DNA of 64,000 nt from NCBI GenBank assembly GCA_050949315.1, contig JBMNFL010000001.1, positions 128,001 through 192,000 on the forward strand, given 5' to 3'. How positions within the stretch are numbered: the stretch's first letter is position 1; each line of letters starts with the position of its first letter. Made by a program: the position numbers and the translations under genes. The DNA is from Bacilli bacterium. Its GTDB lineage: Bacteria > Bacillota_I > Bacilli_A > RFN20 > UBA1709. Below are positions 1-64,000 of the stretch, piece by piece. Under the pieces are notes generated by a model that saw only the letters and a program-made list of their open reading frames with translations, was not told the DNA's origin and did not search any database.

Positions 1-846
1 TATGTTAAGCGAAAATGGTTCTTGATTATTAAACAAAAACATTCTATCAAAGGCGTTCAAATATTTGGTTAAGGTGTTTTTGCTAATTGAATCGGCATCG
101 TTTTCTATAATATCTCTTAAAATGCTCTGATTAGATGCTGTTGTTGTTTCGTTTCTAGCTAATGATTTGAGAATTAATTTTGCTTTATGTTCGTTATAAT
201 CTATGTCTTTGTCCAATTTTTTTAGGTCGGTTTTTGCTATATTTTCCATATAACTAATGGCAAGTTCACCACAGTCATCTTCAAGAGCATCAATATTTCC
301 GGGCCAACCACCGCGAATTATTAAGTATGCTAATCTTTCAAGTTTTGTTTCTTCTAGAAGTTTTGATTCAAATTTGTTTTCACATAAATCCTTTAAAGAT
401 ATTAGGCCAGTAGAATCACCTGATTCATATAAAGACATCGTGTTCATTCTGATGCTTTTAATTCTTCCTGTACCACTATGCAAAATGCCCTTATCTACAG
501 GAGTTGATGAGCCAGTTAAAATAATTTGTCCCTTTTCGCCACTTTTATCTACGAAAGACCTTACGGCATCCCATAGTGCTGGCACTTCCTGCCATTCATC
601 AATTAAGCGTGGCTTGTTGCCTTGGAGTACTGTATAAGGCTCGGTTTCAGCTAACAATCTATTAGAAAAGTTACCCGAGGGATCACCAACAAGAAATTCA
701 CTATTGGCATGATATGAAGAGGTCCATGTTTTCCCACACCATTTAGGTCCCTCAATGCAAATCGCTCCAAATATTCTTAAGTTTTTCTTAACTAAGGAAT
801 CAACTATCCTTGATTTGTATTTTGATTTGTTAACCACTTTTTTCAT
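1..846 (-). CDS. AAA+ ATPase, AAA_14/DUF4143-type ATP-binding protein (runs off window edge, partial)
   Basis: Manual minus-strand translation from ATG at 846: MKKVVNKSKYKSRIVDSLVKKNLRIFGAICIEGPKWCGKT (Walker A) ... RLIDEWQEVPALWDAVR (Walker B) ... IILTGSS. RBS GAGGTG. Absent from the ORF track because there is no stop in the window. Confidence 0.85.
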   Translation of the reverse strand, partial: MKKVVNKSKYKSRIVDSLVKKNLRIFGAICIEGPKWCGKTWTSSYHANSEFLVGDPSGNFSNRLLAETEPYTVLQGNKPRLIDEWQEVPALWDAVRSFVDKSGEKGQIILTGSSTPVDKGILHSGTGRIKSIRMNTMSLYESGDSTGLISLKDLCENKFESKLLEETKLERLAYLIIRGGWPGNIDALEDDCGELAISYMENIAKTDLKKLDKDIDYNEHKAKLILKSLARNETTTASNQSILRDIIENDADSISKNTLTKYLNAFDRMFLFNNQEPFSLNI

Positions 847-874
847 AGTATTCACCTCATCGCAAGCTGATAGT

Positions 875-903
875 AGTATAGCATAAAGATAAACATTAAT
901 CAA
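875..903 (-). promoter_or_regulatory. Putative sigma-A promoter of the AAA ATPase gene
   Basis: Minus strand TTGATT-17bp-TATACT with extended -10 (TGCTATACT). Confidence 0.55.
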
Positions 904-905
904 CC

Positions 906-968
906 AAACTGACCAACATTTCGGGTTAAAACTGACCAACATTTCAGACTAAAACTGACCAACATTTC
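906..968. repeat. Three identical 17-bp direct repeats AAACTGACCAACATTTC, 23-bp period
   Basis: Copies at 906-922, 929-945 and 952-968, with variable 6-bp spacers. Confidence 0.95.
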
Positions 969-1074
969 ATAAAACAGGAGAAAATCGACCAATTTGTGAT
1001 AGTAATAAAATGAACAAAAATGTCTTTTTATATTAAAAAGTTCTGACATATTATCAGAATTCTACTTTATTAAG

Positions 1075-1151
1075 TGGCGTCGCCGAGCAGATTCGAACTG
1101 CTGACCTTCCGCTTAGGAGGCGGACGCTCTATCCAGCTGAGCTACGGCGAC
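1075..1151 (-). tRNA. tRNA-Arg(CCT)
   Basis: Reverse complement GTCGCCGTAGCTCAGCTGGATAGAGCGTCCGCCTCCTAAGCGGAAGGTCAGCAGTTCGAATCTGCTCGGCGACGCCA. Cloverleaf, anticodon CCT, encoded CCA. Confidence 0.97.
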
Positions 1152-1268
1152 ATCCGCTCAAAAATATAGCATGTAATCAGTAAAAAATCAATTGTTTAAA
1201 ATAAGGGGTCTGAGTCTTTATTTTCTTAAAAATTAATGCTACAATGGAATGGATTTGGAGGAAGTGCT

Positions 1269-1730
1269 ATGAAGAAATTATTTAAAGAGTTCAAGGACTT
1301 CATTAATCGTGGAAATGCTTTAGCTTTGGCTATTGGTGTTATCATCGGTGGCGCCTTTTCGTCGGTTGTTGGTGCGATAAATAGCAAAATTATCTCACCA
1401 TTGATCGGCTTACTTATCGGTGATGCTGATCTGAGCAATTCTTTGATTACGGTTTTAAAAACAGATGCTGAGGGCAATGTGACTAACGCCATCTATTGGG
1501 GTGCTTTTTTACAAGCGGTCATTGATTTTATTCTCATCGCTTTAATTCTATTTATTATCAGTAAGATTGTTTTGACAGTGGTTGCTAAGGCTAAAGAAGT
1601 TGTTGATAAGGGGCATGATGAAGAAGTAGTTGTGGCTTCTGAACCAGAACCTGAGCCGGTTAAACCAGCCACGGAAGTTTTACTAGAAGAGATTAGAGAT
1701 TTATTAAAGGAAGAAAAGAACGCAAAATAA
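1269..1730 (+). CDS. mscL: Large-conductance mechanosensitive channel
   Basis: MKKLFKEFKDFINRGNALALAIGVIIGGAF...LLEEIRDLLK signature. Start moved to ATG 1269 after RBS GGAGG. Confidence 0.95.
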   Translation: MKKLFKEFKDFINRGNALALAIGVIIGGAFSSVVGAINSKIISPLIGLLIGDADLSNSLITVLKTDAEGNVTNAIYWGAFLQAVIDFILIALILFIISKIVLTVVAKAKEVVDKGHDEEVVVASEPEPEPVKPATEVLLEEIRDLLKEEKNAK

Positions 1731-1738
1731 AGAACAAG

Positions 1739-2050
1739 TTATTGCTTGTTCCTTAGGATATAGTTGTAGATATTACGAATGTTTTCCCAGTCTTGTTTGA
1801 AGGTGTCAACCCGTTTGATGCCTTTTTCCTTAATGCGATAGTAATTGCGGATACGACCATTGACTTCAACGTTATAGGTTTCTAATTCCCCAGCAGCTTC
1901 TAGACGTCTAAGAATAGGGTAGAGGGTGGATTCAGAAATTTTAACAATAGGGGAAAGACGAGCGATTATTTTATAGCCATAAGAAGGCGTGCTTCGTAAA
2001 ATGGTCAAAACAAAAATTTCCAGATTATCTTTTTCCAGTTTTGTTAACAC
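1739..2050 (-). CDS. PadR family transcriptional regulator
   Basis: YGYKI...ISESTLYPILRRLE...GRIRNYYRI motif. Confidence 0.9.
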   Translation of the reverse strand: MLTKLEKDNLEIFVLTILRSTPSYGYKIIARLSPIVKISESTLYPILRRLEAAGELETYNVEVNGRIRNYYRIKEKGIKRVDTFKQDWENIRNIYNYILRNKQ

Positions 2051-2075
2051 AGTTTCGCCCCCTTATTTTTTGATA

Positions 2076-2095
2076 TTATACAATGCGTAGTATAA
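2076..2095. promoter_or_regulatory. Palindrome TTATAC-N8-GTATAA, probable PadR autoregulatory operator
   Basis: Inverted repeat overlapping a minus-strand TATAAT (2075-2080) just upstream of padR. Confidence 0.5.
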
Positions 2096-2168
2096 GCTTT
2101 CAAGCCTTAAAATATAAAAATCTATTTTATTTTAAAAATCTTAGGTATAATAAGACAAGGTGATGTTG

Positions 2169-3293
2169 ATGAAGAAATATATTTTTGCCGATTATAACAA
2201 TTCTTTGGTCAATCTTATCGCTTCAATTGGCAAGAGTTATGGCTTAGAAATGACAGCCACTAGTCTTGAACTTTTAGATAGGGAACTGGCCAAAAATTAT
2301 CGCAGTGTTGTCCTGTTACTGCTCGATGGCATGGGCTCTTTTATCATGGATAAACATCTTAGTAAAGATAGTTTCCTACAAAGGAAAAAAGTAGCCGATT
2401 ATTCATCGGTTTTTCCATCGACAACAGCCGCGGCAACTACCGTTTTAACTTCGGGAAAATCGCCAATTGAAACGGGCTGGCTTGGCTGGCACCAATATTT
2501 TCCTCAGGTGGATCATGATGTCATTTTATTTACCGGACGCGGTTATTATGATGAGCGACTAGAAGAACCAAACCCCGCTTATAAATATTTAAGTTACGAA
2601 ACTTTTGTTCAGCGCTTGAGAAATAAAGGGATAGAAGCGACAACACTTTATCCGAAGTGGTCAAAAGAGAATCCCACGCGTAGTAAAGGTGCTTTTTTTC
2701 GGCAAATTAAACGCTTTGTAAAAAGGGGTCAAAATCGCCAATATCTATATGCCTATTGGGATAACCCTGACCATTTGATGCATGAGTTTGGAACTGATGA
2801 TTTACGTGTTAAAAAAATGCTTAGGGATGTAGATAAACGAATTGAAAGGTTATCTAAAAAACTACCGGCTGATGCCCTGTTAATTGTTACAGCCGATCAT
2901 GGGCATCACGATGTAAAAAGCTTATATTTAAACGAGTATCCTGATTTTTTGAAAACGCTTGTTCGCTTGCCAAGTATTGATTCTCGCAACTCCACTTTTT
3001 TCGTGCGCGAGGATAAAAATAAGGAGTTTGAAGCCTTATTTGAAGAATATTTTGCTTCCTATTTTTTACTGATTAAGAAGGAAGATGTTCTCAAACAAAA
3101 GCTGTTTGGTTTAGGTAGTCCCCATCCCTTAGCTTTAGACTTTATCGGTGATTATCAGGCCGTGGCTATCGATGACTATCAATTCTCTTATAAGAGTGAA
3201 GATGATAAAGCCAACTCTTTTGAAATGAAGGCAGCCCATGCCGGGATTTTAGAAGATGAGATGATTATTCCGCTTATTTTAATTCATCGCTAG
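2169..3293 (+). CDS. Alkaline phosphatase superfamily / type I phosphodiesterase-nucleotide pyrophosphatase
   Basis: LLLLDGMG, SVFPSTTAAATT, DHLMHEFG, VTADHGH and AHAG motifs. Confidence 0.85.
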   Translation: MKKYIFADYNNSLVNLIASIGKSYGLEMTATSLELLDRELAKNYRSVVLLLLDGMGSFIMDKHLSKDSFLQRKKVADYSSVFPSTTAAATTVLTSGKSPIETGWLGWHQYFPQVDHDVILFTGRGYYDERLEEPNPAYKYLSYETFVQRLRNKGIEATTLYPKWSKENPTRSKGAFFRQIKRFVKRGQNRQYLYAYWDNPDHLMHEFGTDDLRVKKMLRDVDKRIERLSKKLPADALLIVTADHGHHDVKSLYLNEYPDFLKTLVRLPSIDSRNSTFFVREDKNKEFEALFEEYFASYFLLIKKEDVLKQKLFGLGSPHPLALDFIGDYQAVAIDDYQFSYKSEDDKANSFEMKAAHAGILEDEMIIPLILIHR

Positions 3294-3367
3294 ATTCAAG
3301 GTGTATTTATTGCTATTTAGTTTTTATTGAACTAGAATTACTCAATATAGAAAGGTGGTAATATCAA

Positions 3368-4792
3368 GTGCCTAAACAATTTTCAACTTATCTACAAGCC
3401 AAGTTACCTTTACTAGAAAAATTGCTGGCCAAACTGGCTGAAAGATATGCCTATTGTTCAATTTTGGGCTGTGATTCGCAGGGGAAGTCTATCGCGGTCC
3501 TTACTAATTCTACTATTATTAATGACAATCCTTTTGCCGAACGCGGTTTTGTTATTCGTGTTCATAACGGTCTCAATTATGCGGAATATTCATTTAACGA
3601 ACTCAGTGAAGAAAATATAGCAACCATCCTTAAGAAAGTTGCAACTGAGTTAGAGTTAAGCGAAGAATATAAACAGTCAAAAGCTATCAAATTAGAAGAA
3701 TACAAACTCTTTGAAGAAGAAAAGATTCGTCAAGATTTCAAGCGGGTTTATCAAGGAGAGAAACCGCCACTTGCTACTGTTGTCAATAGACTAAGCGCAG
3801 TTAAAGATCACTTACAAAAAAGAGAAAATGTCCTCAATGCCACTGTTAATTATCAACAATTAGATATCAGCAAATGTTTTCTTTCCAAAGATAAACACTT
3901 AACCCAGTTTTATAGTTGGGCGGTAGGTGTTGTCGCGGCCTTAGTTAAAAAGGAAGAGGATGTGCGCTATTCTTATGTTTCAAGTTCCGGTGTTGAGCCC
4001 AATCAAGTCTTGAAGGAGTTGGATGATTTAGAAGCTAAGGCCTATCAGGATGCTATGGATTTGCTGGGAAGTTTACCGCCTAAAGCTGGTGTTTATGATA
4101 TTATCGCTTGTCCGGATATCACCGGTTTAATCGCCCATGAGGCCTTTGGTCATGGGGTTGAGATGGATATGTTTGTTAAAGGCCGGGCCAAAGGTCAGGA
4201 GTATCTTAATAAAAGGGTGGCCTCTGATTTAGTGACTATGCATGAGGGGGCCAAGGGCGAACAATTACAAGTATCCTCATATTTCTTTGATGATGAGGGA
4301 AACTTAGCCCAAGACACGATTGAAATCTCTAAAGGTATTCTCAAAACTGGAGTCAGTGATGCTTTATCGGCTTTAATTTTAGGGACGAAACCAACAGGGA
4401 ATGGTAAGCGTCAATCCTTTGAACGCAAGGCCTACGCAAGAATGACGGCCACGTATTTTGAAGCAGGTAAACACAGTTTAGAAGAGATGATTGCCTCAAT
4501 TAAGGAGGGCTTTTTGATCAGTGTTGGTTATAGCGGTATGGAGGATCCCAAAAATTGGGGTATCCAACTGGCGGCCTTGATAGGACGGGAGATCAAAGAT
4601 GGTAAATTAACCGGTAAAGTAGTCTCACCGATTATGATGACTGGTTATGTCCCTGATTTATTGGGTTCTATTTCTATGCTCAGTGACTCGGTTGAACTTT
4701 TTGGGTCGGGAATGTGTGGTAAAGGTTATAAAGAATGGGTCAAAGTCTCCGATGGTGGACCCTATTTGAAAGCGCGGGTGAATATAGGATGA
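3368..4792 (+). CDS. tldD: TldD/PmbA family metalloprotease, catalytic subunit
   Basis: HEAFGHGVEMD zinc motif, FDDEG, TGNGKRQ, C-terminal GMCGK. Confidence 0.9.
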   Translation: MPKQFSTYLQAKLPLLEKLLAKLAERYAYCSILGCDSQGKSIAVLTNSTIINDNPFAERGFVIRVHNGLNYAEYSFNELSEENIATILKKVATELELSEEYKQSKAIKLEEYKLFEEEKIRQDFKRVYQGEKPPLATVVNRLSAVKDHLQKRENVLNATVNYQQLDISKCFLSKDKHLTQFYSWAVGVVAALVKKEEDVRYSYVSSSGVEPNQVLKELDDLEAKAYQDAMDLLGSLPPKAGVYDIIACPDITGLIAHEAFGHGVEMDMFVKGRAKGQEYLNKRVASDLVTMHEGAKGEQLQVSSYFFDDEGNLAQDTIEISKGILKTGVSDALSALILGTKPTGNGKRQSFERKAYARMTATYFEAGKHSLEEMIASIKEGFLISVGYSGMEDPKNWGIQLAALIGREIKDGKLTGKVVSPIMMTGYVPDLLGSISMLSDSVELFGSGMCGKGYKEWVKVSDGGPYLKARVNIG

Positions 4793-6078
4793 TTGAACTT
4801 ATTAAAAAGGTTTTAGCCACTTATCCTCAGGTTGAGTGGACAATCAATGAGGAGAGTGTTTCTTCTTATGAGTTATTTTTTGTTCGGCGTTTACTGCAGA
4901 TGAATAGGGCTAAAGATGTTAAACACTATAGGCTCAGTGTCTATGTTGAACAAGCTGGTTTTAAGGGAACGGCTGATTTTGCAATTCATCCTGGTGCGAA
5001 AGAAGAGGAAGTAAAAAGATTGATCGAGGAAGGTGTCTACGCTGCCTCTTTAGCTAAGAACAAGACTTTTGTCTTGCCTAGCCCAAAAAAGCTTAAACTT
5101 AAGAGCCGAGTGTCAAATATGGATGAGCAAGAACTTTCTGTGTTGGCTTTAAGGATTGCCGAGGCGGTTTTTAAAAATGATACCGAAGAAAAAGGTTTCT
5201 TAAATGCCACAGAGGTCTTTGTCAACCGCAAGTCTTTGCGGGTCTATAATTCTAACGGAATTGATTATAGTAAGACCTCCACTGAGGGACAGGTAGAATA
5301 TATAACAACCTATAGGGGTTCTAAAGAAGAGATTGAACTCTATCGTTTCTTAGAGTTTACCGATTTCTCGGCCGCAAGAATTGCCGCTGATGTCAAAGAA
5401 CAGTTTAGGATTGCTAAATATCGGGCGGAAGCTAAGGAAATGAAGAATTTCACCAATATCAATGTCGTCTTTAATGCCGCGGACATCCGCGAGTTAATGA
5501 ATTACTATTATTGTATGCGTAGCAATGTGCGAAACATCTATAATCATAGTTCTGATTGGCAGGTAGGCGTGGCGGTTCAAGATTTAGACGCCAAAGGCGA
5601 TAAGTTAAATCTTAGCCTTAACCCTGATCAAAAAGGCTCGACTGGAAACTGTCCTTTTGATCGTCTGGGTTCTAGCAATGAAAAGGTGGAGATAATTAAA
5701 GATGGCAAGGTCGCGGCTCTTTGGGGTTCTAGTATTTATGGACAATATCTTGGTTATGAGACCAAGGTTAATACCAATAACGTGGAACTTGGTTTAGGAA
5801 GTTTAAGTGATGAAGACTTAGAAAAAGAGCCTTATTTAGAGTTGTTATCCCTGTCGGGTTTACAGGTTGATGATGTGACAGGTAGTTTTGGTAGTGAAAT
5901 TCGTCTAGCACTCTATCATGAAAAGGGTAAGATCACGCCTTATTATGGCAGTTCAATCAACGGCTTTTTAAAGGAAGTCAGTTCTTCTTGGCAGTTCAGC
6001 CAGCAAAAAGTCCAAATAAACCATTATCATGGTCCGAAAAAACTTCTAATAAAAGGTGTTAATATTTTCGGAAAGTAA
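4789..6078 (+). CDS. TldD-related (TldE/PmbA-like) non-catalytic partner
   Basis: ATGA overlap with tldD. Similar length, PFDRLG/IIKDGKV/TGSFGSEIRLA motifs, no HExxH. Confidence 0.8.
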   Translation: MIELIKKVLATYPQVEWTINEESVSSYELFFVRRLLQMNRAKDVKHYRLSVYVEQAGFKGTADFAIHPGAKEEEVKRLIEEGVYAASLAKNKTFVLPSPKKLKLKSRVSNMDEQELSVLALRIAEAVFKNDTEEKGFLNATEVFVNRKSLRVYNSNGIDYSKTSTEGQVEYITTYRGSKEEIELYRFLEFTDFSAARIAADVKEQFRIAKYRAEAKEMKNFTNINVVFNAADIRELMNYYYCMRSNVRNIYNHSSDWQVGVAVQDLDAKGDKLNLSLNPDQKGSTGNCPFDRLGSSNEKVEIIKDGKVAALWGSSIYGQYLGYETKVNTNNVELGLGSLSDEDLEKEPYLELLSLSGLQVDDVTGSFGSEIRLALYHEKGKITPYYGSSINGFLKEVSSSWQFSQQKVQINHYHGPKKLLIKGVNIFGK

Positions 6079-6096
6079 GCATAAGAGTTTTCTTGA

Positions 6097-6125
6097 GGGA
6101 GTGGAGATAATTCTACTCCTTTTTA
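6097..6125 (+). terminator. Probable intrinsic terminator after the tld pair
   Basis: GGAGTGGA-loop-TCTACTCC followed by a T run. Confidence 0.6.
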
Positions 6126-6181
6126 TTTTGATAAAAATGGTTTATTTTATAGAAATTTGTTATACTAAAAAAGGTGATCTT

Positions 6182-6685
6182 ATGCTCAATTTTATTGCGC
6201 AGCGCCGCCACGATGAATGTGGTCTTGCCTGCATGTTAATGATTTTGCAGTATTATGATTGTCCTTTAAATTATTTAGCTCTGCGTTTTTTAAGCCCTAA
6301 GCAGCCATCTTTTTATGACATGCATTATCTCTTTTGTTTATTAGGATTAACATCAAGTTCCTATTTGGTGAAGGATTGTGCTTTAAAAAGAATTGATACT
6401 CTACCGGTAATTCTGCACTTGCGGGGCTTTTTTGCTTGTCATTATGTGGTTTTAGAAAAGATAGAAGGAAAGAAGGCCTTGGTAGCAAATCCTGCTGCTT
6501 TTGGCAAGCGCTTTATGAGTTTAAAGAAATTACAAAGAGTTTGGACGGGTTATTATTTAGTGGTCAAAGGGCCGAAAATAAGTTCAAAAAAGTTGCCAGC
6601 ATCTTTGGCTTATCCCTGGCGTTTTTTGGCTAGCACACTTTTACTTACGGCTTTGTTCTTCTTTTTATTTTGTTGGCTTTTTTAA
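6182..6685 (+). CDS. Standalone C39-family cysteine peptidase domain protein with C-terminal TM helix
   Basis: AQRRHDECGLACMLMILQYY, LPVILH, HYVVL, ANPA and WTGYYL motifs; hydrophobic C-terminus. Start ATG 6182 after AAGGTG. Confidence 0.8.
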   Translation: MLNFIAQRRHDECGLACMLMILQYYDCPLNYLALRFLSPKQPSFYDMHYLFCLLGLTSSSYLVKDCALKRIDTLPVILHLRGFFACHYVVLEKIEGKKALVANPAAFGKRFMSLKKLQRVWTGYYLVVKGPKISSKKLPASLAYPWRFLASTLLLTALFFFLFCWLF

Positions 6686-6712
6686 GCAAGAAAAAGGTGT
6701 TATAATTAAACT

Positions 6713-7189
6713 ATGAGAATTAAGATTCATTATCAGAATGAGTTAGAACAAAAACTCGTTGGCTACCAGAAACTTTTTCGGCAAATTTCTCTTGTCGTTT
6801 TTGCCCATGAAAGAATGGGTGGCAGTTATGAATTATCGCTTAGTATTGTGAGCGAAGAAAAGATCAGGGAATTTAATAGGACTTATCGAGCAATTGATGA
6901 GGTTACTGATGTTTTGAGCTTTGCTCAACTAGAGGGGGTAAACTATACCTTACCTAAGGATATGCCCTTACCTTTAGGGGATATTTTAATATGTTATAAT
7001 CAGGCTAAAAAGCAGGCTAGCGCCTATGGCCATAGTATCCGTCGCGAGATGGCTTTCCTTTTCACTCACGGCCTTTTACACCTTTTAGGCTATGATCATA
7101 TGAATGAGAAAGATGAGAAAAAAATGTTTACTCTTCAAGAAAGAATTTTGAATAAGTTGGGTATTAGGAAACAAGAAAGATATGTTTAA
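6713..7189 (+). CDS. ybeY: rRNA maturation endoribonuclease YbeY
   Basis: TDVLSF, LGDILIC, HGLLHLLGYDH. Confidence 0.97.
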   Translation: MRIKIHYQNELEQKLVGYQKLFRQISLVVFAHERMGGSYELSLSIVSEEKIREFNRTYRAIDEVTDVLSFAQLEGVNYTLPKDMPLPLGDILICYNQAKKQASAYGHSIRREMAFLFTHGLLHLLGYDHMNEKDEKKMFTLQERILNKLGIRKQERYV

Positions 7190-7313
7190 AAAAACTAAAA
7201 TCCTTATTTAAAAAACGCAAAAATACTTATCTTTTATTACATGCGTGGCTACTGCAAACTAAAATATAATAAAAGATATTGAGATTTGTTTAGCCCAATT
7301 TGTTTTGTGTTTA

Positions 7314-7348
7314 TACAGTGACATTTACAGTGACATTTACAGTGACAT
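7314..7348. repeat. 3x 12-bp tandem repeat TACAGTGACAT(T) over the promoter -35 region
   Basis: Copies start at 7314, 7326 and 7338. The middle copy supplies GTGACA (7330-7335) 17 bp before TATAAT (7353-7358). Confidence 0.95.
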
Positions 7349-7383
7349 ATTGTATAATAACAATTAGAAAAGGAGTGGTTTAT

Positions 7384-8724
7384 ATGAACTTAGGAATCGA
7401 GAATGAAACACTAGAATTCAAAAAATCCACAAGTGAATTAAAAGCTGCTATGAATGATATATGTGCAATGTTAAATAAGCACGGTTATGGCACATTATAT
7501 TTTGGTGTAAAACCTAATGGTCAAGTTTGCGGTCAAGAGATAAGCGCAAGTTCGCTCAATGATGTTGCTAGATGTATTAAATCAGCAATTAAACCCATGA
7601 TATATCCTCAAATTGATAGGGTTAATTTAGGTGGATTAGATGTGATAAAAGTAGAAGTCAAAGGAAATGAAAGACCTTATTCGTCCTATGGAAAATACTT
7701 CAAAAGAGTTCATGATAGGGCAGAAGATATTACTCCAGACGAATTAAAACATATGATGTTAAATAATGACTTTACTTCAATATGGGAAAATAATCTAACT
7801 CCATATGGATTAGATGATGTTGATTCAAATGCCCTTGAAAGTTTTTATAATAAATCAGTTGATTGTGGCAGATTGGAGCCATTAGAGAAATATAATGAAG
7901 AAGAATTGCTTGCAATTTTAGGCTTGTATAAAGATGGCAAACTAAATAATGCGGGTTATTTTTTATTCTCATCAAAAGAACCGGTTGTTTTAAAAATGGC
8001 TGTTTATGTTACTGATGCTAGACTCAATTTTTCGGATATAAATAGAGTTCATGGTAATATCTACAATTTAATTGATGTTGCAACTAAATATGTTATTAAC
8101 CATATGAATTGGAGAGTAGAATTTGATAGCAAAAGCACATCTAGAATTGAAATTCCAGAAGTACCAATTGTGGCGATAAGAGAAGCTGTGGTTAATGCTT
8201 TTGCTCATGCCAATTATCGTTCATTTACTGAACATGAAATTACCATTACACCAACTTTAATTGAAATATACAATCCCGGAGAATTTCCAGTGAATTACAA
8301 GCCAGAAGATTTCGCAACTAAAAGGATAGGTTCAATGCCCAGAAACAAAAAAATATTGGATGTATTATACAAGTCAAAGAATGTTGAAGTTCAAGGAAGT
8401 GGGTTGCGAAAAATATTCAATGAATGTAAAGAAAACGATACAAAATATGAATATGTCTTAAATGATTATGGATTTAGATTTGTATTCCATAGAAAAAATG
8501 TCACTGTAAACGTCACTCAAGATGTCACTGTAAAACTAATTAGAACCGACTATGAAGTTTTGAATTTATTGAAACAAAATCCTGAAAGCACGCGGGATGT
8601 AATGGCGCGGAAAATTGGCAAAACCGTTAGAACAATTCAAAGGTCATTAAACAGATTAACAAAAGCCGGGAAAATTGTTAGAATAGGTGGTGACAAGACT
8701 GGCTATTGGGAGATAATAGTCTAG
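7384..8724 (+). CDS. AlbA_2 (Schlafen-like) domain + ATP-binding (RecG-C/HATPase-like) + C-terminal winged HTH protein
   Basis: ENETLEFKKS...ICAMLNKHGYGTLYFGVKPNG (AlbA_2); AIREAVVNAFAHANY, IEIYNPG, PRNKKI, GSGLRKI; C-terminal HTH ...TVRTIQRSLNRL...IVRIGGDKTGYWEII. True start is ATG 7384 after AGGAG. Confidence 0.85.
   Translation: MNLGIENETLEFKKSTSELKAAMNDICAMLNKHGYGTLYFGVKPNGQVCGQEISASSLNDVARCIKSAIKPMIYPQIDRVNLGGLDVIKVEVKGNERPYSSYGKYFKRVHDRAEDITPDELKHMMLNNDFTSIWENNLTPYGLDDVDSNALESFYNKSVDCGRLEPLEKYNEEELLAILGLYKDGKLNNAGYFLFSSKEPVVLKMAVYVTDARLNFSDINRVHGNIYNLIDVATKYVINHMNWRVEFDSKSTSRIEIPEVPIVAIREAVVNAFAHANYRSFTEHEITITPTLIEIYNPGEFPVNYKPEDFATKRIGSMPRNKKILDVLYKSKNVEVQGSGLRKIFNECKENDTKYEYVLNDYGFRFVFHRKNVTVNVTQDVTVKLIRTDYEVLNLLKQNPESTRDVMARKIGKTVRTIQRSLNRLTKAGKIVRIGGDKTGYWEIIV
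8497..8532. repeat. Intragenic 3x 12-bp repeat (AATGTCACTGTA / AACGTCACTCAA / GATGTCACTGTA), the reverse complement of the promoter array
   Basis: Encodes NVTV-NVTQ-DVTV. ATGTCACTGTA is the reverse complement of TACAGTGACAT. Confidence 0.9.
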
Positions 8725-8780
8725 AAGGGAGAAAGTTATTCAGTAATCAAGGTGGACTCCACTGAATAATAGATAAAAAA

Positions 8781-9188
8781 ATGATAAAACACTTAGATGA
8801 ATTAGTTAGGCAGGCTAAGCTTGCTCAAGCCAAGGCTTATGCGCCTTATTCAAAATTTAAAGTAGGGGCAGCTCTTATGTTAAGTGACCATAATTATATC
8901 CAAGGAGTTAATTGTGAAAATGCCTCTTATGGTTTAACTTGCTGTGCGGAGCGAGTGGCAATTTATAATGCCATCACCCAGGGTTATAGCAAGAAAGATA
9001 TTTTGGCTTTGGCTATCGTTAGTGATTCTACTGGCGATACTAGTCCTTGTGGGGCTTGCCGGCAGGTGATGTTTGAACTCTTAGATCCTAAAACCCCAGT
9101 TTATTGTGTCAATGCTAAGAATGAAGTTAAAGAATATCAGGTTGAGGATTTCTTGCCCCAGCCTTTTAATGCCGAGGGTTTGAAATAA
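8781..9188 (+). CDS. cdd: Cytidine deaminase
   Basis: AYAPYSKFKVGAAL, ENASYGLTCCAER, SPCGACRQ. Confidence 0.97.
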   Translation: MIKHLDELVRQAKLAQAKAYAPYSKFKVGAALMLSDHNYIQGVNCENASYGLTCCAERVAIYNAITQGYSKKDILALAIVSDSTGDTSPCGACRQVMFELLDPKTPVYCVNAKNEVKEYQVEDFLPQPFNAEGLK

Positions 9189-9189
9189 A

Positions 9190-10074
9190 ATGGCTTTTAA
9201 ATCCGGCTTTGTCGCCTTGATTGGTCGACCAAATGTTGGCAAATCAACTTTGCTGAACAGTTTACTTGGTCAAAAAGTTGCGATTGTGTCGCCTAAAGCG
9301 CAAACGACGAGGAATGTTATTCGGGGCGTTTATAGTAATAGTGAGCTACAGATTGTTTTTCTAGATACCCCAGGACTGCACCAAGCGAGCAATGTTTTAG
9401 GCAAATACATGAATCAAAAAGCCAAGGCTTCTTGTTATGAAGTAGAGGCCATTTTACTAGTTGCTGATGCCAGCAAGGATCACGCTGAGGATTATGAGAC
9501 CTTAATCAGGGACATCAAAGATTTTAATTGTCCGCTTTTTTTAGTCTTAAATAAAATTGATTTAATAAGTAAAAATCAACTTTTAACTCTCACCGCTTCT
9601 TTTGCCGAAAAGTTTACTTTTGCCGGCATCATTCCCGTTTCAGCCCGCAAAAAAGATAATTTAGAACAGATATTAGTGGCTCTTAAGGAAGTTTTGCCAG
9701 AGGGTCCAAAGTATTATCCTGAGTCCACACTCAGTGATAATCCTGAAAGTTTTATTGTAAGTGAGATTATTCGGGAGAAGATTCTTTCTTTTACCCGTGA
9801 GGAAATACCGCATTCGGTAGCGGTTATCGTTGAGAAGATGACAACTACTAGTAAGGCTTTGAATATTTTTGCGACCATTATTGTTGAGCGCGAATCGCAA
9901 AAAGGGATTTTAATTGGTAAAAACGGTCAAATGCTCCGTAAAATTGGCACCAGTGCTCGCCAAGAATTAAGTAGGATTTTAGCAACGCCCATTCATTTAG
10001 AAACCTTTGTTAGAGTAGAGAAGGATTGGCGTAATTCTCTTCGTTATCTCAAAGAATTTGGTTATAGAGATTAG
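9190..10074 (+). CDS. era: GTPase Era
   Basis: GRPNVGKST, DTPG, NKID, KH domain. Confidence 0.97.
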   Translation: MAFKSGFVALIGRPNVGKSTLLNSLLGQKVAIVSPKAQTTRNVIRGVYSNSELQIVFLDTPGLHQASNVLGKYMNQKAKASCYEVEAILLVADASKDHAEDYETLIRDIKDFNCPLFLVLNKIDLISKNQLLTLTASFAEKFTFAGIIPVSARKKDNLEQILVALKEVLPEGPKYYPESTLSDNPESFIVSEIIREKILSFTREEIPHSVAVIVEKMTTTSKALNIFATIIVERESQKGILIGKNGQMLRKIGTSARQELSRILATPIHLETFVRVEKDWRNSLRYLKEFGYRD

Positions 10075-10076
10075 TT

Positions 10077-10799
10077 ATGGAAGAGATAGTTAAGGGTTAT
10101 ATTTTAAGAGCAGTTCCTTACCGCGAGAATCATTTGATTGTCGATCTTTTGACAGCGGATGGCTTAGTGAGTTTTAAGGCCCGGGGGGCTTTAAAAAGCC
10201 CTAGCAAGAGTCTTTCAGCAGTTCAACTCTATAACTATGGAGAGTATCAGTTATATGCGCCACGAGAAGGAGCGAATAAAACTTTGGTAGCGGCTGAGGT
10301 TAAGGAGCGTTTACCTAGCCTTTTCAGCGATCTACAAGTCCATGTCTTACTAGCCTTACTGACAGAGACGATTTATAAGAATAAAGAGAGTGAAAACTGG
10401 TATGATGTTTTTACTTTTTTCTTTCAAAAACTTAAGGAAAAGCGGAATTTAAATGCGGTTTTTCTCGTTCTTTTAAAATACAATACCATCTATGCGGGCA
10501 GTTATCTTGGTGCCGATGGCTGTTTAGTTTGTGGGACCAGCAAAGATATCGTCAGTGTTTCTTTCCAAGATGGTGGTTTTTTGTGTGCCACTTGTTGTGA
10601 AAAACTTCGGCGTTATCGCCAAGATGCCTTATATTTACAAAATTTTCGCTATGTCGTGAAGGCCAATTATCAACAAGCCTTTACTTTTAAAGTCCCTTCA
10701 GCTGTGGCTAAGTCTTTAGCAAGTGATTTTTTTAAGCACTTAGAGAATAATTGTGGTCTTACTTTTAAATGCCGCGAATTAGTTGAAGATTGCCTATAA
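10077..10799 (+). CDS. recO: DNA repair protein RecO
   Basis: Position after era; YRENHLIV N-terminus; CLVCG...GGFLCATC zinc finger. Confidence 0.9.
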   Translation: MEEIVKGYILRAVPYRENHLIVDLLTADGLVSFKARGALKSPSKSLSAVQLYNYGEYQLYAPREGANKTLVAAEVKERLPSLFSDLQVHVLLALLTETIYKNKESENWYDVFTFFFQKLKEKRNLNAVFLVLLKYNTIYAGSYLGADGCLVCGTSKDIVSVSFQDGGFLCATCCEKLRRYRQDALYLQNFRYVVKANYQQAFTFKVPSAVAKSLASDFFKHLENNCGLTFKCRELVEDCL

Positions 10800-10874
10800 T
10801 ACACTTATAGTAGGTTGACAACCTCGCGCGCCCATCCGTATGATGGGGGATGTGCAAATGAGGTGCTTTTTATT

Positions 10875-12242
10875 ATGGAAAAAAATTTTGACAAGATTGT
10901 CAACCATGTGACAAATTCTGGTTTTCTTTATCAGGGTTCGGCCATTTATGGCGGCCTTGCTAATTCTTGGGACTATGGGCCCTTAGGTACGCATTTAAAG
11001 ATGAATATCAAAAAGCTCTGGTGGCAGAAGTTTGTTCAGGAGCAGGAACTGAATGTGGGTCTTGACAGTGCCATTTTGATGAATCCCAAGGTTTGGGAGG
11101 CTAGTGGTCATCTGGCGAATTTTGCCGATCCTTTGATGGACTGTAAAAACTGTAAAGCCCGTTTTCGGGCCGATAAATTAATTGAGGAACATGATCCAAC
11201 TATTGTCTCTGATGGTTGGTCAAATGAAAAACTTTTTGATTATATTCAAAGTCATGATATCAAATGTCCAAAGTGTGGTTCTAAAAACTTCACCGATATT
11301 CGGAAATTCCAATTGATGTTTAAAACGCATCAAGGGGTGGTTGAAGATTCTAAAAGTGAGGTTTATCTGCGTCCAGAAACCGCCCAGGGCATCTTTGTTA
11401 ATTTTAAAAATATCTTAAGGACAACACGCAAAAAAATACCCTTTGGTGTTTGCCAAATCGGTAAGGCCTTTCGTAACGAAATCACGCCAGGTAACTTTAT
11501 CTTCCGTACGCGGGAATTTGAGCAGATGGAATTAGAGTTCTTCTGTGCTCCGGGCACGGATTTAGACTGGTATCGCTACTGGAAAGATTATTGTTGGTCA
11601 TTCCTAAATTCACTGGGAATTTCCAATGAAAAATTAAGAATTCGCGAACATAGTAAAGAAGAACTGGCCCACTATTCTAAGGGAACCAGTGATATTGAAT
11701 ATCTTTTCCCCTTTGGTTGGGGTGAGGTCTGGGGTATTTCGGATCGCGGTGATTACGATTTGAGCCAGCACAGCAAGTTTTCAGGTGAAAAATTAGATTA
11801 CTTGTCCAGTGAAACTAATGAGCGTTTTGTTCCCTACGTTGTTGAACCCTCTTTAGGGGTTGATCGCTTATTATTAACCCTTTTAGTTGATGCTTATGAG
11901 GAAGAAGAATTAGAAAAAGATATGCGGATAGTGATGCGTTTCCATCCCTTGGTCGCCCCAGTTCAAGTGGCGGTTTTCCCACTTTCTAGGCAACTGAGTG
12001 AAGGCGCCAAAGAGGTTTTTAACGCCTTAACCAAACTCTATCACTGTGAATATGATGAAAGTGGTAGCATAGGCAAGCGTTATCGCCGTCAAGATGCTAT
12101 TGGAACACCCTTTTGTGTTACTTATGATTTTGAGAGTAAAGAAGATGAGGCGGTTACTGTAAGAGAAAGAGATTCGATGAAACAGGAGCGCGTTGCCATT
12201 AAAGATTTAAAAACCTATTTAGGTGAACGTTTAGTATTTTAA
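10875..12242 (+). CDS. glyQS: Glycine--tRNA ligase (homodimeric alpha2 type)
   Basis: IYGGLANSWDYGPLG, YLRPETAQG, FRNEITPGNFIFRTREFEQMELE, GSIGKRYRRQD. Start ATG 10875. Confidence 0.97.
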   Translation: MEKNFDKIVNHVTNSGFLYQGSAIYGGLANSWDYGPLGTHLKMNIKKLWWQKFVQEQELNVGLDSAILMNPKVWEASGHLANFADPLMDCKNCKARFRADKLIEEHDPTIVSDGWSNEKLFDYIQSHDIKCPKCGSKNFTDIRKFQLMFKTHQGVVEDSKSEVYLRPETAQGIFVNFKNILRTTRKKIPFGVCQIGKAFRNEITPGNFIFRTREFEQMELEFFCAPGTDLDWYRYWKDYCWSFLNSLGISNEKLRIREHSKEELAHYSKGTSDIEYLFPFGWGEVWGISDRGDYDLSQHSKFSGEKLDYLSSETNERFVPYVVEPSLGVDRLLLTLLVDAYEEEELEKDMRIVMRFHPLVAPVQVAVFPLSRQLSEGAKEVFNALTKLYHCEYDESGSIGKRYRRQDAIGTPFCVTYDFESKEDEAVTVRERDSMKQERVAIKDLKTYLGERLVF

Positions 12243-12256
12243 GAAGGAGTGAATTG

Positions 12257-14050
12257 ATGGGCAAGGTTGATTTTGATCAAATTAGACGGCAGGTAAACAT
12301 CGTCCAAATTATCAATAATTATGTGCCTTTAGCTCGGCATGGAAGTGGCTATGTTGGGCTTTGCCCCTTTCATAATGATAAAAATCCCTCGCTTCAGGTT
12401 TCTCAAGAAAAACAAATTTATAAATGCTTCTCCTGTGGAGCAGCGGGGAATGTCTTTACTTTTGTCCAGAATTACGAAAAGATTCCCTTTATCAATGCCG
12501 TTAAGAAAGTTTGTGATATCGCCGGTCTTAAGGTTGAAGGTTTGGAAGAGAAAGAAGAAGGGCCTAGTTTTAGTCGCTTAGAAACTAAACTTATGCAACT
12601 GCTTCAAGATTTGACCATTTATTATAACTACCAGTTGAAGGTCGATATTGGAAGCGAGGCCCTAAGTTATCTTCACTCTCGCGGTTTAACTGATAAAGAA
12701 ATTGAGGATTTTAAAATTGGTTTTGCGCCCTCTGATGGCCATCTTACGGTTAAGTTTTTGCAGAGCAAAGCTTACAGCCTTGATGAGATTATCAGTGCTG
12801 GTGTTGGGGTGGAGATTAGTCCAGGTGAAGTGGTTGATCGCTTAAGAGGACGTCTTATTTTCCCACTAACAGATACTTATGGTCGCCCTATTGCTTACAG
12901 TGGTCGCCGCTTAAAGAAAGAAGATAGCGAGCAGAAATATATCAATACACCTGAAACTTTACTGTTTCATAAGAGCGATGTCCTTTATAACTATCAGCAA
13001 GCCCTTAATCATGCTCGTCAGGAAGAAGCGGTCTATGTGGTTGAGGGGTTTATGGATGCTATCACTCTAACAAGGGTGGGTTTAAAGGCCGTGGTGGCCA
13101 CGATGGGCACGGCTTTAACTAATGAACACTTGCGATTGTTGCAGTCCTTAAGAAGCGAGATTCGTCTTTTCTTTGATGCTGATAAAGCGGGAGCAACGGC
13201 TACTTATCGCACATTAGAGGCTCTGAGTCGTACGCGCTTGAAGGTAAGGGTTGTTAAACCTTTAGTGGGAGTTAAAGATATTGATGAACTCTATCAAACT
13301 AAAGGTGCGGCTGCCGTTACTAAGGCTGCTAAAGAGACGATGGGTGCCATTGATTTTGTCCTTTACTATTTAGAAGGACAGCATAACTTAGAAAATCATG
13401 AGGATTGCAAGCGATACCTTAATAAAGCGAGCACTTATCTAGCCGGTTCCCAGATTGATGATCTGGATCGTGAACATTATATTAATTTACTGAGTCAGAA
13501 GACCAAGTTTAGTAAAACTTTGATTCAACGTTTAGTTAAGGGGGTCCTTTCCAAAGCGGATAGTAAGATGGAGAAGGTCTTAACTAGCAATAGAATTAAA
13601 AGTCAAAGGCAGAGCAAGAATCTCAATCGTTTTGAACAGGCCGATCATCAGATTATTCAATTACTACTAACTGATGGTTGGAATATTGTAAAGTTTGATA
13701 GTCTTGGCATTTCTTTGTATTCTAAGATGTGTCGCGATTTAGCCTCATTGATTGTCCAAAAATATTGTGAGTCAAAAGGTGATAAAAAGGTGGAACTAGC
13801 GGATCTTTATAGCGCGATGCCCCAAGAGATGATCACCTTAGTAAACCAAATTATGAGTGAATCTTATCCCCCCTCAAGCTTAGATGAATTAGCTAAAGTG
13901 GTGGTGGATGATTTGGCCTCTAAACGCCATGAAAAGAGTTTAGAACAGCAGATTTTAGAAGTTGATGATTTAAAAAAGCAGACGGAATTAGCCGAAGAAC
14001 TAATTAATAAACGTCGGCTTAAAAGTAGAAGAATTAATAAGGAGGATTAA
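12257..14050 (+). CDS. dnaG: DNA primase
   Basis: CPFHNDKNPS zinc finger, KYINTPET, VVEGFMD TOPRIM. Confidence 0.97.
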   Translation: MGKVDFDQIRRQVNIVQIINNYVPLARHGSGYVGLCPFHNDKNPSLQVSQEKQIYKCFSCGAAGNVFTFVQNYEKIPFINAVKKVCDIAGLKVEGLEEKEEGPSFSRLETKLMQLLQDLTIYYNYQLKVDIGSEALSYLHSRGLTDKEIEDFKIGFAPSDGHLTVKFLQSKAYSLDEIISAGVGVEISPGEVVDRLRGRLIFPLTDTYGRPIAYSGRRLKKEDSEQKYINTPETLLFHKSDVLYNYQQALNHARQEEAVYVVEGFMDAITLTRVGLKAVVATMGTALTNEHLRLLQSLRSEIRLFFDADKAGATATYRTLEALSRTRLKVRVVKPLVGVKDIDELYQTKGAAAVTKAAKETMGAIDFVLYYLEGQHNLENHEDCKRYLNKASTYLAGSQIDDLDREHYINLLSQKTKFSKTLIQRLVKGVLSKADSKMEKVLTSNRIKSQRQSKNLNRFEQADHQIIQLLLTDGWNIVKFDSLGISLYSKMCRDLASLIVQKYCESKGDKKVELADLYSAMPQEMITLVNQIMSESYPPSSLDELAKVVVDDLASKRHEKSLEQQILEVDDLKKQTELAEELINKRRLKSRRINKED

Positions 14051-14056
14051 AAGAAT

Positions 14057-15289
14057 ATGGCAGAGTTAACAAAACGTGATTATGATGATGAGGTTGAGAG
14101 TTTAGAAGAGATTATTAAGCGCTTTGATAAACTGGCCAAACTCAAGGGGAATGAGATTATTTTAAGTGACTTAAACGAGGCGGTCGCCCAGTTTGATTTG
14201 ACTGACGAGGAAAATGATGAGCTTTTAAAACACTTCACCGATCAAGGTATAACCATCGTGAACGATGATTTAGATGAAGAGACATCCTTGGATGATATTG
14301 ATGCTGATTTAGCCAATCTAGATGATATCCCTGAAGCCGATGTTGATGATGATCTTGACGACCAAGCCCTTGAAGATAAGGAGCGTCTTTCCTATATTGA
14401 GGAGGTCTTAATTGATCCGGTTTCCTCTTCCTTGCAAACCGATGTTAAGATCAATGATCCTGTTAAGATGTATTTGAAAGAAATTGGTCGTGTTCCTTTA
14501 CTTGACAAGGAAAGTGAGGTCGCCTTAGCTGAAAGAGTGGCGCAGGGCGATGAAGAGGCCAAAAATATTTTGATTTCCTCCAACCTGCGTTTAGTGGTTT
14601 CCATTGCTAAACATTATATTGGTCGCGGAATGTTGTTTTTGGACTTAATCCAAGAAGGAAATCTTGGTCTAATCAAAGCCAGTGAGAAGTTTGATCCATC
14701 TAAGGGTTTTAAGTTTTCAACTTATGCGACTTGGTGGATTCGTCAAGCGATAACTAGAGCGATTGCTGATCAGGCAAGAACCATTCGGATTCCCGTTCAC
14801 ATGGTTGAAACAATTAACAAGATGACTAAGGTTCAACGGGCTTTGGTTCAAGAATTAGGTCGGGATCCAACTGCGGAAGAAATCGCTGAAAAAATGGGCT
14901 CAGGCACTACACCTGAGCGGGTGCGGGAGATTCAAAGAATTGCTTTAGAACCTGTCTCTTTAGAAACCCCAATTGGTGAAGAAGATGATTCGCATCTAGG
15001 TGATTTTATTGAAGATAAGGATGCGATTTCCCCAGCCGAATATGCAACTAATGAATTATTAAAAGATGAACTCTATAAGGTCATGGGCGATTTAACCGAT
15101 CGGGAAGAACGAGTCTTACGTTTACGCTATGGTCTAGACGATGGTAGACCTCGGACTTTAGAAGAGGTTGGCAAAGAATTTGGTGTTACTAGAGAAAGAA
15201 TTCGGCAGATTGAAGCCAAGGCTTTGCGCAAGTTACGTCATCCCTTACGGAAACCGCGTTTAAGTGATTATTATCGGGGGAGTCGTTAA
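14057..15289 (+). CDS. rpoD: RNA polymerase primary sigma factor
   Basis: [51 protein letters not shown]. Confidence 0.98.
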
Positions 15290-15954
15290 TGCTTTTATCT
15301 TTGCGCCTGCAAAGAGCCTATGAATTTTTAGAGCCCGAACTGGTTTTAGCTGATGTGGGCTGTGATCATGCTTTTTTAGCTATAGAGGCGGTTTTGCGTT
15401 CCAAAATTACTAAAGCTTATGCGATTGATAATAAAAAAGAACCGCTTAAAAGAGCCGAGCAAAATATTCGCTTCGCAGGCTTGGAAAATCAAGTTTTCCC
15501 CTTGTTAAATGATGGTTTAGAGAATTTACCCAAGGATGTTAGACAACTCAGTATCTGTGGTCTTGGTGGCGGCCTTATCGCCAGCATTCTTGATCATGAA
15601 AAAATCAAACAAATACAAGTTCTTGTTTTAGGCACTAATAAGGATGCCTTATTAATTAGAAAGAAATTAGAGGAACTGAAGTTTCAAATTATTGATGAAG
15701 ATATAGTTTATGAAGATGGTGTTTTTTATGAACTTATCAAGGCGATTCCGGGAGAAAGCAGGCTTGATGAACGCGAACTTTATTTTGGACCGATTTTACG
15801 AAAAACCAAGAGCAAAGTTTTTGTTTCAAAATGGAAAAAGTATCTAGATTATCTTGAAAAAATCTATTCCAAAGTTCCTGAAAAACATCAAGAAAAACGT
15901 TTTAGTTTGGCTCAAGAAATCCAATTAATAGAAGAGGAGATTAATGATTTATAA
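15289..15954 (+). CDS. trmK: tRNA (adenine22-N1)-methyltransferase
   Basis: ADVGCDHAFL, ICGLGG; position after sigA. Confidence 0.9.
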   Translation: MLLSLRLQRAYEFLEPELVLADVGCDHAFLAIEAVLRSKITKAYAIDNKKEPLKRAEQNIRFAGLENQVFPLLNDGLENLPKDVRQLSICGLGGGLIASILDHEKIKQIQVLVLGTNKDALLIRKKLEELKFQIIDEDIVYEDGVFYELIKAIPGESRLDERELYFGPILRKTKSKVFVSKWKKYLDYLEKIYSKVPEKHQEKRFSLAQEIQLIEEEINDL

Positions 15955-15956
15955 AA

Positions 15957-17321
15957 ATGAATTTCCAAGATTTAAAGTTATGTAAAACGAGTTTAGAATG
16001 TTTAGAAGACTTAGGTTTTAAGGTGCCCACTGCTATACAAAGCACAGTTATTCCTTTGGTATTAAAAGGCCAAAATATCTGTGGACGCAGTCCAACGGGC
16101 TCCGGTAAAACCCATGCTTTTCTGTTGCCGATTTTGGAAAAAATCGACCTTAATAGTTCGACTTTACAGGCTTTGATTTTGGTGCCTACTAGGGAACTTG
16201 CTCGGCAGATTTTTGAGATGCTAAAACCCTTTTGCAAAGCTTTTACTGACTTAAGAGTACAGTTGCTTGTAAGTGGTAGCGATAGGCAGAAGAGTATTGA
16301 GGAACTTAAGAAGAATCCTCACATAATTATTGGAACACCAGGAAGAGTTACGGATCTAGCCTTTGATGCCGCCCTTTTTGCTTTTACCAATTTAAAAATC
16401 TGTGTCCTTGATGAAGCCGATATGATTTTAGAGAGTGGTTTTTTACCAGAACTCGGTCAAATTTTAGGGGTCTTAAAAGAGACAACGCAAATTCTCTGTT
16501 TTAGCGCCTCATTGCCTGAACAATTACTACATTTTTTAAATAAATATGTAAGACATCTTCAATATATCAATTTAGCGGGCGAGGCCATTACTGCTCCTAA
16601 CGTTTCACATATCGCCTATCCTACACGTCACCGTGATCGTTTGGAAATCTTGGATACATTATTAAAACAAATCAATCCCTATCTAGCCTTAATTTTCGCT
16701 AGTCGGAAAGAAAATGTCGTTAAGATTTATCAATATCTTTTAAATAAGAACTATGATGTGGCGATGATTCATGGCGACTTAAGTGCCACCAGTCGACGGA
16801 CAACGATGAAACGCATTCGGGCTGGGCGCTATCCGATTGTGGTTGCTAGTGATATGGCAGCTCGCGGTTTAGATCTAGAAGGGGTGAGCCAGGTTATCAA
16901 CTATGATTTACCTTATGAGGAAGATTTTTATTTCCATCGGGCGGGTAGGACAGGACGTCATCAAGCCACGGGGCTCTGTTATACTCTTTATGATAAAGAT
17001 GATCTTGATAAGTTGCTTTCCCTTAGCAAAAGGGGTGTGGATTTTCTCCATCAAGAACTAGTTGAAGGTCGTTGGCAGGAACTTAAACCCCTGGTTAAGA
17101 AAAGACCGACCAAGCGAATAACTATGGATAGTGAGATACAAAAAGTCATTAGTCGTCATAAGAAGGGTGTCGTTAAACCAAATTATAAGAAAAAACTTAA
17201 GCAGGAAATTGATGAAATTAAAAGGAAACAAAGACGAGCAATTATTAAAAAAGACATACAACGGCAAAAAAATGAACGTTATCGACAGGTAGCTAAGCAG
17301 AAAAAAGAAAGCCAATTATAA
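15957..17321 (+). CDS. cshB: DEAD-box RNA helicase (CshB-like)
   Basis: TGSGKT, PTRELA, DEAD, ARGLD, HRAGRTGR, VKPNYKKK basic tail. Confidence 0.85.
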   Translation: MNFQDLKLCKTSLECLEDLGFKVPTAIQSTVIPLVLKGQNICGRSPTGSGKTHAFLLPILEKIDLNSSTLQALILVPTRELARQIFEMLKPFCKAFTDLRVQLLVSGSDRQKSIEELKKNPHIIIGTPGRVTDLAFDAALFAFTNLKICVLDEADMILESGFLPELGQILGVLKETTQILCFSASLPEQLLHFLNKYVRHLQYINLAGEAITAPNVSHIAYPTRHRDRLEILDTLLKQINPYLALIFASRKENVVKIYQYLLNKNYDVAMIHGDLSATSRRTTMKRIRAGRYPIVVASDMAARGLDLEGVSQVINYDLPYEEDFYFHRAGRTGRHQATGLCYTLYDKDDLDKLLSLSKRGVDFLHQELVEGRWQELKPLVKKRPTKRITMDSEIQKVISRHKKGVVKPNYKKKLKQEIDEIKRKQRRAIIKKDIQRQKNERYRQVAKQKKESQL

Positions 17322-17408
17322 CTATAAACCAGTGATTATAATGGCTTTTTTTGTTAAAAACACGAATACTCATTCACAATGTTCCGCGTGCGTACGCGAT
17401 AGTTTTGT

Positions 17409-17456
17409 TTGACAATGTCAATTTTTATTGTAAAATAATAGTTGTAAACGCTTTCG
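17409..17456 (+). promoter_or_regulatory. ato operon promoter with -35 palindrome and cre (CcpA) site
   Basis: TTGACA 17409-17414 lies within perfect palindrome TTGACA-A-TGTCAA; TAAAAT at 17431-17436; TGTAAACGCTTTCG at 17443-17456 fits the cre consensus TGWAARCGYTWNCW. Confidence 0.7.
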
Positions 17457-17496
17457 TTAGTTTATTCCAAAAGTGCTTGTAGAAGGAGGGTAAAAA

Positions 17497-18207
17497 ATGA
17501 AAAACAAGATTATTACTAAGGAAGAAGCTAGCAAACTATTCAAAGATGGTATGACAGTTATGATTGGTGGTTTCTTAGCCGCTGGTTCTTCAAAGGTTGT
17601 TGTTGAAGCCTGTAGAATGTCCGGTGCTAAGAATTTGACAGTCATCTGCAACGATGGCGGTCAGGGTGCTGGTGGGCCCAACGGACCCGAAGGCGCTGGC
17701 GTCTTAATTGCAAGTGGCCAAGTCAAAAAACTAATCGCAACCCATATCGGTTTGAATCCAACTGTTGGCCAAATGATGAATGAAGGTACAATGGAAGTTG
17801 AATTATCACCCCAAGGTACCATGGCCGAAAGAATCAGAGCCGGTGGTTCAGGTCTCGGCGGTGTTCTAACACCAACAGGACTAGGAACCTGGGTCGAAAA
17901 CGATGGTTTACTAACATCGCATGGCGTTGTTGGTCCAAAGAAACCAGTCGTTGAAGTCAATGGAGTCAAGTATCTACTTGAGAAACCACTACATGCCGAT
18001 GTCGCAATACTCCATGGTGGTAAAGTTGATGAAATTGGTAACGTTATTTATAACAAAACCAACCGTAACTTCAACCCCTTAATGGCTTTTGCCGCGGATG
18101 TCGTCATTGTCGGAGCTAAGGAGCTCTATAAACGTGGTGAACTCGATCCCGATGCTATCGTTACTCCAAGCGTCTTAGTTGATTATATCGTAAAGGAGGA
18201 AGAATAA
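17497..18207 (+). CDS. atoD: Acetate/butyrate:acetoacetate CoA-transferase subunit A
   Basis: DGMTVMIGGF, ATHIGLNP, PQGTMAERIRAGGSG, RNFNPLMA. Confidence 0.9.
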   Translation: MKNKIITKEEASKLFKDGMTVMIGGFLAAGSSKVVVEACRMSGAKNLTVICNDGGQGAGGPNGPEGAGVLIASGQVKKLIATHIGLNPTVGQMMNEGTMEVELSPQGTMAERIRAGGSGLGGVLTPTGLGTWVENDGLLTSHGVVGPKKPVVEVNGVKYLLEKPLHADVAILHGGKVDEIGNVIYNKTNRNFNPLMAFAADVVIVGAKELYKRGELDPDAIVTPSVLVDYIVKEEE

Positions 18208-18209
18208 TT

Positions 18210-18857
18210 ATGACACCGAGAGAATTAATCGCGCGCAGAGTTGCTAAAATGCTGAGCGATGGGGATTTTGTCAACTTAGGTATTGGTTTACCAACCGATG
18301 TTGCCAACTATATTCCAGAAGGTACTGAAGTTATTTTCCAATCCGAAAATGGTATGGTCGGTTTGGGTCCAAAAGATCCAGACAACATTGATCCTGAGCT
18401 CTGTAACGCTGGCGGTCAACCTGTCACCATGGTCACAGGTGGTTGCTTCTTTGATTCCGCTACATCCTTTGCTCTCATCAGAGGTGGACACGTTGACTAC
18501 ACAGTCTTAGGTGCCCTCGAAGTTGATGAGCATGGAAATCTATCTAACTGGGTTGTCCCCGGCAAGATGGTTCCAGGTATGGGCGGCGCTATGGATTTAG
18601 TTATTGGTGCCAAAACGGTTGTTATCGCTATGACACACACCCAAAAAGGCGCTCACAAAATCCTAGCAAAGTGTACACTACCTTATACGGCTCTTGCTCA
18701 AGTCGACGTTATTGTCACCGAGCTTGGCTTTATGAGAGTTACACCCAAGGGCATTGTCGTTGAAGAGTTAGCAGAAGGTGTCACGAGAGAACAAATTCAA
18801 GAGGCTACCGGCTGCAAATTACACTTTGCCGACAAGGTCAAAGTCATGAAAGTCTAA
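18210..18857 (+). CDS. atoA: CoA-transferase subunit B
   Basis: VNLGIGLPT, QSENG (catalytic Glu), GMGGAMDL. Confidence 0.9.
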   Translation: MTPRELIARRVAKMLSDGDFVNLGIGLPTDVANYIPEGTEVIFQSENGMVGLGPKDPDNIDPELCNAGGQPVTMVTGGCFFDSATSFALIRGGHVDYTVLGALEVDEHGNLSNWVVPGKMVPGMGGAMDLVIGAKTVVIAMTHTQKGAHKILAKCTLPYTALAQVDVIVTELGFMRVTPKGIVVEELAEGVTREQIQEATGCKLHFADKVKVMKV

Positions 18858-19041
18858 AAAATTAGATTTCTGATTGCTTGAGTCTAGGGAATGTTTCCCA
18901 TAATTAGGGCTGGAACTCGCTTTTATATCTCACTGGCGCGTTTGCTGGCTGGTAATTCTACCGCTCAAGCACATAACTAATCACATTCTTGATGATTAGA
19001 AATACTAAATTATTTAATTAATTTACAAGGGAGAAAAATTT

Positions 19042-20523
19042 ATGAGAAAATTTATCGATAAGTTTGTCGATGGTGCTGTAGGACTCGTCAATAAGTTTTT
19101 ACCAGACGCGTTTATTTTCGCATCCATCTTGACATTCGTCTGTATGCTTTTCGCAATCATAGTGATGTTTAGCTTTGAAACTCCTTCCAAAAACCTTAAG
19201 GGAGACGGCGAGGCTACCTTCTTAGGTAAGTTCACCGCTTTAATCTTCCACGGTTGGTATGGTGGTTTCTGGAGCTTACTAGGCTTCTCAATGCAGATGT
19301 CTCTAATTATCGTCACTGGTGACATTTTTGCGAACACACCACAAATGAAGAAAGTTATGACAGCCCTTGCCAGAATTCCAAAGAACCCTGGTCAAGCCGT
19401 TGCTTTTGAAGCTTTCTTCTCAATCTTTGTCGCCTTCTTCCAATGGGGTGCGGCCTTGATTATGTCAGCCATGCTTGCTAAAGACATTGCAAGGAACGTT
19501 CCTGGAACACACTTCGCTCTGTTGGTCGCTTGTGGATACCTCGGTTTGGGTATGTGGCACGGTGGCTTCTCTGGTTCAATTCCACTACAATTGCCAGATG
19601 CTGAATATATCACTCTAGATCCTGCCCACCCCCCAATGCAGATTCCATTTAAGTACACCTTATTCGCTGGATACAACCTATTCAACTACATTGGTGGTAT
19701 GATTATTCTTCCATTGATGTTCTTAGGTCTCCATCCGAAAGCCGATAAGACAGTTGTCTGTGATCCTGCAATTTTAGTTGAAGAAGAAGAAGTTGTCGAA
19801 AAAGAAGTACCAAAAGAGGAGCAATATATTAACTACAAGTTAAATAGAGCCTATTGGGTTAACTATGGTATGGTCGTTATCGGCTTCATTGCAATTATCT
19901 GCTACTTTGTCAGATTAATTGGAAGACCCTTTAGCCTTGATATCAGCTTTGTTAACGCACTCTTCCTCTTTATCGCTATGGCCTTACACGGTAGACCCAA
20001 TAAGGTCATCGAGGCAGTTGGAAAAGCTGTTCCAGGTGCCGCTGGTGTTATTCTCCAATTCCCCTTCTACGGTGGAATTGCTGGTTTGATGGTCTACGAA
20101 GGTGGCTATGCCACTAACGATTCTCTAGCCGAAGTTGTCTCCAACTTCTTCGTTGAGATTTCCACCCCCACCACCTATACGTTATTGACCTTCTTCTCAG
20201 CTGGTCTAATTAACTTCTTTATTCCATCTGGTGGTAGCCAATGGAAGGTCCAAGGTCCAATTGTCATGCCTGCTGCTAACAAGATGGCCTTAACCGAGTA
20301 CAAGGGTGGCGTCGCTTACGGTTCTGAAGACTACAAAGCCTACTTAGGAAAATCAGCCTTAGCGCTTGCTTGGGGTGACTCCTGGACGAACTTAATTCAA
20401 CCGTTCTGGGCCTTACCACTATTAGCCATTGCTCACTTAGAAGCTAAAGACATCATGGGTTACTGTGTACTTGCCTTGATTGTCTTGGGTGTCTGGGTTA
20501 GTATCGGTTTCTTAATTCTCTAA
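19042..20523 (+). CDS. atoE: Short-chain fatty acid transporter
   Basis: FLPDAFIFA, LLGFSMQM, WHGGFSGSIPL, PSGGSQW, WGDSWTNLIQPFWALPLL. Confidence 0.92.
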   Translation: MRKFIDKFVDGAVGLVNKFLPDAFIFASILTFVCMLFAIIVMFSFETPSKNLKGDGEATFLGKFTALIFHGWYGGFWSLLGFSMQMSLIIVTGDIFANTPQMKKVMTALARIPKNPGQAVAFEAFFSIFVAFFQWGAALIMSAMLAKDIARNVPGTHFALLVACGYLGLGMWHGGFSGSIPLQLPDAEYITLDPAHPPMQIPFKYTLFAGYNLFNYIGGMIILPLMFLGLHPKADKTVVCDPAILVEEEEVVEKEVPKEEQYINYKLNRAYWVNYGMVVIGFIAIICYFVRLIGRPFSLDISFVNALFLFIAMALHGRPNKVIEAVGKAVPGAAGVILQFPFYGGIAGLMVYEGGYATNDSLAEVVSNFFVEISTPTTYTLLTFFSAGLINFFIPSGGSQWKVQGPIVMPAANKMALTEYKGGVAYGSEDYKAYLGKSALALAWGDSWTNLIQPFWALPLLAIAHLEAKDIMGYCVLALIVLGVWVSIGFLIL

Positions 20524-20557
20524 TTTTTAGAAGAATCAAAAAAACTATTATTAAATT

Positions 20558-20595
20558 TAGGTTTGCCCAGTTAATTGCAAACTGGGCAAGCCTTT
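20558..20595 (+). terminator. Strong intergenic hairpin between atoE and atoB (attenuator or mRNA-stability element)
   Basis: AGGTTTGCCCAGTT-loop-AACTGGGCAAGCCT with only a short T tail. Confidence 0.5.
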
Positions 20596-20624
20596 AACAA
20601 AACTAAAGGAGATGCAATAGATTT

Positions 20625-21839
20625 ATGAGTAAAGTTTATGTCGTATCTGCTAAAAGAACTCCAACTGGCGTTCAATTAGGAACACTGAAAGATATTTCAG
20701 CACCAAAATTAGGCGCCATTGCTTCTAAAGCAGCGATGGAACAAGCAAACGTCGATCCAAAGAACATTGAAGAGGTTTTCACTGGTCAAATCTTTGTCGC
20801 TGGATCTGGTGGGGGCCCGGGCCGTCAAACAGCCATCTATGCGGGTGTCCCAAGTGAAGTTACAGCTTCTAACACAAATATGCTTTGCGCCTCAGCTATG
20901 AAGGCCTTAATCCATGGATACGTTTACCTCAAAGCAGGTTATCGTCATCTAGTTCTTGTTGCTGGACAAGAATCTATGACCCAAGCTCCATATCTAATTC
21001 CTTATAAAGCACGTGCTGGAATTAAAATGGGCGAATTCAAGGTTCAAGACCATATGCTATATGATGGTTTAGTTGATATCTTCTACAACTATCATATGGG
21101 CGTTACTGCAGAAAATGTTGCCAAGATGTATAACATCACTCGTGAGCAACAGGATGAATTCGCTTGGAATTCAATCTGTAAAGCTCTCAAAGCTATCGAT
21201 TCTGGTGTCTTTGACCCCGAAATTGTTCCAGTTACTATCAGTACCAGAAAGGGCGACGTTGTTTTCGCCCGTGATGAAACAGTCAATAGAACGACTAGCT
21301 TAGAAAAGATGTCGAAACTAAGACCCTGTTTCTTAAAAGATGGTACGGTTACCGCTGCGAGTTCTTCCAGTATTAACGATGGCGCTTCCGCTGTTGTTCT
21401 TGCTGATGAAGAAGCAGTCAAGAAATACAAACTCAAACCAATGGTCGAAATTATCGGCTTTGGTCAAGGTGGCGTTGATCCTTCCATTATGGGTTTAGGA
21501 CCAACACCGGCCGTTAGAGAAGTCATGAAACAAACTGGCTTAACTCTCAAAGACATGGATTTAATTGAACTAAACGAAGCGTTTGCGGCTCAATCATTAG
21601 GTGTCATTAAAGAGTTATGCGAAGAGTGGAAGGTCTCTAAAGAATGGATTATGGAGAGAACTAACGTCAATGGTGGCGCAATTGCTCTCGGACATGCTGT
21701 CGGTCAATCCGGCGTTAGAATTTTGATCACCTTAATTTACGAAATGCTTCGTAGAGGTGTCAAATACGGTTTAGCCACACTTTGTGTTGGCGGCGGTATG
21801 GGTGCCGCAGTCATCGTCAAGAATCCAAAATTTGACTAA
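20625..21839 (+). CDS. atoB: Acetyl-CoA C-acetyltransferase (thiolase)
   Basis: [35 protein letters not shown]. Confidence 0.95.
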
Positions 21840-21893
21840 TTACTAAATTATCGACTACGTTTACATTTGAATTACGATCACTATAAGCACTTT

Positions 21894-21925
21894 TCCTCCT
21901 GGTTTACCCCAGGAGGTTTTTTATT
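21894..21925 (+). terminator. Intrinsic terminator of the ato operon
   Basis: CCTCCTGG-loop-CCAGGAGG followed by TTTTTT. Confidence 0.85.
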
Positions 21926-22068
21926 TTACTTTTAACTGGATTTATTAAAATTCTTGTAAAAAAACTGGAGAAAAGAGAAAAAACGTTCTACTTACTTGCC
22001 TTTTTTACAAAAAAATCTCACAACATTTTAAAGAGATAAATTTATCCCCTGGCTTTTTGCTAGCTTTA

Positions 22069-22097
22069 TTGACAAAGGGGCGTTTTTATCTTAAAAT
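22069..22097 (+). promoter_or_regulatory. Sigma-A promoter of ccpA-tyrS
   Basis: TTGACA-17bp-TAAAAT. Confidence 0.7.
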
Positions 22098-22137
22098 CAG
22101 TTTAAGTTATTGCCATAACTTATTTAGGGGTGAAAGC

Positions 22138-23148
22138 ATGCAAAAGGGCAAAGATCCTAGTCGGGTGACAATCTATGATGTGGCCAAAGAAGCCAATGTC
22201 TCTTTAGCGACGGTATCGCGAGTTATCAATGGTGTCGGTAATGTCAGTAAAGAAACAAAAGAATTAGTAGAACAAACCATCGAGAAACTCGGCTATGTTC
22301 CCAGCGATTTAGCTCGCGGCTTAGCGAAACAAAAAACAACTAATGTCGCGATTGTTTTGCCTTCGCCAAATTATTCTTACATCAGCAGTATCATGGCTGG
22401 TATGATTGATGTTTGCAAAATCTATGGCTATAACTCAACTCTTTTTACCTACGAGGATCCTGAAGATGCCGCTAGAGTCGTAGATACGGTTATTTCATCT
22501 AGAGTTGAGGGCATCTGCTGCTTTAATTCAGAATTGAGTGAAGAAGATCTAAAAAAGATGATGATGATTCAACTACCGATGGTTTTAATTGGTACGGATA
22601 ATTTTGGCGATAACGCCTTAGTTGATATCAACTATTCTTCTTGTTTGGCTGAGATTATTGAGCGCGCAACCAAACGCGGAGTTAAAGAGTTTATTTACCT
22701 TAAAAACCCTAGAAAAGATTGGCACATGGTCAATGAATTTGAAAAGGCCATTACTAAAGTGCTTAAGGATAAACCTCATTGTCAACTTAAGTTTTTACCA
22801 ATCAGTGATTCTTATGTATCAATATATGATTATTTTTATCAACAGTTTAAAAAAGTGCCCCCGCATAATGAGATGTATATCACAACACGAGACTCCTTAG
22901 CTACCGCGATTGTCAACGCCGCCTGTGATTTGGGTTATCGGCCAGTTAAGGATTTTGAAGCTTTTGGCGTTATTGGAACCAAGCAAGCTAGAATGTCGCG
23001 TCCGACTATTTCCGCCATCGATGTTGATCTTTATGAAGTTGGTTCCATCGCGATGCGGATGCTAACTAAGATGCTTCAGGGGACTTTGAATAACAAATTT
23101 TTCACTTTCACGCCCGAATATCATGCGCGTGAATCAACTAAAGATTAG
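22138..23148 (+). CDS. ccpA: LacI family regulator, catabolite control protein A-like
   Basis: VTIYDVAKEANVSLATVSRVING, LARGLAKQKTT, YEVGSIAMRMLTKM (CcpA-typical); adjacent to tyrS. Confidence 0.75.
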   Translation: MQKGKDPSRVTIYDVAKEANVSLATVSRVINGVGNVSKETKELVEQTIEKLGYVPSDLARGLAKQKTTNVAIVLPSPNYSYISSIMAGMIDVCKIYGYNSTLFTYEDPEDAARVVDTVISSRVEGICCFNSELSEEDLKKMMMIQLPMVLIGTDNFGDNALVDINYSSCLAEIIERATKRGVKEFIYLKNPRKDWHMVNEFEKAITKVLKDKPHCQLKFLPISDSYVSIYDYFYQQFKKVPPHNEMYITTRDSLATAIVNAACDLGYRPVKDFEAFGVIGTKQARMSRPTISAIDVDLYEVGSIAMRMLTKMLQGTLNNKFFTFTPEYHARESTKD

Positions 23149-23158
23149 GAGCAAAAAA

Positions 23159-24406
23159 ATGGACTTATTAGAAGATATAAAATGGCGAGGTCTTTATAAG
23201 GATGTTACAGATTTCGACCAATTAGAAAAGTTAATGCATAAGAAAGCCACCATTTATTGTGGTTTTGATCCCACGGCGGCTTCTTTACATATTGGTCATT
23301 TGGTTCCAGTTTTGATGCTGAAGCGTTTTCATGATGCTGGTCATCGGGTGATTGTTCTGGTTGGTGGGGGCACAGGTTTGATTGGTGATCCCTCAGGTCG
23401 GAGTAGTGAAAGAAATCTTTTGGATTTAGAGACTTCTTTAACTAATGCCGCCGGTATTAAAAAACAATTAGGACGCTTTTTGAATTTTGATGATGCTAAG
23501 CGGGCAATTATGGTTAACAATTATGATTGGATTAGCAAGATTAATGTCATTGAGTTTTTACGCGATTATGGCAAGTGCTTTCCAGTTAATTATATGCTAG
23601 CAAAAGATACTATCGCTCGGCGTTTGGAAAGCGGCATTTCGTATACGGAGTTTTCCTATACGATTTTACAAGCCTTAGATTTTTATACTCTCTATAAAAA
23701 AGAAAACTGCCAAATTCAAATGGGTGGCAGCGATCAATGGGGTAATCTTACTTCAGGCACGGAACTTATTCGGCGTTTAGAAGGAAATGTGGATATTGTG
23801 GCTTTCACCCTGCCACTTATTCTTAAGGCCGATGGGACTAAATTTGGTAAATCGGCTGAGGGAACTTTATGGTTAGATGCTGATTTAACTTCCCCTTATG
23901 CCTTATATCAATATTTTTTAAATACCATGGATGAAGATATTATTCATTATCTCAAAGTCTTTACCTTTTTAAGTCAAAAAGAAATTATGAGTTATGAGCG
24001 TTTAGTTTTAGAAGAGCCACACTTAAGGGCGGCTCAAAAGCGTTTGGCTTATGAATTAGTGGCCATTATTCACGGTAAGGAAGCGGCCAATGAGGCGGTA
24101 AGGATGAGTGAGGTGCTTTTTGGTGGCACGATTAGAGAGCTCAGTTATCAACAACTAAAGATTTGTCTTAACGGTGTTCCTAGTCTTAAAATTGATGAAA
24201 GTAAAAGTTTAATTGATGTTCTGGTAGCTTTGCGGGCGGCCTCTTCAAAAAGGGAAGCTCGAGAATTGTTAGCGAAGGGAAGTTATAGTTTAAATGGTGA
24301 GAAAGTGAGTGACCCCGATTTACTTTTAGAACCATCTTTAGCCATTGAATCTAAACTTCTCGTTATTAGAAGAGGGAAAAAGAATTACTACCTTGTAGAA
24401 TTCTAA
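23159..24406 (+). CDS. tyrS: Tyrosine--tRNA ligase
   Basis: YCGFDPTAASLHIGH, QMGGSDQWGN, KFGKS, S4-like C-terminus. Confidence 0.97.
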   Translation: MDLLEDIKWRGLYKDVTDFDQLEKLMHKKATIYCGFDPTAASLHIGHLVPVLMLKRFHDAGHRVIVLVGGGTGLIGDPSGRSSERNLLDLETSLTNAAGIKKQLGRFLNFDDAKRAIMVNNYDWISKINVIEFLRDYGKCFPVNYMLAKDTIARRLESGISYTEFSYTILQALDFYTLYKKENCQIQMGGSDQWGNLTSGTELIRRLEGNVDIVAFTLPLILKADGTKFGKSAEGTLWLDADLTSPYALYQYFLNTMDEDIIHYLKVFTFLSQKEIMSYERLVLEEPHLRAAQKRLAYELVAIIHGKEAANEAVRMSEVLFGGTIRELSYQQLKICLNGVPSLKIDESKSLIDVLVALRAASSKREARELLAKGSYSLNGEKVSDPDLLLEPSLAIESKLLVIRRGKKNYYLVEF

Positions 24407-24417
24407 GGAGGACTGTT

Positions 24418-24942
24418 ATGTCAAACAAAACCCGCTTAATTGCTCTTACTGCTATGTTTATTGCCCTTGTGTTTGTGGTCACCGCTTTTGTTAAGGTTCC
24501 TGTAAGTTTTACTAACGGTTATAAAAACTTAGGCGATGCGGTAATCTTTCTGAGTTCGCTGTTTTTTGGACCCTTCCTTGGCTTTTTTATTGGAGGAATG
24601 GGGAGTATGCTAGCGGATGTCTTTCTTGGTTATACGCATTATGCGATTCCTACTTTTATTGTTAAAGGAATTGAAGGTTTTATTGCGGCTCTGATCTATC
24701 GCACTTATTTTAAAAGGAAAGGCGATCATTTCGGTGCTTTCTTTTTAGCTTCTTTGGCGGCAGGTTTATGGATGTGCTTAGGTTATTTTTTAACCAACAC
24801 GCTTATTTTTGGTCGTTATGAAGCGGCTTTGATGGGAATACCTGGCAATTTAGCTCAGGCTGGCATTTCTTTAGTGGCTGCTTGCTTGATATATTTTGCT
24901 TTAAAGCCTATTTTAAACTATCTACGGCAAAAAATCAGTTAA
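24418..24942 (+). CDS. ECF transporter S component
   Basis: GYKNLGDAVIF, GSMLADVFLGY; about 6 TM segments. Confidence 0.85.
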   Translation: MSNKTRLIALTAMFIALVFVVTAFVKVPVSFTNGYKNLGDAVIFLSSLFFGPFLGFFIGGMGSMLADVFLGYTHYAIPTFIVKGIEGFIAALIYRTYFKRKGDHFGAFFLASLAAGLWMCLGYFLTNTLIFGRYEAALMGIPGNLAQAGISLVAACLIYFALKPILNYLRQKIS

Positions 24943-27109
24943 CCTTAAACAAGGATAGATTAACCCTTTTACGCTCTAAATCCACGCTTAAAACATAGGC
25001 TTCGACAATTTGCCCAAGCGCTAAGACATCTAGTGGATGAGCGTTACGATTATTAGGAAGTAATTTAGAACGATGTACAAGTGCATCGTTTTTTAAACCA
25101 ATATCTATAAAGGCTCCAAAATCAACGATGCTGCGTACTGTTCCTTCTAGTAGCATGCCTTCTTTTAAATCTTCAATTTGTAAAATGTCGCTTTTGAGTA
25201 AAGGCATAGGATAATCATCACGAATATCGCGTAAGGGACGACTTAATTCTTCAATAATGTCTTTAAGGGTATATTCATCAATGTCATTTTTTTGACAAAC
25301 TTCTTTTAGGTTAACAAGTTCAAGTTTTTCTTTTAATTCTTCTGTCCCAATAGCATCTAAACTCAGATTGAGTTTTTCTAAGAACTGCTCAACAAATTGA
25401 TAGTTATCAGGATGAATAAAAGTCTTATCTAAAGGGTTAGAACTTTCTAGAATTTTAAGAAAACCAACGGATTGTTCATAGGATTTTGGACCAATACCCT
25501 TGACTTTTTTAAGTTCATCACGTGAAGTGATTTGTCCGTTTTCTTGACGGTATTGAATGATGTTACTAGCACTGCTTTTATTAAGACCAGAGACATAACT
25601 TAGTAAACTTGGGGAGGCGCTATTGAGATTGACCCCGACATTATTGACAACTTTAGTAATAGCAAAATCTAAACTTTCGGCAAGTTTAGTTTGGTTAACA
25701 TCATGTTGATATTGACCAACGCCAATTGATTTAGGATCAATTTTTATAAGTTCGGACAGTGGATCAATCACTCGGCGTGCAATGGAAATAGCACTGCGTT
25801 CTTCGACTACTAAATCAGGGAATTCTTGCTTGGCAAGGTCACTAGCTGAATAAACACTAGCACCGGCCTCATTAACAATAATATATTTAGCATCTAACTT
25901 ATATTTTTTAATAGTTTTAGCAATAAATTCTTCACTCTCACGACTGGCGGTTCCATTACCGATAGCAATTAGTTCAATTTGGTATTCAGCAATTAAATCA
26001 GCAACCTTTTTTTCGGCTTGTTGATAGCGGGAAAGGGGGACGTTTTCACCAGGGAATTTTTGATGAGGGTAGATGACTTCTTTTTTAATAAAATCACCAT
26101 TAGGGTTAATAACAGCTAATTTACAACCCGTACGGAAAGCGGGGTCAAGACCCAGCATCCACTTACCTTTTAAAGGTGGTGTTAGCAATAATTGTTCAAG
26201 GTTAGTTTTGAAAATTTCAATGGCACCCTCGTGAGCTACTTCTGTTAAATCATTACGCGTTTCTCGCTCAATTGAGGGGAACAGTAGTCGCGAATAACCA
26301 TCTTTAATGGCTTCAATTACATATTTATTGGAACTGCAACCATCACGGGTGATGGTTTTTCTTTGATAAAAATTAAGGGCATCTTCATCATCGGTTAGGA
26401 TATCAACTTTTAAAATCTTTTCCTTTTCGCCGCGATTAATAGCGAGGACCTGATGGTTTAATAAATAGCGCAGGGGTTTTTGAAAATCATAGTAATCCAC
26501 ATAGACTTTGCGTTCGTCAACAGCATTCTTTCTAACTGTCGTTTTGATTTTTCCAAAACGTCTGAGATTTTTACGCAGATAGTTACGATAGTCATGGTTA
26601 TCGGAAATGATTTCTGCAATGATATCTTGGGCGCCTTTAATAGCTTCTTCAAGGCTTGGAACCTCATCATTGAGATATTTAGCGGCTTCTTTTTCGATAT
26701 CACCATCAAGATGACAAGCGAGCATCCAAGTGGCTAGACCTTCTAAACCCTTGGCCATGGCTTCGCTAGCTCGCGTTTTTTTCTTTTCTCGGTAGGGAAG
26801 ATAAAGGTCTTCAATTTCTTTAAGACTAGTAGCCTTTCTTAAACTCTCTTCTAATTCGGGCGTCATTTTTCCTTTTTCATTAATCAAGCGCAGAACTTCT
26901 TCACGTCTTGTATATATTTTATTTTCACTTTCGTAAGTTAAAACAATTTTTCTTAATTGTTCTTCATCTAGCCCCGCCGTCTTTTCTTTTCGATAACGGG
27001 CAATAAAGGGGATAGTTGCTCCTTCTTCTAGCAAATTTAAAACCGTAATTATATATTTTTCAGGGATATTAAGTTGTTGACTAACTTTTGGGGTGATATT
27101 AACATTCAT
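24935..27109 (-). CDS. tex: Tex family RNA-binding transcription accessory protein
   Basis: TIPFIARYRKE, GLDPAFRTGCK, IGNGTASRES, IGVGQYQHD, C-terminal S1 domain. Confidence 0.95.
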   Translation of the reverse strand: MNVNITPKVSQQLNIPEKYIITVLNLLEEGATIPFIARYRKEKTAGLDEEQLRKIVLTYESENKIYTRREEVLRLINEKGKMTPELEESLRKATSLKEIEDLYLPYREKKKTRASEAMAKGLEGLATWMLACHLDGDIEKEAAKYLNDEVPSLEEAIKGAQDIIAEIISDNHDYRNYLRKNLRRFGKIKTTVRKNAVDERKVYVDYYDFQKPLRYLLNHQVLAINRGEKEKILKVDILTDDEDALNFYQRKTITRDGCSSNKYVIEAIKDGYSRLLFPSIERETRNDLTEVAHEGAIEIFKTNLEQLLLTPPLKGKWMLGLDPAFRTGCKLAVINPNGDFIKKEVIYPHQKFPGENVPLSRYQQAEKKVADLIAEYQIELIAIGNGTASRESEEFIAKTIKKYKLDAKYIIVNEAGASVYSASDLAKQEFPDLVVEERSAISIARRVIDPLSELIKIDPKSIGVGQYQHDVNQTKLAESLDFAITKVVNNVGVNLNSASPSLLSYVSGLNKSSASNIIQYRQENGQITSRDELKKVKGIGPKSYEQSVGFLKILESSNPLDKTFIHPDNYQFVEQFLEKLNLSLDAIGTEELKEKLELVNLKEVCQKNDIDEYTLKDIIEELSRPLRDIRDDYPMPLLKSDILQIEDLKEGMLLEGTVRSIVDFGAFIDIGLKNDALVHRSKLLPNNRNAHPLDVLALGQIVEAYVLSVDLERKRVNLSLFKVN

Positions 27110-27204
27110 AAATTATTTGAACTCCTTTGACTATTTGATTATAGCATAATTATGATGTTTTTTCCTTAAATGAAGGAAAAAGCCTACAAAAAGATGAATA
27201 TTAC

Positions 27205-27233
27205 TTGCAAAAGTAAGAAAATCTTCCTATAAT
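27205..27233 (+). promoter_or_regulatory. Sigma-A promoter of rpsU
   Basis: TTGCAA-17bp-TATAAT. Confidence 0.7.
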
Positions 27234-27277
27234 AATAGGCGTAGTATTTTAGCTTCAGAAGGAGGGTAGTCAAATTC

Positions 27278-27451
27278 ATGCCAAAAACAGTTGTTAGAGA
27301 AAATGAAAGTTTGGACGATGCTTTACGTCGTTTCAAAAGACAGGTTTCTAAAGCTGGTACTCTTGCTGAGGCGCGGAAAAGAGAGTTCTATCTCAAACCA
27401 GGCGTTAAACGCAAATTAAAGTCTGAGATGGCTCGCCGTAAATCGTATTAG
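27278..27451 (+). CDS. rpsU: 30S ribosomal protein S21
   Basis: Manual translation [57 protein letters not shown] (57 aa, below the ORF track cutoff). Confidence 0.97.
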
Positions 27452-27536
27452 CCATTATGGAAAATCTCATGTTGTGAGGTTTTCCTTTTATTTATTATTC
27501 AAAAAGTACTATCATATAAATGTAGGGGGTTTGTTA

Positions 27537-28487
27537 ATGAAGAAAAAAATTGCCTTGAATGTGGATTTGGAGACACGGCGCTCTATTTTTGGACCAAATG
27601 ATAGTCATTTAAAATTGCTTGAATTACATTATAAAATTGAAATTAACCCTTCGGAAACCGAACTTTCGATTAACTACCGAGATGAAAAAACCTTTCAAAA
27701 GGTTGAATTAATTTTTTTGACGATTAATAAATTGATTACTTTAAATTATAATATTGATGAGCGTTTATTTACGCAGGTTATTAATTTAGCGGATAATAAC
27801 CAATTGGAACACTTTTTCAATTTACATAGTTTAGTGGTGGGACGGACTAAGAACGGTCGTTCAATTACCCCTAAAACACTAGGCCAACTCAATTATGTTG
27901 AGGCCCTAAAGAAATATGATATCGTGTTTGCAGTTGGTCCTGCGGGGACGGGCAAGACTTATCTAGCGGTAGTGGATGCCGTCACTCAGCTCAAAGAGGG
28001 AAAGGTAAAAAAGATTATTTTGACACGACCAGCGGTTGAAGCGGGCGAGAGTTTAGGTTATCTACCAGGGGATTTAAAAGAAAAGATTGATCCCTATTTG
28101 CGGCCTCTTTACGATGCCCTTTATGAGATGCTTGGTCCTGAAAATTGTGAACGCATGCTTGAAAAAGGTTTAATTGAAGTGGCCCCACTAGCCTATATGC
28201 GGGGGCGTACTCTAGAAGACGCTTATATTATTCTTGATGAGGCTCAAAACACCACCTTGTCCCAATTAAAAATGTTTTTAACCCGCCTTGGTTTTAATTC
28301 GCGAATGGTCATTACTGGTGATATTACCCAGATAGATCTTAGAGGTTCGCAATCGGGCTTGTTAAAAGTTCAGGATATTTTAGGAACAATTAAAAATATT
28401 GATTTTATCATTCTAAGCAGTAAGGATGTCAGTCGTCATCCCTTAGTCCAAGCTATTATTGAAGCCTTTGAGAAAGCGGGTTACTAA
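27537..28487 (+). CDS. phoH: PhoH family ATPase
   Basis: GPAGTGKTYLA, RPAVEAGESLGYLPG, LAYMRGRTL, LDEAQN. Confidence 0.95.
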   Translation: MKKKIALNVDLETRRSIFGPNDSHLKLLELHYKIEINPSETELSINYRDEKTFQKVELIFLTINKLITLNYNIDERLFTQVINLADNNQLEHFFNLHSLVVGRTKNGRSITPKTLGQLNYVEALKKYDIVFAVGPAGTGKTYLAVVDAVTQLKEGKVKKIILTRPAVEAGESLGYLPGDLKEKIDPYLRPLYDALYEMLGPENCERMLEKGLIEVAPLAYMRGRTLEDAYIILDEAQNTTLSQLKMFLTRLGFNSRMVITGDITQIDLRGSQSGLLKVQDILGTIKNIDFIILSSKDVSRHPLVQAIIEAFEKAGY

Positions 28488-28491
28488 AAAG

Positions 28492-28519
28492 AAAACTCAG
28501 TTATAACAACTGAGTTTTT
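28492..28519. terminator. Bidirectional terminator between phoH and cls
   Basis: AAAACTCAGTT-loop-AACTGAGTTTT. Confidence 0.8.
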
Positions 28520-30079
28520 TTACATCAATGGCGAGACTAAGCGCAAGACCAGAACGATAAACCATTTGAAGATATTGTGGTGTTCGGCATCTTCTTTTTT
28601 GATTCTCTTACAGTTCTCTAAGGTTTTTAAAAAATCATTTCTCATATCGATAACTGTTAAGTTATTGGCCAGCAAAGTACCACATTCAAAGTGATGATAG
28701 AAACTACGATAGTCTAAGTTAACGGTACCAATTGAACTTATCACATCATCAACGATCATCTGCTTAGCATGGATAAAGCCTGGACTATATTCATAGATTT
28801 TTACCCCAGCCTCCAGTAAGGAACGATAATTGTCTTTAGTAAGGAAATTAACGATTTTTTTATCGGGATTACTCGGTGTGATGATACGGACATCAATCCC
28901 GTTTTTGGCAGCTAGTACAAGTGAGTCACGGGTTTCATTATCTAAAATCAAATAGGGAGTAGTGGCATAAATATACTTTTTAGCTTGGTTTATCATGTTG
29001 ACATAGACATTGCGACCAATCGCTTCGTGATTGAGCGGTGTACTGCCATAAGGAATGACCAAACCGCTTTCTTTTAATGGGGCTTTTAAACGAGGAGAAG
29101 GTCGATAAATTTCATAATCATCATCTTCGCGGCGGTGGATGTTCCAAGATTGGAGAAACATGACTGTTAGACCCCAAACTCCCGGACCAATTAATTTAAC
29201 AGCACTATCTTTCCAATGTCCGAATTTTTGTTCAACATTGACGTATTCATCGCCAATATTAACACCACCAGTAAAACCAACATCGCCATCAATAATAGCG
29301 ATTTTGCGGTGATCACGATTGTGGAGCTGAGTTGAGAAAAAGGGCGTTAACTTATTAAAGACTACCGTTTTAATGCCAAAACGTTCTAATTCAAGGTTAT
29401 AGCGTCTTTTTAAAGTCATGGCACAGCCAAAATCATCGTAGATGACGCGAACATCTAAACCTTCTTCGGCTTTTTGTTTTAGAATCGTTAGGATATCGGT
29501 CCAAAACTCGCCTTCTTTAATAATAAAATATTCTAAAAAAATAAAGTTTTTAGCTGCTCTGAGTTCATCTAAAAGTGCTTCTTTGAAAGCCTCACCACTG
29601 GGGTAAAATTCTGCTGCTGTTTCCCGATAGGCCGCAAAAAAGTTGTTTTTCAGGTAAGATACTTCTTTTTTTATCACTTCACAGCCCAATTCTTGATTAG
29701 AGTGGTCTATATTATCGTAGTAAAGTCGACTGGTTTCTTCGATTAGTCGCGTGTTTTTGCGAATGCGCAGATTTAGATGTCTTGAATTACCGAGCATGAT
29801 AAAAAGGCCGACGCCAATAATGGGAGCAGTCAAGATAAAAATAATCCATGACATTTTAAACCCGGCATCCATATTGACACCTAATAAAACAAAGACAATT
29901 ATAAAAGCAATCACCCGCACTGCCAGTGAAATATAGGGAGAATAATTTCCCAAATAAACAATTAAATAAATAACCCAAAAAAGCTGAAAGGCGATTAATA
30001 ATCCTAGGGCAAACAATCTTGAAAAGACAATTTTATAAAGAGCTTTAAACATTTTCAACCTCACGTCCGTGCCTAACAT
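28520..30079 (-). CDS. cls: Cardiolipin synthase
   Basis: Two HKD motifs (HRKIAIIDG, HAKQMIVDD) and N-terminal TM segments. Start ATG 30079 after GAGGT. Confidence 0.93.
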   Translation of the reverse strand: MLGTDVRLKMFKALYKIVFSRLFALGLLIAFQLFWVIYLIVYLGNYSPYISLAVRVIAFIIVFVLLGVNMDAGFKMSWIIFILTAPIIGVGLFIMLGNSRHLNLRIRKNTRLIEETSRLYYDNIDHSNQELGCEVIKKEVSYLKNNFFAAYRETAAEFYPSGEAFKEALLDELRAAKNFIFLEYFIIKEGEFWTDILTILKQKAEEGLDVRVIYDDFGCAMTLKRRYNLELERFGIKTVVFNKLTPFFSTQLHNRDHRKIAIIDGDVGFTGGVNIGDEYVNVEQKFGHWKDSAVKLIGPGVWGLTVMFLQSWNIHRREDDDYEIYRPSPRLKAPLKESGLVIPYGSTPLNHEAIGRNVYVNMINQAKKYIYATTPYLILDNETRDSLVLAAKNGIDVRIITPSNPDKKIVNFLTKDNYRSLLEAGVKIYEYSPGFIHAKQMIVDDVISSIGTVNLDYRSFYHHFECGTLLANNLTVIDMRNDFLKTLENCKRIKKEDAEHHNIFKWFIVLVLRLVSPLM

Positions 30080-30176
30080 TATAACCTCTTTAATATCAAT
30101 AAACAAGATAATATTTGGGGTCTTACTATTGTTATATAGCATGTGCTATAATAACGCTGTCAAGGGAGGTGGGGTA

Positions 30177-31184
30177 ATGAAGAAACGCAACATTTTTGGA
30201 GCCATCGTTCTTACGCTTGGTTTTATCGCTTTGCTTTTTTGGCTCTATCTAAAAGTTATTGATATCGGAGATAAATTAACACTTACTTCGCCTTATTTAG
30301 CTTATGCTTTTTATGCCTTTGCTGGCATTTTTGTCCTTTATTTTATCGTTCGTCCTTTCTTTCAGGTCACTTTTGCCCCAACTTATACTTTAAAAAAGAT
30401 TCATTCCTTCAATGATCAAAAAGTGGCGGCTGCGAAGCAAAAAGAGAATTATCCTGAACTTGTTAAAGTCGCTAATCGTTTAATTTCTAAGAAGTTAATA
30501 AGCGATGAAAGCGCTAAGAATTTAAAAGCTGTACTCAAGCAAAAAGAATCCGATTTTTCTAAGAAATATGAATTGGTTCGTTTAGAAGTTAATAAGGTTA
30601 TTAAAGAAGACTTAAAGGGAGATATTAGAAAAATTATTATCAGTACAGCTCGAGATACTATGTATTTTACGGCGGTGTCTCAGAATGCCTTTGTTGATGT
30701 TATTATTGTTTTAGTTAATAATTTTAGACAGATAAAAAAGATTGTTATGCGCTGTGGTTTTCGTCCCCATTTCTTCCGTTTACTGCGCCTTTATGTCAAT
30801 GTGATGATTTCCTGTTTTGTGGCTGATGGGGCCCAAAATGTTGATTTCGGGAGCTTACTTGGTGGTAGCTTAAGAGGGGTTGATAAACCGATTATCAGTT
30901 CGGTTGTCAATGGTACGATTAATAGTTTCTTTATGTTAAGAGTGGGCTTTTTAACCCGCAATCTTATCTTTAATGAAGAGGATTTTGAAAGCAAAGAAAT
31001 CAATATTTTGAAATCTTCGTTTGTAGAAGCCGCGGCTGCCTTGCCTGAGTTAACAGTGGCGGCGATCATCAGTCCGATAATCAATGTTTTAAAAGGAACG
31101 ATTATTACTCCAACTAAGCAGCTGCTCAAAAAAGTCTTCAGTAAAGAAAGCCCTTATCCTGAATTTGAGGAAGGCAAGGGGTGA
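30177..31184 (+). CDS. YcjF/DUF697 family membrane protein
   Basis: Two N-terminal TMs; TAVSQNAFVDVIIV...CGFRP; GTINSFFMLRVG. Confidence 0.7.
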   Translation: MKKRNIFGAIVLTLGFIALLFWLYLKVIDIGDKLTLTSPYLAYAFYAFAGIFVLYFIVRPFFQVTFAPTYTLKKIHSFNDQKVAAAKQKENYPELVKVANRLISKKLISDESAKNLKAVLKQKESDFSKKYELVRLEVNKVIKEDLKGDIRKIIISTARDTMYFTAVSQNAFVDVIIVLVNNFRQIKKIVMRCGFRPHFFRLLRLYVNVMISCFVADGAQNVDFGSLLGGSLRGVDKPIISSVVNGTINSFFMLRVGFLTRNLIFNEEDFESKEINILKSSFVEAAAALPELTVAAIISPIINVLKGTIITPTKQLLKKVFSKESPYPEFEEGKG

Positions 31185-31188
31185 TAAA

Positions 31189-31746
31189 ATGCTTTACGAT
31201 AAACAATTACGGAAATTTCTGGAGCGTTATCCTGCCAGTCAATTACAAGATGTTTTCAAATTCTTCTATCAATCAATTCTGGGACCGGGGCATTTAATTG
31301 CCAGCTATCGGGATGCTTTAGAACTTTTAAAAGCCGAATGTCAAGACCTGCGTTTTATTTTCACCACACTTGAAGAGCCTTTGACTGAGGAGTTAGGTAA
31401 CGATACTATTCGGGTGAATCTTAGGCCTTATGCCTATAAAAAGTATCCCCTAGAAGTTTTGGCTCAGACTTTTTATGACTCTCAGCCTTTATATAGCACG
31501 AATCCACAGGATTTATTAGAGGCTTTGGAGGAAAATCGGGTGTCTATTTCTATCCTATTTGAGCGTTATAGCGATCAGGAGTTTGAAAGTCTTCTTCTAA
31601 CTTTAAAAGAATTTGGTTGTAAGCCATTTTCTCATTCCTTAAATTATCGCAATAATTATCAGCCACATTATCGTATTGTTAAAAAGAGTGTTTTTTTAAA
31701 ACACTTAGGAAAAGTTGAAGTTGTTAAACCAACAAATAAAATGTAG
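31189..31746 (+). CDS. Conserved hypothetical protein (last codons altered by IS insertion)
   Basis: QDVFKFFYQSILGPGHLI, RVNLRPY and FSHSLNYRNNYQPHYRIV motifs; function unknown. Confidence 0.7.
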   Translation: MLYDKQLRKFLERYPASQLQDVFKFFYQSILGPGHLIASYRDALELLKAECQDLRFIFTTLEEPLTEELGNDTIRVNLRPYAYKKYPLEVLAQTFYDSQPLYSTNPQDLLEALEENRVSISILFERYSDQEFESLLLTLKEFGCKPFSHSLNYRNNYQPHYRIVKKSVFLKHLGKVEVVKPTNKM

Positions 31747-32785
31747 TGTGATAAAACATATGTTACAGAAATAAATAAAAAAAGAGAGAGACTCTGGTAC
31801 AATAAGTTTATCCAAAAAAAGGTACCGAAAGGAGCTCTCTCATGACTAGTATAACCGAAGAAATGCGCTTTCGCCAGAAAATGTGTGAATATGCGCTCAA
31901 AAATGGTGTAACAAGAGCCGCAAGGCGTTATCACACCAACCGTCAGTTTGTTTATAGGCAATTAAACAAATATGATGGGGACATCAGAAGTCTTGCCTTA
32001 CGCTCAAGAAGACCCCTGACTAGTCCAAATGCTCATACAGATGATGAGCTGTCGCTAATTAAGCGAATGTTAAGAAGAAATGGTGTTTATGGATTGGCAG
32101 AAGTATATGTTCGATGTTGTCAAAAAGGGTATAAAAGAAGTTTTGGGAGTATGTGTCGACAAATACGAAAAAAGGGTTATAAAACCCCGGAAATTCATCG
32201 TAAGAGTTATACAAAACACGAAAGATTGGACGGAAAATATCCTGGAGACAAGGTGCAGATAGATATAAAGTATGTTCCCCTTGAATGCATAAAATTCCCA
32301 ACATATGGAGACAGATATTATCAAATCACTGGAATTGATGAGTTTAGTCGCAAAAGAATTCTCTGTATAGTCAAAGAGAAGAGTACGTACGAAACGACAA
32401 AATATCTTAAAAGCCTAGAAAAAGCCATGGGATTTCCAATTAATATGATACAAGTGGACAACGGAGCCGAATTTGTAAATGATGATGATCGTACTAATAA
32501 AACGAGTATATTTGAACTGACGGCCAATAAGTTAGGAATAAAATTAAAAAGGACGAGACCTTATTCACCGTGGCAGAACGGAAAAGTTGAAAGAAGTCAT
32601 AGAGAAGATGGAAAAATTCTGTATGGGCGAAAAATCTTTATTAGCGAGAAAGAACTTAGACAACAAGTAGCTAAACACGAGCAGCGATATAACAATACAG
32701 CTAAAACATGTCTTAACTTTAAAAGTCCTAATCAAGTTGTAACAGAATATTTCTCAAAGTGTAACATATGTCTTGACAATTAAGA
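31742..32785 (+). mobile_element. Insertion sequence, IS481/IS1202-like, 1044 bp
   Basis: Imperfect 26-bp terminal IRs sharing the core ACATATGTTACA (31756-31767 / 32760-32771). Flanked by 25-bp direct repeats at 31717-31741 and 32786-32810 (1 mismatch). Confidence 0.9.
31842..32783 (+). CDS. DDE (rve/integrase-core) transposase with N-terminal HTH
   Basis: VQIDIKYV (D), IQVDNGAEF (D), PWQNGKVERSHR (E). Confidence 0.93.
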   Translation: MTSITEEMRFRQKMCEYALKNGVTRAARRYHTNRQFVYRQLNKYDGDIRSLALRSRRPLTSPNAHTDDELSLIKRMLRRNGVYGLAEVYVRCCQKGYKRSFGSMCRQIRKKGYKTPEIHRKSYTKHERLDGKYPGDKVQIDIKYVPLECIKFPTYGDRYYQITGIDEFSRKRILCIVKEKSTYETTKYLKSLEKAMGFPINMIQVDNGAEFVNDDDRTNKTSIFELTANKLGIKLKRTRPYSPWQNGKVERSHREDGKILYGRKIFISEKELRQQVAKHEQRYNNTAKTCLNFKSPNQVVTEYFSKCNICLDN

Positions 32786-32878
32786 GAGGTTGTTAAACCA
32801 ACAAATAAAAAGACTTAAAAAAAGTTTTAGTATATAGTATAATTATGTCATATAATTAAAAAAAAGAGAGGTTTTGTT

Positions 32879-33757
32879 ATGAATAAAGTAAAAATTTTGA
32901 CAGATAGTACTAGTGATTTATATAAGGTTCCCGAACGCAATCTCTATGAAGAGATGGATTTGGATGTTATTCCTTTGTACATTAGTTTGGGCGATAAAAA
33001 TTATCGCGATGGTATTGATCTTGTCCCCGAAGAGATGTATGAATTAGTTGAGAAGGAAAAACAACTACCAAAGTCGAGTTGCAATTCCCCCGAAGAATAC
33101 ATGGCTTTTTTTAAGAAATATCTTGATCAAGGCTATGACATTGTCTTTATGGGGATAGGTGGTGAGCTGTCAGCCAGTTATCGTGTGGCTTCCTTAGTGG
33201 CAGAGGAATTTCCTAAGGGCCGAGTTTTTGTTGTTGATTCGGCAAATTTGTCCTCGGGTACTGGTCTTCTTCTATACTATGCCCACCAATTAAGAGAGCA
33301 AGGCAAATCAGCCGCCGAAATTGCTGAGGCCGTTAGTAAAATAAAAAGCCGTGTTCGTACATCTTTTGTTATTGATACGCTGGATTATCTCCATAAGGGT
33401 GGTCGCTGCAGTGGAATGGCCAAGGTTATTGGTACACTCTTATCTTTGAAACCCTTGATTCAAGTTGTAGATGGGAAACTAGTTGTTGCCGCTAAGAGTC
33501 GCGGGAAAAAGAATGGCTTAAATACGATGATCAATAATTTCCGTGTGGATTGGGAAGCCAATAATGTTTGGACAGATCGTATTATGATCACGCATACGGT
33601 CAATATGGAAGAAGCCTTATATATCCATGGGAAATTATTAGAGATGGGGGTTCCTAAATCCAGTATTGTTTTCAGTGAAGCCGGCTGTGTTATCTGTGCC
33701 CACTGTGGTCCAAAGTGCATTGGTATACTCTATCTTTTGAAGGAAGATAACAGATAG
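32879..33757 (+). CDS. DegV family fatty-acid binding protein
   Basis: ILTDSTSDL, VVDSANLSSG, LDYLHKGGRC, AHCGP. Confidence 0.93.
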   Translation: MNKVKILTDSTSDLYKVPERNLYEEMDLDVIPLYISLGDKNYRDGIDLVPEEMYELVEKEKQLPKSSCNSPEEYMAFFKKYLDQGYDIVFMGIGGELSASYRVASLVAEEFPKGRVFVVDSANLSSGTGLLLYYAHQLREQGKSAAEIAEAVSKIKSRVRTSFVIDTLDYLHKGGRCSGMAKVIGTLLSLKPLIQVVDGKLVVAAKSRGKKNGLNTMINNFRVDWEANNVWTDRIMITHTVNMEEALYIHGKLLEMGVPKSSIVFSEAGCVICAHCGPKCIGILYLLKEDNR

Positions 33758-33834
33758 AAAAGTCTGAATTTCTTCATACATTTTTCGTTTTTATGAACAA
33801 TTAAAATCTAAGGGTTAATATCTTAAAAAGATAT

Positions 33835-34033
33835 TGACTTTTAGTTTGCTTTAAGGTAAACTATACACGCTAATGATAGCAGCACGTAAACACAACCTGT
33901 CCGGAGTTAGTACCCTAAAGGTGGATTAAAGTAACCTCGCTGAAAGGTGAAATTTGTATACTAACAAACGAGTGTTTGGGGTTTATGCCGAGTTATCGTT
34001 TTAGCAAATAAAACGTACTTAGGAGGAAGAAAT
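33835..34033 (+). promoter_or_regulatory. rpsD promoter and long structured leader (probable S4 autogenous control element)
   Basis: TTGACT at 33835 with TAAACT downstream, then a ~160-nt untranslated leader. S4 leader control is established in Bacilli; the structure was not verified here. Confidence 0.55.
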
Positions 34034-34642
34034 ATGTCACGTTACACAGGTCCATCCTGGAAGGTTTCTCGGCGTTTAGGCTTTTCAATTTTGGAAAGTG
34101 GTCGGGAACTTGCCAAAAGACCTTACTATCCTGGTCAACATGGGCCAGGTAGAAGAAAAAAGACGACTGAATACGGCAAACAATTAAATGAAAAACAAAA
34201 GGTTCGCTGTATGTATGGAGTCAACGAGCGGCAGTTTGAAAGGTTGTTCATCTTGGCTAAAAAGTCCAGTGGTGTTACGGGTGTTGAGTTCTTGCGCATT
34301 CTGGAATCACGCCTTGATAACATCGTTTATCGTATGGGCTTAGCAAGAACCCGTCGTGGAGCCCGTCAGTTAGTTTGTCACGGTCATGTGCGGGTTGACG
34401 GTCAAAAGGTTGATATCCCCTCTTTCTTAGTTAAGCCGGGTCAAAAGATCAGCTTAAAGAAGAAGATAGGCGAACTAAAAGTTGTTCAAGAAGCCTTGGA
34501 AGTTGCACCAACTCTAGCGCCATTTGTCGAGTTTGATCGGGAAAAAGAAGAGGGAGTCTACCTTCGTTATCCTGAACGCAATGAACTCAATCACGAGATT
34601 GATGAAGCCTTAATTGTTGAATTCTATAACCGTAAGGTCTAA
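34034..34642 (+). CDS. rpsD: 30S ribosomal protein S4
   Basis: [35 protein letters not shown]. Confidence 0.98.
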
Positions 34643-34646
34643 TTAA

Positions 34647-34674
34647 GAAAAGGAAGCAAAACTTCCTTTTTTTA
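34647..34674 (+). terminator. rpsD terminator
   Basis: AAAAGGAAG-CAAAA-CTTCCTTTTTTT. Confidence 0.8.
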
Positions 34675-34742
34675 TTTTTGCTCTACCGAAAAAGAAAATA
34701 TATGCTATAATTTTCTTAATTCTAATAAGGGAGTTGTTTTTC

Positions 34743-36473
34743 ATGAATCTAAGCCAATTAAATTTTTACGCCATTACAGGCTTTTGGGGAGTTTTAGTCA
34801 TTCTTCTAGTAATTGCCTCAGTTGCTTTATTGGCTTTTGTTTGGATTCGTTTGATGACCAAACGGCAAAGATTTCAAAAAGCAATCCTCGATTTAGAAAA
34901 GAAAAAGAGTGAAATCAATTCTTTACCAATTGGTTTTAAACTTCTAAAACTTGAACGCATAGGTAATAACAACGTTGTTTATGCCGAAGTTCATCGCGAA
35001 TATAAGAAGAACTACGATGATTTAGTTAATGAATTTAACCGTGATTTTACGGCTGATTATGCCATCTGTCAACGGGAGTTAAATGAGAAAAATTATCGAA
35101 AACTGACCGAGACCTTACAAATAGTCAACAATAAGCTTGATAACTATGATGCCAAGATGAAGCAGATGAGTGAGCAGATAAGTCAATTGACCAAAGATGA
35201 AGATGAGACCAGGAAGTTAGAAGCGGAACTAAAAACGCGCAATCGTGAATGTTATGAACGCTACCAACGCAATCATCATGATTTAGATATCTTGCAGGCC
35301 GAGTTTAAAGAATACTTCCATCGGATTGATGATAAGTTCCAAACTTATGAGGAATATATGTTTAGAGGTAGTTATACTGATGCTAAAGAAATTTTAATGA
35401 TGATTAAGGACAACCTTAATGAAATTGAAAGACAAATTGAGGTTGCCCCTAAGTACACCGTGATTTTGACTAAGGAAATTCCGCAAGCTATGAATAAAGT
35501 TATCGATAAGTATAATGAAATGCAGTCTAAAAAATATCCCCTGTTCCATGTCTTAGCCAATGCGACGATTAACAATCTCAAGGATCGTTTGACGGCAATT
35601 GTCAGTCAACTAAAATCTTTTGAGTATGAGGGAATTGATGGAAAAATTGAAGACATTTATAAAGATATTGAGGGTTTAAATAAACAATTAAATGATGAGA
35701 AGAGTGCCCGAGATCGCTTTGATAATGAGCTCGATAAAGTATATGATGAGGCCGAAAATCTTGAACGCTTTTATATTAAACACATCAAGAAAGTAGCGGA
35801 ATTTAAAAAGTACTATGTAGTCAATCAAGAGCAGGATGCACTTGAGTCAAAATTAAAGCAAGAGATTCAGAAGTTATCAGTGATAAGACGCAGCCTTGAT
35901 GGTTTGAATTATGGTAATCAAGCGTATTCAACTAGAATTAATAAACTCAACGATTTAATCAATCAAGTTCGGGTGGTTGATGAGTGTAAAAACCAAATTC
36001 TCAATAATATTGAAGGGATGAAGGATAGTTCCGATAATGCCTACAATTTAGTAACGGATGGTTCAACGCGTTTACGGAATTTGGAAATCCAAGTTCGCAA
36101 CTCGCGTGTTGATAAAATTATCCAATACTTTGCTGATGATTTTGTTACAGGTTATGATCTAGTTGAAAAGCTTCAAGAACTGTTTGATAATGTTCCCGTT
36201 GAAGTTGACAAACTTCAGCTTTATCGTAGCGAACTAGTCACGCTTTTGAATAAACTGCAAAATGAGGCTGGAAGACAGATAGCTGATGCCAAATATGCTG
36301 AAAAACTTTTAATGTACGCCAATTATTTGCGGGTGGAGACGGGTGGCGATAAGCTTAGAGCCATCTCAAAGGCTGAATTATATTACTATGATGGTAAATA
36401 TGAGGATGCTATCAGAATCGCTTTGAGTTCTTTGGATAGTCTACCGAGCTTTTTAGAAAGAAATCATGAATAA
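34743..36473 (+). CDS. ezrA: Septation ring formation regulator EzrA-like protein
   Basis: N-terminal TM, long coiled-coil, C-terminal AEKLLMYANYLR; conserved rpsD-ezrA-iscS-thiI synteny. Confidence 0.75.
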   Translation: MNLSQLNFYAITGFWGVLVILLVIASVALLAFVWIRLMTKRQRFQKAILDLEKKKSEINSLPIGFKLLKLERIGNNNVVYAEVHREYKKNYDDLVNEFNRDFTADYAICQRELNEKNYRKLTETLQIVNNKLDNYDAKMKQMSEQISQLTKDEDETRKLEAELKTRNRECYERYQRNHHDLDILQAEFKEYFHRIDDKFQTYEEYMFRGSYTDAKEILMMIKDNLNEIERQIEVAPKYTVILTKEIPQAMNKVIDKYNEMQSKKYPLFHVLANATINNLKDRLTAIVSQLKSFEYEGIDGKIEDIYKDIEGLNKQLNDEKSARDRFDNELDKVYDEAENLERFYIKHIKKVAEFKKYYVVNQEQDALESKLKQEIQKLSVIRRSLDGLNYGNQAYSTRINKLNDLINQVRVVDECKNQILNNIEGMKDSSDNAYNLVTDGSTRLRNLEIQVRNSRVDKIIQYFADDFVTGYDLVEKLQELFDNVPVEVDKLQLYRSELVTLLNKLQNEAGRQIADAKYAEKLLMYANYLRVETGGDKLRAISKAELYYYDGKYEDAIRIALSSLDSLPSFLERNHE

Positions 36474-37600
36474 TGCTTTATTTTGATTATGCTGCCACCA
36501 CCCCTGTTTATCCGGAAGTTTTAAAAGCCTACCATGAACTATTAGAAAAATATTATGCCAATAGTGCTTCGGCCCATTATATGGGTTCGCAAGTGGCCTC
36601 CTTACAAAATCGGGCTCGACAACAAATTGCCGATTTGTTTGGGGTTAAAAGCAACGAGATAATTTTTACTGGTGGCGCTAGCGAAGCTAATAATCTAGCA
36701 ATCAAGGGCGTTGCCTTTCAAGCGGCCAAACGCGGCAAACATTTAATTACCACTTCTGTTGAGCATCCTTCCGTATTAAACACCTTTAAACAATTAGAAG
36801 AAGAGTTTGGTTATGAAGTAACTTATTTACCCATTGATGAGACTGGCAGGGTTCAACTAAGTGAGCTTAAAAAGGCGCTTAAAAAGACCACCACACTTGT
36901 TTCTATCATGTTTGTTAATAACGAGACTGGAGTTGTTAATCCGGTCGAAGAAATTGCCGCTTATCTTAAGGTTAATTGGCCTTTAGTTTGTTTTCATGTT
37001 GATGCCACTCAAGGAATTGCCAAAATCAAACTTGATGTTCACAATATCGATTTGTTATCTCTTTCCGCCCATAAAATCTATGGGTTGAAGGGTAGTGGCC
37101 TTCTGTTAAAGAAAGAAAAAGTTCAGCTCTTGCCTTTGATTTCGGGTGGGGAGCAAGAATTTGGTTTAAGGGCAGGTACAAGTAATTGGCCGGTTAATGT
37201 CATGCTAGCTAAGACTTTGCGCTTGGGCTTTGAAAATAGAGAGCGCAATTATCAAAAAGTTTTAAATTTTAATAAAAAAGTTCGGGCGGCCATCGCCTCT
37301 TTAGAAGGGCTTAAAATCAATTCGCCAAGTGATGCTATGCCCTATATTTTAAATGTCTCGTTTATGGAAAAAAAGGCGGGCGTCATCGCTAATTATTTTG
37401 AAAAGGAAGGAATATGCGTTTCTAGTATTAGCGCCTGTAGTAGCCAAAAGGAAATCTATAGCCCAACTATTGCGCAAATGTTTAAAGATGAGAAGCGGGC
37501 CTTATCTTCCATTCGTATTTGTTTTTCGCATTTCAATAGCGATAGTGAAATTGAAAAGTTGATAACAGTTATCAAAAAAGCCTTGAGTGCCACTAAGTAA
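36473..37600 (+). CDS. iscS: Cysteine desulfurase (IscS/NifZ)
   Basis: YFDYAATTP, EHPSV, SAHKIYGLKG, SACSS. Confidence 0.93.
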   Translation: MLYFDYAATTPVYPEVLKAYHELLEKYYANSASAHYMGSQVASLQNRARQQIADLFGVKSNEIIFTGGASEANNLAIKGVAFQAAKRGKHLITTSVEHPSVLNTFKQLEEEFGYEVTYLPIDETGRVQLSELKKALKKTTTLVSIMFVNNETGVVNPVEEIAAYLKVNWPLVCFHVDATQGIAKIKLDVHNIDLLSLSAHKIYGLKGSGLLLKKEKVQLLPLISGGEQEFGLRAGTSNWPVNVMLAKTLRLGFENRERNYQKVLNFNKKVRAAIASLEGLKINSPSDAMPYILNVSFMEKKAGVIANYFEKEGICVSSISACSSQKEIYSPTIAQMFKDEKRALSSIRICFSHFNSDSEIEKLITVIKKALSATK

Positions 37601-37612
37601 GGGGATAAGAAG

Positions 37613-38812
37613 ATGTTAAAATACGATGCCATTTTAATCCGCTTTGGTGAACTCAGTACCAAGGGGAAAAATAAAAAAGATTTTATAAAAAGGCTTTACG
37701 ACAACCTAAAGCTAGCTTTTAAAGATTTAGAAAGTGTGCGTTTTGAACGCAGCCGCGATCACATCTATTTATATCATGATTTAACTTTAACTGAGACAGT
37801 AATTGAAAGGTTAAAAGAAGTCAGTGGTATTATTAGTTTTTCTCGTGTTTTTCGGGTAGCAAGCGATTTAGAGGCAATTAAGGATGGGGCTTTAGAATTT
37901 GCCAAAATGCTGGATTTAAAAACTTTTAAGGTAAAGGCAAGACGCGCTGATAAAAGTTTTCCTGTTCATAGTGATGAACTCAATCGACATTGTGCGGGGA
38001 AGATTTTAGCCAATACTAGTTATCGCGTGGATGTGCATAATCCTGAATTACTATTAGAAATTGAAGTTCGGCAGGAAGGGACTTTTATTTATGGTGAGAA
38101 GATTAAAGGGGCCGGTGGTTATCCCTTAGGGGTAGCTGGCAAGGCTTTAGTTATGCTTTCAGGTGGCATTGATTCGCCTGTAGCCGCTTATTTAGCGATG
38201 AAAAGGGGTATTAAAATAGAGGCTATTCACTATGCTTCACCACCTTATACCAGTAACAAAGTTAAAGAGAAAATTACCGATATTTTAAAAGTTCTCAGCC
38301 GTCATCGTCTACCTATTAAACTGCATATCGTTCCTTTTACTAAAATTCAAGAGACAATTTATGAACAGGTGCCCGAAGCTTATGCCATCACCATTATGCG
38401 GCGAATGATGTATCGACTAGCTGAAAGACTTTGTTATAAGCGCAATTGTTTGGCAATTGTAAATGGTGAAAGTGTTGGCCAAGTTGCTTCGCAAACGCTA
38501 GTTAGTTTACGGACGATTAATGCCGTGACTAATTTACCAGTGCTTCGACCTTTAGCAACTATGGATAAATTAGATATCATTGAGCTTGCTCAAAAAATTG
38601 GCACCTATGAGATTTCAATTCGTCCCTATATTGATTGTTGTACGATTTTTAACCCCAAAAATCCGGTAACGCGTCCCGATATTACTAAAGTTGAAGAGTT
38701 TGAGAGTCGTTTTGATTTTCAAAGTTTGCTTTCAGAAGCCATCAAAAATGTTGAAAGCCTAACCATTGATGAGAATTATCAAGAAGTGCAGGATAGTGAT
38801 CAGTTTTTTTAG
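37613..38812 (+). CDS. thiI: tRNA 4-thiouridine(8) synthase
   Basis: RFGELSTKGKN, LSGGIDSPVA, GESVGQVASQTL, DCC. Confidence 0.96.
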   Translation: MLKYDAILIRFGELSTKGKNKKDFIKRLYDNLKLAFKDLESVRFERSRDHIYLYHDLTLTETVIERLKEVSGIISFSRVFRVASDLEAIKDGALEFAKMLDLKTFKVKARRADKSFPVHSDELNRHCAGKILANTSYRVDVHNPELLLEIEVRQEGTFIYGEKIKGAGGYPLGVAGKALVMLSGGIDSPVAAYLAMKRGIKIEAIHYASPPYTSNKVKEKITDILKVLSRHRLPIKLHIVPFTKIQETIYEQVPEAYAITIMRRMMYRLAERLCYKRNCLAIVNGESVGQVASQTLVSLRTINAVTNLPVLRPLATMDKLDIIELAQKIGTYEISIRPYIDCCTIFNPKNPVTRPDITKVEEFESRFDFQSLLSEAIKNVESLTIDENYQEVQDSDQFF

Positions 38813-38925
38813 AACTAAATTGTTTATTAGCGACTTTTGTTATTTTAATAACAATTTCGCCTTTAAGTATTGAATAACTGTGCCCCAAGTAGTAGAATGG
38901 GAAGTGTAATTTAGGAGGAATTGAT

Positions 38926-40113
38926 ATGTCAAAAATTATTGCAGTTAACGCTGGTAGTTCTTCACTTAAGTTCCAATTATATGAAATGCCAGCCGAAAAA
39001 GTTTTAGTCTCGGGTGTGATCGAGAAGATTGGTCTTGAACAATCGATCGTTACCATTAAACATGATGGTCAGAAAAAGGTCAGTGAGCCCGTTCTTCCCA
39101 CCCATAAGGAAGCCGTCAATGTCTTACTAAAGGCCTTATTAGAAGAGAAAATTGTTAAAGATTTAAAAGAAATCAATGGTGTTGGTCACCGCGTTGTTCA
39201 CGGTGGTGAATCTTTTGCCAAATCCGTGGTTATCAATGACAAAGTTGTGAAAACCATTGAAGTGTTAAGCGATTTAGCGCCGCTACACAATCCCGCCAAT
39301 TTAATTGGTTACAGGGCTTTTAAGGAAGCTTTACCAGGGGTTGGTCATGTGGCGGTTTTTGATACGGCCTTCCATCAAACCATGGCCCCTGATCGCTATG
39401 TTTATCCTTTACCTTATGAATATTATAAAGTTTTTAAAGTTCGGCACTATGGTTTCCATGGAACATCGCACCTTTATGTTTCGCAGCGGCTTAGAGAGAT
39501 AGATCCTAAGCATGGCAAACGCATCATTACCGCCCATATTGGAAATGGCGCTTCTTTAGCAGCAGTTTTAGATGGTAAATGTGTAGATACTTCTATGGGC
39601 TTTACACCACTTGGTGGGGTGATGATGGGAACAAGATCGGGTGATATGGATCCGGCTATTGTTACTTATCTAGCCAGCAAGACGGGTAAAACCGCGGATG
39701 AGATTGTCACTATTATGAATAAAAAGTCGGGATATCTCGGCGTTTCTGGAGTCTCTTCCGATGCTCGTGATGTAATGGATGCCATGGCTCAAGGCAACAA
39801 AAGAGCAGTGCTAGCAAGAAAAATTCATGTTAATACCATCTGCAACTATATTGGTCAATATTTTGTGGAACTCGGTGGTGTTGATGCTATCGTCTTTACC
39901 GCGGGTTTAGGTGAAAATGATATTGCCTTTAGAAAACTGGTTTGTGAACAGCTTGGTCCAGCCTTAGGTGTTAAACTTGACGAAAAGAAGAATAATTGCC
40001 GGGGCGAAGAAGTTGTAATTTCAACGCCGGATTCCAAGGTTAAAGTTTGGGTTATTCCGACCAATGAAGAAATTGTTATCGCTCGGGATACCATGCGTTT
40101 ACTAAAACTCTAA
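38926..40113 (+). CDS. ackA: Acetate kinase
   Basis: NAGSSSLKFQL, GHRVVHGG, LAPLHNP, YGFHGTSH, IPTNEE. Confidence 0.97.
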   Translation: MSKIIAVNAGSSSLKFQLYEMPAEKVLVSGVIEKIGLEQSIVTIKHDGQKKVSEPVLPTHKEAVNVLLKALLEEKIVKDLKEINGVGHRVVHGGESFAKSVVINDKVVKTIEVLSDLAPLHNPANLIGYRAFKEALPGVGHVAVFDTAFHQTMAPDRYVYPLPYEYYKVFKVRHYGFHGTSHLYVSQRLREIDPKHGKRIITAHIGNGASLAAVLDGKCVDTSMGFTPLGGVMMGTRSGDMDPAIVTYLASKTGKTADEIVTIMNKKSGYLGVSGVSSDARDVMDAMAQGNKRAVLARKIHVNTICNYIGQYFVELGGVDAIVFTAGLGENDIAFRKLVCEQLGPALGVKLDEKKNNCRGEEVVISTPDSKVKVWVIPTNEEIVIARDTMRLLKL

Positions 40114-40133
40114 TCAGTAGATAATTGATTGAT

Positions 40134-40162
40134 AAAGCTCATCTATTGGATGAGCTTTTTTG
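40134..40162 (+). terminator. ackA terminator
   Basis: AAAGCTCATC-loop-GATGAGCTTTTTT. Confidence 0.85.
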
Positions 40163-40241
40163 ATTGTTTTTATCGTAAAAATCCTAGTTAAAGACTTTAA
40201 CTAGTGGGAAAAATTCTGTATAATGGAAACGGGTGATTTTA

Positions 40242-41225
40242 ATGCGGATAAAAACAAAAATAAGCACAGCTATTTTAAAGGCCATTGAAGAGTATGACAC
40301 AATTATGATTTTCCGTCATACTTCACCAGATTTTGATGCCTTAGGTAGTCAGTTTGCTCTCCTTTACTGGTTGCGTCTTAATTTTCCAGATAAAAAGATC
40401 TATGTGCCGGGTTATTCTTATACCGAGGTTGGTCGCAACCTTTTTCCTAAGAACGATGTATTAAAAGATGAGGTCTTTGATCAACGCTTTTTAGCTATAA
40501 TTCTTGATACTTCCAATCATAGAAGAATCAGTGATGAACGTTATAAAAAGGCGGCTTATATCATTAAAATCGATCACCATCCCGATGGCGATGCTTATGG
40601 GGATATCAATTTAGTTATGCCGGAAGCCGGGGCGGCAGCCGAACTGCTTTATACCTTATTTAGGACCAAGGCTTTTAGAAAATATCCAATCCCCGATGAG
40701 GTTGCTCGTTATCTTTATGTAGGGATTGTTGGCGATACTGGGCGCTTTCAGTATTCGGCAGCGACGGCTCATACTTTAAAGTGTGCAGCTGAATTATATC
40801 AATATGATTTTGATCCTCAAAAAGATGTCTATTATCCAATTTATAACAAACCGCTCAGTGATTTTGAGGCGGTGCGTACCGTAATGAATAATTTTCGTCT
40901 TAGTGAAGATGGGGTGGCTTATTATATTTTGACTCAAAAGGAACTCGAACGTTTAAAAATTGATGCCGATGAAGGTAAGGCCTATCTCTATCTTTTCAAT
41001 TATTGTGATGAAATTTTGGTATGGTGTTCTTTCTGCGAAGATAAACGGCGAGGTGATTGGCGAGGCAGTCTACGTTCACGCGATGTCACCGTTAATGAGG
41101 TGGCCAGTCATTTTCGTGGTGGCGGGCATCGCTTAGCAGCCGGCTGTCGACCGAAAAATCGCCAAGAGATTAAACAATGTGTTGCCGAACTAGGTCAAGA
41201 AATTAAAAAAATGGGAGTAAAATAA
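40242..41225 (+). CDS. nrnA: DHH family bifunctional oligoribonuclease/pAp phosphatase
   Basis: RHTSPDFDALGSQ, IDHHP, GDTGRF, GGGHRLAAG. Confidence 0.9.
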   Translation: MRIKTKISTAILKAIEEYDTIMIFRHTSPDFDALGSQFALLYWLRLNFPDKKIYVPGYSYTEVGRNLFPKNDVLKDEVFDQRFLAIILDTSNHRRISDERYKKAAYIIKIDHHPDGDAYGDINLVMPEAGAAAELLYTLFRTKAFRKYPIPDEVARYLYVGIVGDTGRFQYSAATAHTLKCAAELYQYDFDPQKDVYYPIYNKPLSDFEAVRTVMNNFRLSEDGVAYYILTQKELERLKIDADEGKAYLYLFNYCDEILVWCSFCEDKRRGDWRGSLRSRDVTVNEVASHFRGGGHRLAAGCRPKNRQEIKQCVAELGQEIKKMGVK

Positions 41226-44200
41226 ATGGCTTTTGTCAATCTCAATGTAAAAAGTGGCTATAGTTTTCTAAAAAGCACTCTAAAAATCGAGGATATTGTT
41301 AGTTATGGAAGTTTAAATAACTTCTCTTATTTAGGCTTGACTGATCAAAACGCCTTATTTGGAGCGCCGGCCTTTGTTAAGGCCTGTAAGAGAGCGAATA
41401 TCAAGGCCATCATTGGGATGGAAGTTTATATATTGGAGAAAGATGAGGCTAGTTATCCTTTGGTTCTGTTAGTTAAAAACGCCACAGGCTATCGAAATTT
41501 GTGTTATTTTACTAGTCTTGTCTCCAAGGATAAGTTAACGACTGCTTTAAAGTATAGCGATTTAAGTGATAAAACTGATGGTTTAATTGCTATTTTACCG
41601 ATGGCGCGCAGTTGTTATCGGAATTTAGATAGTAAAGATAAAAAAGCTTATTTAACTAATTTCCAACATTATTTTTCTGATTTTTATCTCGGTTTGGAAT
41701 ACTATGAGGAAGCGGATGCTAAGTTGAATGAGGAACTACGTCTACTCCATTATCCTAAAACAGTTTTAAATGAGGTTAGAGCCTCAAGTTCTAGTGATTT
41801 AAAATATCTTGATATTTTACGAGCCATTGATTTAGGAACAACCTTAGATAATTTGCCTGAAGAGAATAAGGCCTATCGTTATTTCCGTAAAGAAGAGGAA
41901 CTAGCTTTCTATTTTAGTAAGGAAGAGTTAGAAAGTACGGAAAAAATTGCCGCCAGTTGTCAATTTGATATCCATGAAGTTCAGGCAAAACTGGTGAGTT
42001 ATCCTTTAGATGAAGGTATTGAAGCTGAAGCCTATTTACGGGCTCTTTGTAACAAAGGACTAAATAAACGTTTCAATAATCGTCCAAGTGTTAATTATCA
42101 AAAACGTTTGGCTTATGAGTTAGATGTCATTATTAAAATGGGCTTTACCAATTACTTTTTAGTAGTTTGGGATTATGTGCGCTTTGCAAAAAAATCAGGT
42201 ATTTTAGTTGGCCCAGGGCGGGGGAGTGGCTCGGGTAGTTTAGTGGCTTATGCTTTAGGGATAACCAATGTTGACCCCTTAAAATATGATCTTTTATTTG
42301 AGCGTTTTTTAAATCCTGAGCGCATCACAATGCCGGATCTTGATATTGATTTTATTGATACTCGTCGTGATGAGGTTTTTAAATACTTAATCAACAAATA
42401 TGGTCAAGATCGCACGGCTCATGTTATCGCTTTCCAGACTTTTGGCGTTCGCCAGGCTTTAAGAGATGCGGCCAAGGTTTTGGGTTTACCACTTTATGAG
42501 GTTGATAGTTTTGCTAAGAAAATTCCCAATCTTTACAGTGATTATTCTTTAGTTAAGATTGTTGATAAATCTCCCTCTTTTAAGTCCTTAATCAATAGTA
42601 ACAGCAAATATCAGCAGGTTTATGAAGTGGCTCTTCATCTAGAAGGTTTACCAAGACAAAGCACCATTCATGCGGCAGGTATGGTTATTACTGACAGCCT
42701 TTTAACGGATGTAACACCAATTTATTGTCCCACTTCCGATTTAATAAGCACCCAATATGACCTAAATCATTTAGAGGAATTTGGTTTACTTAAAATGGAT
42801 ATTCTTGGTTTAAAAAACTTAGGTATTCTTGATGATTGTGCCAAGATGATTGCAAGCACCTATCAAAGAAAACTAGATTTTTTAAGCCTGGACTTAGATG
42901 ATCCTAATATTTATAAACTGATAAGTAGTACGAAAACGGCTGGACTTTTCCAATTAGAAAGTCCGGGGATGAAAAGAGCCATCAGTTTAATTAAACCCAA
43001 TAGTTTTGCCGATGTTTATGCCTTAATTGCCCTTTTCCGTCCTGGACCGATGGATTCAATTAAAACCTATGCCCTAAGGAAACAAGGAAAAGAAGCAGTT
43101 ACTTATCTAGATCCAATTTTAGAAGATATTCTCAAACCAACCTATGGCATCATCATTTATCAAGAACAAATAATGCAGATTTTAGTTAAAATGGCGGGCT
43201 TTAGTTATGCCCAAGCCGATTTGGTGCGCCGAGCGATTAGTAAGAAAAAAGCCACTGAATTGGCTTCTATTGAAAAGGACTTTTTAGCAGGAGCCATAAA
43301 AAAGGGGCATGCTAAGAAAAAGGCCCAGCAAGTCTTTGATTTAATTCTTCAATTTGCGGGTTATGGTTTTAATAAGGCCCATTCTGTAGCCTATGCCATG
43401 TTGACGGTCTGGATGGCCTATATCAAGTATTATTATCCAGCCATCTTTTATGTCGCTCTTTTGAATACTTTTGCTAGCGATCAAAAACTCAGTGAATACT
43501 ATACCGAAATTAAGAATAGCAAGCTCAAAATTTTAGGACCATCTATCAATAAGTCTAGAGAATATTTCTATGTAGAAGATGATAAAATTCGTTTCTCTTT
43601 GGCGAGCATTAAAGGTTTAACACCAGGGTCTTTGAAAATTATATTTGAGGCCAGAAAATCGGGCTCTTTTGCGAGTTTTGCCGATTTTGTGCTTAGAGTT
43701 CAAGCCTTTGGTTTAGGAGAAAAAGCGATTAAGCTTCTAATTTATGCGGGGGCCTTTGATGAATTTGCAATCAATAGGACAACCTTGAGTAAGAATTTGA
43801 AAACTTATTTAGCTTATGCTTCCATCACTAGTTCACTAATCGATGGTCAATTGAGTTTTGATAGCAGTTTAGCAGAAGCTCCTAAGATGCAAATTTATCC
43901 TAAGAATAGCATTGAAGAGAGTAACCTTGAAAAGCAACTCTTGGGCCTATATTTAACCTCTTTCCCTTTAGAAGAAAAAAGGGAGGAATTAAAAAAGGCG
44001 GGTTTTATAACAGTTGAGCAAGCCTTATTAAGAGAGGGTACAGTAAAATTAGTTCTTTTGTTTAGTCGCTGTCGAGCCGTCAAAACTAAAAGAGGCGATT
44101 ATATGTTGCGCTCAGTCGCTAGCGATGAGAGTGGTGAAATTAATGTTATCGTTTTCCCTAATGAATATCAAAAATATGAATTATTGCTAAAAAGTGGCAA

Positions 44201-44303
44201 CTATCTTCAAGTTTTAGCTAAAATTGAACAGAGCAATAATGGCATTAATCTTGTATTAAGACAGGCTAAAATCTATAATTTAAAGGAGGATGAAAGTGTA
44301 TGA
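41226..44303 (+). CDS. dnaE: DNA polymerase III alpha subunit (DnaE)
   Basis: GPGRGSGSGSL, FERFLNPERITMPDLDIDF, YQEQIMQ, GFNKAHS. Confidence 0.97.
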   Translation: MAFVNLNVKSGYSFLKSTLKIEDIVSYGSLNNFSYLGLTDQNALFGAPAFVKACKRANIKAIIGMEVYILEKDEASYPLVLLVKNATGYRNLCYFTSLVSKDKLTTALKYSDLSDKTDGLIAILPMARSCYRNLDSKDKKAYLTNFQHYFSDFYLGLEYYEEADAKLNEELRLLHYPKTVLNEVRASSSSDLKYLDILRAIDLGTTLDNLPEENKAYRYFRKEEELAFYFSKEELESTEKIAASCQFDIHEVQAKLVSYPLDEGIEAEAYLRALCNKGLNKRFNNRPSVNYQKRLAYELDVIIKMGFTNYFLVVWDYVRFAKKSGILVGPGRGSGSGSLVAYALGITNVDPLKYDLLFERFLNPERITMPDLDIDFIDTRRDEVFKYLINKYGQDRTAHVIAFQTFGVRQALRDAAKVLGLPLYEVDSFAKKIPNLYSDYSLVKIVDKSPSFKSLINSNSKYQQVYEVALHLEGLPRQSTIHAAGMVITDSLLTDVTPIYCPTSDLISTQYDLNHLEEFGLLKMDILGLKNLGILDDCAKMIASTYQRKLDFLSLDLDDPNIYKLISSTKTAGLFQLESPGMKRAISLIKPNSFADVYALIALFRPGPMDSIKTYALRKQGKEAVTYLDPILEDILKPTYGIIIYQEQIMQILVKMAGFSYAQADLVRRAISKKKATELASIEKDFLAGAIKKGHAKKKAQQVFDLILQFAGYGFNKAHSVAYAMLTVWMAYIKYYYPAIFYVALLNTFASDQKLSEYYTEIKNSKLKILGPSINKSREYFYVEDDKIRFSLASIKGLTPGSLKIIFEARKSGSFASFADFVLRVQAFGLGEKAIKLLIYAGAFDEFAINRTTLSKNLKTYLAYASITSSLIDGQLSFDSSLAEAPKMQIYPKNSIEESNLEKQLLGLYLTSFPLEEKREELKKAGFITVEQALLREGTVKLVLLFSRCRAVKTKRGDYMLRSVASDESGEINVIVFPNEYQKYELLLKSGNYLQVLAKIEQSNNGINLVLRQAKIYNLKEDESV

Positions 44304-46885
44304 AATTGGTATTAATTGATGGCAATTCCTTGTTGTTTAGAGCATATTATGCCACCTCGTATCGTGGGAATTTAATGACGACCAAGGCCGGTCAACCCAC
44401 CAATGCGGTTTACGCTCTTTCCAATCTTCTTACTAAAATTTTAGCCGATGAGAGTCCTGATTATGCGCTCGTAGCTTTTGATACTGGGGCTCCGACTTTT
44501 CGCCACCAAGAATATGAAGAGTACAAAGCTGGTCGTAAAGAGGCCCCCGAAGAACTTAAAAGTCAATTTCTCTTAGCTCGCGAGCTGGTTCAAAACCTTG
44601 GGTTTTTTTGTTATGAAAAAGATGGTTATGAGGCCGATGATATCATTGGAACCTTAGCTAAACGCGGGTCTGAACAGAATTTAGCGGTTAAAATTTATTC
44701 TGGCGATCGTGATTTGTTGCAACTGATAGATGAAAAGACCACGGTTTGTTTAACCAAAAAAGGGGTTAGTGATTTACAACTCATGGATGAGACATCTTTA
44801 CTGAACAGTTTAGGTTTGAAGCCTTCGCAGATTACCGATTTAAAGGGTTTAATGGGCGATGCTAGTGATAATATTCCTGGCGTCTATGGTGTTGGCGAAA
44901 AGACCGCTTTGAAATTATTAAGTGAATATGGTAGTTTAGAACAAGTTTTAGAAGCCGATATTGCCGGAAAACTTGGGGAAAGAATTAAAGAACAAAAAGA
45001 GCAGGCTCGAAAGTCTAAACATTTAGCCACAATCAATTGTGCGGTGCCTTTAGATTTTGAAGTTACTGCCCTTAAATATCAAGGGCCAAAAGTTTTGGAA
45101 CTAAGGGAATTATATAGTCGTTTAGAAATGTTTAGTCTACTTAAAAAAATACCCGAAGTCGAAGTTGAAAAAACAGTTGAGGAAATTGATTATCAGCTCG
45201 TTAAAGAAGTACCAGCGACCTTTTTAAAGGCAGGTTTAGCTTTGACAATGGCAGTTAATGGTAACAACTATCACCGCGATGAGTTGGTAGGCTTAGCCCT
45301 AAGCGATGGCAAGGATAGTTATTTTATTGCAAGTGCCGACTTAGCTAAAGATAAAAAATTAAGCGCTTATCTTGCAAACCCCAGTTTAAAGAAAAAGGCC
45401 TTTGATCTTAAAAAACTGGTCGTTAGTTTGAAACGATTAGGGATTGAACTTAAAGGTGTAGATTTTGATTTGCTACTGGCTACTTACTTACTCCAATCCT
45501 CCCTAAAGGAAGAAGCAGCTTTTATCTATGATTACTATGGAGTTAATCTGCCCTTAGAGAGCAGTATTTATCAGAAGAGAAAATATGACTTGGCCGAGGT
45601 GGCTCATTACAGTTGTCTTCAGGTTCAAAAACTTGGCGTTTTAGAAATTGAGGCCAGAAAGCAACTAAAGGCTATTGATTGTGAAAGACTCTTAGATGAG
45701 ATTGAAATTCCCGTGGCTTTTATATTAGCGAAAATGGAAATAGCCGGTATTCGCTTAGATTGTGATTTGTTAGCTAAGAAGTCCGAACTCATCAGTCAAA
45801 AACTTGAATCTTTAACTAAAGAAATTCATGATTTAGCGGGCCGCACTTATAATATTCAATCGCCTCAGCAAACGGCGGAAATTTTGTTTGATGAACTTAA
45901 ATTACCGGCTAATCGCAAGCGTTCAACCTCGGCTAATGAATTGTCATTATTGATTGATCAGCATCCCATTGTTCGCAAGATCTTAGAATATCGTCAGTAT
46001 GCTAAACTTTTGAGTGTTTATTTCCAAGGTTTACCAAATTATGTCTTAGAGGATGGTAAAATTCATACCATCTATAATCAGGCTTTGACCCAGACAGGAC
46101 GTCTATCTTCAAGAGATCCTAATCTACAAAATGTTTCAATTCGCAGTGCCGAGGGTAAAGAGGTGCGTAAAGCCTTTGTCTCTTCGCAAGATGGTTATTA
46201 TATCTTATCTTTTGATTATTCCCAGATTGAACTCAGGGTTCTAGCCGAGATGGCTCAGTCAAAGTCTTTAATTGAGGCCTTTAATCGGGGCGCTGATCCC
46301 CATAAAGAAACCGCGATGCGGATTTTTGGAGTCAAAGAAGAAGAGGTGACTGCCTCCATGCGTCGAGAAGCCAAAATTGTCAATTTTGGAATCATTTATG
46401 GTATGTCCGATTGGGGTTTAGCTGAAGAGTTAGGCATTGATGTGGCTACCGCTAAGAATTTTATTCGTTTGTATTATGAACAATACCCAGAGATTCGCGA
46501 ATATTTTGATAGAGTCATTGCCGATTGTCAGGAAAACGGCTATGTGAAGACCTGGTATGGACGGATTCGTTATGTTCCCGAAATCAAACAGCGCAATTAT
46601 AATGTTCGTGAATTTGGTAAGCGCGTGGCGATGAATACACCCATTCAAGGAACTGCGGCTGATATAATGAAATTAGCGATGATTAAAGTTGATAAAATTC
46701 TAACTAGTAATAAGTTTAAGAGTAGATTACTATTACAAATTCATGATGAGTTAGTTTTTGAAGTTCCTTATGAAGAATTGCTAGAGGTCATTAAACTAGT
46801 CAAAGAGGCACTTGAGGACTTCCCAGAATTTAAAGTTCAGTTAAAGGCCAACTATAATTATGGTTTTAGTTGGTTTGCTGATTAG
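44300..46885 (+). CDS. polA: DNA polymerase I
   Basis: LIDGNSLLFRAYY, TGRLSSRDPNLQN, DYSQIELR, NFGIIYG, LQIHDELVFE. Confidence 0.97.
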   Translation: MKLVLIDGNSLLFRAYYATSYRGNLMTTKAGQPTNAVYALSNLLTKILADESPDYALVAFDTGAPTFRHQEYEEYKAGRKEAPEELKSQFLLARELVQNLGFFCYEKDGYEADDIIGTLAKRGSEQNLAVKIYSGDRDLLQLIDEKTTVCLTKKGVSDLQLMDETSLLNSLGLKPSQITDLKGLMGDASDNIPGVYGVGEKTALKLLSEYGSLEQVLEADIAGKLGERIKEQKEQARKSKHLATINCAVPLDFEVTALKYQGPKVLELRELYSRLEMFSLLKKIPEVEVEKTVEEIDYQLVKEVPATFLKAGLALTMAVNGNNYHRDELVGLALSDGKDSYFIASADLAKDKKLSAYLANPSLKKKAFDLKKLVVSLKRLGIELKGVDFDLLLATYLLQSSLKEEAAFIYDYYGVNLPLESSIYQKRKYDLAEVAHYSCLQVQKLGVLEIEARKQLKAIDCERLLDEIEIPVAFILAKMEIAGIRLDCDLLAKKSELISQKLESLTKEIHDLAGRTYNIQSPQQTAEILFDELKLPANRKRSTSANELSLLIDQHPIVRKILEYRQYAKLLSVYFQGLPNYVLEDGKIHTIYNQALTQTGRLSSRDPNLQNVSIRSAEGKEVRKAFVSSQDGYYILSFDYSQIELRVLAEMAQSKSLIEAFNRGADPHKETAMRIFGVKEEEVTASMRREAKIVNFGIIYGMSDWGLAEELGIDVATAKNFIRLYYEQYPEIREYFDRVIADCQENGYVKTWYGRIRYVPEIKQRNYNVREFGKRVAMNTPIQGTAADIMKLAMIKVDKILTSNKFKSRLLLQIHDELVFEVPYEELLEVIKLVKEALEDFPEFKVQLKANYNYGFSWFAD

Positions 46886-46896
46886 GAGTTTTGCTT

Positions 46897-48384
46897 ATGC
46901 CAGAATTACCAGAAGTCGAGACCGTTAGAAAGGTATTATTAAGTTGGACTAAAGGAAAGAAAGTCCAGAAAATTCAGGTACTTTTTCCCACTCTTTTAGC
47001 TAACAGTTCTGTTAGTGATTTTTGTTCAGCATTAGTTGGACAAAAGCTTTTGGATATTGAGCGTTATGGGAAGTTTTTGATCTTTAAATTCGAAGAAAAA
47101 ATTCTGTTATCACATTTAAGGATGGAAGGTAAATACTACCTAGCACATTATGAAAATAGCAGTTACCAAAAGGGATTGACCTATCAGCCCGAAGAAGAAG
47201 ATAGCAAATTCAATAAGCATGTGCATTTAGTTTTTGAGTTTACCGATGAGAGTCTACTTCTTTATCACGATGTCCGCAAATTTGGGCGTTTCTACTTATT
47301 TACTTATAACGACTATTTAACTAATCCGCGTTCGCCTCTAGTCAAACTTGGTCATGAGCCATTTAATGAAAAAGATGGGACTTATCTTTATAGTAAGGCT
47401 CAGAAATTTAAAAAGACCACTAAAGAATTGTTGCTGGATCAAAGTGTTTTAGTGGGTATTGGGAATATTTATGCAGATGAAATTTGCTTTTTAGCTAAGA
47501 TTCCACCCCAAAAATCGGCTTTTACTTTGACGAAGGAAGATTGCGATTTATTAGTAAGTAAAACTCAAGAAGTCTTAAATAAAGCCCTTGAACTAGGCGG
47601 TTCGACCGTGCGCTCATATCATTTTGCAAATGATGCCTCTGGGCGTTTTCAAAATGAGTTGAATGTCTATGGTAGGGAAGGGGAACCTTGTTATTTATGT
47701 GGGACACCGATTAGTAAAACTAAGATTGGTGGCCGTGGCACCCACTTTTGTGCTCATTGCCAACAAGAACTACCCTCTAAAAAGATTAGGGTAATTGGTG
47801 TCACCGGTTTAATTAGTGCCGGCAAATCAATGGTTAGTTCGGCTTTTCAAAAAGCCGGTTATCACTTGGTTGATGCTGATCAAATTGCTAAAGATTGTTT
47901 GGTAAAAGGCGAATCCTGTTATCAAAAGGTGCTTGAGACTTTTGGAAGAGAAATCCTAAGAAGTGACGGAGAAATTGAGCGTTCTAAACTAAGAGAAATT
48001 GTCGTTAAGGATGAGGTGGCTCTAACTAAACTTAATAGTCTAATTCATCCTGAAGTTGAGGCGGTGATTGTTGAAAAGATAAAGGATGAAAGAAAATGTT
48101 TTCTCTTGGATGTTCCTTTACTTTTCGAAGCAGGTCTTGATAAACTCTGTGACTTAACGATTTTTGTTAATACCCATGAAAAGGTTAGGCGCAAGCGTTT
48201 AATCGCTCGTGGTACTATGCCTTTAAAAGAGGCAGCCAAGTTAAACAGTTCTTTGCTAGAAGCTATTAAAAAAATGGCAAAAGTCGATGTTATTATCGAT
48301 AATTCCTTAACTAGAGAAGCTACAGATTTTCAGGTTAAGTCCTTAATTGAAAAGATTCGTCAGTTAAATTTAATATCAAAATAA
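46897..48384 (+). CDS. mutM-coaE: Fused formamidopyrimidine-DNA glycosylase (MutM) and dephospho-CoA kinase (CoaE)
   Basis: MPELPEVE, SHLRMEG, GIGNIYADE and FCAHCQ zinc finger, followed in frame by VIGVTGLISAGKS, VDADQIAK, LIHPEV, DVPLLFE. Confidence 0.9.
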   Translation: MPELPEVETVRKVLLSWTKGKKVQKIQVLFPTLLANSSVSDFCSALVGQKLLDIERYGKFLIFKFEEKILLSHLRMEGKYYLAHYENSSYQKGLTYQPEEEDSKFNKHVHLVFEFTDESLLLYHDVRKFGRFYLFTYNDYLTNPRSPLVKLGHEPFNEKDGTYLYSKAQKFKKTTKELLLDQSVLVGIGNIYADEICFLAKIPPQKSAFTLTKEDCDLLVSKTQEVLNKALELGGSTVRSYHFANDASGRFQNELNVYGREGEPCYLCGTPISKTKIGGRGTHFCAHCQQELPSKKIRVIGVTGLISAGKSMVSSAFQKAGYHLVDADQIAKDCLVKGESCYQKVLETFGREILRSDGEIERSKLREIVVKDEVALTKLNSLIHPEVEAVIVEKIKDERKCFLLDVPLLFEAGLDKLCDLTIFVNTHEKVRRKRLIARGTMPLKEAAKLNSSLLEAIKKMAKVDVIIDNSLTREATDFQVKSLIEKIRQLNLISK

Positions 48385-48426
48385 CTTTGATTATGCTATA
48401 ATCAATAATTAATTGGATGGGGTGTT

Positions 48427-49671
48427 ATGGTGGAGAAAATTAATTTCAAAGTAAGCAATCCTTATGAGATTGTTTTGTGCTCTTATATAAGCGACTATGA
48501 TCGCAAGATTTTGCATCGTTTGTACCAGCCTATTTGTGGGGCAGGAGCGATTGCTCTTTTTAACACTTTGTGGTCCGAACTTGAGGCGGATAAAACGATT
48601 TCTTCACTTGAAAAAAGCCACAGTATACTGCTAGCCAATCTCGGTTGTGATGTTGATGAATTTATCAGTTACCGCAAACAATTGGAAGGCTTAGGACTTA
48701 TTAAAACTCTTTACCATCAAAGGGGTTGTTACATCTATTTACTCTACGCTCCTAAGAGTCCCAAGGAATTTTTTGACTACGAATTATTTGATGTTCTTTT
48801 GCAAAGAAAACTCGGTCGTGTCGAGTACGATCGTGTGCGCACTTACTTTTCGCTCAGTCATTATGATAAGGAAAATTGTATCGATATTTCCCAATCTTTT
48901 AACGATGTTTATGTTACGCCTGATGGACCTTATAAGTTTAAAGGTGTTGCGGATATTATCGGACATCAAAGTGCTGATTTAAAACTTTCATTTGATTTTC
49001 AAACCTTCTATGCCAGTCTAAAGGATTACTTCATCAAGAAAGAGGCTTTTACTAAAGAGATTGAAGAAGAGATTGCTCTACTTGCTACTACTTATGGCTG
49101 GTCGGTAAGTGAAATGATTAATATCGTTTATAAATCACTTGATAACACTGGCAAAATTGATATTTTGCGTTTGCAGAAATTTGCGCGTATGGGAAAAGTC
49201 TCACAACCAGTTAATAAACCAGCAGAAACACAAAAAGTAGACACGGGGAATGCGGCTTTAGATAAGAAAATTGAGCTCTTTAATCGCCTAACGCCTCTAG
49301 AATTTTTGATGCTTAAAAACGGGGGAGTTCAACCCGTTGAGCGCGATGCTCGTTTGATTAAGGAATTGATTGTTACGACCAAACTTCCAGATCCTGTTAT
49401 CAATGTTTTATTAGACTATTCGTTAGCCAATAATAACAATCGCTTGGTTCGCAATTACTTACAAGCGGTTGCCAGCAGTTTGATGCGCAGCAAGATTAGC
49501 GATGCTTACGAAGCTATGATTTATCTTACAGAGCCCACCTCTAAGAGTAGGGCAAAATCCAAGGCTAAAGAGCCAGTGGTTAAAGAAAAAGAAGAGCCAA
49601 TAAAGGTAAGTGATCAAGAGATGGCAGAATCACTAAGGATATTACAAGAACTGAAGAAAGGTAGGAAATAA
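48427..49671 (+). CDS. dnaB: Replication initiation / helicase loader DnaB (Firmicutes type)
   Basis: LHRLYQPICGAGA, LEGLGLIKT, LPDPVINVLLDY; precedes dnaI. Confidence 0.8.
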   Translation: MVEKINFKVSNPYEIVLCSYISDYDRKILHRLYQPICGAGAIALFNTLWSELEADKTISSLEKSHSILLANLGCDVDEFISYRKQLEGLGLIKTLYHQRGCYIYLLYAPKSPKEFFDYELFDVLLQRKLGRVEYDRVRTYFSLSHYDKENCIDISQSFNDVYVTPDGPYKFKGVADIIGHQSADLKLSFDFQTFYASLKDYFIKKEAFTKEIEEEIALLATTYGWSVSEMINIVYKSLDNTGKIDILRLQKFARMGKVSQPVNKPAETQKVDTGNAALDKKIELFNRLTPLEFLMLKNGGVQPVERDARLIKELIVTTKLPDPVINVLLDYSLANNNNRLVRNYLQAVASSLMRSKISDAYEAMIYLTEPTSKSRAKSKAKEPVVKEKEEPIKVSDQEMAESLRILQELKKGRK

Positions 49672-49673
49672 AT

Positions 49674-50567
49674 GTGAAAAAGATAAAAATCCCACAGCTT
49701 AAATTTCCTAAAGATTTAGAAAAATATCGTTCTGAACTTACTGATCAGCTCTTGCAAAATCCTTCAGTTCAAGATTTTTTGAAGGAAAACAACCTTGATG
49801 AGAATTTTATTAATGATCATTTACTTGGTTTAATGCAGATTGAAGAAGAGAATCAAGTTTGTTTAACTTGTCCTGGCTATGCCCATTGTAAAAAAAGTCC
49901 CCGAGGGCTATTGACGACGATGTGTGAAATCGATGGCTTTTGGGAGATAAGTTATAAAAACTGTGAGCCATATGAAGAGGTTAAAGTCCTTTTGGACAAC
50001 TATCTTTATTATGATTTTGATGATGAATGGTTAAAGACCTCATTAGATAATGTTTCCCTTAATTTTGCCCGTCGCAAGCTAGTGACTGAAGCCATTAATT
50101 TATTGAAGGAAAAGACGAGTGAAGGCTTATATGTTTACGGTGCTGGTGGGGTTGGTAAGTCCTATATCTTAGCTGCTCTTACTAATGATTTAATTCGTAT
50201 TTATGGTAAAAAGGTTGCCTTTATCAATGTCCGTTCCTTTATTGAAGATTGCAAACTATCTTTTGATATGAAAAATGTCGGTGATTATGTGGGGGAACGA
50301 ATCAAAGAACTCCAACAGGTTGATGTCTTAGTTCTTGATGATTTAGGCGGTGAAAAGGTTTCTGAATGGTCAACCCACAGTGTCCTTTATGATATTATTG
50401 AGTATCGGGCGCGCCGCCGCCTTCTTACTCTTTATAGTTCACGCTATAGTCAAAGTCAGTTATATGGTATTTATGGCGGTAAGAACCCTAGAACCGATCG
50501 TTTTATCGAACAGCTTGCCTTGACGGGCAGAGAAATAGAAGTTCGGGGTTTGGATTTAAATAAATAA
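49674..50567 (+). CDS. dnaI: Primosomal helicase loader DnaI
   Basis: CLTC...C zinc site, YGAGGVGKS, VLVLDDLGGE. Confidence 0.88.
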   Translation: MKKIKIPQLKFPKDLEKYRSELTDQLLQNPSVQDFLKENNLDENFINDHLLGLMQIEEENQVCLTCPGYAHCKKSPRGLLTTMCEIDGFWEISYKNCEPYEEVKVLLDNYLYYDFDDEWLKTSLDNVSLNFARRKLVTEAINLLKEKTSEGLYVYGAGGVGKSYILAALTNDLIRIYGKKVAFINVRSFIEDCKLSFDMKNVGDYVGERIKELQQVDVLVLDDLGGEKVSEWSTHSVLYDIIEYRARRRLLTLYSSRYSQSQLYGIYGGKNPRTDRFIEQLALTGREIEVRGLDLNK

Positions 50568-50580
50568 GGGGGCCTTAAGC

Positions 50581-51537
50581 ATGCGAAAAATTGGAATTTT
50601 AACTTCGGGTGGCGATGCGCCAGGCATGAATGCTGCCGTGCGAGCCCTCACCCGTATGGCTTTGCAAGAAGGTTTTGAAGTTTATGGTGTTTATGACGGT
50701 TATAAAGGTTTAGTAGAAGATGATATTCATCCATTAACACGGGCCGATGTGGCTGGTATTATCTATCGGGGTGGAACGGTCTTAAGAACGGTCCGTCTTG
50801 AAGAGTTTCAAGAATTGGAAATTCAGAAAAAAGGTATTAAAAATCTTAAAAAACATGGTATTGATACTTTAATTGTTATCGGTGGGGATGGCACCTTTAG
50901 AGGTGCAGAATGTTTAAGTAACTTAGGTCTTAACTGTCTTTGCATTCCGGGAACCATTGATAATGATTTAGCTTACACTGATTTTACCTTAGGCTTTGAT
51001 ACCGCAGTCAACACGGTTTTATCGGCTATTAACAATATTCGGGACACTATGACTTCCCATGGTCGTGTTTGTATTGTGGAAGTTATGGGTAAAAGATGTG
51101 GCGACATCGCTCTTTATGCAGCCATTGCTGGCGGCGCTGAAGAGGTTTTAATTCCCGAAAGAGAATATGATATTGCCCGCATTACCGAACGCTTGAGAAA
51201 AGATGAGGCTAGTGGCAAAAAAAGTGATATTATTATCTTGTCAGAAGGGGTTTTTAAGGCGGTGGATTTAGCTAAGGAAATTCAGGCAAGTCTAAGGCTG
51301 CCACTGAGAACCATAACTTTAGGACATGTTCAGCGTGGGGGAACACCTTCGATGATGGATCGCTTACTGGCTGCACGTTTTAGTTATCATGCGATTGAAT
51401 TAATTAAAAGTGGTGTAAAAAATCGGGCCATTGGTATTAAGGATAACAAAATTATTGATTTAGATATTACAGAAGCCTTAGCTCTTAAGAAAGAACTTAA
51501 TCAAGAGCTTTGTAAAATTGAAGAACTGTTGCGTTAG
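50581..51537 (+). CDS. pfkA: ATP-dependent 6-phosphofructokinase
   Basis: LTSGGDAPGMNAA, GGDGT, PGTIDND. Confidence 0.96.
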   Translation: MRKIGILTSGGDAPGMNAAVRALTRMALQEGFEVYGVYDGYKGLVEDDIHPLTRADVAGIIYRGGTVLRTVRLEEFQELEIQKKGIKNLKKHGIDTLIVIGGDGTFRGAECLSNLGLNCLCIPGTIDNDLAYTDFTLGFDTAVNTVLSAINNIRDTMTSHGRVCIVEVMGKRCGDIALYAAIAGGAEEVLIPEREYDIARITERLRKDEASGKKSDIIILSEGVFKAVDLAKEIQASLRLPLRTITLGHVQRGGTPSMMDRLLAARFSYHAIELIKSGVKNRAIGIKDNKIIDLDITEALALKKELNQELCKIEELLR

Positions 51538-51547
51538 GAGGAGAAAT

Positions 51548-52786
51548 ATGGCTAAGAAAAAATTGGTTGGCGCCTGTTTACTTGCTCAATCAGGTGGACC
51601 GACCGCGGTTATTAATGCTAGTGCCGCTGGGGTCTTTTTAGAGGCCCTGAATAATGATTGTATCACCAATGTATATGCGGCTGCTTATGGTGTGGCTGGC
51701 ATTTTAGGTGATGAAATTTATGATATGGGCCAAGAGGATTTAAGCGAACTGGAATTATTAAAGAATACGCCCTCATCGGCCTTGGGCTCCGCTCGCTATA
51801 AACTAAAGGATTTTGGCACTGATAGTAGAGAATATGAACGCATTCTAGAAGTTTTCCGCAAATATAATATCCGTTATTTCTTCTTCAATGGTGGCAATGA
51901 TTCGATGGACACTTGTAATAAAATTAGTAAATATATGAAGTCTGAGGGTTATGAATGTCGCATTATTGGTATTCCTAAAACCGTGGATAACGATTTGATG
52001 TTTACTGATCATTGTCCAGGTTATGGCAGTGCGGCTAGATATATTGCCACTACCATGATGGAGATTGGTCTTGATGCCCGTGTTTATGATATAACCTCGG
52101 TAACCGTAGTTGAGATAATGGGGCGTAATGCCGGCTGGTTAACGGCGGCTGCCTCTTTAGCGGGCGAATCTAAACCCGATTTGATTTATTTACCAGAAAT
52201 ACCCTTTAGTACTTCTAAATTTATTGCCGATGTCGGCGCGGTTTTAAAAAAGAAAAGGAATTGTTTAATTGCGATCTCTGAAGGGCTAAGAACCCGCGAG
52301 GGTCAGTATATTACCGATATGACCGCTGGTGTTGATCATTTTGGTCACACCCAACTTGGTGGGGCGGGGGAATTTTTAGAAGATATCGTTCGGCGGGAAT
52401 TTGGTTGTAAATGCCGCTCAATTGAGTTTAGTTTAATGCAACGCAGCGCCGCCCATCTGGCTTCCCAAACTGATATTGATGAGGCTTTTGAAGCCGGCAG
52501 AATGGCGGTTAAATGGGCTGTTAAAGGCGAGAGTGATAAGATGGTAATTTTAGTTCGTGACCAAGATGAAAAAGGTCAGTACAAATGCCGTTATGAACTA
52601 GCGGAATTAGCCTACATCGCGAATATTGAGAAGAAGTTTCCGCGTGAATGGATTAGTGAGGATGGAACAGCGATTATGCCGGCCTATTTTGAATATGCCA
52701 TGCCTTTAATTCAGGGAGTACCGGAACTTAGATATGAGAATAGTTTACCAAGATTTGCACGTTTAAAGAAAGTGAGGGCGAAATAA
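51548..52786 (+). CDS. pfp: Phosphofructokinase, probably PPi-dependent
   Basis: AQSGGPTAVINAS; GGNDSMDT and PKTVDND carry the Asp/Lys signature of PPi-dependent enzymes. Confidence 0.8.
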   Translation: MAKKKLVGACLLAQSGGPTAVINASAAGVFLEALNNDCITNVYAAAYGVAGILGDEIYDMGQEDLSELELLKNTPSSALGSARYKLKDFGTDSREYERILEVFRKYNIRYFFFNGGNDSMDTCNKISKYMKSEGYECRIIGIPKTVDNDLMFTDHCPGYGSAARYIATTMMEIGLDARVYDITSVTVVEIMGRNAGWLTAAASLAGESKPDLIYLPEIPFSTSKFIADVGAVLKKKRNCLIAISEGLRTREGQYITDMTAGVDHFGHTQLGGAGEFLEDIVRREFGCKCRSIEFSLMQRSAAHLASQTDIDEAFEAGRMAVKWAVKGESDKMVILVRDQDEKGQYKCRYELAELAYIANIEKKFPREWISEDGTAIMPAYFEYAMPLIQGVPELRYENSLPRFARLKKVRAK

Positions 52787-54207
52787 TGCCTATTTTAAAA
52801 AAGACCAAAATTGTTGCCACAATTGGTCCGGCTTCGGACAAGAAGGAAATTATTAAACGCTTTATTGCCGCGGGGGTTAATGTTGCCCGCTTGAATTTTT
52901 CTCATGGTGATCATGCAAGCCACCAAGAAAAGGTTGATATTTTAAATGAGTTAATTGAGGAAGGCAATAACATTGCAATTCTACTAGACACTAGGGGCCC
53001 TGAGGTAAGGACGGGGGATTTTGAAAGTGGAATGGCCAGTTTTAAGGCTGGTGAGTTGACAAGGATTTGTATGCGTAAGGTTTTGGGAACAAAAGATTTA
53101 TTTTCAGTTACCTATCCCAATTTTTATGATGATGTCAAAATTAACGATGTTATTCGCATAGATGATGGTCGTCTTTCTTTAACTGTTAAGGAAAAGGACG
53201 AGGAGAAAAGAGAGTTGATTTTAAGAGTTGAAAATAGTCATACGGTTAGAGATAAGCGTAGTATTGTCACGCCTTTTTCGCGTTCATCTCTACCTTTTGT
53301 TTCACCTAGCGATGCTGAGGATATTCGTTTTGCCTGCCGTAATAACATTGATTTTATTGCTTTATCCTTTACTAGATGTAAAGAAGATGTTTTGCAAATT
53401 AAGGAGATTTTAAAAGAGGAAGGCAAGGAAGATACGGTAATAATTGCTAAAATTGAGAATTATGAAGGCTATAAAAATGCCGAAGAAATTTTAAGTGTGG
53501 CTGGGGGGATTATGATTGCTAGAGGTGATTTAGGAGTTGAGGTCAATCCTGAAGAGGTACCGATTATCCAAAAAGAACTGGTAAATCTTGCCAATCGTAT
53601 GGGGAAAATAGTTATTGTAGCTACCCATATGTTAGATAGCATGCAGAATAATCCTACCCCCACTAGAGCCGAAGTTAGCGACGTGGCTAATGCCGTCTAT
53701 GAGGGTTGTGATGCTGTGATGCTTTCAGGTGAATCAGCCTCAGGACAATTCCCGGTTGAATCGGTGGCAATGGAAGCGCGAATTGCTAAACGCATTGAGG
53801 ATATTTTAGATTACCATAAGTTAGCCGAAGAGGGCTTTAAACATACTAAGGGCGACCATAATGATGGTATTGCTTACTCGGTAGCTAGTACGGTTTTACT
53901 CAGTAATGCCAAGTTAATTGTTTGTTTTAGTAAGACTGGTAGTACCGCTAGGCGTATCAGTTATTATCGGCCAAAATGCCCCGTTGTTTCTATTTCGCCT
54001 TCTAAACGGGTTAAGCGCTCTTTATGTCTGAATTGGGGTGTTTATGGCTACTATCAAAAAGACTTTACCACCAAAGAGATGTCGGCCAGTCAGTTTGCCA
54101 TCAAAATTGCCAAGAAGTATGGGATTAAAAAAGGCGAACGCATCATCCTAACTGGAGGCGATGGTGCAGGCAACACCAACTTTATGAAATTAGTTAAGGT
54201 TGAATAA
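52786..54207 (+). CDS. pyk: Pyruvate kinase
   Basis: KTKIVATIGP, RLNFSHG, IAKIEN, ARGDLGVE, PTRAEVSDVANA. Confidence 0.97.
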   Translation: MPILKKTKIVATIGPASDKKEIIKRFIAAGVNVARLNFSHGDHASHQEKVDILNELIEEGNNIAILLDTRGPEVRTGDFESGMASFKAGELTRICMRKVLGTKDLFSVTYPNFYDDVKINDVIRIDDGRLSLTVKEKDEEKRELILRVENSHTVRDKRSIVTPFSRSSLPFVSPSDAEDIRFACRNNIDFIALSFTRCKEDVLQIKEILKEEGKEDTVIIAKIENYEGYKNAEEILSVAGGIMIARGDLGVEVNPEEVPIIQKELVNLANRMGKIVIVATHMLDSMQNNPTPTRAEVSDVANAVYEGCDAVMLSGESASGQFPVESVAMEARIAKRIEDILDYHKLAEEGFKHTKGDHNDGIAYSVASTVLLSNAKLIVCFSKTGSTARRISYYRPKCPVVSISPSKRVKRSLCLNWGVYGYYQKDFTTKEMSASQFAIKIAKKYGIKKGERIILTGGDGAGNTNFMKLVKVE

Positions 54208-54229
54208 GCTAGAATTGTTGATGTTTTGG

Positions 54230-54475
54230 TTGACAAGAAAGGAAATAACCAGCATAATTTACGTGTAAACTTTAATTAAGATACGATTCGCTTTTATCGG
54301 ATTTAGAGAGGAAACGCTTGGTGCAAGTTTCTGAAGAAAAAGTAGAGTTACCACTTAATAGGGCGTTGTGAACAGCGACGTTACTTGGCGTTAACAAGTT
54401 CGAGAGCATAGATTTTTCTATGAACTAAGGTGGTACCGCGCGAAATACAAGCGTCCTTGGCTGGGCGCTTTTTTG
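54230..54475 (+). promoter_or_regulatory. thrS promoter and T-box riboswitch (Thr specifier ACC)
   Basis: TTGACA-17-CATAAT; AGAGA and GGTGCAA stem I motifs; ACC at 54350-54352; T-box AAGGTGGTACCGCG at 54427-54440; terminator AAGCGTCC/GGGCGCTT plus T run. Confidence 0.92.
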
Positions 54476-54495
54476 TTTAAATAGGAGGTAAGCAT

Positions 54496-56400
54496 ATGGT
54501 CCAAGTTAAACTTAAAGATGGCAAAATCATGAAGGTAGAGAAAGGGACGAAATTTGGCGATATCGCCCAAATGATCAACTCGTCGCTACGCAAAAAGGTT
54601 TTAGTTGTTGAGGTAGATGGTCTTCTTAAGGACTTAAATGTCCCTGTTATGGAAGATTGTCAAATTGATTTCGTCACAAGAGATGATGAAAGAGCTTTTC
54701 CTGTTTTGAATCATTCTGGGGCCCATCTTTTGGCTCAGGCGGTTAAGCGCTTATATCCGCAGGCCTTGTTTTGGGTTGGTCCGGCCATTGAAGAGGGCTT
54801 TTATTACGATATGGATCTAGGCGATGTCACCTTAAAAGATGAGGATTTAATCGCGATTGAACAGGAGATGAAAGCCATTGTCAAACAAGGCGAAGTAATT
54901 GAGCATCGTGTGGTTTCTAAGAAGGAAGCCTTAAAACTCTTTGCCGACAATCCCTATAAAATTGACTTAATAAACGAACTTGATGAACATGAGGAAATAA
55001 GCGTTTATAGTCAGGGGGATTTTCTTGATTTATGTCGGGGTCCGCATGTTGAAAATGTTAAAGAAATAAAAGCTTTTAAACTCTTAAAAGTTAGTGGTGC
55101 TTATTATAAGGGTGATTCCAAAAATAAAATGTTCCAACGTATCTATGGTATTGCCTTTGCCTCAGAAGCGGCTTTAAAAGAACATTTATTAATGTTAGAA
55201 GAGGCTAAAAAACGCGATCATAAAAAGTTGGGGCGGGAACTGGATTTATTCATGTTGAGTGAGTATGGTCCAGGCTTTCCTTTTTGGCTACCTAATGGTT
55301 TAGCTATCCGTCGCGAACTAGAAAACTTTTGGTATCACGAACACATTCTGGAGGGTTATGAGTTTATCCAAACTCCCATCTTGCTCAATCAGGAATTGTG
55401 GGAGATTTCCGGGCACTGGCACAATTATCGGGAAAATATGTATACTTCAACCATCGATGATCGCTTGTTTGCTATTAAGCCGATGAATTGTCCTGGGGGC
55501 ATGTTAGTTTATAAGCGTGATTTACATTCTTATCGCGATCTTCCTCTTCGTTGTGGCGAGTTAGGCTTGGTTCACCGCCATGAGGCAAGTGGCGCTTTAA
55601 ACGGTCTTTTTAGAGTGCGAAACTTTACCCAAGATGATGCTCATATTTTCATGACTGAGGAACAGATTGAAAGTGAAATCGCTAGTCTTATCGCTTTTAT
55701 GGGGCGGCTTTATGCGACTTTTGGTCTTGAATACACGATCGAACTTTCAACTAGACCCCTTGAAAAGTATATTGGTTCCATTGAGGTTTGGGATTTGGCT
55801 GAGGCAGCCTTAAAAAAGGCGATGGATTCTTTAAAAATCCCCTATAAAATCAATCCTGGGGATGGGGCTTTCTATGGTCCGAAACTGGATTTTAAAATTC
55901 GCGATTCTCTGAAGCGGATTTGGCAGTGTGGGACGATTCAATTAGATATGAATCTGCCCGAGCGCTTTGATTTAAATTATATTGATGAAAACGGGGAGAA
56001 GAAACGTCCGGTCATGCTGCACCGCGCGATTTTTGGTTCTTTTGAACGCTTCATCGGTATTTTAATTGAACACTATGCTGGTAAATTCCCTCTTTGGTTA
56101 GCACCAATACAGGTAAGTGTTCTTCCCGTTATGGATTTACAGAAAGACTATGCCTTAGAAATTAAGAATAAACTATTAAGAGAAGGTATACGCGTGTGTC
56201 TTGATGCCTCGGCTGAAAAGTTGGGTTATCGGATGCGCAATGCTCAAATAAAGAAAATAAATTATGTGTTAGTTGTCGGAGATGAGGAGAAAAGCAAAGG
56301 TCTAGTAACCTATCGAAAACATGGTGAACAAAAACAAAATACGGTTAGTTATGAGGCCTTTATCCAGTTAATCAAAGAACAAATCAAAAATAAGGAATAG
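54496..56400 (+). CDS. thrS: Threonine--tRNA ligase
   Basis: HSGAHLLAQA, DLCRGPHV, KPMNCPG, GAFYGPKLD, HRAIFGSFERF. Confidence 0.98.
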   Translation: MVQVKLKDGKIMKVEKGTKFGDIAQMINSSLRKKVLVVEVDGLLKDLNVPVMEDCQIDFVTRDDERAFPVLNHSGAHLLAQAVKRLYPQALFWVGPAIEEGFYYDMDLGDVTLKDEDLIAIEQEMKAIVKQGEVIEHRVVSKKEALKLFADNPYKIDLINELDEHEEISVYSQGDFLDLCRGPHVENVKEIKAFKLLKVSGAYYKGDSKNKMFQRIYGIAFASEAALKEHLLMLEEAKKRDHKKLGRELDLFMLSEYGPGFPFWLPNGLAIRRELENFWYHEHILEGYEFIQTPILLNQELWEISGHWHNYRENMYTSTIDDRLFAIKPMNCPGGMLVYKRDLHSYRDLPLRCGELGLVHRHEASGALNGLFRVRNFTQDDAHIFMTEEQIESEIASLIAFMGRLYATFGLEYTIELSTRPLEKYIGSIEVWDLAEAALKKAMDSLKIPYKINPGDGAFYGPKLDFKIRDSLKRIWQCGTIQLDMNLPERFDLNYIDENGEKKRPVMLHRAIFGSFERFIGILIEHYAGKFPLWLAPIQVSVLPVMDLQKDYALEIKNKLLREGIRVCLDASAEKLGYRMRNAQIKKINYVLVVGDEEKSKGLVTYRKHGEQKQNTVSYEAFIQLIKEQIKNKE

Positions 56401-56417
56401 TGACTATTCCTTTTTTA
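56392..56417 (+). terminator. thrS terminator
   Basis: AAGGAATAG-TGA-CTATTCCTTTTTT. Confidence 0.75.
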
Positions 56418-56464
56418 ATGTTTTTTTGAAAGGAATGTGTTATACTCTTTGCGAGGTGATTTTT

Positions 56465-57415
56465 ATGGAAAGTACAAAGTTGTTTAATTCAGTGCGTTTA
56501 ACCTTTTGGTCGATTTTATTAACTCTTTTTTCACTGAACTTGTTTGATATTGGTCCAATATCCAGTGGTCATTTGTTTACTATCGCTGGCATAGTCTTGG
56601 GCTTTATGGCTTTATCAAAACTAGTTAAAGAGGATAGTAAGTTTAAAATAGCTTTTGTTTTTTTATTTATATATGCAGCTTTAATTGTAGTAAATCTCGT
56701 ATTGGCCTTTGTTGATTATGGGACGGGTTCTTTTAATCAAGCGGCAACTTTATTACAGTCTAAAGAAATTATTCCAGTGGAAATACTAAATAAAATGCTG
56801 GTCGTACTTTGTTTGTCAGTAGTTATGGTGGCCGTGCAGATTCTTTGGATGATATTTTTAGCTCAAGGCTTACGAAATTTATGTTTTGCTCGCGAAAAGA
56901 GAGCTCTTCATCGTGAGGGAAAAAGACGGGTTAAAGGTCTAGGAATTTTTGGGGTTGTTTATTTTATTGGAATGGTGGCTGCCTGTAGTGGCTTATTAAC
57001 TTTGTTTGATCGTTTAAATGCTTATTATGCAAATTCTAATCCTGAAACCACAATGAATCTTACTAGTGCTACTCAGCAGTTTACTTTGGCTGCTGTAATC
57101 TTGATGGTTGGTGTAATTAGCTTCTATGTTAGCAGTATCAAATTCCTCATGTATATCAGTCGTGTAAAGTTAATTGTAGATAAACCTAACCCAGTCTATG
57201 ATATCCCTAGCACGCCTAATGTTGATCAAAATCCTTCTCAAACGAGTAGTGGTGGCGAAGGCTCAAGTTTTGATGGTCGTTATGGCCAAACCAAACAAAC
57301 CTATAGTTATGATGAATATGTTCCAGGTACTAGGATTAAAGAAAGTGATGTTGTTGATGTCGAAATAGAGAAGAAAAAAGAAAAGAAAAAGAACTGGGAT
57401 GATGAAATTAAATAA
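56465..57415 (+). CDS. Hypothetical multi-pass membrane protein with low-complexity C-terminal tail
   Basis: About 6 hydrophobic segments; RBS GAGGTG before ATG 56465. Confidence 0.7.
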   Translation: MESTKLFNSVRLTFWSILLTLFSLNLFDIGPISSGHLFTIAGIVLGFMALSKLVKEDSKFKIAFVFLFIYAALIVVNLVLAFVDYGTGSFNQAATLLQSKEIIPVEILNKMLVVLCLSVVMVAVQILWMIFLAQGLRNLCFAREKRALHREGKRRVKGLGIFGVVYFIGMVAACSGLLTLFDRLNAYYANSNPETTMNLTSATQQFTLAAVILMVGVISFYVSSIKFLMYISRVKLIVDKPNPVYDIPSTPNVDQNPSQTSSGGEGSSFDGRYGQTKQTYSYDEYVPGTRIKESDVVDVEIEKKKEKKKNWDDEIK

Positions 57416-57416
57416 G

Positions 57417-57440
57417 AAAATCTGGGCTTCCCAGATTTTT
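57417..57440. terminator. Bidirectional terminator
   Basis: AAAATCTGGG-CTT-CCCAGATTTT between convergent genes. Confidence 0.8.
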
Positions 57441-58916
57441 TTATTTCACAATAAGTTCAATAGCTCTTTTAATTTTATGAGCACTGTCGCTAGCAAGCAT
57501 AGTGATAGCACAAGCTTCACTTTCGGCTTCTTCTCCTGCTAAGCCATTGATATAAGCGGCGCAGGCACTAACAAGGGCACGCTCTTCTTTTGATTGTCCA
57601 CATAGAGCACATAAAACACCGGCAAAAACATCACCACTACCAGCACTGGCCATGCCTGCTGTCCCGCGATCAACAAGATAAACTAACTGTCCGTTACTAA
57701 CAATATTAGTAGGGCCTTTAAGGAGCAAAGTTAGGTTATAATTCTTAGCAAAAGATTGAACTTCTTTAATCGGATTTGTATTGATTTCTTCGATAGATTT
57801 TTCACAAATACGGGAGAACTCTTTTAGGTGTGGTGTTAAAATAATTTGTGCCTTACTTTCCTTTAAAAGTTTTTTGTCCATTTCGGCTAAAATGTTTAAG
57901 GCATCAGCATCAAAGATAAGCGTTTCTTGATAATTCTTTAGAAGGTATGTGATCAATTTTTTTAAGTGTTCATTTTGCCCATATCCCATACCAACTGCAA
58001 CAGCCTTAGTATTAAAAATTAGTTCCTCAACTTCCTTTTCTTGGAAGCGGCTACTGAGTGGGAAAACAGTGCTTTCTAAGATGTAGGGTAAGACAGCGTT
58101 AACCAGTCTTTCAGGGATAGCTAATTTAACAACTCCCGCTCCTGAGTACATCGCTGAAGCAGCTAGATTCGCCAGTTTAATAGCCCCTGAATAGCGGATG
58201 GATCCACCAATCAAGGCGATATAGCCATAATCTCCTTTATGAGAATATTGCTTTCGTGTTTTTAACACTTCTTTAACATCAGCCTTTTCAATTAAATAAT
58301 AGCTTTCGGCCAAACTTTCTAAACCAATGTCCCCATAGACTTTTTCTTTAATATAGTCTTTAGCCATGGCGAGAAAATGACCGGGTTTAAAAGTCCCAAT
58401 CGCGATAGTTAAATCAGACTTAACCGCTAGTTTTGTTAGACCATTATCGCTATTTAAACCACTATTGATATCAGCAGAAATAACATAGGCTGAGCTAAGG
58501 TTTATTTTTTCGATAACCTCTCTTGCTAGACCCTTAACTTCGCCTTTAAAGCCGGTTCCAAAAAGACAATCAACTAAAGTTTTGTAGCCTTCAAAATTTG
58601 TTGCTGGGCTTAACAAGTGAGTTTTAATTCTTGACTCTTGACATTTTTGGTAGTAGAAAAAGCCAGCAGGACTAAACTTTTCGGCTAGCAAAAAGATTTC
58701 AACTTCGATGTTGTGTTCCTTTAATAAGAGGGCTAAAGCAAAACCATCGCCAGCGTTATTGCCATAGCCAGCAATGATGGCAACGGGTCCTTGATAGTTA
58801 TGAGACTTAAAAAGAACGTTCGCGGCTTTTGCCATTAATTCTTGAACGTCGCAACCTTTTTCAATAGTGTAGGCTTCGTTTTTTAAGCTACTAGCGACGG
58901 ATAAAACTTTAAGCAT
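57441..58916 (-). CDS. nnr: Bifunctional NAD(P)H-hydrate epimerase/dehydratase
   Basis: GYGNNAGDG, VDCLFGTG, SHKGDYG, DADAL, LTPHLKEF, AGSGDVFAG. Confidence 0.93.
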   Translation of the reverse strand: MLKVLSVASSLKNEAYTIEKGCDVQELMAKAANVLFKSHNYQGPVAIIAGYGNNAGDGFALALLLKEHNIEVEIFLLAEKFSPAGFFYYQKCQESRIKTHLLSPATNFEGYKTLVDCLFGTGFKGEVKGLAREVIEKINLSSAYVISADINSGLNSDNGLTKLAVKSDLTIAIGTFKPGHFLAMAKDYIKEKVYGDIGLESLAESYYLIEKADVKEVLKTRKQYSHKGDYGYIALIGGSIRYSGAIKLANLAASAMYSGAGVVKLAIPERLVNAVLPYILESTVFPLSSRFQEKEVEELIFNTKAVAVGMGYGQNEHLKKLITYLLKNYQETLIFDADALNILAEMDKKLLKESKAQIILTPHLKEFSRICEKSIEEINTNPIKEVQSFAKNYNLTLLLKGPTNIVSNGQLVYLVDRGTAGMASAGSGDVFAGVLCALCGQSKEERALVSACAAYINGLAGEEAESEACAITMLASDSAHKIKRAIELIVK

Positions 58917-58973
58917 TTTCTCACCTTCTAACTAAGTATATCACAGCTTAAATCAGGCGACAATTTACAGATT

Positions 58974-59015
58974 TTAGCACTCTCCACTTGACAGTGCTAA
59001 AATGTCTGTTATAAT
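58974..59015 (+). promoter_or_regulatory. CIRCE (HrcA operator) overlapping the htpG promoter
   Basis: TTAGCACTC-N9-CAGTGCTAA (58974-59000, 1 mismatch); TTGACA at 58988-58993; TGTTATAAT extended -10. Confidence 0.9.
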
Positions 59016-59050
59016 AGAGTGTGAAAATATAGAAAAGGGGTGTTTTTTTT

Positions 59051-60985
59051 ATGAAAGAAACAAGAGAATTTCAAACAGAATCAAAAGAGTTACTCAATTT
59101 AATGATTAACTCCATCTATACCAACCGCGAGATTTTTTTACGCGAGTTAATCTCCAATGCTTCGGATGCTATTGATAAATATAAGTATCTTGCCTTGACA
59201 AGTAAGGGTAAGCTTCCGAGCAAGGATTATGAGATCCGTCTCATCAACGATGAGAAAGCTAGGACACTGACCATTATTGATAATGGCATCGGTATGAGCA
59301 AAGAAGAATTAATCAATAATCTTGGAACAATTGCTAAATCCGGTTCCAAGGATTTTATCAAAAAGTTTAAAGAAGCCCAAGAGCAGAAAGATATCAATAT
59401 CATCGGCCAATTTGGCGTAGGTTTTTATTCGGCCTTTATGGTGGCCGAAAAAATTGAGGTTCGCACCAAATCAGTAGATAGTGAAGCCTGTCTTTTTACT
59501 AGTTCGGGCCAAGATAGTTATACAATTGAAGATTGTGATAAAGAAGAGAGTGGAACCGAAATTAAACTCTATTTAAAGAAAACCAGTAAGAAAAAAGCAG
59601 AAGAAAGTGAAGATTTTGATCGCTTTTTAAGAAGTTATGAACTTGAACATTTAGTCAAGAAGTACAGTGATTATATTCGTTATCCTATCAAGATGAAAGT
59701 TAAAACTTCAAAGCCTAAACTCGATAAAGATGGCAAAGAAATTGAAGGCAAGTATGAGGACGTTATTGAAGATAAAGTTCTAAATTCGATGATACCCTTG
59801 TGGCGTAAGAATAAAAAAGATGTCAGTGATGAAGAATTAGCGGATTTTTACCGCAATAAATTTGCCGATTATGAAGAGCCTTTGTTTTCGGTGTTTCTCA
59901 AGGTTGATGGGCTAATCAATTATGATGCTTTGCTTTACGTTCCCTCCCATGCTCCCTATAACCTTTACAGTGACAACTATGAAAAGGGCTTGCAACTTTA
60001 TTCTAAGGGGATTTTTATCCAAGAAAAGTGTGCAGATTTAATTCCCGATTATCTCAAATTTGTGAAGGGTTTAGTGGATTCGGACACTTTCAATTTAAAC
60101 ATTTCGCGAGAACTATTACAAAAGTCTCCCGCTCTTAAAAAGATTGCGGATAATATTGAAAAGAAAATCGTTGATCGGCTCAAGGATTGTAAGAAAGAAG
60201 ACTACGATAAATATCTTAAATTTTGGGAAATCTTTGGTGAGCATATAAAATTCGGCATCTATAGCAGCTATGGGGTGAAGAAGGAACTTTTAAAGGATTT
60301 ATTAGTTTTTCGCTCCTTGTTAAATGAAGATAAATATATCTCCTTGAAAGATTATCAAGAGAAAATGCCCAAGGATCAGAAAGCAATCTATTTTGCCTCT
60401 GGTGAAACCATTGAGGGCATCAAATTATTACCCCAGATTGAAAAGTATAAAAAAGAAGGCAAAGATGTTCTCTTGCTAGATAAACGCATTGATGAATTCT
60501 GTTTACTTATGATGCGTGATTATGAGAAATTAGAGTTCAAATCTATCACGGCTGAAAATCAAGATGATTTATCAAAGGCCGATCAAGAGCGCTTAGACTT
60601 CTTAAATAAAGAGCATCAAGACTTCTTAAACACTTTGAAAGAAGGCTTAGGTGATTTAGTTGATCAGGTGAGTTTCTCGCTTAATTTAGTTGAAGCGCCG
60701 GTCTGTATTGCCACTAAAGAAGGCTTATCACTTGGGATGGAAAAAACCTTAAATGAACAGCCAGGAGCCTTTGAAAAAGTCAAGGCTAGTAAGGTCTTAA
60801 AAATCAATCCCGACCATGAGCTTTGTCAGGCGCTCCTTAAGTTTGAAACTGACAAAGAAACCCTTAAAAACTATGCCTCACTTCTGTATGAGGAAGCCAT
60901 GCTTTTAGAGGGCTTTGAGATTAAAAATCGTCAAGAGTTTGTAAAAAAGCTCAATGATTTGATGCTAAAATCATTAAATAAATAA
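59051..60985 (+). CDS. htpG: Molecular chaperone HtpG (Hsp90)
   Basis: FLRELISNASDA, DNGIGM, IGQFGVGFYSAF, LNISRELLQ. Confidence 0.98.
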   Translation: MKETREFQTESKELLNLMINSIYTNREIFLRELISNASDAIDKYKYLALTSKGKLPSKDYEIRLINDEKARTLTIIDNGIGMSKEELINNLGTIAKSGSKDFIKKFKEAQEQKDINIIGQFGVGFYSAFMVAEKIEVRTKSVDSEACLFTSSGQDSYTIEDCDKEESGTEIKLYLKKTSKKKAEESEDFDRFLRSYELEHLVKKYSDYIRYPIKMKVKTSKPKLDKDGKEIEGKYEDVIEDKVLNSMIPLWRKNKKDVSDEELADFYRNKFADYEEPLFSVFLKVDGLINYDALLYVPSHAPYNLYSDNYEKGLQLYSKGIFIQEKCADLIPDYLKFVKGLVDSDTFNLNISRELLQKSPALKKIADNIEKKIVDRLKDCKKEDYDKYLKFWEIFGEHIKFGIYSSYGVKKELLKDLLVFRSLLNEDKYISLKDYQEKMPKDQKAIYFASGETIEGIKLLPQIEKYKKEGKDVLLLDKRIDEFCLLMMRDYEKLEFKSITAENQDDLSKADQERLDFLNKEHQDFLNTLKEGLGDLVDQVSFSLNLVEAPVCIATKEGLSLGMEKTLNEQPGAFEKVKASKVLKINPDHELCQALLKFETDKETLKNYASLLYEEAMLLEGFEIKNRQEFVKKLNDLMLKSLNK

Positions 60986-60989
60986 AATT

Positions 60990-61018
60990 AATAGTTGTCT
61001 ATTAGACAACTATTTTTA
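60990..61018 (+). terminator. htpG terminator
   Basis: AATAGTTGTCT-ATT-AGACAACTATTTTT. Confidence 0.85.
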
Positions 61019-61235
61019 TTTTGAAATTTAAAATTTTAAAATTTGAGAAAAAGTCAAGATTTTCGCAATATTTAGGCGATTAGCCGAAAATATTTTTCCT
61101 ATAGTCAAAAATGAAAGGGCTTTTATTTAGACATATGCACAAATAATGCCTGGTTGCCTTTTATGTTTTTTTGTGCTAAAATCTTAAAAGTCAATATTTT
61201 ACTTAAAAATCAATAGATTTTTGGAGGACCTAAAT

Positions 61236-63644
61236 ATGAAAACTAAGGCTAAAAGAAAAACAATAAAAAAAGAAGATGCTCTGTTACTTTGGTTTGATGA
61301 AATTGAGCGCGACGACGTCGCAATTGTCGGCGGAAAATCTTCTTCCTTAGGTGAGATGACCTCAAAGACTGATGTTCCAGTTCCCTATGGTTTTGCCACG
61401 ACCGCCAAAGCCTATCGCCTCTTTATTGAGCAGAACGGTCTCCATCAGCGGATGAAAGATACGATGGCCGAGCTCACGGATATTGAAGATAGTGAGCAGT
61501 TGAGCAAAGTCTGTTCCCAATTACGAAAATTGATTGTGGAAGAAGATATGCCCGAAGAATTAGAAAAGGCTATCACTGAGGCTTACGAAGAATTAGGTAG
61601 AAAGGTCGGGGAGAAAAATCCGGCGGTGGCTGTACGTTCAAGCGCGACAGCTGAAGATCTACCTGATGCGAGTTTTGCTGGACAGCAGGATTCCTATCTC
61701 AACATCAGTGGGGCGAAGAAAGTTGTCCAAAAAGTTAAAGAATGTTACGCCTCTTGCTTTACCGATCGAGCGGTTTATTACCGAGAGAAACAGGGTTATA
61801 AACACCTTGATGTAGCCTTGAGTGCGGCTGTGCAGATGATGGTTTTCTCAGCAGCTTCGGGTGTGATGTTTTCTTTAAACGTCACCAATGGCGATGATAA
61901 TGAAATTTTTATTGAAGCCGCCTATGGCTTAGGTGAATATGTTGTTCAGGGGACAGTGACCCCCGATAACTATCAAGTTAATAAAAAGACGGGCAACATT
62001 GATGTCTGTGGTGTCTGTAGTCAAGAGATTATGTTGGTGCGTAAAAAAGACGGTGAATGTGAAGAACAACCTGTACCAATGGATAAGCGTTTCGCTCAGG
62101 TGTTAACAGATGCCCAAATTAAAGAATTAGCCGGCTATGCTTTAAAGATAGAAAAGCACTATGGCATTTATATGGATATGGAGTGGGCCGTTGATGAACG
62201 CGATGGTCGTATTTGGTTGCTCCAAGCGCGTCCGGAAACTGTTTGGTCAAAACGGAAAAAAGAAGCCGAAGCCGGAGCAGCAGTTACTGGGGATAATAAG
62301 GTTATAGTTAAAGGTTTATCGGCCTCGCCAGGTAGAGTTACCGGTAAAGCCCATGTAATTAAAAATGTCAAGGATATTGGCGAATTTAAAGATGGCGAGA
62401 TTTTAGTTACCGAAATGACGGCCCCTGATTGGGTGCCGGCCATGAAAAAGGCTAAGGCCATCGTAACCAACTCTGGTGGTATTACTTGCCACGCTTCTAT
62501 CGTTTCGCGGGAGTTAGGGATTCCCTGTGTCGTTGGTACAAAGAGTAAAGGACCAGCGGCAACTGATGTTATTCAAGATGGTTGCATTATTTCAGTTGAT
62601 GCGACTAATGGTGTGGTATATGAAGGTATCGTGCGCTTTGCAGCCCGTAAGGAAGCAACGCCTTCGGTGGCAGGTGGTGGACCAGTCGTGGCTGAAACAT
62701 TCCCAGTTACTGGTACCAAAATTTATATGAATTTAGGTGATCCTTCTCTTGCTGAAAAATACAGTTCGTTACCCTGTGATGGCATTGGTTTAATGCGGGA
62801 AGAGTTTATCTGGACGACCTATATTCATGAACACCCCTTGTACTTATTAAAAATTGGTCAACCCGAGAAAGTTGTCAATCAACTAGCGCAGGGGATGCGC
62901 CAGGTTTGTCAAGCGATGGCGCCTAGACCAGTCACTCTACGCTTTTCTGATTTTAAATCTTCAGAGTATCGGGATTTAAAAGGCGGAGACGAGTTTGAAC
63001 CCTTAGAATCCAGTGCTTTATTAGGTTGGCGTGGTGCCTCACGTTACTACGACCCCAAGTATATTGAGGCCTTTAAGTTAGAAATCGCCGCCGTTAGGAA
63101 GGTAAGAGAAGAGTATGGCTTAAAGAATCTCCATGTGATGATTCCCTTCTGTCGGACGGTTGATGAGTGTCGTAAAGTTACGCAGATTATGGCCGATGAA
63201 GGTTTAAGACGCGGTCCGGATTTCAAAGTTTGGTTGATGGCTGAGATTCCTTCTAATATAATTCTAGCCAAAGAGTTTAACGAGTATGTTGATGGTTATT
63301 CTATCGGTTCCAATGATTTGACGATGTTGACCTTAGGCTGTGATCGCGATAATGAGACAGTTGCTCATATCTATGATGAAAGGAACCTAGCGATTCGTCG
63401 TTTTGTCAAGAAGCTTATCGAAACCGCCCATGCCGCGGGCAAGACAGTATCCATCTGTGGTCAAGCCCCTAGCACTTATCCTGAGTTTGCCGAATTCTTG
63501 GTTCGTTGCGGTATTGATTCCTTGTCTGTCAATCCTGACACAGTTAAATACACTAGAAAAATGGTCGCTCAAGTTGAGCAGCGCCTCATCCTTGATAAAA
63601 TAACAGGAATGGGCCGAGTGCTTGATCGCGACTTAGAGTGGTAA
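61236..63644 (+). CDS. ppsA: Phosphoenolpyruvate synthase (pyruvate, water dikinase)
   Basis: VGGKSSSLGEM, AVRSSATAEDLPDASFAGQQ, LLQARPETV, GGITCHASIVSRELG, LLGWRGASRYY, SIGSNDLT. Confidence 0.95.
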   Translation: MKTKAKRKTIKKEDALLLWFDEIERDDVAIVGGKSSSLGEMTSKTDVPVPYGFATTAKAYRLFIEQNGLHQRMKDTMAELTDIEDSEQLSKVCSQLRKLIVEEDMPEELEKAITEAYEELGRKVGEKNPAVAVRSSATAEDLPDASFAGQQDSYLNISGAKKVVQKVKECYASCFTDRAVYYREKQGYKHLDVALSAAVQMMVFSAASGVMFSLNVTNGDDNEIFIEAAYGLGEYVVQGTVTPDNYQVNKKTGNIDVCGVCSQEIMLVRKKDGECEEQPVPMDKRFAQVLTDAQIKELAGYALKIEKHYGIYMDMEWAVDERDGRIWLLQARPETVWSKRKKEAEAGAAVTGDNKVIVKGLSASPGRVTGKAHVIKNVKDIGEFKDGEILVTEMTAPDWVPAMKKAKAIVTNSGGITCHASIVSRELGIPCVVGTKSKGPAATDVIQDGCIISVDATNGVVYEGIVRFAARKEATPSVAGGGPVVAETFPVTGTKIYMNLGDPSLAEKYSSLPCDGIGLMREEFIWTTYIHEHPLYLLKIGQPEKVVNQLAQGMRQVCQAMAPRPVTLRFSDFKSSEYRDLKGGDEFEPLESSALLGWRGASRYYDPKYIEAFKLEIAAVRKVREEYGLKNLHVMIPFCRTVDECRKVTQIMADEGLRRGPDFKVWLMAEIPSNIILAKEFNEYVDGYSIGSNDLTMLTLGCDRDNETVAHIYDERNLAIRRFVKKLIETAHAAGKTVSICGQAPSTYPEFAEFLVRCGIDSLSVNPDTVKYTRKMVAQVEQRLILDKITGMGRVLDRDLEW

Positions 63645-63667
63645 TAAGTAGGTAAGGAGGCAAGTAC

Positions 63668-64000
63668 ATGCAATATTTTCGTTGTAGCCACTGTGGCAAT
63701 TTGGTGGTGTTATTAAAGAATTCAGGCAAAGCCCTTACCTGTTGTGGTGAAGTGATGGAAGAATTAATCCCTAATACTACCGAGGCGTCTTTTGATAAGC
63801 ATGTAGCGGTTGTGACCCTTGAAGGGAAACTGGTAGATATTGTGGTGGGTAGTTATGAACACCCGATGTTTGAAGATCACTATATCGAGTGGATCAGCAT
63901 AGAGACAAGTCTAGCGGTCTATCGTTACCATTTGAGTCCCAATATGAAACCTAGGGTGCAGTTCTTCTTACAAAATGGGGAAGAATTAAGGGCGGTTAAT
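63668..64000 (+). CDS. Desulfoferrodoxin / superoxide reductase (partial)
   Basis: Manual translation MQYFRCSHCGNLV...LTCCGEVMEELIPNTTEASFDKHV...HPMFEDHYIEWI; runs off the window end. Confidence 0.92.
   Translation, partial: MQYFRCSHCGNLVVLLKNSGKALTCCGEVMEELIPNTTEASFDKHVAVVTLEGKLVDIVVGSYEHPMFEDHYIEWISIETSLAVYRYHLSPNMKPRVQFFLQNGEELRAVN

Follow-up and report, generated by a model that had tools for sequence, protein, structure and literature searches.

The gene and its product

The 64-kb stretch of DNA that we analyzed (the window) carries, at positions 7384 to 8724, a coding sequence for a protein of 446 amino acids in which a Schlafen/AlbA_2 domain is followed by an HATPase_c_4 domain (a GHKL-type ATPase), a linker, and a winged HTH; this gene and all of the features described below lie on the forward strand. 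Pfam places SLFN_AlbA_2 (PF04326) at residues 6 to 114 (75 bits against a cutoff of 25.3), HATPase_c_4 at residues 285 to 354 (8236 to 8445; 42.9 bits against a cutoff of 26), and the winged HTH, as HTH_24, at residues 387 to 431 (8542 to 8676; 32.9 bits against a cutoff of 21.9), with a predicted recognition helix at residues 415 to 427 (8626 to 8664). The residues encoded at 7399 to 7422, E6-N-E-T-L-E11-F-K13, form an E6-x4-E11-x-K13 motif that fits the Ex4(E/D)xK active site defined for Schlafen nucleases (PMC13056530), and E6, E11, and K13 are conserved at 90% or more in alignment A1. The gene product is a prokaryotic Schlafen-type protein that joins a candidate nuclease domain to a GHKL-type ATPase and a C-terminal winged HTH. 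An AlphaFold2 model of this protein has a mean pLDDT of 84 and falls below 50 at residues 373 to 382 of the linker, a segment that is predicted to be flexible and hence able to tolerate a sequence dictated by DNA.

The neighbors of the gene are housekeeping genes (ybeY and cdd), with no obvious defence island. No system model in PADLOC covers the whole protein, and the partial matches are to pAgo-associated and CARF/CasR HTH models only.

Two mirrored repeat arrays

A sigma-70-like scan of positions 6600 to 9300 returned 18 sites, the best of which (11/12 matches) is a predicted promoter at 7330 to 7358, composed of a −35 GTGACA (7330 to 7335), a 17-nt spacer, and a −10 TATAAT (7353 to 7358). 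The ribosome-binding site, AAGGAG, follows at 7370 to 7375, 8 nt 5′ of the ATG. Overlying this promoter at 7314 to 7349 are three 12-bp direct repeats, TACAGTGACAT(T/A), a putative primary operator. The first two units (7314 to 7325 and 7326 to 7337) read TACAGTGACATT, and the third (7338 to 7349) reads TACAGTGACATA; Tandem Repeats Finder reports the array at 7314 to 7348, with a period of 12, 2.9 copies, and 100% matches. The core of unit 2 is the −35 hexamer itself and unit 3 sits in the spacer, so that an operator-like unit overlaps the core promoter, a statement that holds at the level of sequence only.

Within the gene, separated from the promoter array by 1147 nt (7350 to 8496), lies a second array at 8497 to 8532, a putative auxiliary intragenic operator whose three 12-bp units carry the promoter unit in reverse complement: AATGTCACTGTA (8497 to 8508), AACGTCACTCAA (8509 to 8520), and GATGTCACTGTA (8521 to 8532). 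Units 1 and 3 are the exact reverse complement of the 11-mer shared by the promoter units, and unit 2 is off at 3 of its 12 positions; Tandem Repeats Finder reports 8496 to 8534, with a period of 12, 3.2 copies, and 70% matches. The peptide that this array encodes, NVTV-NVTQ-DVTV, occupies residues 372 to 383, directly before the winged HTH. A sequence-only reading of this locus had already described the units at 7314, 7326, and 7338, the use of the middle one as the −35 of a GTGACA-17-TATAAT promoter, the inverted units of the linker, and their peptide, and the letters read as it described them in every case.

Both arrays are real and stand far above chance. All five occurrences of the exact 11-mer in the window fall within the two arrays, against 0.00 expected from 100 shuffles, as do all five occurrences of the 8-mer AGTGACAT, against 1.18 expected. 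A repeat search recovers the pair as inverted arms of 46 nt (7311 to 7356 and 8490 to 8535) that are 83% complementary and 1133 nt apart, and outside the arrays the upstream region has no homology to the gene. Further regulon sites are not indicated in the window: the 8-mer is confined to the two arrays, and a match to it with one mismatch stands isolated at position 59966.

Mirrored arrays in homologous loci

Our sample comprised 66 loci, namely the window and 65 homologous loci; a repeat of the homologue search, started from the L003 protein, brought in only 21 further proteins, none with a new class of linker. Nearly all 66 loci have homologous arrays in their upstream regions, and paralogues have their own, different upstream arrays. 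A linker repeat with a 12-bp period is present in 39 of the 66, and its reverse complement occurs within the gene's own upstream 150 nt in 24 of these 39 when the 7-mer is chosen without bias and in 33 when the best 7-mer is taken, a result that largely upholds the earlier suggestion that linker and upstream units would match in homologues. The density of the chosen linker 7-mer is 8.7/kb in the gene's own upstream region, 0.29/kb in the rest of the gene, and 0.15/kb in the far flanks. In 28 of the 66 loci the linker is the gene's best inverted 96-nt window against its own upstream 150 nt (~7.8% by chance), and the orientation is inverted in every locus with a linker array. Relatives' linkers hold 2 to 4 units, with that of L001 expanded, and upstream arrays hold 2 to ~10. 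This arrangement, in which a putative operator array at the promoter is mirrored in the DNA of the gene's own linker, is common to many related genes.

The association with the promoter is likewise widespread. An upstream core could be called in 62 loci. In 47 of them it overlaps the best sigma-70-like promoter, in 41 it forms the −35 hexamer of that promoter, and 52 of the best promoters score at least 10/12. Several loci carry upstream units in both orientations, and in L019, L021, L026, and L031 the units stand head to head around the −10, a pattern expected of protein operators. An antisense promoter in the linker array was considered and rejected: a −10-like hexamer (at least 4/6 matches, with A2 and T6) lies at 16 to 18 nt in 1 of 34 loci, against a background of 24%.

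Constraint on the linker DNA and concordance of the cores

Codon usage in the linker departs sharply from that of the remainder of these genes. In linker xVT units, Val is encoded by GTC in 53 of 57 cases (325 of 1699 elsewhere), Thr by ACT in 45 of 57 (463 of 1472 elsewhere), and Asn by AAT in 40 of 42 (1159 of 1686 elsewhere). The codon identity of the linker units holds across loci of 41 to 84% protein identity, and loci that have lost the DNA motif have an unrelated linker peptide. These data show that the linker array is constrained as DNA, a constraint from which the NVT-type peptide for the most part follows.

The upstream and linker core hexamers agree in 28 of the 31 loci in which both could be called, and the other three differ by one base. 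The agreeing cores are GTGACA in 17 loci, TGGACA in 10, and GTGCCA in 1, so that the shared core itself differs between lineages; L003, for instance, has GTGCC upstream and GGCAC in its linker, and it shares with L056 13-mers that are different from the unit of the window. The two putative operator arrays share one core, and from lineage to lineage it shifts in both. Because the core is a −35-like hexamer, promoter function alone could account for part of its conservation.

Beyond the core, 11 of 19 linker/upstream comparisons of the flanking triplets are concordant, against a null of 3.9. When each linker was compared by 9-mer match with its own upstream region and with that of its nearest relative of the same class, however, its own was the better in 14 loci, the worse in 11, and equal in 9 (n = 34), and we therefore found no support for locus-specific coevolution beyond the core. 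As a gene's own upstream region is no better than a relative's, the concordance of the flanking triplets may reflect shared ancestry.

The predicted recognition helix varies along with the core. It reads mostly K/R-T-V-R-T-x-Q-R in GTGACA loci, K-S-E-K-T-V-Q-R in the TGGACA clade, R-T-R-K-T-V-T-R in L056, and S-K-S-T-V-A-R-A in L033, and NGT-type linkers pair with a helix of K-G-A or K-S-V. The covariation of repeat and helix that the sequence-only reading had proposed is thus borne out insofar as helix residues differ where the core differs. For the covariation of the upstream and linker cores, the tree yields only 2 phylogenetically independent switches and a partial third (L056), a number below the six pairs that a sign test needs to reach significance.

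Putative operators for the protein's own HTH

The reading that we prefer, at even odds, is that the protein's own HTH binds the two arrays as operators, the auxiliary copy lying inside the gene. Indirect evidence for such binding comes from the covariation of helix residues with the core. Each 12-bp unit would be a binding site of that HTH, and protein bound at the promoter array would cover the −35 and the spacer and thereby repress its own synthesis. The second copy, at 8497 to 8532, is inside looping distance of the first, and protein sitting on it would raise local occupancy. Self-association could then bridge the intragenic array to the promoter array in a repression loop, a form of handcuffing; alternatively, protein on the intragenic array may act as a roadblock that stops the elongating polymerase. 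Direct repeats would favor deletion of the gene, a risk that the inverted orientation would avoid. A nuclease effector that may be toxic would be well served by close autoregulation. We counted against the operator reading that a 12-bp period does not match the helical repeat of DNA.

A more elaborate scheme is possible, and we advance it tentatively. The tetrapeptide-repeat linker would be a cis-acting DNA address, rather than a feature of the protein, and would be read by the adjacent HTH; the ATP-dimerised protein would handcuff the linker array to its mirror image at the promoter, and the resulting 1.15-kb loop would keep a potentially toxic Schlafen nuclease silent. A rare crossover between the arrays would flip the gene body and release an HTH-less nuclease without self-repression, and the peptide (NVT, NGT, NVQ, or NVP) would follow the sequence of the operator.

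Alternative explanations

Only the upstream array may be a functional operator or promoter element, in which case the linker array would be a tolerated passenger copy, without any regulatory role, kept similar by occasional gene conversion. The record of loss is what speaks for this unlikely account. In 27 of the 66 loci there is still an upstream array but no linker array, and the tree calls for at least 19 gains or losses of the latter while upstream arrays persist; the linker array is, in short, dispensable. The closest relative, L001 (82% identity), retains 8 to 10 upstream units alongside a diverged and expanded (KDVA)n linker without a match, as though its linker had drifted and expanded by slippage away from the operator, and the linker is predicted to be disordered. 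The conservation of linker codons across 41 to 84% protein identity, however, would require selection or very frequent conversion, and homologous exchange is inefficient between arrays of 24 to 36 bp at a distance of 1.1 kb. As noted above, linkers are no closer to the upstream region of their own gene than to a relative's, which gives no sign of ongoing locus-specific homogenisation.

The arrays could instead be the crossover sites of a recombination switch, a possibility that we regard as improbable. Inversion of 7350 to 8496 would fuse the nuclease-ATPase part with the upstream flank in reverse complement, yielding an HTH-less protein that would be unable to repress itself; since an array would remain beside the −10, the promoter would stay intact. 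The geometry is suitable, given the inverted orientation wherever a linker array is present and, in the window, the 46-nt inverted arms. In frame, the reverse complement of 7311 to 7349 encodes YVTVNVTVNVTV and then a stop, such that in the window translation would end directly after the array, and across 37 loci the in-silico tail after the array is short (median of 14 codons). None of 81 loci, the window included, has its gene body inverted with respect to the HTH part, however, although assemblies show the majority form only, and the invertible segment that the sequence-only reading had offered as its alternative finds no support on this count. Recombinases are scarce in the vicinity: there is none among the window ORFs at 4.7 to 12.2 kb, and 6 of the 101 flanking ORFs scanned at homologous loci encode a recombinase or integrase. 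The arms are short as well (36 to 46 nt at 83%), and there is no conserved alternative C-terminal module. A shufflon, in which inversion would supply such a module, is not supported, the in-frame tails of that median length having no conserved open frame.

Far less probable still is an action at the level of RNA, in which a transcribed upstream array would pair with the linker-coding RNA and the long-range duplex would control translation or stability. The arrays are complementary, and no convincing terminator was found in the window between ybeY and the promoter array, so read-through transcripts from ybeY could contain it. In 41 of 62 loci, however, the −35 falls within the array, so that the array lies upstream of the gene's own transcription start, which sustains the doubt, raised from the sequence alone, about pairing within the gene's own mRNA; moreover, the units downstream of the −10 in several loci have the same sense as the linker and cannot pair with its RNA.

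That the linker is an ordinary protein-level tetrapeptide VNTR, resembling the promoter repeat by chance or composition, is scarcely credible, for although distant homologues do have perfect 12-bp linker VNTRs without a partner array, such a reading is contradicted by the excess of the 11-mer, by the recurrence of the match in 24 to 33 of 39 loci, by cores that differ concordantly between lineages, and by the fixed synonymous sites of the linker units. We also rejected a relic of a divergent paralogue's linker, given that homology is confined to the arrays and that these lie at the −35 in most loci.

Implications

If the arrays are indeed operators for the protein's own HTH, they would constitute a clear natural case of dual coding, in which a conserved peptide owes its existence to DNA that is bound, as an array, by the domain encoded alongside. 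Such a finding would account for the puzzling conservation of NVT-type repeat linkers in a large, uncharacterised class of Schlafen nuclease-ATPase-HTH proteins and would show how potentially toxic effectors stay silent. The 12-mer at the first two units of the promoter array is a directly testable candidate operator for the window protein, and the lineage variants with GTGCCA and TGGACA cores open the way to specificity swaps.

Comparison with known systems

We found no description in the literature of a promoter array paired with a linker array. The protein itself resembles the prokaryotic Schlafens (pSlfns) of 'HisKinase-HTH' composition, which, in a recent survey, make up 19.2% of 5,930 pSlfns and are not among the four architectures assayed (PMC13056530, Nat Microbiol 2026). 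Both have a Slfn/AlbA_2 domain with Ex4(E/D)xK, a histidine-kinase-like (GHKL) ATPase, and a C-terminal HTH; the window gene differs in its placement among housekeeping genes and not in an obvious defence island. The passages searched of PMC13056530 contain neither the word 'operator' nor any promoter or linker repeat arrays.

Distant AlbA_2-ATPase-HTH proteins encoded in type I restriction-modification operons also have a 12-bp linker repeat between the ATPase and the HTH. Their repeats (ERVN, ATTE, EKLG, and TRVK), unlike those of the window, are perfect, which points to recent slippage; the units are unrelated to the window's, the genes are without a promoter region of their own, and at four plasmid loci no partner array was found within ~20 kb. 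The linker idea of the sequence-only reading thus holds for the window and related loci and does not extend to these distant homologues.

In insertion sequences, a gene lies between terminal inverted repeats, of which the left overlaps the promoter and both are read by the encoded HTH, by which the transposase regulates itself. We rejected insertion sequence or transposon ends as an explanation here, as the right arm falls within the gene by ~190 bp, ahead of the part that encodes the HTH, and Pfam finds no transposase domain in the window protein. Iteron arrays, with the handcuffing of plasmid Rep proteins, and the direct repeats of the winged-helix regulators PhoB and OmpR are similar in form: tandem direct repeats of ~11 to 22 bp are bound by winged-helix domains and overlap the regulator's promoter, and a bridging protein pairs the arrays. 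At the window locus, in contrast to iterons, there is no replication origin, the second array is inverted coding DNA, and the protein carries nuclease and GHKL ATPase domains.

A parallel in regulatory logic is the lac system, in which operator O2 lies inside lacZ. There, as would be the case here, an operator at the promoter is joined to a second operator in coding sequence at looping distance by a repressor that associates with itself. Auxiliary operators and DNA looping by the lac repressor are treated, for example, in PMC3592455. The window locus would differ from lac in that the second site falls within the regulator's own gene, in the linker-coding DNA beside the HTH part, and in that the putative operator consists of three 12-bp units that dictate a peptide sequence.

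Inverted repeat arrays in the promoter and linker of one gene

The sequence-only reading described a 12-bp repeat that is arrayed in the promoter of a Schlafen/AlbA_2-ATPase-winged-HTH gene and recurs, inverted, in the linker-coding part of the same gene; direct reading of positions 7100-8900, a repeat search, and Tandem Repeats Finder all confirm this pairing. Each array has three 12-bp units. On the forward strand, the promoter array reads TACAGTGACATT at 7314 and again at 7326, then TACAGTGACATA at 7338; the linker array, at 8497-8532, reads AATGTCACTGTA, AACGTCACTCAA, and GATGTCACTGTA, and its two outer units include the promoter 11-mer as an exact reverse complement. Tandem Repeats Finder gives both a period of 12, and the repeat search joins them by inverted arms of 46 nt with 83% complementarity, 1133 nt apart. 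The exact 11-mer has five copies in the window, all within the two arrays, and appeared in 0/100 shuffles; the 8-mer AGTGACAT also has five copies (1.18 expected), again only there. The best sigma-70-like site within 6600-9300 is GTGACA-17-TATAAT (7330-7358, 11/12), and its -35 is the middle unit of the promoter array.

The gene (7384-8724, ATG start, 446 aa) matches the Pfam models SLFN_AlbA_2, HATPase_c_4, and HTH_24. Its translated N terminus, E6-x4-E11-x-K13, fits the Ex4(E/D)xK active-site motif of prokaryotic Schlafen nucleases (PMC13056530). The searched passages of that study assign 19.2% of 5,930 pSlfns to the "HisKinase-HTH" composition, place it outside those tested, and make no mention of operators or comparable repeats. 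The window protein belongs to a known class, and the mirrored promoter and linker arrays were not found described in the literature searched. Its matches to PADLOC and NCBIfam models were only partial or subthreshold. In an AlphaFold2 model (mean pLDDT, 84), the repeat-encoded residues 373-382 lie within a segment of pLDDT <50, and a helix is predicted at 415-427 inside the HTH.

The window gene resembles a lone gene inserted into a row of housekeeping genes (6713-9188), flanked on the same strand by ybeY upstream (6713-7189) and cdd downstream (8781-9188), with no convincing terminator on either side of it. By reading of translations, era, recO, and a glycyl-tRNA synthetase gene follow cdd. 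A 23-nt tandem repeat (7185-7230; 2.0 copies, 83% matches) sits directly after the ybeY stop codon. Farther upstream, the end of a PmbA/TldD-like ORF (4735-6078) is overlapped by a Peptidase_C39-like ORF (6056-6685), a pairing reminiscent of peptide-maturation genes.

Promoter arrays across the family

At E <= 0.001, a search with the window protein found 1267 homologues; among the 120 matches listed, identity is 57-84%, and 59 of the 118 parsed proteins carry two or more xVT units in their linkers. A genome-contig search gave 80 loci with flanks, 81 with the window. We left out 15 for a truncated or fragmented match or upstream DNA of <100 nt (L004, L007, L011, L027, L053, L057, L059, L060, L061, L064, L065, L066, L067, L068, and L075) and kept 66.

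Almost all of these 66 loci have ~12-bp tandem repeats, from 2 to about 10 units, directly before a TATAAT-like -10. A repeated core hexamer was callable upstream in 62/66. For 47 of these 62, the core and the best sigma-70-like promoter overlap, and for 41 the core is that promoter's -35 hexamer; 52 of the 62 best promoters score >=10/12. In some loci (L019, L021, L026, and L031), a further unit in inverted orientation spans or follows the -10 and so creates palindromes. One clade (L035, L038, L041, L042, L045-L047, L049, and L051) has upstream units with the core GCGACA, most of them oppositely oriented, that lie before a separate TTGAAA -35 instead of forming it; the linker repeat is absent there. 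L081, L002, and L003, from different records, share a ~50-nt block directly upstream of their arrays.

Some family genes adjoin more distant Slfn-ATPase(-HTH) paralogues (L045:783-2231(-), L045:4452-5864(-), L055:942-2564(-), and L052:789-2135(+)), each with its own upstream tandem array of a quite different unit, e.g., AGTGAACATGAT, TTTTGTACCACT, and TGTGCATTGG; none of these four has a matching linker array. Neighboring genes are otherwise highly variable. Because no conserved partner gene emerged among the 101 of 115 flanking ORFs scanned, the gene with both arrays looks like a self-contained unit. AAA_14/DUF4143 ATPases make up 12/101, in nine loci (L009, L015, L020, L022, L026, L041, L051, L054, and L062), and may share common variable islands with this family; paralogous Slfn or HATPase_c_4 genes (6/101, in five loci), integrases/recombinases (6/101), and AbiTii, HipA, Fic, and DpnII domains (one each) also occur.

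The linker mirrors its own promoter

The inverted match recurs across homologues. In 39/66 loci, the linker contains a 7-mer that recurs every 12 or 24 nt; its reverse complement lies in the gene's own upstream 150 nt in 24/39 when the 7-mer is chosen blind to the upstream DNA and in 33/39 for the best repeated 7-mer. The blind-chosen 7-mers reach 8.7/kb upstream, against 0.29/kb elsewhere in the gene and 0.15/kb in far flanks. When each gene is compared with the reverse complement of the 300 nt preceding it, the longest exact match falls in the linker for many loci, with a length of 15 nt for the window, L002, and L015, 16 nt for L025, and 17 nt for L021. In sliding-window comparisons with own upstream DNA, the best inverted 96-nt window is the linker in 28/66 loci (chance, ~7.8%) and the best direct one in 10/66. 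The linker also mirrors the promoter in the plasmid-borne L081 (NZ_LR215046.1; 69% identity), whose gene sits between a divergent hsdS and hsdR beside a tyrosine recombinase, in an apparently phase-variable type I restriction locus.

Other results complicate this picture: the linker array is missing from 27/66 loci, and the tree implies at least 19 changes between its presence and absence. In the closest relative, L001 (82% identity; gene at L001:3001-4410), the linker has expanded to (KDVA)n and has ceased to match the 8-10 units upstream. Those upstream units (AAAGTGACATTT) lie within L001:2840-3000, and the KDVA unit (AAAGATGTTGCT), present at least six times, stands two substitutions off the operator core. 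As a 9-mer match to the linker, own upstream DNA was better than the nearest relative's in 14 cases, worse in 11, and equal in 9, giving no own-locus advantage. The distant plasmid homologues L089, L090, L091, and L092 (~25% identity) belong to type I restriction-modification or glycosyltransferase operons. Their linkers contain perfect repeats of 12 bp (across them, ATTE x4, ERVN x4, EKLG x3, and TRVK x3), and within ~20 kb there is no other copy of the unit and no partner array.

Co-variation and constraint on the DNA

Promoter and linker cores are identical in 28 of the 31 loci with both callable (17 GTGACA, 10 TGGACA, and 1 GTGCCA) and differ by one base in the other three. In the GTGAC class, flanking triplets agree in 11/19, against a shuffled mean of 3.9, with 11 reached in 1/5000 shuffles that ignore relatedness; this agreement may reflect shared ancestry. 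The linker peptide tracks the DNA: NVT accompanies GTGACA, NGT accompanies GTGCCA (L003), NVQ accompanies TGGACA, and NVP/NVS accompanies GGGACA/GAGAC (L056). The HTH helix before the invariant R-T-x-Q-R also varies: most GTGACA loci have K/R-T-V, the TGGACA clade has K-S-E-K-T-V-Q-R, L056 has R-T-R-K-T-V-T-R, L033 has S-K-S-T-V-A-R-A, and NGT-type proteins have K-G-A or K-S-V. The sequence-only reading had suggested checking whether helix and repeat unit co-vary; a tree of the N-terminal 370 residues alone, however, yields only two independent core-switch pairs, both concordant, a number too small for a statistical test.

Codon choice is strongly skewed in linker xVT units: GTC encodes Val in 53/57 cases (325/1699 elsewhere; Fisher p = 4e-32), ACT encodes Thr in 45/57 (463/1472 elsewhere), and AAT encodes Asn in 40/42 (1159/1686 elsewhere). 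Loci that have lost the DNA motif have unrelated linker peptides. Synonymous bias and unrelated peptides together argue that the conserved object in the linker is the DNA rather than the peptide.

A putative intragenic operator and its alternatives

The geometry of a consensus promoter with -35 and spacer built from repeat units, taken with the co-variation of HTH and core, suggests that the protein represses its own gene through its HTH, which would bind these units. The linker array is best explained as a putative auxiliary operator, which could act by looping, handcuffing, or roadblock. Comparative evidence supports the sequence-only proposal of such a candidate operator. The linker copy is inverted in every case, possibly because a direct orientation would invite gene-body deletion.

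That the linker array is a passenger copy, kept similar through gene conversion, we consider unlikely. More doubtful still is an inversion switch, in which a flip leaves the promoter intact and yields an HTH-less protein: an in-frame stop directly follows the array in the window and post-array tails are short (median, 14 codons; 37 loci), yet none of the 81 loci is in the inverted arrangement, so that the invertible segment offered as an alternative by the sequence-only reading finds no support in them. RNA pairing between the upstream array and linker-coding RNA is very improbable, as had been judged before, since the array lies upstream of the predicted start, although read-through from ybeY is possible in the window. 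An antisense promoter in the linker array was rejected, a -10-like hexamer standing at the right distance for a promoter from the linker's -35-like core in 1/34 loci, against a background of 24%; this rarity, with relatedness uncontrolled, may reflect avoidance of spurious antisense promoters. The proposed intragenic auxiliary operator would resemble the auxiliary operators of lac.
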